The translations under genes and the position numbers were made by a program. From positions 1 to 41,943 of IMG/VR virus record IMGVR_UViG_3300023059_000010: DNA of 41,943 nt, one strand, 5' to 3'. Source of the stretch: a virus. Taxonomy: Duplodnaviria > Caudoviricetes. Position 1 is the stretch's first letter. Each line of letters starts with the position of its first letter. Under the pieces are notes generated by a model, which saw only the letters and a list, made by a program, of their open reading frames with translations, did not search any database and was not told where the DNA came from. Positions 1 to 41,943 of the stretch are shown one piece after another.

Positions 1-593
1 TCGTGTTCCCGCCGTTCCTTTCGCAGCACTACGGGGCGAAAGCGGGGGATGAGCGCCGCAATCTCGATGCAGATCGCACGCCTCTAGGAACTGTTGTCGC
101 CGCAGGCTCACACCACTCGGTGATCGTTCCGCCGTTCATGGCCGAACTGTACGGAACTGGCAGCGCACGCGGCATCGAGCAAGAAGCGCTTTCGACTGTC
201 ACCGCCGGCGGGAATCATCACGGGCTCGCGGTGCCGCCGGGTGCGTTTCTTTCGAAGCATCATGGCGGTCTCGACTATGCACGCATCGAACACATGAATA
301 AGTCACTTTCTGAGCCAATGCCTGTTGTGGTCACTTCGCCGAACATCTCGCTCGTGGTGCCCGAGAGAAAGCGTCCGAGTGCACGGTTTGAAGGTGAGCT
401 GCCGTTCGAGCTCGAAGATGTCAGATTCCGAATGGTCGGGCCGCGCGAGCATTTGCGCGCGCAACGGTTTGCGGAGGACTACGACACGAGCGCCGCGAAC
501 AAATCCGAGACGACGAAGGGCGCCGGGAACGCGGTGCCGGTAAACGCTGCGCACTGGATCGGCGAAGAAATCAAGGAGGTGTTTTCAGTATGA
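1..593 (+). CDS. C5 DNA cytosine methyltransferase, C-terminal part (5'-truncated by window edge)
   Basis: Ends with motif IX/X-like RMVGPREHLRAQRF...GAGNAVPV; repeated PL.TV.A.G.HH.L.VPP units; the N-terminal motifs are in the ORF at the other end of the window. Confidence 0.85.
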   Translation, partial: VFPPFLSQHYGAKAGDERRNLDADRTPLGTVVAAGSHHSVIVPPFMAELYGTGSARGIEQEALSTVTAGGNHHGLAVPPGAFLSKHHGGLDYARIEHMNKSLSEPMPVVVTSPNISLVVPERKRPSARFEGELPFELEDVRFRMVGPREHLRAQRFAEDYDTSAANKSETTKGAGNAVPVNAAHWIGEEIKEVFSV

Positions 594-955
594 CGCCGCG
601 TGAAGTGAATCTGTTGCTCGTCAAGGCTGCTGCGCTTGATCCGCGTGTCGGGTCGCTGTTGCGAGACGGTGGGGCAGTGGTCGTCGCCGAGGAATGGCAC
701 GCGGTAATCGGCGGGCTCGAGTTTGATACTGCGCTCGGCGCGATACGCGAGCACTACTCGCAAGGGGGCGCGCGAATGCTGCAGCCGGGAGATCTCCTCG
801 AGCGCGCGAAACCGGCGAGATTGACGGGCGACGAGCTGTCTCGAGAGCGATGGCTGGCCGAGCGCGGTCTAACCGAAGAGGCGCTACGCGTGATGCCTCG
901 GTCAGAACTTGAAGCGCTGGTGCGCGGTGAGGGGGCGTCGAGTGCCGGAGCATGA
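590..955 (+). CDS. Putative helicase loader/inhibitor-like protein
   Basis: ATGA overlap with upstream gene; W..(V)IG.L.F..AL.AIREHY...LQPGDL pattern; lies directly before DnaB. Confidence 0.5.
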   Translation: MTPREVNLLLVKAAALDPRVGSLLRDGGAVVVAEEWHAVIGGLEFDTALGAIREHYSQGGARMLQPGDLLERAKPARLTGDELSRERWLAERGLTEEALRVMPRSELEALVRGEGASSAGA

Positions 956-2267
956 ATCTCAGTGGGATCGCGAGCCTCGCGATGAGCACGCCGAAGCGTC
1001 GGTGCTCGGCGCGGCAATGCTCGCAAAGACTGCAGCCGAGATCGCCGTCGAGACGCTCGTCGCGTCGGACTTCTACGTGCCGAAGCATGAAGTGATTTTC
1101 GAAGCGATCCGGGGCTTGCTCACTCGGCTTGAGCCCGTCGATCCGATCACTGTCAGCGACGAGTTGCAGCGCCGCGGAGATCTCGCGCGAATCGGTGGGC
1201 CGATGTTGTTGCATCAGCTTGCCGGCGAGGTGCCCACAGCGGCGAACGTGAACTACTACGCCGAGATCGTGAAGGATCGTGCAATCGCTCGTCGCCTGAT
1301 GGCTGCAGGCGTGAGGATCGTTGAGGCGTCGGCGGGCGCAGTCAGCGATGTTGACGCGTTGGTGGAGTCGGCGCGTGCGGAAGTGGACAGTGTTTCGCCT
1401 CGCGTGAATCGGACGCTCGGCTGGGTTGGCGACGATCTTGCTGGGTTGTGGACAGAGCTAGCTGGCGGGCTGGTGCAGGTTGAACCGACTGGGTGGGGTG
1501 TGCTCGACAACTTCATCGGTGGTTTTCGGCCTGGCGATCTCTACGTGCTAGGAGCGCGGCCTGGCATCGGTAAGTCGGTGGTAGCGCTCAACGTTGCCGC
1601 GGCGCTGGCTGCGCGCGGGATAACAGTCGGGTTTGCCTCGCTTGAGATGAGTGCGGGGGAGCTGGAGAAGCGTTTACTTTCGGCTGAGTCGTCGGTGCAT
1701 CTGGCGAGTGTGCTGGATTCGCGGATCTCTGCGTCGGAGTGGGAGCGCCTCGATGTTGCTCGGGAGCGGATTGCTTCGATGCGGCTGTCGTTCTTTGATG
1801 GTGCAGCGTCGCTGGCGCAGGTCATGTCCTATGCGCGCACTTTGCATCGCGAGGGTGGTCTGGGGCTGTTGGTCGTGGACTACTTGCAACTGCTGGGCGG
1901 CAGCGGAAAGGCGGAGAACCGTCAGCTTGAGGTGAGTGAGTTTTCTCGGTCATTGAAGCTGCTGGCTCGCGAGTTGCAGATCCCAGTTCTGGCGCTGTCG
2001 CAGTTGAGTCGCAAATCGACGGAGCGTAAGGGCGGCGAGCCGATGATCTCGGATTTGCGTGAGTCGGGTTCGTTGGAGCAGGACGCATCGGTGGTGCTGT
2101 TGCTGCACCGAAATGAGGAGCATGCCTCCTCGAAGTTGAAGGTCATCGTGGCGAAGAACCGCCACGGGCGCTCGGGCGAGGTGACTCTCCAGTGGGAGGG
2201 GCGTTTCGCTCGGGCTGTTGAAATGCCGTGGTCTCCCACGGCGCTACTGAATGAAAGGGGCCAGTGA
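942..2267 (+). CDS. dnaB: Replicative DnaB-like helicase
   Basis: N-terminal AEASVLGA, Walker A GARPGIGKS, VVDYLQL, LSQLSR, SDLRESGSLEQDA, AKNRHG; GTG start at 942 after GAGGGGG. Confidence 0.95.
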   Translation: MPEHESQWDREPRDEHAEASVLGAAMLAKTAAEIAVETLVASDFYVPKHEVIFEAIRGLLTRLEPVDPITVSDELQRRGDLARIGGPMLLHQLAGEVPTAANVNYYAEIVKDRAIARRLMAAGVRIVEASAGAVSDVDALVESARAEVDSVSPRVNRTLGWVGDDLAGLWTELAGGLVQVEPTGWGVLDNFIGGFRPGDLYVLGARPGIGKSVVALNVAAALAARGITVGFASLEMSAGELEKRLLSAESSVHLASVLDSRISASEWERLDVARERIASMRLSFFDGAASLAQVMSYARTLHREGGLGLLVVDYLQLLGGSGKAENRQLEVSEFSRSLKLLARELQIPVLALSQLSRKSTERKGGEPMISDLRESGSLEQDASVVLLLHRNEEHASSKLKVIVAKNRHGRSGEVTLQWEGRFARAVEMPWSPTALLNERGQ

Positions 2268-2869
2268 TGGCGAACGAAATGGATGTACGGTTCACGGGCA
2301 CGATCACGCGCGACGTGGAGATCCGTACGGTCGGCGATAAGCGAGTGCTCGGGGTTGGCCTGGCACACTCTGCTCGGGTGAAACGGGGTGATGAGCACGT
2401 CGATTCGGAGACGATGTGGCTCGATGGGTCGCTCTGGGAGCGTTGGCCTGGTGATCGCCGTGTCGACAACGTGCTTGCGTCGCTTGGGAAGGGTGCTCGC
2501 GTTGAGGTTGTCGGCAAGCTGCGCCTGGAAGCGTATGAGGGTCGCAACGGGTCGGGTGTGTCGAACCGACTGCAGATTGAGTCGATCGCGCCGTGCCTTG
2601 AGTGGGCGACCGCGCAGCCGGTGAAGAACGAGCGCGGCGGTGCGCGCCCGGCTGGAGGTGGCTGGGATGCGCCGCAGCCGCAGCAGTCGTGGGGGCAGCC
2701 TGCGGGGAGTCCGCAGGGAGGTTCTTGGGGTCAGCCTCAGCAGCAAGCTCAGTCGGGAGCGCCTCAACAGTCGGCGCCTGCCCAGCAGCAGACGGCAGCA
2801 CCTGGGGCGTCGGCTCAGCAGTCGACGCAGGCGAGCTGGGGTGGCTTCGAAGATGAGCAGCCGTTCTGA
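2264..2869 (+). CDS. ssb: Single-stranded DNA-binding protein
   Basis: OB-fold pattern (GTITRDVEIR...LGKGARVEVVGKL), Q/G/W-rich linker, acidic C-terminal EDEQPF. Confidence 0.9.
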   Translation: MMANEMDVRFTGTITRDVEIRTVGDKRVLGVGLAHSARVKRGDEHVDSETMWLDGSLWERWPGDRRVDNVLASLGKGARVEVVGKLRLEAYEGRNGSGVSNRLQIESIAPCLEWATAQPVKNERGGARPAGGGWDAPQPQQSWGQPAGSPQGGSWGQPQQQAQSGAPQQSAPAQQQTAAPGASAQQSTQASWGGFEDEQPF

Positions 2870-3156
2870 TGGACGTTTCAAAGGAGTTCATGGCCGCTCA
2901 ACGTCGGGTGCGAGCTGCTGTGGAGCGTGGTGTGGGGGAAGCCGAGAGGCGAATTCGCGAGCTGACGCCGATGGAGTGGAGTGAAGTCGCTTCCGGCATG
3001 CGTGAACATCCTGAGGTGATGCGTGAGCGTCTGACGCGTGAACGTTATGCAGTCTCTGGTGAGCTGCTAGGGCGCCTGGCGCGTTCCCTAAATGATGCGG
3101 TGGCTTCGTTTGTCGAGGCATTTAGGCGAGGTTTCGAGGAAGGCGGTTCGAGATGA
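2869..3156 (+). CDS. Hypothetical protein
   Basis: TGATG coupling to ssb and ATGA overlap with next gene. Confidence 0.65.
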   Translation: MDVSKEFMAAQRRVRAAVERGVGEAERRIRELTPMEWSEVASGMREHPEVMRERLTRERYAVSGELLGRLARSLNDAVASFVEAFRRGFEEGGSR

Positions 3157-3326
3157 ACCCGTGGGATTTGGTGTTGTTGGTGCTCGGATGGGGTGCGCTC
3201 TGCGCTGTCGTCCTGGTGGTACTCGTTGTGCTCGCGATTCTGTGGGCGGCATTGTTGGCGACAGTGCGCACGCGGAAGGATTCGGGGCGATCGGTGCCGA
3301 TATTCAAAAGCAAGGTGCCGAAATGA
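3153..3326 (+). CDS. Small membrane protein (57 aa)
   Basis: Read manually: MNPWDLVLLVLGWGALCAVVLVVLVVLAILWAALL..., ATGA overlaps at both ends. Confidence 0.7.
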   Translation: MNPWDLVLLVLGWGALCAVVLVVLVVLAILWAALLATVRTRKDSGRSVPIFKSKVPK

Positions 3327-4042
3327 GTGTGACTGAGGTGCGAGAATGCGCGCGCGGATGCGTCGTCTCGGTAGGGATCGAAGATGCTCAAGATATCCCG
3401 GCAATCGCTGAGGCGGGGGCTGTGCTCTGCGTGCGCTGCCTCGCGCGTCTCAGGTGGAGGTTAGGCGACATTGCCGACGTCGCGGCGCGCGCGCGGCTCG
3501 CTCTCATTCCCGGTCAAGCGGCGTCGGGCAGCGGTGAGAGAGTCAGCGGGTCTCGGATGCCCGATCTGCCGTTCAACGTGGTCGCGTTCGAGACGTGTGA
3601 TGCGCTCGTGAACTTGCTTGGCGGCTGGTGCGTGTTCTGGGGATCTGAGTTGCGCGTTGAGGTGCCTCGTCAGCTTGAGGGTGCGGCGGGGTCATCTCGG
3701 GATCTGGCTGGAGTGAAAGCGGGCACGGATGCCGATGCGGTTGCTGTCGTGCTCGAGGAGTGGAACTGGTGGATTCGTCGGCATTGGGATGCGATCGTCG
3801 CTCGCGAGGCCGCGATCGCATTCTACGAAGACATTGCGAAGGGCGTTCGCGTTGCACTCAACAGGTTCCCGCGCGACGAGGAGCGTGTGGTAGTCCAGAA
3901 GCCGCGATATTGCCCGGTGTGCGAACTGAAAGCGGTGCGGGTGACGTGGACGCATGGTCGGGATCCGGTGGTGGCTTGCACTGGCTGCAGGTGGGTGTTT
4001 GAGACGGAGTGGAGGGATCTTCTTGAGCAAATTGGCATTTAG
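3323..4042 (+). CDS. Zinc-ribbon-containing phage protein
   Basis: CARGC, CVRC, CPVC and CTGC motifs; ATG at 3323 overlaps upstream stop. Confidence 0.7.
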   Translation: MSVTEVRECARGCVVSVGIEDAQDIPAIAEAGAVLCVRCLARLRWRLGDIADVAARARLALIPGQAASGSGERVSGSRMPDLPFNVVAFETCDALVNLLGGWCVFWGSELRVEVPRQLEGAAGSSRDLAGVKAGTDADAVAVVLEEWNWWIRRHWDAIVAREAAIAFYEDIAKGVRVALNRFPRDEERVVVQKPRYCPVCELKAVRVTWTHGRDPVVACTGCRWVFETEWRDLLEQIGI

Positions 4043-4328
4043 GGCTCTGGCAAAGCAGGCTGACGTGCCGCTGCGCACGCTGAATCGGTGGCGTGCCGAG
4101 GGAATGCATGTCGTGGTCGAGGGCGGGCGCCTCTTTGCGCGGCTGGATCATGTGCTGGCGTGGAAGCGGTGGAAGTCGTTGGCGAATCCGGCGGCTGGGT
4201 TTCGTCGGGCTCGGGCGGCTCGTGCGGGCGAGTCGGGCGCTGTGGTCACGGATGAGCAGTATCGGCGCGCGTGGCGAGAGTGGGTTGCGGCTGGAGGCTG
4301 CGGTGAGGCGAAGGGGGTAGCGCGATGA
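4023..4328 (+). CDS. Helix-turn-helix DNA-binding protein
   Basis: ALAKQADVPLRTLNRWRAEG MerR/Xis-like HTH; TTG start after GGAGGG. Confidence 0.65.
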   Translation: MSKLAFRALAKQADVPLRTLNRWRAEGMHVVVEGGRLFARLDHVLAWKRWKSLANPAAGFRRARAARAGESGAVVTDEQYRRAWREWVAAGGCGEAKGVAR

Positions 4329-4438
4329 TGCGGTTGTGGTGTTCGAGGTGCGGGTCGTTCTTCGGTCGGACGGAAGATGAGCGGGAGGCTGCGAGGCTGC
4401 AGCGCGAGCATCTGGCCGATTGCGAGCTTGACCCGTGA
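4325..4438 (+). CDS. Small zinc-finger-like protein (37 aa)
   Basis: Read manually: MMRLWCSRCGSFFGRTEDEREAARLQREHLADCELDP; 4-nt overlaps with both neighbours. Confidence 0.55.
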   Translation: MMRLWCSRCGSFFGRTEDEREAARLQREHLADCELDP

Positions 4439-4683
4439 GCGAGCCTTACGGCGTCGACGTTGGTAAGCATGACTGGATGCAGGATGCGCTCTGTTCGCAG
4501 ACTGATCCGGATCTCTGGTTTGATCCGGGGCGATCGCTCGAAGCGGCGGTGGCTTGTCAACGGTGCCCTGTGCTTGAGCAGTGCGCGGAGTACGCGGTCG
4601 GATACTCAACGCAATACGGTGTCATTGGCGGCATGACTCCGGCGGAAAGGAGAAGGGCGCGCAAGCTCGGCGTGTCGCGCTAG
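4435..4683 (+). CDS. whiB: WhiB family transcription factor
   Basis: W..DALC..TDPDLWF, C..CPV..QC, GVIGG.T..ERR. Confidence 0.93.
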   Translation: MSEPYGVDVGKHDWMQDALCSQTDPDLWFDPGRSLEAAVACQRCPVLEQCAEYAVGYSTQYGVIGGMTPAERRRARKLGVSR

Positions 4684-4722
4684 GTGGCGAGTGTTGGCAT
4701 AGTCCACTATGAAACTAGCGAT

Positions 4723-4756
4723 CAAACACCCTCATGCGAATGCATGGGGGTGTTTG
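4723..4756 (+). terminator. Stem-loop terminator after the early/middle operon
   Basis: CAAACACCCTCATGC-GAAT-GCATGGGGGTGTTTG 15-bp stem. Confidence 0.6.
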
Positions 4757-4859
4757 TCGTAGACGCGCGGTTTCTGCTATTACCGTCTTTCGCCCTGACC
4801 TGCCTGGGGTGCGTCGATAGGGTGGGGTTTCCTTCGGTGCGGTTGGAGCGTGAAGGGCG

Positions 4860-5177
4860 GTGGTGCGGTTGTCATCTCATCACCGCTCTTCGCGTCGCTA
4901 CCAACTTTTGCGTGAGCAGTTCAAGCAGGATTGCTGGGCTGAGGATGCGCGCTGTTGGCTGTGCCCGTTTCCGATTGACTACTCGGCGGGGCAGTACGAA
5001 GAGGATGCGTTCGAGCTGGATCATTACTACCCGGTGTCTACACATCCGGAGTTGGCGGAGGATCCGTCGAACTTTCGTGCGTCGCATCGGCGCTGCAATC
5101 AGGTGCGCGGCAATGCGCCGCCGGTGGTTGAGGTCGATCGTACTTCGGAGGATTGGTTCGCCGGTTTCGGCAAATAG
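4860..5177 (+). CDS. HNH endonuclease (terminase-associated type)
   Basis: CWLC...ELDHYYP...N.R.SH..CN..RG; upstream of terminase genes. Confidence 0.9.
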   Translation: MVRLSSHHRSSRRYQLLREQFKQDCWAEDARCWLCPFPIDYSAGQYEEDAFELDHYYPVSTHPELAEDPSNFRASHRRCNQVRGNAPPVVEVDRTSEDWFAGFGK

Positions 5178-5328
5178 GTTTCCCTTGCTCGTGGGGTGAG
5201 GGGTGGTCGTCGTTCTGGGGTTTGCCTGGTGCGGCGACTGTGCTCGGTGTTCGCGGGTGCTGCAAGACGTTGCGGTGCTGGGCGCGGCCGAGTGCTCGCG
5301 GAGGGGGATGATCTCGCGGCGAGCGCAT

Positions 5329-5402
5329 AGCGGTGTGGAGCAGTTCGGTAGCTCGCGGGCTTCATGTGCCCGAGGTCGCAGGTTCGAATCCTGTCGCCGC
5401 CA
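5329..5402 (+). tRNA. tRNA-Met(CAT), initiator-like with atypical anticodon arm; CCA not encoded
   Basis: Cloverleaf folded by hand: acceptor AGCGGTG/CGCCGCC, D arm GAGC..GCTC, anticodon stem CGGGC/GCCCG with loop TTCATGT (CAT at 5363-5365), T arm GCAGG-TTCGAAT-CCTGT. Confidence 0.85.
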
Positions 5403-5406
5403 CGGA

Positions 5407-5841
5407 TCAAGCTGGCGCGGTCAGAGTCTTCTTGGCTCTTCCGATCGCCCAGGTCAGAGCATCTGTCAGGGCATAGGCGAACGAGACGGAGTTGTCGTCG
5501 TTGATCAGGGCGAGATGCTTGGGGCTCGGGTAGGTGTGGTGTACGTGGAAGGTCTTGTTTCGGAAGAGCTTGAGCTTTTCGATTAAGTCGGGGTGTGAGA
5601 TCGAGAGGAGATCCACGTCTTTGTCTTCGATGCCCAGCTCGCACCATCCTTCATAGACGGCATACAGTGTGGCGTACCAGATTGCGACTCTTGCGAAGTG
5701 GCCGTGATCATCTGGATTGCCGAGCCCTCGATCAGCCGGGTTCGCTTTGCCATAGGCGCGTAGCTCGTCTCTCTGCGTGCGCATGATCTCGAGATACCAA
5801 GTCAGTGCATCGAGGAAGCGCTTCTGTTTCTCTGGGCTCAT
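5407..5841 (-). CDS. Putative HEPN-domain ribonuclease (moron)
   Basis: Helical-looking 144 aa protein with LYAVYEG and RNKTFH (RxxxxH); antisense to all flanking genes; own promoter. Confidence 0.65.
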   Translation of the reverse strand: MSPEKQKRFLDALTWYLEIMRTQRDELRAYGKANPADRGLGNPDDHGHFARVAIWYATLYAVYEGWCELGIEDKDVDLLSISHPDLIEKLKLFRNKTFHVHHTYPSPKHLALINDDNSVSFAYALTDALTWAIGRAKKTLTAPA

Positions 5842-5847
5842 CTTGCA

Positions 5848-5876
5848 ACTCTAGGCAAAGGTTGCAGGTCTCGGAA
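5848..5876 (-). promoter_or_regulatory. Putative sigma-A promoter giving a leaderless mRNA for the HEPN-like gene
   Basis: Minus strand TTCCGA-N17-TAGAGT-N6-ATG; overlapped by TGCAAC/GTTGCA inverted repeat. Confidence 0.5.
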
Positions 5877-5912
5877 GCTGCGGTTTGTTGATCAACGGAA
5901 AGGGGTCTGCAG

Positions 5913-6380
5913 ATGGTTGCATACACGTTCAATGCGGAGCAGGCGGCGGGGATCATCGCCGGACTAGCTCCAGGCTCGAGGGTGATCGTTCTCGGTTGCT
6001 CTCAGGAGTCGGGGGTGGAGATCCTGCAGCACATCATCGACACGGGGCTCCTCCAGATCGTGGAGGTGCGGCGCACGAACGGCAAGCAGCGCGCACTCCT
6101 CGAAGGCAACAGGATCATCTACGTAACGAGCGAGCGCGGCAACGGAGTTCGCGGACGCACAGCGAACCTCCTGATCACTGAGCACGGGGTGAGCCCAGAC
6201 GCGGTGAAGCATGCACGCCACACGATCAACCCCACAGGTGGTACCCACATACGAGTACACATACCCCACACCGTAGAGGCGCCCATAGAGGCGCCCACGC
6301 CCGAACAGGCCACCACACAGAAGCCCGACCCGCACCCAAACCCCGAGGGGGTCACAAAAAATCCACACAACCCCAACTAG
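5913..6380 (+). CDS. Hypothetical protein resembling a fragment of a terminase ATPase domain
   Basis: RBS GAAAGGGG; RRTNGKQR...IIYVT..RG.GVRGRTANLLIT resembles the pre-Walker B region of terminases; no Walker A. Confidence 0.6.
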   Translation: MVAYTFNAEQAAGIIAGLAPGSRVIVLGCSQESGVEILQHIIDTGLLQIVEVRRTNGKQRALLEGNRIIYVTSERGNGVRGRTANLLITEHGVSPDAVKHARHTINPTGGTHIRVHIPHTVEAPIEAPTPEQATTQKPDPHPNPEGVTKNPHNPN

Positions 6381-6420
6381 CCCCCACCCACCGCCGCGGG
6401 GCTTCCTCCCTCCCCGGATG
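6340..6420. other. Putative cos/packaging initiation region
   Basis: Lies between HNH and terminase small subunit; GGGGGTCACAAAAAT...CACCGCCGCGGGG...CTCCCTCCCC; abrupt switch from C/A-rich to G/T-rich + strand. Confidence 0.45.
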
Positions 6421-6455
6421 GGTTGGGTGTTTTTCTCGAAGGGTCGGTGAGGTTG

Positions 6456-6764
6456 GTGGCGTCGCGTAGGCATTTGGTTGCGGTGAATCGCATGTTGAGG
6501 TCGGTGGATCTTGATGAGGCTGGTCGTGATGCTGCGGTGGTGGAGTTGGCGCGTGATTTTGCGCGTCGGATGGATTCGGCTGGTGATGATGCTGCGGTGA
6601 ATTTGCTGCGCGGGTATCAGTCGGCGTTGAAGGATTTGCAGCGGGCTGCTGAGCGTGTTGAGTCGGCGCGGTTGTTGCCTCGAGTTGAGGGCGATGGCGG
6701 GGCGAGTGCTGCGCGAGATGAGCCTGAGCCTGAGGATCCGGCTGAGTCGTTTTTTGACGACTAG
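6456..6764 (+). CDS. Terminase small subunit
   Basis: D.A.VELAR.FA..MD...Y..AL.DL pattern, immediately before the large subunit; start uncertain (6423-6456). Confidence 0.75.
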   Translation: MASRRHLVAVNRMLRSVDLDEAGRDAAVVELARDFARRMDSAGDDAAVNLLRGYQSALKDLQRAAERVESARLLPRVEGDGGASAARDEPEPEDPAESFFDD

Positions 6765-6780
6765 GTGAGTGGGGGTGTTC

Positions 6781-8424
6781 GTGGCTGAGGTGCTGTTTGG
6801 CAGCGAGGAGCCGCGGATTTGGACGAAGCCGCTGCGTGAGTTGACGCCTGAGACGTCGCTCGGGTTTGAGGTGATTGAGTTTGCGCTCACAGTGCTTGGG
6901 ATCGTGTTGTATCCGTGGCAGAAGTGGTTACTGATTCATGCGCTTGAGCTGTTGCCGAGTGGTGATTATCGGTTTCGCCGTGTGGTGGTGCTTGTTGCTC
7001 GCCAGAACGGGAAGACGCTGCTGGGCTCGGTGTTGACTGCTTGGTGGTTGTTCAAGGATTCGAAGCGGAATCCGAAACGACTGCCTCCGGTGCGATTCAA
7101 GGTCGTTGGTGTTGCGCAGAATCTCGATATTGCTCGGGAGCCGTGGGCTGGCGTGAAGTTGTGGGCTGATCCGAAACCGGAGACGGAGGAGGAGGCGGAT
7201 CTCGCGATCGCCGCGCTGCAGAAGCGGACGGCAAAGGTGGTGGACACGAACGGCAAGGAGTCGATCGTGTGCCGCAATCGTGCGCATTATGAGATTCGTG
7301 CCGCGGGTAACACTCGTGGCAAGCCGGCTGCGCGGGTGCTTATGGATGAGACTCGTGAGCAGACGACGTGGCGAGCGTGGAATGCGGTGTCGCAGACGCT
7401 GAAGAGCTTCGGCAACTTGGGGCAGCTCTGGGCGATCTCGAATGCTGGTGATCCGAATGCGGTTGTGCTGATCGCTCAGCGTGGTGTCGGTCTGAAGTCG
7501 GTGGCGCGCTGGGAAGAGTATGTCGAGTCCGGCATCATGTCGGCTGAGGATTACGCGAACCAGAATGATGTGTCGCTTGGGTTGTTCGAATGGTCGGCGC
7601 CTGATGGGTGCGAGCTGGATGACGTTGAGGCGATCCTGCAGGCGAATCCGTCTGTGGGGCACGGCGAGCTGACGGTTGAGGCGATCCTTTCGGATATGCC
7701 GCCTGCGATGACTGAGGCGGGTTACCGCACTGAGGTGTTGTGCCAGTGGGTGACGGCTCGTGTTGAGCCGCATATCGATCCGACGATGTTCGCTGAGCTG
7801 GCGGATGCGGCTTCGAAGATTGATTGGTCGCGCCCGGTGGCGTGCGCTGTTGACGTTTCGCATGATCGTCAGCGGTCGCATATCGCGGTTGCTGGTTTCC
7901 GCGAGGACGGTCTTGTGCATGTCGAGCTGGTTGCTTCTCGTGCGGGCATGCTTTGGGTGCCTGCTGCTGTTGCCTGGTTGCACACCGAATGGGGTGTGGC
8001 CGCGGTTGCGGTGCAGGGGCGTGGTTGCGCGGCGGGCGAGTTCGCGGAGAAGCTGCGTGAGCTGGTTGATGAGCAACTGTTGACGCTCGAGGTGCTTGAG
8101 ATCGTCGGTCCAGCACTTGGTGCGGTTGCAGGCGGGGTCAGGGATCGTGTGCAAGCAGGCACGCTGCGGCATTTGGGTCAAGAGTCGTTGCGCATCGCGG
8201 TCGAGGGCGGCATGGCGAAGCACTTGAACGAGGTCATGGTCTTCGATCGCGCAAATTCGCCGGTCGATGTGTCGCCGCTGATTGCTGAGGCCGAGGCGCT
8301 GTGGGCGCTAGAGCATTTGCCGGAGCTTGATGAGGCGCCGCCTCCGCCGCCGGCGGCAGGTGTGTTGCTGGTCGAGCACGAGCGGGGCGGTAGCGAGGTG
8401 AATCTCGCTGTCGCTTCTTTCTGA
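6781..8424 (+). CDS. Terminase large subunit
   Basis: YPWQKW, Walker A VARQNGKT, Walker B VLMDE, ANPS, nuclease AVDVS...VDVSPLIA. Confidence 0.95.
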   Translation: MAEVLFGSEEPRIWTKPLRELTPETSLGFEVIEFALTVLGIVLYPWQKWLLIHALELLPSGDYRFRRVVVLVARQNGKTLLGSVLTAWWLFKDSKRNPKRLPPVRFKVVGVAQNLDIAREPWAGVKLWADPKPETEEEADLAIAALQKRTAKVVDTNGKESIVCRNRAHYEIRAAGNTRGKPAARVLMDETREQTTWRAWNAVSQTLKSFGNLGQLWAISNAGDPNAVVLIAQRGVGLKSVARWEEYVESGIMSAEDYANQNDVSLGLFEWSAPDGCELDDVEAILQANPSVGHGELTVEAILSDMPPAMTEAGYRTEVLCQWVTARVEPHIDPTMFAELADAASKIDWSRPVACAVDVSHDRQRSHIAVAGFREDGLVHVELVASRAGMLWVPAAVAWLHTEWGVAAVAVQGRGCAAGEFAEKLRELVDEQLLTLEVLEIVGPALGAVAGGVRDRVQAGTLRHLGQESLRIAVEGGMAKHLNEVMVFDRANSPVDVSPLIAEAEALWALEHLPELDEAPPPPPAAGVLLVEHERGGSEVNLAVASF

Positions 8425-8438
8425 TGTGAGGAGGTGCG

Positions 8439-9950
8439 ATGGCTGAGCTTGGGTATCAGGTCGAGTTGCCGGGTTGGGCGCACTTCGCGACAGATCCGGC
8501 GGAGAAGAATCCGGATCTGCAGCACCCGCATTCGATTGATGTGTTTGATCAGATGCGTTCTGAGGATTCGCAGGTTGGGTCGGTGCTGCGTGCGGTGACT
8601 CTTCCGATTCGTGCGGGGAAGTGGCAGCTCGATTGCGAGGGTGTTGATCCGCGGGTTGCGGCTCTGGTCTCGGAGGATCTGGGTCTGCCGATCAAGGGGC
8701 AAGAGTTCAAGCAGCCTGCGCGGGCGCGGGATCGCTTTTCCTGGGATGAGCATTTGCGCTTGGCGCTGCTGTCGCTGGTGTACGGGCATTCGTTCTTCGA
8801 GCAGGTGTACCGCTTCGATGAAGCTGCCGCACTGTACCGGCTGCGGAAGCTTGCCTGGCGACCTCCGCGGTCAATCTCGAAGATCGAGGTTGCGCGCGAC
8901 GGCGGTCTCGTCGGCATCAGACAGTACGGTGTCGATCCTCTGCTTGGAGTCAATCGGCTTGTTGCGTATGTGAACGAGCGAGAGGGCGGTAACTGGGTCG
9001 GCCGGTCTGTGCTTCGCACGGCGTACAAGAACTGGTTGCTGAAGGATCGCATTCTGCGCACTCAGGCGCTCACCGTTGACAGAAATGGTCTCGGTGTGCC
9101 GGTGTATACGGGTGCGCCGCTGCCTGAGGGCAAGGCTCGGATGGCTGCGGCTGATGTTGAGCGGTGGCGAGAGTCTGAGAAGGACTCGGGGTTGGCGCTC
9201 GCCCGCGGGTTTCGTGCGGGCGAGACTGCTGGTGCGTCGATCCCTGCAGGCTCGAAGCTTGAGCTGATCGGGGTGACGGGCAAGCTGCCCGACACGGACA
9301 AGCCGATTCGCTATCACGACGAGCAGATTGCGCGAGCGGTGCTCGCTCACTTCCTGAATCTCGGCACTGAGACGGGATCGTGGGCGCTCGGGTCGACTTT
9401 TGCGGACTTTTTCACGGGTTCGCTCAACGCGGTTGCGCGATCGATATCTACTGTCTCGCAGCAGCACGTGGTCGAGGATCTCGTTGATTTGAACTTCGGC
9501 GCTGACGTGCCTGCGCCGCGGCTTGAGTGCGAGCCGATTGGTGCGGAGATGCCGGTGACGGCTGAGGCGATTCGTGCGCTGATCGAGTCCGGGGCGATTC
9601 GTCCTGATGACGAGCTGGAGGCGCATGTCCGCGCGCGTTGGGGTCTGCCTGCTTTCGACGCTGCTTCGGGGCGCGGCGAGTCCGTTGAAGCGAACGGCGT
9701 TGCTTCGGATGCGGAACAAGCCTTGTTCGCTGCAACGGCAGCTCAGAAGGTCTATCTGGCTACGGACAAGGTAGTGCTCAATCAGGATGAGGCGCGTGAT
9801 TTGGTTCGTCGCGCTGGAGGCCAATTGATCGGCGATGCGCCGGATACTCAGCGTGTTCCTGACGCCGAGATCGACGTTCCGGCTGTGGATGATTTGCAAA
9901 GTGCTGAGGCCAGAATCGCCGCGGCAAAGGGAGAGGTGGTGTCGGTATGA
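8439..9950 (+). CDS. Portal protein (DUF935/Mu gp29-like)
   Basis: Follows terminase; RBS GAGGAGGT; IRYHDEQIARAVLAHFLNLG...GSWALG motif. Confidence 0.88.
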   Translation: MAELGYQVELPGWAHFATDPAEKNPDLQHPHSIDVFDQMRSEDSQVGSVLRAVTLPIRAGKWQLDCEGVDPRVAALVSEDLGLPIKGQEFKQPARARDRFSWDEHLRLALLSLVYGHSFFEQVYRFDEAAALYRLRKLAWRPPRSISKIEVARDGGLVGIRQYGVDPLLGVNRLVAYVNEREGGNWVGRSVLRTAYKNWLLKDRILRTQALTVDRNGLGVPVYTGAPLPEGKARMAAADVERWRESEKDSGLALARGFRAGETAGASIPAGSKLELIGVTGKLPDTDKPIRYHDEQIARAVLAHFLNLGTETGSWALGSTFADFFTGSLNAVARSISTVSQQHVVEDLVDLNFGADVPAPRLECEPIGAEMPVTAEAIRALIESGAIRPDDELEAHVRARWGLPAFDAASGRGESVEANGVASDAEQALFAATAAQKVYLATDKVVLNQDEARDLVRRAGGQLIGDAPDTQRVPDAEIDVPAVDDLQSAEARIAAAKGEVVSV

Positions 9951-11179
9951 GTGTGGTTGCGCAGTTCTCAGTGGCCGAAGGGCGCACCTTTTGCGAGGTG
10001 CGAGCCTCTGCAGATGATGCGACGGTCGCTGAGGTCGAGATCTATGACGAGATCGGGTTCTGGGGTACGACGGCGGCAGCGTTCGCGCAGTCGATCCGCG
10101 GACTCGAGGTCGATGAGTTGCGTGTACTGCTCAATTCGCCTGGCGGTGATGCGTTCGATGGTCTCGCGATGATGAACGCACTGCGTCGGCACCCGGCGAA
10201 GGTCGTCATTGAGGTTGACGCTTTGGCGGCGTCGGCAGCTTCGGTGATCGCGATGGCTGGTGACGAGATCGTGATGAACCGTGGCGCGCAGTTCATGATC
10301 CATGAGGCTTCTTCGTTTGCGGGTGGCCCGGCGTCGGAGCTGTTGAAGGTCGCGGAGATGCTCGACAAACTTTCGGGCTCGTATGCGGACGCGTACGCGG
10401 CTCGCGCTGGCGGCACTTCTGAGGAGTGGCGCGAGCGAATGTTCGCTGAGACGTGGTTCACCGCTGAGGAGGCGGTTGAGGCGGGTCTGGCGACGACGTG
10501 GGCGGACATGAAGCCGAAGGCTTTGGCGTCTGCTCGCGCGTTTGATCTGTCGAAGTTCCGGTATCAGGGTCGTGCTGCGGCTCCGGCGCCGGTGCTCGGC
10601 GGTGTGGGAGGTTCGGCCTCAGGTGGGTCGACCATGACTAGTAAGGAGAACGCGGTGACGTATGACGAACTGCGGGAAGCTCTTGCGGAACGTCTCGAGG
10701 TCGATGCGGCTGAGGTGACTGACGAGGAGCTGCTGGATGCGCTGGATGAGGCGCTCGGCGTGGAGGAGTCCGAGGAAGAGGGCGAAGGCGGGGGTGAGGG
10801 TGGCGAGGGCGCTGAGGCGACTTCGGCTGCTGCGCCTGTTGCTTCGGCGCTGCCGGCGGGCATGGAGATTATCGACTCGGCAACTCTGGCTGAGCTGCGC
10901 GGTGTCGCTGCTCGTGTGGGTCAGCTCGAGGCAACTGCTGCTGCAGAGCGCCGGGAGGCGGCTTTCGCTGATGCGGTGCGCACTGGGCGCGTGGCTCCTG
11001 CTGCGAAGGCGACCTGGATGGCGCAACTTGAGCAGAACGAGGCGGGCGCGATTGCGCTGCTGAATTCTCTTACTCCGAACACTATTCCGGTGTCGGAGCT
11101 TGGTTTGTCGGATGCGGAGGCGAGCGCAGATGATGCGACGTACAACCGCATCTTTGGCAAGAGCGAAGGGGGTCAGTGA
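9947..11179 (+). CDS. ClpP-type capsid maturation protease fused to scaffolding domain
   Basis: IYDEIG, LNSPGGD, LAASAASVIAMAGD, MIHEA, ETWFTAEEAV; acidic/Ala-rich C-terminal half. Confidence 0.92.
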   Translation: MSVVAQFSVAEGRTFCEVRASADDATVAEVEIYDEIGFWGTTAAAFAQSIRGLEVDELRVLLNSPGGDAFDGLAMMNALRRHPAKVVIEVDALAASAASVIAMAGDEIVMNRGAQFMIHEASSFAGGPASELLKVAEMLDKLSGSYADAYAARAGGTSEEWRERMFAETWFTAEEAVEAGLATTWADMKPKALASARAFDLSKFRYQGRAAAPAPVLGGVGGSASGGSTMTSKENAVTYDELREALAERLEVDAAEVTDEELLDALDEALGVEESEEEGEGGGEGGEGAEATSAAAPVASALPAGMEIIDSATLAELRGVAARVGQLEATAAAERREAAFADAVRTGRVAPAAKATWMAQLEQNEAGAIALLNSLTPNTIPVSELGLSDAEASADDATYNRIFGKSEGGQ

Positions 11180-11529
11180 TGGGTGACTATGTGCCCAAGT
11201 TTGCGCCGGGCGCGGCGGTGACGTTCACTGCTTCGGCTGATGTGATCGGTGGTCGTCTGGTCGAGGTGAGTGGCGATCGCATGGTTGCACACGCGGCGGC
11301 TGACTCGGACTCGATTGCTGGCGTTGCCGCTCGCGACACGAAGGCCGGTGAGTCGGTTCTCGTGTTCGGCTCCGCAGTGCATCGTCTGATCGCTGCAGAC
11401 GCGATTGCTGCGGGCGGCTCGGTATCTGCTGCGGCTGACGGTAAGGCGTCGGCTGCTGGCTCGAACAAGGCGGGTCTCGCCCTCACGTCGGCTGCGGTCG
11501 GCGAAGAGGTCGAGGTTCGCACGATTTAG
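11179..11529 (+). CDS. Capsid decoration/cement protein (DUF2190-like)
   Basis: Small Ala/Gly-rich beta protein between scaffold and capsid; GVAARD..AGE.V.V, AIAAG..V...ADGKA. Confidence 0.75.
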   Translation: MGDYVPKFAPGAAVTFTASADVIGGRLVEVSGDRMVAHAAADSDSIAGVAARDTKAGESVLVFGSAVHRLIAADAIAAGGSVSAAADGKASAAGSNKAGLALTSAAVGEEVEVRTI

Positions 11530-11542
11530 AGAGGGGCGGGTT

Positions 11543-12478
11543 ATGAGTTTCACTTACCCGATCAAGCACCCGCAGGGTGCGGTATCTCCTGAGGATCTAC
11601 AGCTCCTCCTCAAGAGTAAGACGCTGATTGCTCGGCGCCTGGCTGAGCTGACTGGTGAGAAGTTCCTTGCGGACTTCCTGCTGCAGGGTCGCTACGATGC
11701 GGCTGGCGGCGGCGTTTTCTACGAGACCGGCACTGAGTCGCTGTACACCGAGGATGAGCCTGAGGCGATTGAGCCTGGCGGCGAATACTCGCTGACTTCT
11801 CTGGACGAGGGCGCCGCCTCTGCGGCTCGCACTGTCAAGTGGGGCCAGGGGCTTCTGCTCACCGATGAGAAGGTCACTCGTCAGGGCGCTCAGTATGTGA
11901 ATACTGGCCTCCGCCGCGTGGGTAACACGATCATCCGCCACGTCGACCGTACTGCGATGGGTGTCATCGCATCGCGTGTGACCTCGACCGTGACTGCACC
12001 CGGTGGTGCGTGGGATTCGGCTGGTGCTGCGATGCGCCACATTCTCAAGGCACAGAATGAGCGCGCGGATCTCGCGACCGGCCTCGAGCTTGATGTCGTG
12101 GGTCTGACGGGCGATCAGTTTGCTCAGGTTATCGCCATGCTGGTCGATGACAAGGCACTGCCGCGCGAGCAGGCAAACATTGTGCTCTCGGGCTCGCTGC
12201 CGGTGGAAGCTCTCGGTGTCACTTGGGTGACGTCGCCGAACATCACCGGAACTGATCCGTGGCTCTTCGATGTGGAGCAGCTCGGCGGCATGGCTGACGA
12301 GAAGCTCGTGAGCCCGGAGTTCGCTCCTGCAGGGAATACCGGCGTTGAGGCGTCGAGTATCCGAAAGGACGGCGGCGAGAAGGACGGGTGGCTGCTTCGC
12401 GGTCGCCGTGTCACGGTGCCGATCGTTGTCGAGCCGATGGCGGGCGCGCGCCTGACCGGATCGGGGCTGGCACCGTGA
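11543..12478 (+). CDS. Major capsid protein
   Basis: 311 aa in capsid position; EAIEPGGEY, KWGQG...TDE, VPIVVEP motifs; ATG after GAGGGG. Confidence 0.85.
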   Translation: MSFTYPIKHPQGAVSPEDLQLLLKSKTLIARRLAELTGEKFLADFLLQGRYDAAGGGVFYETGTESLYTEDEPEAIEPGGEYSLTSLDEGAASAARTVKWGQGLLLTDEKVTRQGAQYVNTGLRRVGNTIIRHVDRTAMGVIASRVTSTVTAPGGAWDSAGAAMRHILKAQNERADLATGLELDVVGLTGDQFAQVIAMLVDDKALPREQANIVLSGSLPVEALGVTWVTSPNITGTDPWLFDVEQLGGMADEKLVSPEFAPAGNTGVEASSIRKDGGEKDGWLLRGRRVTVPIVVEPMAGARLTGSGLAP

Positions 12479-12870
12479 GCGAAGTGAAGCCTGGCAAGGG
12501 CAAGTACAAGGTCACGGGCTATGTGGCCGTGGTGCGTGTGCTCGATGGTTCGGAGCGGTATCTGTACAAGGGTGCCGTGTTCGATGCGTCGCAGGCCGAT
12601 GCCGTGTCGGTGAAGCATCTGCTGGAGGTCGACCTGATCTCGAAGGTGGCGGAGCGTGCGCCGGCTGTTGATGCCGCTGCTCGCGCTGCTGCTGAGGCAA
12701 AGGCCAAGGCTGAGGCTGAGGCTGATGCGGCTGCTGCTGCAGCCAAGGCCGAAGCGGAGGCCGCTGCAAAGGTGGAAGCGGAAGCTGCTGCCGAGGCTGC
12801 TGCCGCGGAGAAGGCGAAGGCTGATGAAGCCGCCGCCGCGAAGGCTACCGCGGCCAAAGCAGCCAAGTGA
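12475..12870 (+). CDS. Hypothetical virion-associated protein with Ala/Glu/Lys-rich tail
   Basis: GTGA overlap with capsid stop; YLYKGAV..., C-terminal (AEAKA)n low complexity. Confidence 0.7.
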   Translation: MSEVKPGKGKYKVTGYVAVVRVLDGSERYLYKGAVFDASQADAVSVKHLLEVDLISKVAERAPAVDAAARAAAEAKAKAEAEADAAAAAAKAEAEAAAKVEAEAAAEAAAAEKAKADEAAAAKATAAKAAK

Positions 12871-12885
12871 TGAGAGGGGGCGATC

Positions 12886-13269
12886 GTGATCGAAGCGTCT
12901 GACCTGCCTGGTGTGCCGGGAGATCTGGCGAATCAGGTGATTTCGGCGGCGGTCGCGATCGCTCCCTGCATCGATTCTTTCCCGAAAGACTTGGAGGGAG
13001 ATCCGCGCCGCGAGCGAGCCGTGTCGGTTCTCCGGGGCGTGGCGAAGTTCGCGCGTTCGCGCGGGTCGGCCACGGTGAAGGCGCAGCGCGCCGGTTCGGC
13101 ATCGGTCGACTATGGCGATTCGGGATCTTGGTTTTCTGATGATGACCGCAACTCGCTTGCGGCATTGTGTGCGGGCTGTAAGTCGCCCGCCGGGTTGCCT
13201 GTTGGTCGTTTCCCGAAGCCTGGCGTGGTTTCGAGGGTGTGGCCGGAGGTGATGGCTGATGGAGCTTGA
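12886..13269 (+). CDS. Head-to-tail adaptor
   Basis: IAPCI...AVSVLRG...AG.ASVDY...DRNSL..LC; synteny. Confidence 0.75.
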   Translation: MIEASDLPGVPGDLANQVISAAVAIAPCIDSFPKDLEGDPRRERAVSVLRGVAKFARSRGSATVKAQRAGSASVDYGDSGSWFSDDDRNSLAALCAGCKSPAGLPVGRFPKPGVVSRVWPEVMADGA

Positions 13270-13621
13270 TGGCTCGGTGAAGCTGTTTCGCCGCTCCGCA
13301 GTTGTGGATCCGTACACCCGTGGCAGACCGGCGACGGTGCCGGGTTCGTGGGAGTCGGCGGCGACGTCTGTGCTTGAGGGTGCTTGGGTTGATGAGGTCT
13401 CGGTGTCTCCGATTGGTGGTGACGATCGGGTCGGATCGCTTACATCAGCAACGTTGCGCGTTGAAGCAGGGGCTGATGTGCGGAAGGGCGATGGGATATC
13501 TCGAGATCCAATGGCGCTCGAGCCTGAGTTCGTGATTGAGCTTGTGCCGTTCACGCCGCGCAATCCATTCACGGGGTACGCGCCTCTTCTCGAGGTGCCG
13601 TTGAGAGGGGCACGGGGCTGA
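13259..13621 (+). CDS. Head-to-tail stopper
   Basis: DPY...W, NPFTG..P..EV.L motifs; synteny. Confidence 0.7.
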   Translation: MELDGSVKLFRRSAVVDPYTRGRPATVPGSWESAATSVLEGAWVDEVSVSPIGGDDRVGSLTSATLRVEAGADVRKGDGISRDPMALEPEFVIELVPFTPRNPFTGYAPLLEVPLRGARG

Positions 13622-13905
13622 TGGCTGGGATGGAAGACATTGAGATCCCTTCGCAGTTCTTCGAAGCTCTTGGGCGGTCTGCTGAGGTGGAGGCCGCGGT
13701 GACGGGTATCGCGGAGGATGGGGCGGCTGTTGCCCGATCAACTGCACCTGTGGATACCGGCGACTATCAGCGAGGGATCGGTGTCGAGGTGCGCCGTGGG
13801 AGTGGTCGCACTGTTGCCCGGATTGTCGCTCGTGATCCGAAGTCGCTTCTGGTTGAGGCGAAGACAGGGAATTTGCAGCGTGCTGGTAGGGCGGTGTCTC
13901 GATGA
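13621..13905 (+). CDS. HK97 gp10-like neck protein
   Basis: ARSTAPVDTGDYQRGI...LLVEAKTGNL.RA. Confidence 0.75.
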   Translation: MAGMEDIEIPSQFFEALGRSAEVEAAVTGIAEDGAAVARSTAPVDTGDYQRGIGVEVRRGSGRTVARIVARDPKSLLVEAKTGNLQRAGRAVSR

Positions 13906-14333
13906 CTGCGGTGATCATGCCTGATCTGACGGAGTGGCTCGTTGACTGGCTCTATGAGCAGCTCGAAGCGCGACCTGAACCGTTTGCGAGTGGCGTTGTG
14001 GTCTCGAACCGCGAGCCGGACGCCGCCTCAGAAGACTTTCCGAAGCGCCTGGTGGTGATCGGCGACTCAGGGGCGACTGACCGGGAGCTTTTGCTGGCTG
14101 ATGCGTCGGTGCGTGTTTCGACGCTTGCGGGCTCGAAAGAAGCGCCGAAGGAGTGCGGGGATCTCGCGCGGCTTGTGCACGCGCTGATCCGCGATTGTGC
14201 GCGGGCTGAGCAGGGAAATCCTGTTGCGCGGGTGCTCGCGTCTCGCGGCCCGATGAGCGTTCTCGAGGATCATCCTCGAGCGCGACGGCTATCGACGTTC
14301 GATATTGCCGTAGTGGGGAGCCAGCTCGTCTGA
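13902..14333 (+). CDS. Tail terminator
   Basis: Position before major tail gene; V.V.NREP...LVVI.DSG. Confidence 0.7.
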   Translation: MTAVIMPDLTEWLVDWLYEQLEARPEPFASGVVVSNREPDAASEDFPKRLVVIGDSGATDRELLLADASVRVSTLAGSKEAPKECGDLARLVHALIRDCARAEQGNPVARVLASRGPMSVLEDHPRARRLSTFDIAVVGSQLV

Positions 14334-14349
14334 GCGTGGTTTTTCTTTC

Positions 14350-14381
14350 AGCCTCCAGCACCCGCTGGGGGCTTTTCTTTT
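14350..14381 (+). terminator. Intrinsic terminator-like hairpin inside the late operon
   Basis: AGCCTCCAGC-ACCC-GCTGGGGGCT followed by TTTCTTTT. Confidence 0.65.
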
Positions 14382-14400
14382 GGAGTGATTGGAGGCGGCT

Positions 14401-14982
14401 GTGGCTGTCGATGAGAACGGTAACGATCTGGGAGCTGTCGGCATTGTCCTGACGGGCACGGCTGCTCTCGCTCCGTTTGGTACTGCGGTGCCTGCCCCGG
14501 CGGCGGGTGCGGCGCGAGATCTCGTGCTTGATCCGTTGTACAAGGGTCTGGGTCTTCGCACCGAGGACGGTGGACCTCAGTGGGCGTGGGAGGCGGATGG
14601 TGATCCGCTCAAGTTCTACGAGGACGGATATTCGGTTCCGACTGGCCTCGCGAATGTGACTTGCGTGATGACGCTCGCGCAGACCGATCCGTGGGTGCGT
14701 GAGGTGATCTCGGGCAAGAAGCCTGATGCGAACGGGTATATCTCGTTCGACGGCGGCGGGCATGCGACGCGCTATGTGCTCTTCACTGAGGAGCTGTTCA
14801 AGGATCTTCGCATTCGTCGCCGTGTGGCTGGCCTGGTCACTGTTCAGGCGGTGGCTGAGGCGAAGCATGAGCGCGGCGCTGTTCTCTCGTACGAGGTGAC
14901 GTTCAAGATCGAGCGCTCTGCGGCGGTTGGTGGCGGGCACTTCGGCGAGTGGGTGATCCCGGCGGAGCCGGAAGCTCCGTAG
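14401..14982 (+). CDS. Major tail protein
   Basis: GTG after GGAGG; LGLRTEDGGPQW...YEVTF; precedes chaperones and tape measure. Confidence 0.85.
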   Translation: MAVDENGNDLGAVGIVLTGTAALAPFGTAVPAPAAGAARDLVLDPLYKGLGLRTEDGGPQWAWEADGDPLKFYEDGYSVPTGLANVTCVMTLAQTDPWVREVISGKKPDANGYISFDGGGHATRYVLFTEELFKDLRIRRRVAGLVTVQAVAEAKHERGAVLSYEVTFKIERSAAVGGGHFGEWVIPAEPEAP

Positions 14983-15063
14983 GTCGGAGCGATGAGTGGG
15001 TGGCGTGTTCTGGGCGCGCCGCCCACTTCCCATTTCCCCAGGTTGAAAGGTAAGGGCTGAGAT

Positions 15064-15447
15064 TTGACAACGAAGACAACTGCGAAGACCGCTCCGGCGA
15101 AGAAGCCAGCGGCGAAGAAAGCGCCGGTGCCGGCGTCGAAGAATGCGCCGCGGTATCAGGTCGTGGATGACGTGTTCGTGTGGCTCGGTGATGGGTCGGC
15201 GGATCCGATCAGGATCCCGCTGCGAATCAAGACGAAGCTGCTGCGCACAATAATGCGTCTTGAGAAGGACGGGGGCGCCGAGGAGCTGGATCAGTTGTTC
15301 GCGCTGCTCGATGGTGTTGGTGATCAGGAGTCGATCGCTGCGATCGATGAGCAGTGGTTCGAGGAGACTGGCGAACTGGTTGAGGCGTACTTCACTGAGT
15401 TTCAGGTGAAGCACAAGGCAACGCCGGGGGAATCTTCGGGCTCCTAA
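15064..15447 (+). CDS. Tail assembly chaperone (G)
   Basis: Between major tail and tape measure; ends TPGESSGS with slippery GGGGGAA at 15426-15432. Confidence 0.85.
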   Translation: MTTKTTAKTAPAKKPAAKKAPVPASKNAPRYQVVDDVFVWLGDGSADPIRIPLRIKTKLLRTIMRLEKDGGAEELDQLFALLDGVGDQESIAAIDEQWFEETGELVEAYFTEFQVKHKATPGESSGS

Positions 15448-15815
15448 CGCTGAGCGATGAGCACGGTGACGCGCTGCGGTTCGATTTCCGCGCACGTCTG
15501 GGCTTGTCGTGGGATGCGGTGGGAGTCGAGTTCTCGTGGGGCGAGGCGATCGCCTTTGTGAATCGTCTGCGGCTCGATATGGGGTCGCATATTTTCGCGA
15601 GCTTGGCGGGGTGGGCGTGGCCTGCGTCGTACGGCGAGCTTGTGGGGGCGCTGCATTATGCGGCGTTCCTGTCTGTGCATACGGATGAAAAGAAGGGGCG
15701 GGCGCCGGTGGTGCCGTTCCCGTGGTCGGCCTCTGGTGCTGACGAGGTGGTTACCGCGGAGGAGCGGCGTGTGGCTGAGGAGTACCTCGCTGCGCGGTCG
15801 GCTATTCGCGGGTGA
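15064..15815 (+). CDS. Tail assembly chaperone G-T, -1 programmed frameshift product
   Basis: The -1 frame from GGGGGAA reads GIFGLLTLSDEHGDALRFDFRARLGLSW... without a stop into ORF 15504-15815. Confidence 0.8.
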
Positions 15816-15835
15816 GTTGAGGGGGTGGCTGCGCC

Positions 15836-18800
15836 ATGTCTGGATCGTACGAAGTTGGATCTGGACATTTCGCAGTCATTCCCTCTTTTCGTGGTTTTCG
15901 GCGTGCGGTTGTTAGCGAGGCGAATGCGTCTGGCGCTGAGGGCGCGCGCGGGTTTTCGAAGGCGATGGGAGCTGGCGGCGCGAAAGCTGGCCGGGATACC
16001 GGACGGGGCTTCTCGTCGGCCTTCAAGCAGTCGGTGAGTGTCGCTCCCGCTTTGAAAGCGGTTGAGCGTGAGGTGCGTGCGGCGTCGCAGGTATTGTCTC
16101 GGGCTCGTTTGTCTGAGGCGGATGCGGCTGGTCGTGTGCGGGTTGCTGAGGCGCAACTTGCGGAGGCGCGGGCGAAGTTTGGTGAGGGATCGTCGCAGGT
16201 CATTCGAGCCGAGGAACGGCTTGCTTCGGTGCAGCGAGCGCAGGAGCTGCAGTCAGAGAAACTGGCTGCGGCGACTACGCGGCTGGCGTCGGCGAAGGCT
16301 GATCTTGCTGCGTTGTTGGAGCGTTCGGGCTCGGCGGTTTCTCGCCTGTCTGGGGTGCTGGGATCGGCAAAGCAAGTTGTGGCTGACTTTGTTGCGGGGT
16401 TCCGTGACTCGAAGGCGGCTGAGTCTGCATTCACTGGTGCCGCGGGTGCCGCGGGTGGCTTGGCGCGCATGGTGTCGGGCCCGCTGGTGGCCGCGGTTGA
16501 GGCCGGGTCGATGGCGCTCACGAACTTTCGAGCAGGGTTTCTGGATGCTCGCTCGGCGGCGTCCGGTCTGACTGGTGTCGCGGGGTCGCTCGGCGGGGCT
16601 TTGCGGGGTGCGTTGCAGCCATCGATCGCTCCAATCGCGAACTTTGTGGCGGGGCTGCGGTCGGCGGATGCTGCTGGTTCGGCACTGACTGGGCGTATGG
16701 GCACGCTTGGTGGTGTTGTTGGGTCGGCGACGGCTCGCTTCGCCGCGGGGTTTCGTGATGCGAATGCGGCGGGCTCATCTTTCACGGGTCTGATGGGTTC
16801 GCTCGGAGGTGTTGCGGCGCGCTCGCTCGCGCCGGTGCAGGCTGGCCTGTCGCAGGTGCGTGATGTTGCGGCGAAGTTCTTGGAGCCGTTGCGACCTGCG
16901 GGCGCGCTTCTGGGTCAGATCGGTTCATCTGCGGTTTCGGCTGGTCGCACCATTGTCGGGGCGATGGGGCAGGTGGGGCAGCAGGTTGCTGAGCGACTTG
17001 GTGCGGGGTTTCGAGCTGCTGTGGCTGCTGCTGGGTCGGCGGCGTCGGCGATCGGGAGCGCATTCTCGAATGTGCTCGGCGCCATTGGTACAGGAGCGGT
17101 TGCTGGTCTGATCGCGTCGCTCAAAGGTGGTTTCGATCGGCTCGCGAGTGTGGAGAACGCTACGGCGCGAATGCGCGGCTTCGGGATCGAGGCTGGTGTT
17201 GTCAACTCTGTCATGGCAGACGTGAAGGACTCGGTGCAAGGCACGATCTACACGGTCGGCGAGATGGGCAACGCTGCGGCGCAAGCATTGATTGCGGGCA
17301 TCAAGCCAGGTCAGCAGCTCAACTCCTACATGGGGTTCTTGAAGAATGCGGCGACGGCGGCAAACGCGCCGTTGAATGAGATCAACGAGATCATGGGCAA
17401 GATCGTCACCTCTGCAGGTGGGCCTGTCCGTGAGGAGCTGCAGCAGCTCGCAAACCGGAACATTCCGGTTTGGACGACTCTTGCGGAGAAGATGGGTCTC
17501 TCTGTCGAGGAGGTCAAGAAGCTCGCGACCGAGGGCAAGATCACTTCGGATGTGATCGTTGAGCACTTGGGCGGCGCTATCGAGCGCATGGCTGAGGAAG
17601 TCGGCGAAACTACCGAGGCTTCGCTGGTCAAAATGCGTTCGTCTTTCAGTCGGTTCGGCGAGGTGCTGTTGGCTGAGTCCTTCCCTGGTGTGAAGGCTGT
17701 TGCGGATGGTGTGCGCGAGATCATGAATCTCGCGATTGCGCTCGTTGCGCCGATCAAGCAGGCTCTTGGGCTTGATCAGGTGGGTCCGGCGATCGAGTGG
17801 ATCAATCAGCTTACTGAGCGTGTGCGTGCATTCCGTGAGTTGATCACGTCTGGTTCGGCTGAGGGCAATTCTGCTCTCGCGGGGATTGTGGATCGGGTGA
17901 AGGAGCTGGCGCCGCTGTTTGGTGCCGCGGCTCTTGCAGTGATTCCTCTGATGGGGTCGTTCTTGGGGTCACTGCCGGTGATCGGGCCGATGCTTGCGGG
18001 GCTCGGGTCGAGCCTGGTTGGTGGCCTGGCTCCGTTGCTCGCTGCGGGTGGCCTGGTGGCGATGCTGGGGTTGAGCCCTGATGCTTTCGCTGGCGCGGTG
18101 ATGGGTCTGGTCGGTGCATTGTCGTCGGGGTTCTCGAGCCTCGCTCAGACGTTGCCTGGGCTGCTTGCTGAACTTGTACCGACGATCGCAGCGAATCTGG
18201 TGGCGAATGCTCCGGTGCTTCTCGAAGGTATGCGGCAACTGCTTATCGGCATGGTGCAGGCTGCGTCGTCGGCGATCCCGGTGATCGTGACTTCGGTGAT
18301 CTCGCTGGTGCCTGCGATTGTGCAAGCGCTCGTGAGCGCGATTCCTGTTCTATTGCAGACTGGCGTTCAGCTACTGCTCGGCCTGGTGCAGGCGGCGACG
18401 GTAGCGATCCCGGCGATTGTTTCGGCGGTGATTGCCGCGGTGCCGCAGATCGTGACTGCGATTGTGACGGCTTTGCCGCTCATTATTCAGGGTGGGCTGC
18501 AGCTCTTCATGGGGTTGCTGCAGGCGTTGGTCACATTGATCCCGATGTTGCTTACTGCGGTGATCGATATGGTGCCTGTGCTGATCGGCGGATTGCTGTC
18601 GATGCTGCCGCAGCTCATCTTGGGTGCGCTCGAGTTGTTCTTGGGTTTGGTCATGGGTCTTCTGCAGGCGCTGCCGCAGATCGTTGTTGCGATTATCGAG
18701 GCGATACCGCAGTTGATCACGGCGTTGATCTCGCAGATTCCGTTGATGATCACTGGCGCGATTCAGCTTTTTCTTGGGCTGATAACTGGCCTGCTGCAGG

Positions 18801-19390
18801 CCTTGCCTCAGATCATCTCGGCGGTGATCGGGATGATTCCGCAGATTGTGGGTGCCCTTATTCGGGCGATTCCGCAGCTCGTACAAGCCGGTTTCGATCT
18901 GATTCGTGGTCTGGTCAATGGCATCATGAACGCTGCTCCGATGGTGTTGGACGCTATTGGCGGTGTGGTGAGTGGTGCGATCGATTGGGCTAAGAGCCTG
19001 CTCGGCATCAAGTCGCCTTCGCGTGTGTTCCGGACGATCGGTGATCAGGTGGGGCAGGGTCTCGCGGGTGGCTTGGATGGCTCGCAGTCTCGCGTCGCTT
19101 CGGCGGCGGGGCGGCTGGTTGAGGCTACGAGGTCGGCATTCGACGGGCTGGAGCCTGTTGAGATCCCGGTAGCTGCTCGGGTGTTTGAGGGCGCTGGCCT
19201 TGCGGCCGCTGCGGCTGCTCGGGCTGGTGTGATGGCTTCGTCGCCGGTCGAGGTGTCGTTGGCGGGTCTCGCGGTGCGGGCTTCGATCGATGGCAATCCG
19301 TTCACGCTTCTCATCGAGGAGCAGATTGATGCTGCGTTGGCGCCGTTCGGTGTGGGTGCGGCGACGTCGAGGCTGGGGCTCGCGAGGTAG
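15836..19390 (+). CDS. Tape measure protein
   Basis: 1184 aa, Ala/Gly-rich, tape-measure domain (GGFDRL...VQGT.Y..EM), amphipathic repeats, LGIKSPSRVF. Confidence 0.95.
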   Translation: MSGSYEVGSGHFAVIPSFRGFRRAVVSEANASGAEGARGFSKAMGAGGAKAGRDTGRGFSSAFKQSVSVAPALKAVEREVRAASQVLSRARLSEADAAGRVRVAEAQLAEARAKFGEGSSQVIRAEERLASVQRAQELQSEKLAAATTRLASAKADLAALLERSGSAVSRLSGVLGSAKQVVADFVAGFRDSKAAESAFTGAAGAAGGLARMVSGPLVAAVEAGSMALTNFRAGFLDARSAASGLTGVAGSLGGALRGALQPSIAPIANFVAGLRSADAAGSALTGRMGTLGGVVGSATARFAAGFRDANAAGSSFTGLMGSLGGVAARSLAPVQAGLSQVRDVAAKFLEPLRPAGALLGQIGSSAVSAGRTIVGAMGQVGQQVAERLGAGFRAAVAAAGSAASAIGSAFSNVLGAIGTGAVAGLIASLKGGFDRLASVENATARMRGFGIEAGVVNSVMADVKDSVQGTIYTVGEMGNAAAQALIAGIKPGQQLNSYMGFLKNAATAANAPLNEINEIMGKIVTSAGGPVREELQQLANRNIPVWTTLAEKMGLSVEEVKKLATEGKITSDVIVEHLGGAIERMAEEVGETTEASLVKMRSSFSRFGEVLLAESFPGVKAVADGVREIMNLAIALVAPIKQALGLDQVGPAIEWINQLTERVRAFRELITSGSAEGNSALAGIVDRVKELAPLFGAAALAVIPLMGSFLGSLPVIGPMLAGLGSSLVGGLAPLLAAGGLVAMLGLSPDAFAGAVMGLVGALSSGFSSLAQTLPGLLAELVPTIAANLVANAPVLLEGMRQLLIGMVQAASSAIPVIVTSVISLVPAIVQALVSAIPVLLQTGVQLLLGLVQAATVAIPAIVSAVIAAVPQIVTAIVTALPLIIQGGLQLFMGLLQALVTLIPMLLTAVIDMVPVLIGGLLSMLPQLILGALELFLGLVMGLLQALPQIVVAIIEAIPQLITALISQIPLMITGAIQLFLGLITGLLQALPQIISAVIGMIPQIVGALIRAIPQLVQAGFDLIRGLVNGIMNAAPMVLDAIGGVVSGAIDWAKSLLGIKSPSRVFRTIGDQVGQGLAGGLDGSQSRVASAAGRLVEATRSAFDGLEPVEIPVAARVFEGAGLAAAAAARAGVMASSPVEVSLAGLAVRASIDGNPFTLLIEEQIDAALAPFGVGAATSRLGLAR

Positions 19391-19448
19391 TTTCGCGGGC
19401 TCCGGTATCGACGGATGATTCCGAGTGTTCGAGGTTAGGGAGGCACGA

Positions 19449-21572
19449 ATGGCCTATGCAGATGCCGGGCTTGCGAGCGGGTACTTTCTTCGTCTGACGG
19501 TCACGGTTCATAGCCAGAACATCGCCGCGAACACAACGACTTACGCGTACTCACTTGTTATCTATAAGGGCAGCGGCTCGGGCAAGTGGATGAGCGGATC
19601 TTCGTCATGGTCAGTGCGCACACCGGCTGCGAATACGATCGATGGCGGAAGCATAGGCGGGTACGATTTCCGCAACTACTCCTCGCTGACGCTTGGTTCG
19701 TCGTATCTCACTGTTGGTGGCAGCGGGTCTCGAGAGTGGCAGGCGCATTTCGCAGACAACCCTTCTTATGGGGAGTTGGGCGATGGTGTAGCGACACTCA
19801 ACTTCGCTCCTCCTGCGATTCCTCTGACGCCTACTGGGCTTGTGGTCGCAAGGGTGTCTGATAGTCAGCAGAATCTCTCTTGGAGTCGTGCATCGACTTA
19901 CACCGGTGTGGTTGTGCATCGTCGCACCGATGGTGGGGTGTGGCAGGAGGTGGGGCGCCCTGCTGGGAATGTCGCGAGTTTCAGTGATACCACCACGGAG
20001 GCGAACCGAAAGTACGAGTATCGGGTTGCCGGTTTGGCCGCTGCGGGGCAATCAGGCTGGTCGAACGAAGCAGGCGTGTTCACATCGCCTGCAGCGCCCG
20101 CGAGCGTATTTGCGGAGCGTTCTGGTCTTGATATTCGTGTAACGGCGAACGGTCTTCCTCCGCATGCGACGAGCTTCGATATTGAAGACTCTGGGGTCGT
20201 GGTGGCAAATGGTGTCTCGCTGCCGTGGATGCATGCGGGGCCAAACCCTGCCAATCCTCATACTTACCGGGTTCGTGGTGCTGTCGACGCGGTGAAAGGT
20301 GCCTGGTCGCCGGTATCGAACACCGTGCAACTAATCACGCGCCCGAATCCGCCGACTGGGCTTTCTCCGAATGGCTCGGTGTCGGCATCTGATGTGCCGG
20401 TGCGGTTTTCGTGGGTTCATGCGGCGGTGGATTCGTCTGCGCAGACTGCGTACGAGCTTCGACATCGGGCGCCAGCGGGGGCATGGACGACTCTTTCAGG
20501 CACGGTCGCGAGTTTCCGAGATGTGACGCTCGTCGTTGGTGCTCGGGAATGGCAGGTTCGCACGAAGGGTGCTCATGCGGACTGGTCAGATTGGTCTGCG
20601 GTCGCGACTGTTACGGTGATCACGCGTCCAGGTGTGGCGGTGACTCAACCTGATGTGTCGTGGGATTCTTCAATCTTGACGGCACGGTGGAGCTGGCTGC
20701 AGGCGCAGGGTCGCCCGCAGTCGTCGTGGGAAGTGGAGCTGCTCGATAGCGATGGGGCGTTGGTTGACTCGCGAGCGGGTTCTGGTGCCTCGGCTGAGTT
20801 TACCTTTCCGACACGAATTCAGGAGGGGTCGTGGACGGTGCGTGCGCGCGCAGCGTCGGGTACGGTGTGGTCGGCCTGGGCTCTCTCAGTGTTCGAGGTT
20901 ACGTTCTATCCTCCGGCGCTGCCGGCGCTTGAGGGTAGCTGGGATGAGGTGGCTGGCGGTGTGTCGTTGTCGATCGGACCAGGTGCCGCCGAGGGTGCGC
21001 CTGAGACGATTCGACTGACGCTAGAGCGGTCGATTGATGGAGGCGTTGGCTGGGAGCAGATGCTGACTCTCGATGCGCCGGATGAGATGACTCTGATGGA
21101 TTGGGAGTCGCTTTCGCGTGGTGTGACGACGTATCGTCTGACTGCGTTCACCCTTGAGGGCGCGGTCAGTGAAGCGGTGCTGCCGGTGCTGGCGGAGTCT
21201 CCGGCGTGGTGGCTTTCGGCTGGCATTGGTTACGGGCGTACTGCTCGGTTGCCGTATGACCCGAAGCCGACGATTGAGGGTGGTCGTGAGCGGTCGGTTG
21301 AGGAGTACGAGGGTCGCGAGCTGGGAGTGCCGTATGCGGGCGAGCATCTCTCTCGGGTGATTGCGGTCTCGGGTCGCACTCGGGATCGAGATGCGGCGAC
21401 CACGGGCGTCGATCGGCTCGTTTCGGTGGTTCAGGATCCGAGCCCGATTCATATGTTGCGTGATCCTGATGGTCGCCGCGTCTATGGCTCGGTGTCTGCT
21501 GTGTCGCTGCCGCGCGAGTCTCAGGCCGGTGTGTGGGGGTACTCGTTCTCGTTGCAGGAGTCGTCGCATTGA
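19449..21572 (+). CDS. Minor tail protein with fibronectin type III-like domains
   Basis: P..PTGL...W, YEYRV......SGWS repeats; follows tape measure; ATG at 19449 after GGGAGG. Confidence 0.8.
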   Translation: MAYADAGLASGYFLRLTVTVHSQNIAANTTTYAYSLVIYKGSGSGKWMSGSSSWSVRTPAANTIDGGSIGGYDFRNYSSLTLGSSYLTVGGSGSREWQAHFADNPSYGELGDGVATLNFAPPAIPLTPTGLVVARVSDSQQNLSWSRASTYTGVVVHRRTDGGVWQEVGRPAGNVASFSDTTTEANRKYEYRVAGLAAAGQSGWSNEAGVFTSPAAPASVFAERSGLDIRVTANGLPPHATSFDIEDSGVVVANGVSLPWMHAGPNPANPHTYRVRGAVDAVKGAWSPVSNTVQLITRPNPPTGLSPNGSVSASDVPVRFSWVHAAVDSSAQTAYELRHRAPAGAWTTLSGTVASFRDVTLVVGAREWQVRTKGAHADWSDWSAVATVTVITRPGVAVTQPDVSWDSSILTARWSWLQAQGRPQSSWEVELLDSDGALVDSRAGSGASAEFTFPTRIQEGSWTVRARAASGTVWSAWALSVFEVTFYPPALPALEGSWDEVAGGVSLSIGPGAAEGAPETIRLTLERSIDGGVGWEQMLTLDAPDEMTLMDWESLSRGVTTYRLTAFTLEGAVSEAVLPVLAESPAWWLSAGIGYGRTARLPYDPKPTIEGGRERSVEEYEGRELGVPYAGEHLSRVIAVSGRTRDRDAATTGVDRLVSVVQDPSPIHMLRDPDGRRVYGSVSAVSLPRESQAGVWGYSFSLQESSH

Positions 21573-21593
21573 TGGGAAGGCTGGTGAGGTCGG

Positions 21594-22640
21594 ATGGTTG
21601 ATTGGTCTGGTGCTCGTCGGCCTTCCTGGCGGTTCGAGCTGTTGGATAGGCACGATGTTCCTTTGGATGATCTCGACGGGGTTTCTGCTTGCAAGATCGA
21701 GTTGGCTGCGCTTTCGCGGTTGGGCGGCTCGGGGTCACTGACGCTGACTGAGCGCGGGCAGTCGGTTGACTGGCTCAGTCACCGCGTTCGCGTGCTCTAT
21801 GACCCTGGGATCGATGGTGCTGCGTCTTGGCCGGTTGCGACGATGCTGTTGTCTTCGCCTGCTGAGCGGCGGCGTGGCGGTCGCAGTTGGTTCGAAGTCA
21901 CGCTGCTGACCAAGCTTGCGGTAATTGACGAGGATGCGGTGGAGGGGTCGTTCTCTCTGCCTGCAGGGTCTCCGTTGGTTGCCACGGCGGTCAATTTGAT
22001 TCGGTCGACGGGAGAGGTGCGAATCGCGGCTACTCCGTCGTCCGCGGTTTCTGCGAATCCTTTGATGTGGGAGGCGGGCACATCCAAGCTCACCATCGTC
22101 AACGATCTACTGACTGCGGCTGAGTATTGGTCGTTGTGGGTGGATGGGTCTGGGCAGTTCCGTGTGGAGCCTTATCGTGCTCCGTCTGAGCGTCCTGTCG
22201 CGTTTGAGTTTGCTGCAGGGGTGAATTCGATTCATCGTCCTGATTGGACTCGGGAGCAGGATCTATCGAGTGTGCCGAATCGGTTTGTTGTGGTTGGGCA
22301 AGGCTCGGACGATGAGCCCGCCCTGGTTGGAATAGCGACGAATGAGGATCCGAGTTCGCCGTTCTCTTTTCAGGCGCGCGGTCGCTGGGTGTCTCGTACC
22401 GAAGAGGGCGTCGAAGGTGAGGATCAGGCGGTGTTCGATCGGCTTGCTCAGCGGCGCCTGCTGGATGCAATGTCGCCGGTGGGGAAGATCACGGTTGAGC
22501 ATGCGATCGTGCCCCTCAATCCGAATGATGTTGTGCGGTTCCGACCGCTTGGCCGAGGTGCGACTGATTGCACGGTGTTGCGCATGGAGTATGGGTTCGG
22601 GGCGTCGGCGCATTGTCAGGCTGAGTGGCGGGAGATCTGA
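21594..22640 (+). CDS. Minor tail protein (baseplate hub-like)
   Basis: TSKL.I.NDLL....Y.SLW.D..G.FR..PY, VPNRFVVV; synteny. Confidence 0.8.
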   Translation: MVDWSGARRPSWRFELLDRHDVPLDDLDGVSACKIELAALSRLGGSGSLTLTERGQSVDWLSHRVRVLYDPGIDGAASWPVATMLLSSPAERRRGGRSWFEVTLLTKLAVIDEDAVEGSFSLPAGSPLVATAVNLIRSTGEVRIAATPSSAVSANPLMWEAGTSKLTIVNDLLTAAEYWSLWVDGSGQFRVEPYRAPSERPVAFEFAAGVNSIHRPDWTREQDLSSVPNRFVVVGQGSDDEPALVGIATNEDPSSPFSFQARGRWVSRTEEGVEGEDQAVFDRLAQRRLLDAMSPVGKITVEHAIVPLNPNDVVRFRPLGRGATDCTVLRMEYGFGASAHCQAEWREI

Positions 22641-22642
22641 TC

Positions 22643-23341
22643 GTGGCGATTGATCTTTCCCGAGTGTTGGGTGAGCTGGAGAGTCTGGGGCGCCGGGTGG
22701 ACTCATTGCCGGTGCTGCGTTGGGCTGTGGTGACAGCAGTGGCACCGCTACAGGTGCAATTGGACGCTGATCCTGTGCCGCTGCTGGGTACGCCGGCGAC
22801 GCTTGTTTCTGGGCTTGTTGTTGGCGACCGGGTTCAGGTGTCGATTCAGAACCGGAGGGTCACTGTTGTTGGTCGTGGCGGCGGTGCGCCGGTAGTGGCG
22901 AAGCTGCCGCTTCCGCAGACTGTTTCATTCAACGGGTCTCCTGGCAATACGGGTTCCGTTGGGGGCAGCTTCGAGAATGTGCCGAGTATTCCGGTGATCA
23001 ATTTCGAAGCAGGTCAGGCGATCTACGTTCGTGTTTCGTACTCGGCGCAGGTCGCTAACTCTGGCACTTCCTACACGATGATCGGTGCCGATACCTCTGG
23101 TGCGTTCGTGAGTTCTGTCCACCATCGACTCGGCCTCGCTCCTGATGCAACAGGGGTGTTCGGTGAGCACACTCCGTATAGCAGAGGGAACACGTTGGAG
23201 ATGAATGTGCATGGAGGCAAGACGCTCTTGCTGCCCGCTGGGGTCACGACGATTCGTTTGAAAAGGATGCGGATGGTCACTGGCGAGATTTCAACTACCG
23301 CGTATCCCACTTTGTCGATCGTGCCGATCGGCTGGGCTTAA
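22643..23341 (+). CDS. Minor tail / receptor-binding protein
   Basis: N-terminal RWAVVTAVAPLQVQLD...L.VGDRV OB-like module with a beta-rich C-terminus. Confidence 0.7.
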   Translation: MAIDLSRVLGELESLGRRVDSLPVLRWAVVTAVAPLQVQLDADPVPLLGTPATLVSGLVVGDRVQVSIQNRRVTVVGRGGGAPVVAKLPLPQTVSFNGSPGNTGSVGGSFENVPSIPVINFEAGQAIYVRVSYSAQVANSGTSYTMIGADTSGAFVSSVHHRLGLAPDATGVFGEHTPYSRGNTLEMNVHGGKTLLLPAGVTTIRLKRMRMVTGEISTTAYPTLSIVPIGWA

Positions 23342-23354
23342 TGAAAGGAGACGT

Positions 23355-23618
23355 ATGTCGTATTCCACTCAGGCGGATATGGCGCAGGATCCGCTGCTGC
23401 AAAGGCGGGTGGCCGCGTGTGCGGCAACTCAAGGTATCGGGGAGCCGCTCGAATGGTCGGCGGCGAGCATGTGGCAGCTCTCCGCTGAGCCAGGTTGGGA
23501 TGCTGCCTATTCGTCGGCGCTTGCTGCGGAGAATCCCGCGCCTGGGAGAGACGAGGCTGTGATCAGCGATCCGATGATTCTCTCTGCGGTTCAGGCGTTG
23601 AAGGGAGGAGTGGCATGA
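23355..23618 (+). CDS. Conserved-type small phage protein
   Basis: RBS GAAAGGAG; RRVAACAA...PGW..AY...ISD.MILSAVQAL. Confidence 0.75.
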   Translation: MSYSTQADMAQDPLLQRRVAACAATQGIGEPLEWSAASMWQLSAEPGWDAAYSSALAAENPAPGRDEAVISDPMILSAVQALKGGVA

Positions 23619-24316
23619 TCGGGTTGGTGTGGCCGAATGGCACGCTCGAGGAGCCAACGTGCACGGACGCTTATGCGCTGCGCCCGTGGTCGGCACCGGG
23701 TGTGCGTGCGTTTCACACTGGTGATGACGCGGTTGGTTTCAGTGAGCTGCGTGCGATCGGTGCCGGCGTCGTGGTCGAGTCGCACCGTATCGATTGGGCT
23801 GGCTGGCAAGTGCTTGTTGATCTTGGCCTCATCGGGGGAGTGCGCACTTGGGTGCGGTACTGCCATCTCGCCGAGCGGTCTGCTCTAAGGCAGGGTGACA
23901 CGGTGACGCTTGGCGCGCTCATCGGGCTGATGGGCATGACCGGCATCGCCTATGGCGTGCATCTCCATTGGGAGATCTACCGGGGCAGCGTCGATCGCGG
24001 TGGTGGTACCGGTTCGAACGATGTGGGTTCAACTGTGGACCCGCGCGCCTTTGTGCGCGCAAATCTGATCACGAAGCCCGAAGGGCAGGAAGAAGAAGTA
24101 CCAATGAAAGCTATGTATTGCACTCTCAAGACAGGTGAACAGTATGTCGTGATCGGCAGTTGGGGCAACGGATTCAAGTTCACCTACACGACTCGCTCGA
24201 CTGCGTTCAACAACAAGATGGCCGATCTTTTCGGAACAGGCGATTTCATCGCTGAGGATGAAGACATTGTGCGTCGCTTTGAGAAGTCGCTGGACGACCT
24301 TCGTTGCGGCAAGTGA
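23615..24316 (+). CDS. Endolysin, M23 metallopeptidase
   Basis: HTGDD (HxxxD), YCHL, GVHLHWEI (HxH), VDP; RBS GGGAGGAG and ATGA overlap. Confidence 0.88.
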   Translation: MIGLVWPNGTLEEPTCTDAYALRPWSAPGVRAFHTGDDAVGFSELRAIGAGVVVESHRIDWAGWQVLVDLGLIGGVRTWVRYCHLAERSALRQGDTVTLGALIGLMGMTGIAYGVHLHWEIYRGSVDRGGGTGSNDVGSTVDPRAFVRANLITKPEGQEEEVPMKAMYCTLKTGEQYVVIGSWGNGFKFTYTTRSTAFNNKMADLFGTGDFIAEDEDIVRRFEKSLDDLRCGK

Positions 24317-24429
24317 TGTGCTGGGTGTTGTTGCTGCTCTTGAAGGCGGTCGCGGTCGGGGCGGCATTGCTTGCGGCGCTGCTCAGCGTGGGGGCGCTGA
24401 ATGGCCGCACTGATCGGAGGCGCGAGTGA
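24316..24429 (+). CDS. Small membrane protein (37 aa) in lysis cassette
   Basis: Read manually: MCWVLLLLLKAVAVGAALLAALLSVGALNGRTDRRRE; overlaps both neighbours. Confidence 0.55.
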   Translation: MCWVLLLLLKAVAVGAALLAALLSVGALNGRTDRRRE

Positions 24430-24713
24430 CGTGGTGGAGTGAGCTTGTGTCGGCTGCTGCGGGCTCTGCGGCGACGTGGGGTGCGCTGGTGCTTACTGGC
24501 CGGAGAAATCGTGCGGATAATGCGCTGGCGTTGATTGGCGAGTTGCGGCAGCGTGTGGATCAGCTTGAGGATCGTGTGGTTGAGGCCGAGGGGGAGGCGC
24601 GCGCCGCTGCGGGGCATGCGCGTCAGATGGAGAACTACGCTGCGGAGCTGCGTGAGCAGATCTATCGCGGTGAGGGCCCTCCGCCTTCCCCTTGGCCGGT
24701 TCGAGAAGCGTAG
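24426..24713 (+). CDS. Lysis-cassette membrane protein with coiled coil
   Basis: N-terminal hydrophobic segment, coiled coil, C-terminal Y..LREQIYRG.GPPP. Confidence 0.7.
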   Translation: MTWWSELVSAAAGSAATWGALVLTGRRNRADNALALIGELRQRVDQLEDRVVEAEGEARAAAGHARQMENYAAELREQIYRGEGPPPSPWPVREA

Positions 24714-24727
24714 AGGGGGTGATTGTG

Positions 24728-25045
24728 TTGGCGAAACATGCTTTGGTTCCGGCGCCGTCTAATGTCGGCGAGCGTGTGCGACGTACTGCGTTGCAGGTAA
24801 GTGTGCCTGCTTTTTTGTTTCTTGTGGTGGTGTTGCCGCCGGTGATCGAGGTTCTCGATGAGGAGTTGGGTGAGCATCTGCCCGCGGGGTTCAGGCTGTG
24901 GATGCTTGGCGCTGCGGCGTTGCTGACTGCGGTGAGTGTTGCGGCGACGCGGATTATGGCGTTGCCTGTTGTGAATGACTGGCTGTCGCGGTGGACGCCG
25001 TTCGGTACGGTGTCGCAGAAGTCTGCTCGGGGCGTTCGGTCGTGA
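24728..25045 (+). CDS. Holin
   Basis: RT..Q followed by two TM segments, TRIMALP.VN.WL; start uncertain (24719-24728). Confidence 0.8.
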   Translation: MAKHALVPAPSNVGERVRRTALQVSVPAFLFLVVVLPPVIEVLDEELGEHLPAGFRLWMLGAAALLTAVSVAATRIMALPVVNDWLSRWTPFGTVSQKSARGVRS

Positions 25046-25050
25046 GTGGT

Positions 25051-25084
25051 GGGGGTTTCGAAGTCTTATGGCTTCGGAGCCCCC
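25051..25084 (+). terminator. Hairpin after the lysis cassette
   Basis: GGGGGTTTCGAAGTC-TTAT-GGCTTCGGAGCCCCC. Confidence 0.6.
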
Positions 25085-25106
25085 GATTTCCGCGTTAAGA
25101 AACCAA

Positions 25107-25135
25107 TTGCTAATACATGTGGTTACATGTATAGT
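25107..25135 (+). promoter_or_regulatory. Sigma-A promoter with overlapping palindromic operator
   Basis: TTGCTA-N17-TATAGT; perfect inverted repeat ATACATGT-GGTT-ACATGTAT at 25113-25132. Confidence 0.8.
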
Positions 25136-25158
25136 GGATATCAGAAAGGAGGTGACGG

Positions 25159-25266
25159 ATGAGAAAGAAAAAGCAAGATCGCCGGGCGGCGGAGATCAGC
25201 GCAATCGCGACACTTATCGCAGCAATTGCTAGCCTGATCGCAAGTCTCGTGGCAATCTTCAAGTAG
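25159..25266 (+). CDS. 35-aa membrane peptide
   Basis: Strong RBS AGAAAGGAGGTGA; MRKKKQDRRAAEISAIATLIAAIASLIASLVAIFK. Confidence 0.8.
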   Translation: MRKKKQDRRAAEISAIATLIAAIASLIASLVAIFK

Positions 25267-25339
25267 CGGAAGAGCCGGAGCCGGGAGTAGAACTAGTACC
25301 CCCGGTTCCGGCTCCTCCCTCAACTTTCTCAGAGGAATC

Positions 25340-25486
25340 ATGAATTACGCAATCAAAGCAATGTCGGGAGTGCTCGCGATTATCGCGGGCATCATGGTCA
25401 TTGGCACACACCCGTGGGCGGCAGCGGTAGCATTTGCTGCCGCTGCGTTCGCGTTTGCTCCGCCGATCAAGGGGCGCAAGCGATGA
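25340..25486 (+). CDS. 48-aa two-TM membrane protein
   Basis: RBS AGAGGA; MNYAIKAMSGVLAIIAGIMVIGTHPWAAAVAFAAAAFAFAPPIKGRKR; ATGA overlap with next gene. Confidence 0.7.
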   Translation: MNYAIKAMSGVLAIIAGIMVIGTHPWAAAVAFAAAAFAFAPPIKGRKR

Positions 25487-25659
25487 CCGTCTATCTCAGC
25501 GCGGCCGAGTTTGCAGAGCGCATCGGTGTCGCGGTGGGCACGCTGTCAAGGTACAAACTGCCTGAGCCAGACGCGATGATCGGCAAGTACCGGGGATGGC
25601 TACCTGAAACTGTCGACGCGTGGAACGCAGCGCGGCCAGGGCGTGGCAATTGGTCGTAG
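25483..25659 (+). CDS. Small AlpA/Xis-like HTH regulator
   Basis: YLSAAEFAERIGV..GTL..YKLPEPDAMIG..RGW.PETVDAWNAARPGRG. Confidence 0.85.
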   Translation: MTVYLSAAEFAERIGVAVGTLSRYKLPEPDAMIGKYRGWLPETVDAWNAARPGRGNWS

Positions 25660-25669
25660 ATTCCGCTCG

Positions 25670-25708
25670 AGCGCCCCATCTTCCTTCGTGGAGGGTGGGG
25701 CGCTTTCT
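25670..25708. terminator. Terminator between convergent cassettes
   Basis: AGCGCCCCATCTTCC-TTCGT-GGAGGGTGGGGCGCT followed by TTCT. Confidence 0.7.
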
Positions 25709-25713
25709 CGTCT

Positions 25714-25899
25714 CTAGGCTTCTCGAGTCCAGTGGAGAATGAGAGCGTCTTCTGGTACGCTCGCGTCGGCTTTCGCGGCTTCCCAATCCTGGCCGGTACC
25801 GGTGAACGTTGCCCGCTCGAGCCTTTCGACGCCGCTCGCGGCGCGTTCGTCGCGGGAGAGAGCTGCGCCTCCAAGGGCGACAAGGGCTCGTGCAATCAT
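25714..25899 (-). CDS. Hypothetical protein (61 aa)
   Basis: ATGA overlap with upstream HTH gene; ends just before the terminator. Confidence 0.55.
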   Translation of the reverse strand: MIARALVALGGAALSRDERAASGVERLERATFTGTGQDWEAAKADASVPEDALILHWTREA

Positions 25900-26114
25900 T
25901 CGTCTAGGCTATCGAGCGTTTCGCGCTCGAGCCGCCATTCGGCGCGCAGCGCCTCAAGCTCGGCGGCGCGCTCTGGCGAGACTTTGCCGGGCGGGTGGAG
26001 GATTGCCCATGCGGCTTGCTTGGAGATGCCGAGGATCTCGCCTATCTCGGCGTAGGTGAGCATTTCGGCGCGCAGCTCTGCGACAATCTCGGGGCGTGCT
26101 CTCGGGTCGCTCAA
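25896..26114 (-). CDS. Small HTH protein (sigma-70 region 4-like)
   Basis: LTYAEIGEILGISKQAAWAIL; start overlaps SRAP stop. Confidence 0.7.
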   Translation of the reverse strand: MSDPRARPEIVAELRAEMLTYAEIGEILGISKQAAWAILHPPGKVSPERAAELEALRAEWRLERETLDSLDE

Positions 26115-26740
26115 AACAGCGTCTCCGGCTGCTCAGCGGTCATTGCCTCAGACAGCGCGACAGACGCGTGCTGCGCTTCGGCAACGAGGGAGGCATCGCC
26201 TGCGCGCCCACCGCTCAGCCACTCGGCGTGCATCTCGGCAGGCAAAGTGAGAGGCATGCGTGGGTGAGCACCGCGCGCCTCGCCGATCGCGTCACGGGTC
26301 ACCATTGAGTAGGCGATGTGCTCAGCGCCTGAGTTGTCGGTGACGGTAGAGAGGATCGAGGCGATCGCGAACAGCTCCCCGCCGGGCAGGGTGAAACGCT
26401 TGCCCTTCTCGACGTACCATGTCGCAGGCAGAAGTGCGCGCTGCTGAAACGGCTTGCGCCAGTACCGCAGCAGTGTGTCGTCTCGAGAGTTGAATGCGCC
26501 TCCGTCACCGCCTGGTCGCGGGATGGACCACCAAGCGAGTTCGAGGCTGCGCTCGCCGCCGCGCTCGAAGATGATGGGGTTGAGATTGATCTCTTTGCGT
26601 CCGGTGATTGCGGCTCGGCCATTGCGCGCGCTGATCCACTCGTTGAGGAGGAGCTTGTTCTCTCGCTGATCCATCGGCTCGAGCCCGAAGCTCTCGCCTT
26701 CTCCTCGCTGCCCGCCGCCGAGCCCGTATGAAGCGCACAT
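26111..26740 (-). CDS. SOS response-associated peptidase (SRAP/YedK/HMCES family)
   Basis: N-terminal Met-Cys, FNSR, RALLPATWYVE, HPRMPL. Confidence 0.85.
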   Translation of the reverse strand: MCASYGLGGGQRGEGESFGLEPMDQRENKLLLNEWISARNGRAAITGRKEINLNPIIFERGGERSLELAWWSIPRPGGDGGAFNSRDDTLLRYWRKPFQQRALLPATWYVEKGKRFTLPGGELFAIASILSTVTDNSGAEHIAYSMVTRDAIGEARGAHPRMPLTLPAEMHAEWLSGGRAGDASLVAEAQHASVALSEAMTAEQPETLF

Positions 26741-26807
26741 GGCGACAGCATAGGCGCGTGGTGCCGGGATTCGCTAGGGGTTGAATGTCGGGGGTAGATG
26801 ATTATCA

Positions 26808-26823
26808 TCGAACATAGTTTCGA
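26808..26823. promoter_or_regulatory. LexA (SOS) box
   Basis: TCGAAC-ATAG-TTTCGA, one mismatch to actinobacterial TCGAAC-N4-GTTCGA; abuts a TATCAT -10 element. Confidence 0.75.
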
Positions 26824-26842
26824 ATGATTGGAGGTCGCTGCA

Positions 26843-27169
26843 ATGGGTGGGCGCACGAAATCTGGCGACATGACGGCGAAGGGCAGGCGCGATCTCGACG
26901 CCATGCTCGAGAGGTGGAAGCGAGAGCCGAAACCTATCTCCATTGATCCCGATACCGTGAGGCTCACCGGCGAGCCCGTGCCGGGTGACGGTACGAAAGT
27001 GCGCGCGCTGATTCCGGTGCGGATCGAGTATTCGGAGACGCTCGACGTTGAGGCCGAGGTGATCGAGTGGACGCCTCGAGCAGTCAAGGTTCGGGCGGTG
27101 ATTGACCCGCAGATGAAGCCGGTAGAGGTGTGGGTGTGGTCGAGCGCGGTGATGCGCAGCGGCAGTTGA
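26843..27169 (+). CDS. Hypothetical protein, probably SOS-regulated
   Basis: RBS GGAGG, ATG at 26843; EWTPRAVKV...WVWSSAV C-terminal motif. Confidence 0.7.
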   Translation: MGGRTKSGDMTAKGRRDLDAMLERWKREPKPISIDPDTVRLTGEPVPGDGTKVRALIPVRIEYSETLDVEAEVIEWTPRAVKVRAVIDPQMKPVEVWVWSSAVMRSGS

Positions 27170-27331
27170 ATCTGGGGCAAAAGTGGGGCAGACGCGAGTC
27201 GCACGACGTCGTACTAGGTTGCCCCACGTCGCACGCTGAAAACGCTGCAAGTGGTTCCGGTCTGCGGATGGGTGGCACTGTGCCGTGGGGCACCGCACGG
27301 CGTCGCGTTACGTCGCACTTTGGGGTATCTC

Positions 27332-27375
27332 ACTTTTAATCCGCGGGTCGCGGGTTCGAGCCCCGCCGGGCCCAC
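27332..27375 (+). other. attP common core = 3' half of tRNA-Lys(TTT)
   Basis: ACTTTTAATCCGCGGGTCGCGGGTTCGAGCCCCGCCGGGCCCAC: anticodon loop CTTTTAA, T arm GCGGG-TTCGAGC-CCCGC, acceptor 3' strand; 5' half absent. Confidence 0.88.
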
Positions 27376-27387
27376 TTTTGGGAAGGT

Positions 27388-27434
27388 GAAAACCCCCTGG
27401 TCAAAGGCTAGTTTCTTTGAACCAGGGGGTTTTC
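27388..27434. terminator. Bidirectional terminator next to att core
   Basis: GAAAACCCCCTGGTCAAAG...CTTTGAACCAGGGGGTTTTC. Confidence 0.8.
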
Positions 27435-27478
27435 GTCATTTAATCCGCGGGTCAGTGTGGGGCAAACGTGGGGCAAGC

Positions 27479-28603
27479 TCAGCCACGAGCCTTGCCGAAG
27501 TCGACGCGGGTCACGTTCCGCGGTAGCGACTCGGCAGGCTTGCTGCGGGGATCTCGAACTGCGAGCGCGGCGTCGGGGCTCACGGCTTTGCGGCGGTGCG
27601 CGTAGCGTTCGGCCATAGCTAGGCTGGCGTGGCCTAGGAGGTCTGCGATCTCGGCAATCGACCGCCCATCTTCGAGCTGCTCGGTGGCGTAGGTGTGCCG
27701 AAGCGTGTGAATCGTGGCGTCGTCGTCATGGGTGCCGTCGTTGAGCCCTGCTGCTTCAACGGCTGGCTTCCAACTGTCGCGGTGCCAATTTGAATAGTCG
27801 ATCGGGTCTCCCGATGGCCCGGCGAAGATGAAGCCTTTGGGGCATGCTTTGCGAAGTGGTTGGGTGATCTCGTCCAGCCACGGTGCGAGCGGCACGGTGC
27901 GGTGTCTCTTGCCTTTCGTGTATGGCTTGAGTTTCCTGTTTGCTACATCCCAGGCGCGTCGGTATCTGATGCCGTCGAGAGCGAAGTGTTGGTCTCCGAG
28001 CGCTATTGCTTCGCTCCAGCGGGAGCCGGAGCCCAGTAGGACTGCCACGAGGGCACGATCAAAGTCCGTCTCGAACGCGCTGAATAGGCGATATTGCTCG
28101 TCTTCAGTAAGGGTGCGTTCGTTGACGGCTGAGACGAGGCCGAGGTTGAGACGGAGTGCTGGGTTGGCTGGGATGATCTCTGCGTCGGCTGCGCCGGTGA
28201 GTGAGGCGCTGAGTAGTGAGATGTGGCGGGTGACGGTAGCGGGCGCGAGATCTTCCGCGAGCATCTCTGCTGCCCAGGCTTTTACTTCATGGCGGGTGAT
28301 TTCGTGGATGGGGGTGTCTCCCCATTTCTTCATGAGGCGGCGGAGGCGTGAGCGGTCGCGGTAAAGCGTGGAGGCGTCTACGGTGCGCTTCTCGATCCAT
28401 TCGCTCGCCCAGTCACCCCAGGGGCGGGCTGCGGCTTGAGGGTCACGCCATCCGAGGGCGCGGGTTTCCTGTTCTGCGATGCCGCCGGCGCGCTCTGCTG
28501 CGCGCGCTTGGGTGAAGGTGCCCTCGACGTACCGTTTCTCGCCTTTGGGTGTTCGGTAGCCTGCGCGGTAGCGGCCTGATGCGAGTTTCTCTGACCAGGC
28601 CAT
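27479..28603 (-). CDS. int: Tyrosine integrase
   Basis: Catalytic R (GSRWSE), K (TKGK), HTLRH, LLGH, and Y (ERYAH). Confidence 0.95.
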   Translation of the reverse strand: MAWSEKLASGRYRAGYRTPKGEKRYVEGTFTQARAAERAGGIAEQETRALGWRDPQAAARPWGDWASEWIEKRTVDASTLYRDRSRLRRLMKKWGDTPIHEITRHEVKAWAAEMLAEDLAPATVTRHISLLSASLTGAADAEIIPANPALRLNLGLVSAVNERTLTEDEQYRLFSAFETDFDRALVAVLLGSGSRWSEAIALGDQHFALDGIRYRRAWDVANRKLKPYTKGKRHRTVPLAPWLDEITQPLRKACPKGFIFAGPSGDPIDYSNWHRDSWKPAVEAAGLNDGTHDDDATIHTLRHTYATEQLEDGRSIAEIADLLGHASLAMAERYAHRRKAVSPDAALAVRDPRSKPAESLPRNVTRVDFGKARG

Positions 28604-28647
28604 CAGGCTTCTGCTTTGTTTCGGGCGCGCTGCTGTAGCGTGTTCAT
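28603..28647 (-). CDS. 14-aa leader peptide coupled to integrase
   Basis: RBS AGAAGGA then MNTLQQRARNKAEA; its TGA overlaps the integrase ATG (TGATG). Confidence 0.45.
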   Translation of the reverse strand: MNTLQQRARNKAEA

Positions 28648-28745
28648 TGTCGGTTCCTTCTGTTTGGTTGGGGTCGATCTGCGCCTCTGGCGCGCGTTCT
28701 GTTTGGCGACGGGCGCGCGCTGGAGGCGTTCTTTTGTGTTGCTGG

Positions 28746-28982
28746 CTAGATCGCTGCTGGCGCTGCGGTGGGTGCGGTTGCCCCGTGCTTGTTCATGAAT
28801 GCGTTGTGGCCACAGAATTGGCACTTCTTGAAGAACGGCAGGAAGATGAGACCGATGCCGCAGGTGAAGATGCCGATCGTCCACAGCACGGTGTTGCGCC
28901 CGACGTTTCCGCCGCCTCCCTCACAGGGCTTGCAGCCGAGGCAACCCTTCTGGGAGTAAACGTTGAGATGTTGGCTGCTCAT
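28746..28982 (-). CDS. Membrane-associated zinc-ribbon protein (LITAF-like layout)
   Basis: CLGCKPC - hydrophobic VLWTIGIFTCGIGLIFLPFF - CQFC; RBS AGAAAGGAAGG; ATGA overlap with ImmA. Confidence 0.75.
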   Translation of the reverse strand: MSSQHLNVYSQKGCLGCKPCEGGGGNVGRNTVLWTIGIFTCGIGLIFLPFFKKCQFCGHNAFMNKHGATAPTAAPAAI

Positions 28983-29365
28983 GCGGCCTTCCTTTCTATG
29001 CGGCGTCGGCCTATGTGCTTCTGCCATTCAGTGATGAGTCGGGGGGTTAGCTCAAGTTCGAGCGCGATCGCCGCTGGATGGGGATTTATCTGCTCGGCGA
29101 TCGCATATGCCCGTGGTTCAACGGTGAAGTTTGCTGCCCAGCGCCAGGCTTGCGCTTCGGTGCGGCTGTTGGTGCAGTCGTGGCCGTGGTGAGCGTGGCC
29201 GAGTTCGTGGGCGATCGCTTCGATTTCCTGTCGCTCGGTAAGGCCGCGGGTGAGAACGATGAGGTTCTTTGCGGGGCGGTAGAACGATCGAAGCGGGGGC
29301 GGCAGTTTGCCGTAGATGATCGTTACGCCTGCCCGCTGCGCTTCTCTGAGCAGCTTCTGGCGCAT
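28979..29365 (-). CDS. ImmA/IrrE family metallopeptidase
   Basis: IAHELGHAHHGH (HExxH) and downstream E.QA..WAA; next to repressor. Confidence 0.9.
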   Translation of the reverse strand: MRQKLLREAQRAGVTIIYGKLPPPLRSFYRPAKNLIVLTRGLTERQEIEAIAHELGHAHHGHDCTNSRTEAQAWRWAANFTVEPRAYAIAEQINPHPAAIALELELTPRLITEWQKHIGRRRIERKAA

Positions 29366-29375
29366 GGTGTGCTCC

Positions 29376-29957
29376 TTATGGTGTGTCGGGTGCGATTTGT
29401 TCGGCCTCTGGGTCTTCCGCTTCGAGGGCGGCGTAGCGGTCGGCTAGTGACTCCTCGATGAGTTGTGCGTCGTCGGGGTCGTAGCCGATTTCGATCTTGC
29501 TCGCTTTGTGGTCGGCGAGTGATTGGACATTTGCATCTTGTTCGGAGCCTCCGACATTCGGGCTGGTGTGCCGGTTCAAGAGGGCGATGGTCAGGCTCTC
29601 CAACGCCTTCCGATCGGGGCTATCGCCGAGCAAGTAGAACTGATCGCGTAGCTCTGCGAGCCGACGCTGTACCTCATCCAGAAGACGATCTGTGTTTATC
29701 TCGCTCAGGTCGGCAGGCGCTATGAGGGCTTGGTCGAGCGAATCTGGGTTGAGATAGCCGGATGCGATAAGTGCGGCAAGGGGGCTGACGCTGTAAGCGT
29801 TGGCGAAGTCGACAGCCTTCTGCGGATCTGGATTGCTAGCGCCGGTGCGCCATCGCGTGATATTCGAGGGTGCGATGCCGAGGCGCTTTGCAATCTCGGC
29901 ATTCGTTTCGTTGCGCGAGTGCGCGTCCACGAATGCCGACCAGTTTCTGTTTCGCAT
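29376..29957 (-). CDS. Immunity repressor (Xre-family HTH)
   Basis: TNAEIAKRLGIAPSNITRWRTG..NP; divergent from Cro. Confidence 0.85.
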   Translation of the reverse strand: MRNRNWSAFVDAHSRNETNAEIAKRLGIAPSNITRWRTGASNPDPQKAVDFANAYSVSPLAALIASGYLNPDSLDQALIAPADLSEINTDRLLDEVQRRLAELRDQFYLLGDSPDRKALESLTIALLNRHTSPNVGGSEQDANVQSLADHKASKIEIGYDPDDAQLIEESLADRYAALEAEDPEAEQIAPDTP

Positions 29958-29963
29958 AGCAGA

Positions 29964-30121
29964 ACCGTACTACAGGTGTTGCGTGCGCGCAATAATTCGT
30001 GCGCGCAAAGCAGCGTAAATCCGCGGAATGTGTGGCGGCGCTGCGCATCAAGAGAATTGCACGTACGCAATTCAACTTGCGCTCGCGGTCGAACAGGCTT
30101 ACGTTTATTGCACGCTTAGAA
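29964..30121. promoter_or_regulatory. Genetic switch: divergent promoters and TTGC-N6-GCAA operators
   Basis: Left TTGCGC-N17-TACGGT (29992-29964), right TTGCGC-N17-TACGTT (30077-30105); operators at 29979-29992, 29995-30008, 30057-30070, partial 30108-30121. Confidence 0.75.
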
Positions 30122-30135
30122 AAGGAGTGGCGAAC

Positions 30136-30363
30136 ATGCAAGGTCAGCCAGTGCTCAAGCTGCGAATGGACAAGGTTCAGCAGCTTTGTGAGGTCAACGG
30201 GATCGCTTCGATGCGCGATCTTTCGACTCGCATCGGAGTTGCCCCATCTACGCTCTGGCGAGTAGAGCAGGGGCTAGCCAAGCCTTCGCCGGGATTGATC
30301 GCACGCATCAAGCTCGCGTTTCCGATGGTCTCATTTGACGAGCTGATCGAGGTGGCAGCATGA
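30136..30363 (+). CDS. Cro-like HTH regulator
   Basis: RBS AAAGGAG; SMRDLSTRIGVAPSTLWRVEQG..KPS. Confidence 0.85.
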   Translation: MQGQPVLKLRMDKVQQLCEVNGIASMRDLSTRIGVAPSTLWRVEQGLAKPSPGLIARIKLAFPMVSFDELIEVAA

Positions 30364-31127
30364 GCGCTGTCGAGCTGTATGAGTTTGATTCGCTGCAGGT
30401 TCGCGTGGTGCTCGAGTCCGGTGAGCCATGGTTTGTTCTCGCCGATCTGTGCAAGGTGCTCGGAATTGGAAATCCCTCCGAAGTTGCCCGCCGAGTTCGT
30501 GAAGCGGTCGGCGACGATGCCCTCAGTCTGGCTGAGGTCATCGATTCGATGGGTCGCAAGCAGAGCGCGACCAGTGTTTCCGAGTCAGGGATGTACGAGG
30601 TTGTGATCCGTTCGGATAAGCCGGAGGCAGTTCGTTTCCGCCGATGGATCACTTCGGAGGTTTTGCCTTCGATCCGCAAGACCGGTGCGTACGGTGCGCC
30701 TCAACTGGATCCGACGTCGGTCTCTGGAGCCCGTGCGCTCGTGCTCGCTGCACAGACTGCTCTCGACGCGCTCGCGGTGGCACAGCCGAAAGCGGATGCG
30801 TGGGATCAGCTCGCCGACGCGGCAGGCGATTACTCGGTCGGTGAGGCGGCGAAGGTGCTGGCTCGTGCGGGGATCGTGACGGGGCCGCAGCGGTTGTTCG
30901 AGTCGCTGTCGCAGCTCGGGTGGATCTTTCGCCGCGGCGGTGCGTGGGTCGCGTACCAGTCGAAGGTTGACGCCGGTTTGTTGGCACATCGTGCGCAGTC
31001 GCATGAGCACCCGAGGACGCGTGAGCGGGTTGTTGATCCGCCGCAAGTGCGGGTGACGGTGCGCGGTCTTGAAGCGTTGCGGGGGCTGTTGCTGGCGCCG
31101 CTGGAGCTGGATGTGTTCGCGGAGTAG
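30360..31127 (+). CDS. Antirepressor (BRO-N + KilA-C/ANT)
   Basis: GEPWFVLADLCKVL, SESGMYEVVIRSDKPEA..FRRWITSEVLPSIRKTGAY, PKADAWD, VRVTVRG. Confidence 0.93.
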   Translation: MSAVELYEFDSLQVRVVLESGEPWFVLADLCKVLGIGNPSEVARRVREAVGDDALSLAEVIDSMGRKQSATSVSESGMYEVVIRSDKPEAVRFRRWITSEVLPSIRKTGAYGAPQLDPTSVSGARALVLAAQTALDALAVAQPKADAWDQLADAAGDYSVGEAAKVLARAGIVTGPQRLFESLSQLGWIFRRGGAWVAYQSKVDAGLLAHRAQSHEHPRTRERVVDPPQVRVTVRGLEALRGLLLAPLELDVFAE

Positions 31128-31164
31128 CGGGCGCTGAACGAATTTCTCGAAAGGAAAGAAGCAG

Positions 31165-31455
31165 ATGGGTGCAGTAAGGAAAGTCGCTGAGCAGTTCGAC
31201 TATGAGGCGCTTGAGTCCAAGCGTCGGTTGACGCCGGTGGAGGCCGGGGCGTTGATCGAGCGGGATCCGGAGACGGTGCGTCGTGCTCTGAGGTCGGGTG
31301 AGATGCATGGGTCGCAGCGTGGTCGTGGCGGGCGTTGGACGGTTCGTCCGGCGTGTGCTGAGGCGTGGGCTGATCATGAGCCGTGTGTGCATCAGGATTC
31401 GGTGCGACGTCCGGTGTCGTTGTTGGAGCGTCGTATGCGGGCGGTGCAGCGGTGA
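31165..31455 (+). CDS. Excisionase-like HTH protein
   Basis: LTPVEAGALI.RDPETVRRALRSGE.HG.Q..RGGRW. Confidence 0.75.
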   Translation: MGAVRKVAEQFDYEALESKRRLTPVEAGALIERDPETVRRALRSGEMHGSQRGRGGRWTVRPACAEAWADHEPCVHQDSVRRPVSLLERRMRAVQR

Positions 31456-31811
31456 GCGCGGGGTCGGTCTCGAAGGATCTGCGAGAGCAGGAAGCGCGAC
31501 TGATTGCTGCTCAAGCAGTGCGGATTCGTGAGCTGGAGGAGCTTCTTTCTGAGTCGGGTTCTCAGCCTGGGAAGGCCTTGCTGCGTGCACTGGATCGGCT
31601 TGAGAGCGCGCTCCGCATTGGGCACCCGCAGGGAATAGATGCGATTCGTGATCTTGAAGCTCGTATTTTGCGGGCGGCAAAGGTAGCAGCACCGCTTTAC
31701 AACCTGTACTACTGCGACTCGCGCTGGGCGGATGGAGCCTCACGTGTGTTTGCCGCACGCGAAGCCGCCGAGGCGGCGATGAGCGATGCAAAGCCGGGGG
31801 GTCTGCGATGA
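31452..31811 (+). CDS. Hypothetical protein
   Basis: GTGA and ATGA overlaps with neighbours. Confidence 0.65.
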   Translation: MSAGSVSKDLREQEARLIAAQAVRIRELEELLSESGSQPGKALLRALDRLESALRIGHPQGIDAIRDLEARILRAAKVAAPLYNLYYCDSRWADGASRVFAAREAAEAAMSDAKPGGLR

Positions 31812-31987
31812 GCGCGGCGCGGCTGGTTCTGTTGTTGCTGCTTCTTGCGGTCGCGGTTGCGGCGCTCGCGGTGTTCTTGCTGCGCGCTGCTTTCGGTCTC
31901 GTGGTCGGGGCTGACGGTGCTGCAGTGCTCGCGCTGATCGCTCTGTTGGGTGCCGGCGCGGTTGGTGCGACGGGGAGGGCTGCGTGA
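31808..31987 (+). CDS. Small two-TM membrane protein (59 aa)
   Basis: Read manually: MSAARLVLLLLLLAVAVAALAVFLL...; overlaps both neighbours. Confidence 0.65.
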   Translation: MSAARLVLLLLLLAVAVAALAVFLLRAAFGLVVGADGAAVLALIALLGAGAVGATGRAA

Positions 31988-33201
31988 TGGATGTGGTGAT
32001 GCATTTGAAGCAGGCCGCTTCGGGTGGCTGGGTTGTGCAGGAGTGGCGGAGCGGTTTGCCGTGGTTCTCGGTGCCGTTGTCGTCGTGGTTGGCCGGGGTT
32101 GGTGTTGTTGATCTGGGGGCTGTGTTTCGGAAGGTGCTTTCGGAGCATGATCACGGTGGGCTCGGCGGCGGCGATCTCGGGGAGGCGCTCGCGCAGGCTG
32201 CTCTCTCGGTTCTTCCCGCCGTTCCAGAGCGGACAAAGCATGATCATTCCGGTGAGCCGATGCTCTGGTGCGAAACGCATCAGCGCGAGCACGTTGCATC
32301 GATTCCGCGGTTCACCTATCTGTGCAAGGACTGCGGCTGGGGGCAGTGGTACCGGGATCAGGCGGGCGAGCATGAGTCAGCGACGGCGGTGAGTTTCCAT
32401 CACCGACATGAGACATATGAGGTCGAGCACACTCTGCGAGCGCTCGACGCCGATTCGGCGCAGTGGAAGCAGCGCTACGAGCTTGGTCAGAAGACATTGG
32501 TTGCTGCGAGAGAGCGTGCTGATGCCTTGTTCGAGCGTTACGCGGAGCACTTGGAACATGTGCGGCTTGACGCCTACTCGATGGATTGCATCGAGGGTGA
32601 GTGTGATCACCGCGATGAGGATGGTCAGCCTGAGGATCTGTCGGCGTGCCCAACTTCTCAGATGGAGGTGTGCGTCGACTGCCAGGAGATCGGCGGCGCG
32701 TCTCGTGAGCCGAGCAACTGGGAAGTGTATGCCGAGTGGCCGTGTGATGAGCGTAGGGCTCGCGCTGGCGCAACTCCGAACTTGCACGATCTGATTGCTG
32801 AGGCTGAGCGTTGGCCAGAGCCTGCGGGCGTCAAGCCAGCAGCGGCACCTGCAGATCTGATCAGCCGGCTCGCTGCCGCACTCACCAAGCCAGAACGGCT
32901 GCCTTCGATTGATCCGTTCCTCGAGCCCGCTGAGGTGGCTGCTTTGCCAGTTGGCAGCGTGGTCATGACGGAGACCGATGCAGAGGTGTTCGGGGTGTAC
33001 GAGCAGCGCGTGTGGCAGAAGTTCGGCGGTGTACCTGAATGGCAGTTCCAACATCCGAGGCATGATTGGCAATCCACTGATGGCGGTTTTGTTCGAGTAG
33101 GTGATTCTGAGCGTCACGGTGCGCCAGTATTCGCCATGAGTCGGCGGGTGCGCCTGCTATATGCGCCCGTGCAGTTCCCTGAAGGGGGCACTGAGCGATG
33201 A
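31984..33201 (+). CDS. Hypothetical multi-module protein with Cys/His clusters
   Basis: 405 aa ORF in operon; CKDC, CIEGECDH, CVDC. Confidence 0.7.
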   Translation: MMDVVMHLKQAASGGWVVQEWRSGLPWFSVPLSSWLAGVGVVDLGAVFRKVLSEHDHGGLGGGDLGEALAQAALSVLPAVPERTKHDHSGEPMLWCETHQREHVASIPRFTYLCKDCGWGQWYRDQAGEHESATAVSFHHRHETYEVEHTLRALDADSAQWKQRYELGQKTLVAARERADALFERYAEHLEHVRLDAYSMDCIEGECDHRDEDGQPEDLSACPTSQMEVCVDCQEIGGASREPSNWEVYAEWPCDERRARAGATPNLHDLIAEAERWPEPAGVKPAAAPADLISRLAAALTKPERLPSIDPFLEPAEVAALPVGSVVMTETDAEVFGVYEQRVWQKFGGVPEWQFQHPRHDWQSTDGGFVRVGDSERHGAPVFAMSRRVRLLYAPVQFPEGGTER

Positions 33202-33734
33202 GGGTCGTCGGGGTTGATCCATCGCTCACCGGAACAGGTGTCGCCTGCGCAACTCGCCACCAAGACGGTTCGGTTTCGTGGGAGTCGTTCACCGTGAAAT
33301 CGAAGGCCTCTGCGCCGTCGATCGCTGCACGGATGAAGCGTCTGAGCTGGATCAAGAGATCAGCACTGGCGCGGTTGACTCCGGGCGCGCTGATGGTGAT
33401 CGAGGCGCCTGCGTATTCACGGAGCCAGGGGTCGCGGCATGAGCGGTCTGGGCTGTGGTGGCTGATCGTGGATCTCGCGACTGAGAAGGGGTCGCGCGCG
33501 GTGGAGGTCTCGCCGACTGCTCGGGCGAAGTACGCGACGGGGCGCGGAAACGCTTCGAAGGCAGAGGTGGTTGCCGCGGTGAGCGCACGGTATGGGGTCT
33601 CGCCTGCGAATGACAACGAGGCGGACGCGATCGCGCTGGCGGCTCTTGGGTTCAGGCTCGCGGGGTTCCCGATCGAGGCGACGAGCGAGCCCTGGATGGA
33701 TGAGGTTGCTGCGACGGTTCGCGGCGAGCTTTGA
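33198..33734 (+). CDS. RuvC-like Holliday junction resolvase
   Basis: VVGVDPSLTGTG, VIEAP, KYATGRGNASK, NDNEADA. Confidence 0.9.
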   Translation: MRVVGVDPSLTGTGVACATRHQDGSVSWESFTVKSKASAPSIAARMKRLSWIKRSALARLTPGALMVIEAPAYSRSQGSRHERSGLWWLIVDLATEKGSRAVEVSPTARAKYATGRGNASKAEVVAAVSARYGVSPANDNEADAIALAALGFRLAGFPIEATSEPWMDEVAATVRGEL

Positions 33735-33776
33735 AGGTTTCCCGCGGTTTCGCGGGGTGTTGAAAGGAAGAAAAGA

Positions 33777-34433
33777 ATGGTCAATATTGCAGGCACTTTG
33801 CCGAAGTCGAATGGGTTGGTGTCGTACGCGTCGCAGCTCGCGAAGGCGCTGGCATCGGGGCAGAAGCATTTCGTTGTCGGTGTGGTGGTGACGGAATCGG
33901 TGAAGACGAAAACGGATCTCGATCCGGTGCCTACCGTGAAGTTCACTCGTATTGAGTTGGTGCCGCTTGGGCACGATCTTGAGTCTCCCGCGGCGGATCT
34001 GATGCTCGCTTTGGAGGCGCTGCGCAACGGTGGCGAGGGGCAGCAGCAGTTCGATATGTCGGCGCCTGGGGAGCCGGTGGAGGTCGGCCCGCTGGAGCTG
34101 GAGTCGGGCGAGGGCATGTTCTTCCGCGTGGTTGACGTGGAGCCGGGTGTGTTTGAGCTGCGTCTGTGCTCGCCGTATCTCGAGGGTCTGCGCACTCGTC
34201 GGATGCTGCGTTCGGAGTGGGGTGAGGTGCCGCCTGGTGATTATCAGGCTGCGCAGTTCGATCCTGAGCTTGCTGCGTTCGCGGATCGTCTGCTCGTGGA
34301 TTGGAACACGAACGCTGGTGAGGCCGAGGTGGTGGATGCGGAGGTCATTGACGATGACGAGCCCGCAGACGTTGAGGACGACGGAGATACCGAGGCTGAT
34401 GTCGACGCTGATGGCGGTGACGAAGATGAGTGA
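33777..34433 (+). CDS. Hypothetical protein with acidic C-terminus
   Basis: RBS GAAAGGAAG; 218 aa ORF in operon. Confidence 0.7.
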   Translation: MVNIAGTLPKSNGLVSYASQLAKALASGQKHFVVGVVVTESVKTKTDLDPVPTVKFTRIELVPLGHDLESPAADLMLALEALRNGGEGQQQFDMSAPGEPVEVGPLELESGEGMFFRVVDVEPGVFELRLCSPYLEGLRTRRMLRSEWGEVPPGDYQAAQFDPELAAFADRLLVDWNTNAGEAEVVDAEVIDDDEPADVEDDGDTEADVDADGGDEDE

Positions 34434-35007
34434 GCTTTACTACGAGCTGACGGGGAAGTCGAAGGTTAATCTCTTCGGCTACACGGTTCATCAGATTCGG
34501 GCTATTCGTGACGTTCCGGGCACCTCTGTCAAGAAGGGTGATCTGGGCGGTTGGGTTGGCTCACTGCGCCTGGAGAACGGCAACGCACGGGTCTCCGGCA
34601 ACGCATGGGTCTCCGGCAACGCACAGGTCTACGGCAACGCACAGGTCTCCGGCAACGCATGGGTCTACGGCAACGCACAGGTCTCCGGCAACGCATGGGT
34701 CTACGGCAACGCACAGGTCTACGGCAACGCAGAAATTCTCCAGTCCTGGCACTACATCACAGTTGGGCAGATCGGATCTGAGGGTGTTTCGGCAACGGTG
34801 TTTCGCACGAAGAACGGCAAGCATCGCCTGAACGTCGGTTGCTGGTCGGGCAAGCTCGGAACGCTGATGGCGGAGGTCAAGCGCCGCCGGCAGTGGTGGC
34901 ATGGCAATGAGGCGACTCAGGAGCAGTGGGTTCTCCAGTACCGTGCCCTGCGAGCGCTTGGCAAGGCGACGGTTGCACGCTGGGCTGAGGTCGGTGGTTC
35001 GAAGTGA
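34426..35007 (+). CDS. Hexapeptide-repeat (beta-helix) phage protein
   Basis: IRAIRD...VKKGDLGGWV then (GNA[RWQ]V[SY])8, C-terminal VGCWSG.L. Confidence 0.8.
   Translation: MSELYYELTGKSKVNLFGYTVHQIRAIRDVPGTSVKKGDLGGWVGSLRLENGNARVSGNAWVSGNAQVYGNAQVSGNAWVYGNAQVSGNAWVYGNAQVYGNAEILQSWHYITVGQIGSEGVSATVFRTKNGKHRLNVGCWSGKLGTLMAEVKRRRQWWHGNEATQEQWVLQYRALRALGKATVARWAEVGGSK
34579..34731 (+). repeat. 18-bp coding tandem repeat, 8.5 copies
   Basis: GGCAACGCA(C/T)(A/G)GGTCT(C/A)C units. Confidence 0.95.
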
Positions 35008-36200
35008 GCGCATTCGCGGAGATGGTAGTTCCGATGGCTGTTGCGGAGCTAAAGGCACGCTCGCTGGGGTCAGACGAGGATCGTGCGGCTTGGCTGGAGG
35101 CGCGCACGAACTGTGTGACAGCGACGGAGGCGAAGCTGCTGATGCAGGCGCACCTGTCGGGGAATCCGACGCAGGTCAAGCGAGTGATTGCTGATCTGGT
35201 TTCGGAGAAGTTGGACGGGTCGAAGTTCTCGGGCAACCACTTCACGGAGTGGGGGAAGCTGCGCGAGCCGTTCATTCTGGCTGAGCTGGAGCGCAGGTAT
35301 GGGCTGCGTGGTTGCGGGCTGTTGGTGCATGCGGAGGGCAACTCTCGGCATGCGGCGACGCCGGACGGCGCTGGGGTGAACTTTGATGGGCTGCTGGATC
35401 TCGCCGAGATCAAGACGTCGAAGAACGATGTGACTCTTGGCTCGGCGAAGTTCGATCAGGCGGGCTATCTGTGGCAGATGCAGTGGCAGATGTACTGCAC
35501 CGGGGCGCTTCGCGTGCTCTATGTGGTCGAGCGTCATAACGACGATTGGTCTGGCTGGGATCTGCGTGACCGGTCGACTTGGAAGGTCGAGACGGGGCCA
35601 ACTGCGGAGCCGTTGGTGGCGGTGTGGGTTGCGCGTGATGAGGCGGCGATCGCGCAGATGATCACGCTCGCTGACGAGGCGCTCGCTGTTGTTGATGCGG
35701 AGCGTATGCGACGGGCTGCTGTGCAGGCGGCTTCGGCTGGCGGGCAGTCGGTAGCTGAGGTTACGGATGCTCTGCAGCAGGTCGTGGATGCGGAGGCGAT
35801 GGCGGCGCAGGTGCTGATCGAAGCTGAGGCGGCGGGCTTGGTTGCTGAGGTTGTTGCTGGTCGTGGCGATGAGGCGGCTGGCAAGAAGCGCAAGGAGACT
35901 GCGTGGGCTCGGTTGCAGGCGATCGGGGCTAAGCATGGTGACTTCTCTGCGAAGTCGGCTGCTGGGTCGGTGCGGTTCATATCTGGCGCCGAGGTCGTGA
36001 TTGATGTGGTCGACCAAGAGGCTGCTGAGGCTGCTCATCCGAAGGAGTGGGCGCAGCTCGAGCGCGCGCGGAAGCGTGCGGCGGAGTTGGAGCTGGCGTG
36101 GGGCGAGCTGGCTGCTCGTCATCTGAAGAAGGAGAAGCAGGTGGGTAAGGCGTCGCTGACGGTGACGGCTGCTCGCGCGAAGAAGGAGAAGAGCGAATGA
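35004..36200 (+). CDS. YqaJ/RecE-like exonuclease
   Basis: WLEAR...TATE, WG..REP, ATPDG, EIKT, Y.WQMQWQM. Confidence 0.9.
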   Translation: MSAFAEMVVPMAVAELKARSLGSDEDRAAWLEARTNCVTATEAKLLMQAHLSGNPTQVKRVIADLVSEKLDGSKFSGNHFTEWGKLREPFILAELERRYGLRGCGLLVHAEGNSRHAATPDGAGVNFDGLLDLAEIKTSKNDVTLGSAKFDQAGYLWQMQWQMYCTGALRVLYVVERHNDDWSGWDLRDRSTWKVETGPTAEPLVAVWVARDEAAIAQMITLADEALAVVDAERMRRAAVQAASAGGQSVAEVTDALQQVVDAEAMAAQVLIEAEAAGLVAEVVAGRGDEAAGKKRKETAWARLQAIGAKHGDFSAKSAAGSVRFISGAEVVIDVVDQEAAEAAHPKEWAQLERARKRAAELELAWGELAARHLKKEKQVGKASLTVTAARAKKEKSE

Positions 36201-37213
36201 GCGAATTGGTGGTTGTTCAGTCGACGGGCGTGGGTGTGCTCCCGCGGTCGTCTGATTGGACGCAATGGGATGAGCGTGAGCGGGCGCTTGCGATGACGCT
36301 TGGTCTTGCGATCGAGCGGAATGGGCGGGTTGAGACTGCTGATCGCGGCACGATCGAGGTGTTTCTGTCTCAGTGCGAGCGGACACAGCTTGACCCTGTG
36401 GCTCGGCAGATCTACTGCATCAAGCGCGGGAATAAGTGGGGCGTGCAGATCTCGATCGATGGTGCGCGCCTGGTGGCTGAGCGCTCCGGTGAGTACGAGG
36501 GTCAGACTGCGGCGCAGTGGACGGCTGACGGTGAGAAGTGGGTTGACGTGTGGCTGGCGGAGACGCCGCCGGCTGCTGCTCGTGTTGGTGTGTATCGGCG
36601 TGGTTTCCGTGATCCGTTGTTCGCGGTTGCGCGGTTTGCGTCGTATGTGGTGATGAATGACGAGTGGGTGGATCGCCAGAAGACGGGGAACAAGGTTCTT
36701 TCTCCGATGTGGGCGAAGATGCCGGACGTCATGATCGCGAAGGTTGCTGAGATGTTGGCGCTGCGTAAGGCATTTCCGCAGGATCTGTCGGGGTTGTATT
36801 CGACGGAGGAGATGGAGCAGGCGGGCGGCGCTCCTGCTCCGCGCTCGTCGCAGCCTGCTGTTGCTGCGGCGCCGTCTTCGAGCGAGTACCCAGGTCTTGA
36901 TCCTCGAGTTGAGGCGGTGATTGATGCGCAGGGGAATATCGAGCGGGCTGATGATGGCACGCTGCTGAGCACGAACATTCCGGATTCCGAGCTGCACGGG
37001 TCGGATGTTGTTGATGCAGAGGTGGTCGAGGAGCCCGCGTTTGATGCGAAGGCGTGGGAGCTGCGTGTCGAGGGTGCGGGAACTACTGAGGCGCTGCGCG
37101 CGGTGTGGGATGCGGCAGAGTCCGAGCAGGTGCTGGGTTTCCTGGTACTTGATGGTTCGACTGCGTTGGGTGATGCGATTCTCGCTCGCCGTGAGCAGCT
37201 TGGCGGCGCGTGA
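36197..37213 (+). CDS. bet: Bet/RecT-like single-strand annealing protein
   Basis: C.RTQLDP.ARQIY.I, ISIDG.R..AERSG.Y.G, W.KMP.VMIAKVAE..ALRKAFP.DLSGLY..EEM. Confidence 0.9.
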   Translation: MSELVVVQSTGVGVLPRSSDWTQWDERERALAMTLGLAIERNGRVETADRGTIEVFLSQCERTQLDPVARQIYCIKRGNKWGVQISIDGARLVAERSGEYEGQTAAQWTADGEKWVDVWLAETPPAAARVGVYRRGFRDPLFAVARFASYVVMNDEWVDRQKTGNKVLSPMWAKMPDVMIAKVAEMLALRKAFPQDLSGLYSTEEMEQAGGAPAPRSSQPAVAAAPSSSEYPGLDPRVEAVIDAQGNIERADDGTLLSTNIPDSELHGSDVVDAEVVEEPAFDAKAWELRVEGAGTTEALRAVWDAAESEQVLGFLVLDGSTALGDAILARREQLGGA

Positions 37214-37701
37214 TGAGTGCCGCGGCGTTGCCGGAGTGGGCGCTCGAGTCGCTGCGAGCTATCGGCCTGATGAGTCCTGACCCGGATGATGAGTTGCATG
37301 TTGCGCTGGTGAATACCGTGCTTCGGCTTGGTGCGGGTGCTGCGCAGGGCGTTGTGCTGACGGCGATGCGTTGGGATATCAACTGGGCGCAGAAGGATGC
37401 TGGCGTGGCGTTCGCGAAGGCGAAGGTCGACTATGAGCATCTCGTTGCGAGTGTGTCTACTCGTGCGATCGCTGAGGGTTCTGCGCGTGGTGAGCGGGTG
37501 TCTGTGGCGTTCGCGGAGAAGCTCGCCGAGGTCGAAGCGTATGAGCACAAGTTGCGGTATCTGCTGGCTGAGAAGCGGGAGCAGTCGTTGCGCAAGATGC
37601 TCGACACGATCGAGACGCAGGTTGAGGTATGGCGGACGGGTCGTGCTGATGAGCGTGCTGCGGATCAGGCGCATGCGCGCGGGTTCTCGGGTGGTGCCTG
37701 A
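37210..37701 (+). CDS. Hypothetical protein
   Basis: Helical ORF overlapping the bet stop. Confidence 0.7.
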   Translation: MMSAAALPEWALESLRAIGLMSPDPDDELHVALVNTVLRLGAGAAQGVVLTAMRWDINWAQKDAGVAFAKAKVDYEHLVASVSTRAIAEGSARGERVSVAFAEKLAEVEAYEHKLRYLLAEKREQSLRKMLDTIETQVEVWRTGRADERAADQAHARGFSGGA

Positions 37702-37769
37702 TGGGCGCTGTGGTTGGTGGCGGTCGTCGCGGTGGCGATCGTGTGGTTGATGGTGAAGGAGTCGGCGAA

Positions 37770-38060
37770 ATGGTTACTGGTGAGAAGCCTGATGAGCAGG
37801 CGGACTGGTCTGAGGTCGAACGGGGCGCTCGTGCGCTTGGCGCGGCTGGGGTGCAAACCGGCGAGTGTTCGAAGAATGGGTGCTCGGCGCGTGCGGTTGG
37901 CTACATAGATGGGCACGGCTTCCCAGCGGTGTTCTGCGCCGCGCATTTCTTCGAGCTGGGGGCGATCGCGGCACTGTCGGTGTTCGGCAAGGTCACAGGA
38001 GATGCTGGTCTTGGCATGGCGGCTTCTCTCACTGAGAGGCTCGGTGCACGAGATGTGTGA
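37770..38060 (+). CDS. Hypothetical protein
   Basis: RBS AAGGAG before ATG 37770 (alternative start 37701); C...GC...FC..H. Confidence 0.55.
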   Translation: MVTGEKPDEQADWSEVERGARALGAAGVQTGECSKNGCSARAVGYIDGHGFPAVFCAAHFFELGAIAALSVFGKVTGDAGLGMAASLTERLGARDV

Positions 38061-38361
38061 GCTGGGTGCTTCAATGGATGCGCTCGGCGCGCAGGTTGAT
38101 GAGGCGGTAGCTGCCGAGGCTCTGCCGATGGTGTGTTCGGCTCCTGAGTGCGACGGTGTGCCGGTGATGCGTTTGGCTCCGTCTGCTGATGCTGCGGATC
38201 TGCTCTGTGCTGATTGCTTGTTCGGGTTCGGGGTGTCGGTTGGCGTGCGGGCGATGATCGAGGTGATCGAGCCTGCTGGGATCCGTGTCGACAAGGAGTC
38301 TGCTGGTGCTCTGGCGAGTTTCTCGGCGTTGCGGGTGCTTCACACGTCGGAGGTTCTCTGA
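38053..38361 (+). CDS. Hypothetical Cys-containing protein
   Basis: CSAPEC...LCADC; overlaps neighbours. Confidence 0.55.
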   Translation: MCELGASMDALGAQVDEAVAAEALPMVCSAPECDGVPVMRLAPSADAADLLCADCLFGFGVSVGVRAMIEVIEPAGIRVDKESAGALASFSALRVLHTSEVL

Positions 38362-38585
38362 TGCGTATGCCGTGGCGAGCGTCATTTCTTGCTCACCTTT
38401 TGGGGTTGCATTCTCCTTCCGCACTCTGCCTTGGGCGGTGCTGGTGTCAGCGTCGTCGCGTGGTGTGGAGCTGTTCTGCGGATCCGGGCTGGTACTGGAT
38501 CTGGCCGAGGCAGCTTGTCGAGTCGCGCTATGTGCTGCTGCTCAAGCTGTGGCGCTTCGAGGTTGGTTTTCGTCGGCGTGGCTGA
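38361..38585 (+). CDS. Hypothetical protein
   Basis: TGATG coupling upstream; fills the gap before the HNH gene. Confidence 0.45.
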   Translation: MRMPWRASFLAHLLGLHSPSALCLGRCWCQRRRVVWSCSADPGWYWIWPRQLVESRYVLLLKLWRFEVGFRRRG

Positions 38586-39018
38586 TTCGGAGTTCTCGCC
38601 CGCGGTGCGCCGGCTCGTGCTGGCTCGTTGCGCGGGCGCTTGCGAGCGGTGCGGGAAGAGGGTGCGGCTTGAGCTGCATCATCGCCTGTACCGCTCGCGG
38701 GGCGGCTCCGGTGACGCGGGTAACGCGATCGCGCTGTGCGGGTTCGGTAACGCGGATGGATGCCACGGCGTCGCGCATTCGGGCAGGGGCGAGATCGAGG
38801 GGTTCTCGGTCGCGTCGAGCGGCGATCCGTTCGCGGTGCCGGTGCGGTTGTACAGGTTCGGGCTGGCGTTGCTGGATCGGGAGGGTCGTGTGTTGCGGGC
38901 TCTGGGGCAGGCGTGTTGGTCGCATTCGGGTTTTGGTGCTGTTGCTGGGTGTGGGGCGTGTGCCCCGTCTGGCGGGGTGCTTTGGAGTTTTGAGGAAGAG
39001 AAAGGTTGGTGGGGGTGA
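38578..39018 (+). CDS. HNH endonuclease
   Basis: CERCG...ELHHR..RSRGG....N...LCG.....CH...H. Confidence 0.85.
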   Translation: MADSEFSPAVRRLVLARCAGACERCGKRVRLELHHRLYRSRGGSGDAGNAIALCGFGNADGCHGVAHSGRGEIEGFSVASSGDPFAVPVRLYRFGLALLDREGRVLRALGQACWSHSGFGAVAGCGACAPSGGVLWSFEEEKGWWG

Positions 39019-40001
39019 TGACCGAACTGTCGTCGTTCTATTCGGATGGTCTTGTCACGCTCATTGCGGGTGATGCTGAGGCCGTTGGTGTTGACCTGGA
39101 ATCGGGTTCAGTGCAGACGATTGTCACGTCTCCTCCGTATTTCGGACTGCGTGACTATGGGGTTGCCGGGCAGCTCGGAGCAGAAGCGACTGTCGATGAG
39201 TATGTCGATCGGTTGGTGCGTGTCTTTCGAGTTCTTCGTGATGCGTTGGCTGACGACGGCACTTTGTGGTTGAACCTGGGTGATTCGTATGGTGGGGCAC
39301 CCGGTGGTGTGCAGGGATCGTCAGGGGAGTGCTCGGGGCGGCAGGCTGCTGCTCAGCGCGCTGGCAGGGGGGCGAAGTCGGGTCGCTCGAAGGAGCTGCT
39401 CGGAGTTCCCTGGCGAGTGGCTTTGGCGTTGCAGGCGGACGGATGGTTGTTGCGGTCGGACATTATCTGGTCGAAGCCCAATCCGATGCCGGAGTCTGTG
39501 AAGGATCGGCCTACGAAGGCACACGAGTATTTGTTTCTTTTTGCGAAGTCTCGGCGGTACTTCTATGACGCTGATGCGATCGCAGAGCCGGTGTTGGATT
39601 CAACGATCGAGGATCTGCAGCGACGCAAGGTCTTGACCAACAAGGGTACGCACGGTGGCGCTCGAGCTGATCTTGGCCGATCACGTGCCGACTATGTGCG
39701 GGCGGATGGCCTACGCAATAAGCGAACGGTGTGGGAGATCGGGTCGAAGCCATTTCAGGGGGCGCATTTCGCAGTGTTTCCGCCGGAGCTTGTACGCCCG
39801 TGCGTGCTGGCTGGTTCGCGTCGCGGGGACCTGGTGCTGGATCCGTTTTCTGGGTCAGGCACGACGGGTCTGGTTGCGACTCAGGAAGGGAGAAGGTACG
39901 TGGGAATTGATTTGAACCCGGAGTTTCTGGAGCTGTCGTTGCGCACTCGGTTTGCGCAGCCGGTTCTCGATTTGTCAGGCGTTGGCGGTGAACAGCGATG
40001 A
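39018..40001 (+). CDS. N4-cytosine/N6-adenine DNA methyltransferase (beta class)
   Basis: VTSPPY precedes VLDPFSGSGTT; WLNLGDSY, IIWSKPNPMPESV.DRPT..HEY, HFAVFP. Confidence 0.93.
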   Translation: MTELSSFYSDGLVTLIAGDAEAVGVDLESGSVQTIVTSPPYFGLRDYGVAGQLGAEATVDEYVDRLVRVFRVLRDALADDGTLWLNLGDSYGGAPGGVQGSSGECSGRQAAAQRAGRGAKSGRSKELLGVPWRVALALQADGWLLRSDIIWSKPNPMPESVKDRPTKAHEYLFLFAKSRRYFYDADAIAEPVLDSTIEDLQRRKVLTNKGTHGGARADLGRSRADYVRADGLRNKRTVWEIGSKPFQGAHFAVFPPELVRPCVLAGSRRGDLVLDPFSGSGTTGLVATQEGRRYVGIDLNPEFLELSLRTRFAQPVLDLSGVGGEQR

Positions 40002-40831
40002 GCAACGAGGCTACGAATTGGGCTTGGCAAGTTGAAGGGCTGCAGCCAGTGGAGCGGTTGCTGCTCGTCGCGCTCGCCGATTATGCAGATGAGGCGTGGT
40101 CGTGTTTTCCGTCGCAGGCGGTGCTTGCGGCTCGGGCATGCTGCGCGGAGCGAACTGTGCGGGATCGGTTGCGGTCGATGGAAGATCGAGGACTTTTTCG
40201 GCGTGATCGGCGCTATGCGGATGGGGTTCGCACGTCGGATCGGTTCGTGCTGAATCGTGGTTACCGGCAGGATCTGCCGGTAGATGGTTACCGGCAGATT
40301 GGGGCGACCTTACCGGCAAATATGGGCGACCTTACCGGCAGCCGTTTGCCGGGTAACCATCAGAACCATCAGAACCATCAGATAACCCCTATATCCCCTA
40401 CGGCTGATGACGAGCAGTCAACGGACTTCGTGGAGCAGGCGAAGGGCGCGGAGCCTGCCGTGCTCGGCGTGCAGGTGGTCGATGGTGCGTTCTCGGCGTT
40501 CTGGTCTTGCTATCCGAAGAAGGTCGGGAAGCGTGGTGCGGAGCAGGCGTTTCGTGCTGCGGTGAAGCGTGTGGGTAATCCGACGCCAATCCTTGAAGGT
40601 GCGCGGCGGTTGCGGGATGATCCGAATCTGCCGAAGGGTGTTGATCGGAAGTACATTCCGCATGCGTCGACGTGGCTGAATCAGGATCGGTGGGAAGACG
40701 AGCCGTTGCCTGCGCGCGGCAATGGTGGTGGGTTTGCTGGTGCGCTCGCCGCGGCGGCTGAGGCGGATGCGCATTTCGCGGCGATGGAGAGTGCGCAGCA
40801 GCGTGCGCTGGACGCGGGTGATGCGCTGTGA
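39998..40831 (+). CDS. Replication initiator protein (N-terminal HTH)
   Basis: LLLVALADYAD...CFPSQ..LA......ERTV; C-terminal FW..YPKKVGK..A, IPH.STWLNQ.RW.DE. Confidence 0.85.
   Translation: MSNEATNWAWQVEGLQPVERLLLVALADYADEAWSCFPSQAVLAARACCAERTVRDRLRSMEDRGLFRRDRRYADGVRTSDRFVLNRGYRQDLPVDGYRQIGATLPANMGDLTGSRLPGNHQNHQNHQITPISPTADDEQSTDFVEQAKGAEPAVLGVQVVDGAFSAFWSCYPKKVGKRGAEQAFRAAVKRVGNPTPILEGARRLRDDPNLPKGVDRKYIPHASTWLNQDRWEDEPLPARGNGGGFAGALAAAAEADAHFAAMESAQQRALDAGDAL
40261..40381. repeat. Iteron-like repeats, probable origin of replication
   Basis: TTACCGGCA at 40261, 40288, 40310, 40332, inverted copies at 40275 and 40347; AACCATCAG x3 at 40355-40381. Confidence 0.8.
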
Positions 40832-41943
40832 GTATCGCTTTCCTCGACTTCTTTGCTGGGTTCGGTGGCGCCTCTTCTGGTCTTGTTGAGGCCGGTCTTG
40901 AGCTGGTCACTGCTTACAACCATTGGGAGACCGCAATCGCGGTGCATTCGGCCAACCACTCCGACGCTGACCATGTTCAAGGCGACCTCTCGGGCTACGA
41001 CATGCGACGCCTGCCGTGGGTGCCGATGCTCTGGGCTTCGCCCGAGTGCACCTGGCATTCTCCTGCGGGCGGGCGAAAGCGCGTTGCTCAGAATGCGCCG
41101 ACGCTGTTCGGTGACGATCCGTTGCCTGCTGCTGCCGGCGTGCGTTCGAGGGCAACGATGTATGACCCGATTCGAGCCGCTGAGGCTCGACAGTTTGACG
41201 TGGTTGTGATCGAGAACGTGGTCGAGGTTGCTGCTTGGCCGTTGTTTGATCCGTGGCTCCGGATGTGGGAGGCGCTCGGCTACGAATGGAAGATTGTGAA
41301 CGCAAACGCAGCTCACATCTACGGGCAGAACAATGCGCCTGCGGGGCAGTGGCGCGATCGCATCTACGTCGTGGTCACCAAGAAAGGAGTTCGTCAGCCG
41401 CGACTCGACCTGTCACCTCCGGCGTTCTGCCCGCAGTGCGATCGCGTGGTTTCGACGCGTCAGCATTGGAAGAAGGCTGCGCCTGATGGTGCGCCCCGAG
41501 TCGGGAAGTACGGCGCCCAGTATGTGTACGTTTGCGACGCCGGGGCGCACGCTCTGCAGGTCGTGGAGCCATTCGTTCTGCCCGCGGCTGCGGTGATCGA
41601 TTGGTCTGATCTCGGCATCAGGATTGGCGATCGAGCGCAGCACGGGCTCCGGCCACTTGCCGCGGCGACGATGCGCAGAATCGAAGTCGGGCTGCGAATG
41701 TTCGCGCGCCCTGCTGTGGTCGCGAATGCGGGGCAGACGTGGGATGCTGCAAACCCTCGCCATCCGCGCTTCGGTGAGCCTGATTCCTACTATCGCGCGT
41801 GGGATTCGCTCGCGCCGATGATGGCTCGTCAAGCTGGGGGCACGGGTGACGGTATCGCGGTGCCGCCGTACCTTTTCGCGGTGAATCACGATGGTGACAA
41901 TCGGGCGAGAACGATGGACTCTGCCCCGTTGCCGACGCGCAGC
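40828..41943 (+). CDS. C5 DNA cytosine methyltransferase, N-terminal part (runs off window end)
   Basis: Read manually from GTG 40828: DFFAGFGG (motif I), WASPECT (IV), VIENV (VI), Q.RDRIYVV (VIII); open to the end. Confidence 0.9.
   Translation, partial: MSIAFLDFFAGFGGASSGLVEAGLELVTAYNHWETAIAVHSANHSDADHVQGDLSGYDMRRLPWVPMLWASPECTWHSPAGGRKRVAQNAPTLFGDDPLPAAAGVRSRATMYDPIRAAEARQFDVVVIENVVEVAAWPLFDPWLRMWEALGYEWKIVNANAAHIYGQNNAPAGQWRDRIYVVVTKKGVRQPRLDLSPPAFCPQCDRVVSTRQHWKKAAPDGAPRVGKYGAQYVYVCDAGAHALQVVEPFVLPAAAVIDWSDLGIRIGDRAQHGLRPLAAATMRRIEVGLRMFARPAVVANAGQTWDAANPRHPRFGEPDSYYRAWDSLAPMMARQAGGTGDGIAVPPYLFAVNHDGDNRARTMDSAPLPTRS

Follow-up and report, generated by a model that had tools for sequence, protein, structure and literature searches.

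The anticodon nucleases PrrC and RloC carry an N-terminal ABC ATPase. HEPN proteins are described as having an Rx4-6H motif with a polar residue after the arginine, placed where helix 3 ends, along with an acidic residue in helix 2 that often forms part of Ex3[KR] (PMC3710099). The precedent for a solo HEPN protein in a prophage is HepS (HEPN Solo) of the Salmonella prophage Gifsy-1, a tetramer that cuts tRNA-Thr, tRNA-Ile and tRNA-Ser once it has bound the tail-tip protein J; the phage that carries it is spared through trigger avoidance (PMC13043305). Bacterial initiator tRNAs are marked by a mismatch at 1:72 next to paired 2:71 and 3:70 and by three consecutive G-C pairs (29-31/39-41), of which the middle pair, G30-C40, is reported to suffice for initiation in E. 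coli, such variants surviving with a fitness cost (PMC5389676). A37 and C32-A38 form an initiator-specific loop shape (PMC2528185). Enteric VapC cuts tRNA-fMet between A38 and C39 (PMC4105405). A computational study proposes that phage tRNAs dodge host nucleases and reports that tRNA-fMet is in general not among the tRNAs that Shigella phages encode (PMC10264068). Among phiLM21-like prophages, 15 of 25 carry one tRNA, which is Met or fMet in 14 of them (PMC12429752).

Here we describe a locus in which a small antisense gene with a HEPN motif faces an initiator-derived tRNA-Met (Table 1). Its best explanation, which we hold at a probability of roughly 0.55, is that two accessory genes were acquired independently, namely a solo HEPN defence RNase and a separate, probably nuclease-resistant tRNA-fMet of the lytic programme. 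The window analysed is a whole virus record of 41.9 kb and represents a temperate actinobacterial phage. It encodes a tyrosine integrase, a repressor-like HTH protein, an antirepressor, RecT, WhiB, and head and tail proteins; its TerL is 55% identical to those of Propionibacterium phages E1, Anatole and B3, and the other matches are to actinobacterial phages. The attP-like half of a tRNA-Lys(UUU) beside the integrase likewise indicates that the phage is temperate, with an att target other than Met. Contigs from DNA run X1, which may be the source run, break at this att, one side leading into the 5' half of a tRNA and the other into foreign sequence, as is expected of an integrated prophage. 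A search for the host by att sequence returned one match among 201, which had two mismatches and a different isotype and was rejected as host. tRNA-dependent lysogeny, as defined in PMC10865867, was also rejected, given that the att isotype (Lys) differs from that of the phage tRNA (Met). No terminal repeats were found at the contig ends at the lengths tested. Elsewhere, the window encodes an SRAP-family protein near the integrase (26111-26740, minus strand), two DNA methyltransferases (3-593, C5, apparently truncated by the contig start; 39006-40001, N6/N4) and a YdcK-type beta-solenoid repeat protein (34030-35007, plus strand), inside the repeats of which one X1 contig skips 36 nt.

Table 1 Features of the HNH-to-terminase slot and of the attachment site, in window coordinates
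Feature	Position	Strand	Details
HNH endonuclease	4860..5177	+	Left border of the variable slot
Structured leader, four consecutive hairpins	5180..5328	+	Between HNH and tRNA; z -3.5
Initiator-derived tRNA-Met(CAU)	5329..5402	+	A1xC72 mismatch, G2-C71, C3-G70, A11-U24, G29-C41, G30-C40; C31-G39 inverted; loop U32-U-CAU-G37-U38; CCA incompletely encoded
144-aa solo HEPN-fold protein P0001	5407..5841	-	Predicted catalytic E64, R94, N95, H99 (alignment and model)
-10-like hexamer TAGAGT	5848..5853	-	6 nt upstream of the HEPN-gene ATG; predicted leaderless promoter without a strong -35; absent from consensus-scan output
Divergent ORF, phrog_6910, function unassigned	5913..6380	+	PHROGs match
Terminase small subunit (likely; weak match, E 0.039) and terminase large subunit	6423..8424	+	Right border of the slot
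attP-like 3' half of tRNA-Lys(UUU), 44 nt	27332..27375	+	Adjoins tyrosine integrase 27479-28603

The tRNA and the HEPN gene both sit in the slot between the HNH and terminase genes. In nine of nine related (pro)phages whose HNH and TerL are the same, among which the HNH-TerL distance is about 0.5 to 2.4 kb, the slot contains neither a tRNA nor a HEPN-family member, so both elements are accessory; their absence fits a joint insertion and two separate ones equally well. The HEPN ORF has a GC content of 0.56, below the genome value of 0.62. ARAGORN and Rfam each call a single tRNA in the genome, tRNA-Met(CAU) at 5329-5402/5403 on the plus strand, which agrees with the first-pass annotation, as does the antisense ORF (5841-5407), whose stop lies 4 nt past the tRNA discriminator base. 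Antisense ORFs also stop at or inside viral fMet-like tRNAs elsewhere (for example, L120 and L143), some of them perhaps spurious frames. No viral relatives of the divergent ORF at 5913 were confirmed. The leader that precedes the tRNA is stable on the plus strand only (z -3.9 versus -1.0 on the minus strand) and its hairpins have no Rfam match. Two of the nine relatives also have structured DNA after HNH (L269, z -4.4; L023, z -2.3), and these stretches resemble genome-end sequence.

Transcription of the two elements appears to run in opposite directions. Leaderless transcripts are common in actinobacteria, and the TAGAGT hexamer, a -10-like hexamer before the ATG of the HEPN gene, is placed where a leaderless transcript would fit. 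The earlier claim that this gene has its own predicted promoter thus stands in part, on this hexamer, whereas a sigma-70 scan gave zero sites in 3500-7500. The 151 nt that precede the tRNA contain no TAnnnT, suggesting that the tRNA is read from an upstream rightward transcript. Further upstream, after whiB, a very stable hairpin (4715-4765, plus strand; z -7.4) is likely a terminator that parts the early-middle genes from the HNH-tRNA transcript. The promoter/terminator scan found no terminator-like site on the minus strand, so read-through from the HEPN gene into the antisense of the tRNA is possible. In three of four runs, contigs from RNA libraries cover both the tRNA and the HEPN gene; they do not prove specific expression because such contigs are also scattered over 21-41 kb (28 of 30 bins in X9), and DNA carry-over is possible.

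The 144-aa protein has no match in Pfam, NCBIfam, PHROGs or PADLOC, and 92 aligned family members gave no consistent family in Pfam and PADLOC. A word-index search with the single protein retrieved only itself, an exhaustive search retrieved 257 representatives at E ≤ 1e-3, and a profile search retrieved 668 clusters. The 150 relatives listed are 92-340 aa long, excluding one spurious repeat protein; the longest, P0009 (340 aa), has two tandem HEPN-like domains with an R-x4-H motif in each. An RxxxxH string says little by itself because 65 of the 149 window ORFs of at least 100 aa (any frame) contain one. The string noted at first pass, R94-N-K-T-F-H99, is nonetheless present and conserved through the family: in an alignment of 92 rows, picked by length from the 150 listed relatives, R94 is kept in 92/92, H99 in 91/92, E64 in 86/92 and N95 in 83/92, and E64, G65, L90, N95, H99 and W121 are each kept in at least 90% of rows. 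A fold predicted from the single sequence was poor (pLDDT 63), and an alignment-based model (pLDDT 95, all helical) was used instead. In this model, R94 ends the helix at 84-97 ahead of the loop with H99 and is followed by the polar N95, and E64 lies within the second long helix (46-69), without the optional K/R at +4. The motif thus has the HEPN spacing and stands at a helix end of a helical bundle, as in HEPN proteins, with Z scores that are modest for bundles.

Structural comparison is less decisive taken singly. Z values of 8-10 are within the chance range for helical bundles. Foldseek with the model of 5407-5841, the check proposed at first pass, gave no match at E ≤ 0.001 against the PDB and viral models and hence no significant HEPN hit, although re-ranking the Foldseek candidates with VIA-align placed HEPN entries at 8 of the top 11, led by the HEPN toxin 8xdj (Z 9.6, rmsd 2.4, 105 aligned). 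An unbiased structural search gave 3jrt (Z 9.0), 7ae2 (8.1), Csm6 (7.9) and 5yep (7.7), its HEPN entries, including YutE and AbiV, spanning Z 6.9-9.0 and mixed with unrelated bundles. Non-HEPN bundles also rank near the top, such as 9had (Z 9.1-9.4). The nearest ESM Atlas clusters are unnamed (0.95), the nearest named ones are below 0.9 and HEPN rows have TM below 0.5, and these serve as leads only. A profile search of the PDB gave a best E of 0.39, and a homodimer prediction, run with the dimeric composite active site of HEPN proteins in mind, scored 0.25 against a mark of 0.42, which we counted neither way. That the ORF encodes some small helical-bundle protein other than a HEPN nuclease would agree with the missing matches in Pfam, NCBIfam, PHROGs and PADLOC, the non-significant Foldseek result and Z scores below the level at which bundles call for caution; we consider it highly improbable in view of the R kept in every row, the N and H spaced and placed as in HEPN proteins, the conserved helix-2 glutamate and top structural ranks that are mostly HEPN. 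Motif and modest fold scores together make the predicted protein very likely a HEPN RNase, in line with the original assignment, which motif conservation, the helical model and HEPN-dominated structural ranks all favour.

The family is rare in phages, with four viral loci and no match in 50,697 phage records, and this scarcity leaves a prophage-defence role to be argued by analogy. Homologs are scattered over the chromosomes of many phyla, frequently next to housekeeping genes, and the plasmid matches are seven records, all megaplasmids. Closer homologs in actinobacterial genomes were found in 1 of 401 (the centre genome itself), 0 of 68 and 0 of 236. Among 306 neighbouring ORFs the largest cluster has four members, so neighbours are not conserved. 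No nucleotidyltransferase is present among 150 of the 161 immediate neighbours of homologs or adjacent to the gene in the window, and an MNT-type antitoxin partner was rejected on these grounds. At six homolog loci the adjacent gene is an integrase or resolvase gene, and at others it encodes TIR, Schlafen, AbiU2, Fic, RES or Nmad3, as raw counts with no background rate. In an archaeal MAG, a family member is inserted into a type I restriction system, with HsdS on one side and HsdR on the other (L066:3754-8439), the position in which PrrC sits. These contexts bear on what the RNase is for. It might act in stress dormancy or host takeover instead of phage defence, in the way proposed for integron-cassette HEPNs: the top HEPN match of the unbiased search is the integron-cassette protein 3jrt, for which dormancy is proposed in PMC3710099, and the chromosomal homologs of many phyla are often beside housekeeping genes. 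We regard this as unlikely, since the gene is antisense with a predicted -10 of its own in a prophage accessory slot, and many neighbours of its homologs are of defence and mobility type. By analogy, the HEPN gene is likely a stand-alone anti-phage defence.

The tRNA derives from an actinobacterial initiator tRNA-fMet, as had been proposed. It matches the host tRNA-fMet at 61 of 74 bases, whereby tRNA-Ile2 identity was rejected, and differs from the tRNA-fMet of actinobacterial hosts at 13-14 of 74 positions. Seven differences fall in the 17-nt anticodon arm (28, 31, 32, 37, 38, 39 and 42). The description of the tRNA as altered specifically in this arm is therefore right for about half of the changes; the others are spread over the acceptor stem, the D loop and the T arm. 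Stem changes are compensatory, pairing is kept and the cloverleaf folds. The acceptor end has the mismatch and the two following pairs of an initiator, and two of the three consecutive G-C pairs are kept, the third being inverted (Table 1). With the middle G30-C40 retained, the tRNA may still work like an initiator; with A37 and C32-A38 changed, it may initiate poorly.

The changed loop recurs in other phages. None of 401 genomes from a single actinobacterial order has the G37 pattern, which is present in 19 viral contigs. Of these, 12 have the same UUCAUGU loop without the HEPN family, and 10 of the 12 look like one lineage. The C31-G39 inversion is common to 5 of 139 viral fMet-like loci, a set in which 118 were sampled from about 900, 38 have 300-nt flanks only and many are host att tRNAs. 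Recurrence of both loop and inversion suggests selection. Positions 38 and 39, between which enteric VapC cuts, are both changed, and by analogy the phage tRNA likely resists host nucleases that cut tRNA-fMet. The avoidance of tRNA-fMet by Shigella phages does not agree with evasion being the role of all phage fMet tRNAs. Another account retains the HEPN gene as a defence gene and lets the tRNA merely supplement initiator supply or drift, its arm changes being unrelated to nucleases. The tRNA that phiLM21 has in this slot retains the canonical loop, CUCAUAA, as do 110 of 118 sampled viral fMet-like loci (many of them host att tRNAs), and changes at the bases that form the initiator loop shape (PMC2528185) might make the variant a poor initiator. 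Compensatory stem changes in an intact fold, and the recurrence of the same loop (12 contigs) and inversion in other phages, speak against this account and make it quite unlikely. A lone CAU tRNA just ahead of the terminase is a recurring layout: a single fMet-like tRNA precedes a terminase in L011, L116 and L133, and the order in phiLM21 is HNH, tRNA-Met, small ORF, TerS, TerL. We note that in another viral contig (L008:1980-3057) a G37 fMet-like tRNA is directly downstream of an RNA ligase gene, an arrangement suggestive of tRNA repair plus replacement.

The first-pass annotation had joined the two elements in one module, with the nuclease as toxin and the tRNA as antidote. Its co-occurrence check gave no recurrent linkage of nuclease homologs with a tRNA of the target isotype. 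tRNA-Met occurs in 0 of 104 homolog loci, a set made up of 4 viral loci, the best 80 of 171 genome loci and 20 metagenome loci, most of which hold distant homologs, at about 30-44% to the query, and which include several near-duplicates and eight loci with less than 300 nt downstream, and leave out the closest homologs P0003, P0004, P0010 (Microbacterium) and P0112 (30-39% identity). The first 84 of these loci (679 kb) contain 14 tRNA genes in 11 loci, none of them Met, and the remaining 20 metagenome loci (87 kb, mostly short) contain none; nor do the seven actinobacterial homolog loci of the set. Homologs do occur near tRNAs, 3 of 84 being within 300 nt of one, and these are of three different isotypes (Gln, Ala and Ser), none Met. 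In the reverse direction, profile matches to the HEPN family number 0 in the 139 viral fMet-like loci (L109, L110 and L243, which duplicate L028, L097 and the window, were not counted). A Pfam scan of 150 of the 206 ORFs adjoining viral fMet-like tRNAs found no HEPN family, a weak result because Pfam misses the HEPN family here too.

A recently assembled antidote module could still be imagined, in which the HEPN protein, triggered by any siphophage including the carrier, would cut host tRNA-fMet and a lytic-only variant tRNA would let the carrier escape. For such a model to be coherent the tRNA must be specific to lytic growth, because a tRNA made in the lysogen would rescue invaders too. Several observations would suit it: the 4-nt tail-to-tail spacing, the location of 7 of the 13 tRNA changes within an anticodon arm that still pairs, the G37 pattern missing from all 401 genomes, the lack of both elements in every related slot, and the ability of solo HEPNs to cut anticodon loops, as HepS shows. 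Set against these are the null counts in both directions, the 12 contigs with the same loop and no HEPN family, and the self-tolerance of HepS, which is trigger avoidance and does not involve a tRNA. We judge the module very unlikely. The pairing as toxin and antidote is not supported by the sequence comparisons, with no conserved neighbour found, and the arrangement on which it was built is largely real. Relatives of both elements were not found together in any other locus examined, so the tRNA likely works independently of the HEPN gene.

In the preferred reading of two independently acquired genes, the fold and the leaderless promoter are predictions, and we infer expression, gating, cleavage and the role of the tRNA. 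The lysogen would make the HEPN protein from the gene's own promoter on the antisense strand. The protein would stay inactive until a product of an incoming phage opens an active site formed by two protomers, a mode of gating shown for HepS. Once activated, it would cut host RNA (tRNA or rRNA) and stop the infection, amounting to trigger-gated abortive infection. The tRNA would be read from the late transcript during lytic growth, and the variant would keep initiation going when VapC-type or other anticodon nucleases of the host cut tRNA-fMet at 37-39.

The predicted HEPN family is unnamed and has several hundred members in many bacterial phyla; their catalytic residues are intact and they have no partner gene. 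It may serve as a candidate set for solo RNase defence and would carry the theme of HepS over to a prophage of actinobacteria. The phage tRNA is a natural variant for asking whether initiator tRNAs changed at 37-39 escape VapC-type toxins yet initiate. If the pairing were true after all, a tRNA would act as a dedicated self-immunity factor in place of a protein or trigger avoidance; no such case was found in titles and abstract openings of the literature.

Compared with HepS, the protein described here is likewise a single small HEPN domain with R-N-x3-H (R100/N101/H105 in HepS, R94/N95/H99 here), stand-alone and below 250 aa, in a prophage accessory slot with no co-occurring partner gene. Unlike HepS, it belongs to a family that is mostly outside phages, and the likeness is one of analogy, known here from sequence and model; the LT2 Gifsy-1 record, which may lack the gene, gave no significant profile match. 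The best structural matches (Z 7.7-9.6), which are of similar size, are the HEPN-MNT toxins 8xdj, 7ae2 and 5yep and the integron-cassette protein Vpc_cass2 (3jrt). Unlike HEPN-MNT toxins, the gene has no MNT neighbour (its neighbours in the window are the tRNA and phrog_6910), and identity to the structural matches is 6-14%. Unlike 7ae2 (H107/Y109), there is no tyrosine two residues after the histidine (H99-V-H here, H-F/Y-Q in the family). The analogy drawn at first pass to PrrC and RloC holds for the HEPN-type motif, with a tRNA target proposed, and is otherwise loose; membership was rejected for a single domain of 144 aa without an ATPase. As in phiLM21-like prophages with a lone tRNA-Met/fMet, a single CAU tRNA lies between an HNH gene and the terminase, whereas phiLM21 has a canonical loop and no HEPN-family homolog near its tRNA. 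Finally, as in phage tRNAs proposed to evade nucleases (PMC10264068), the changes are at or near a known anticodon-loop cut site, and the resistance they would confer here is putative.
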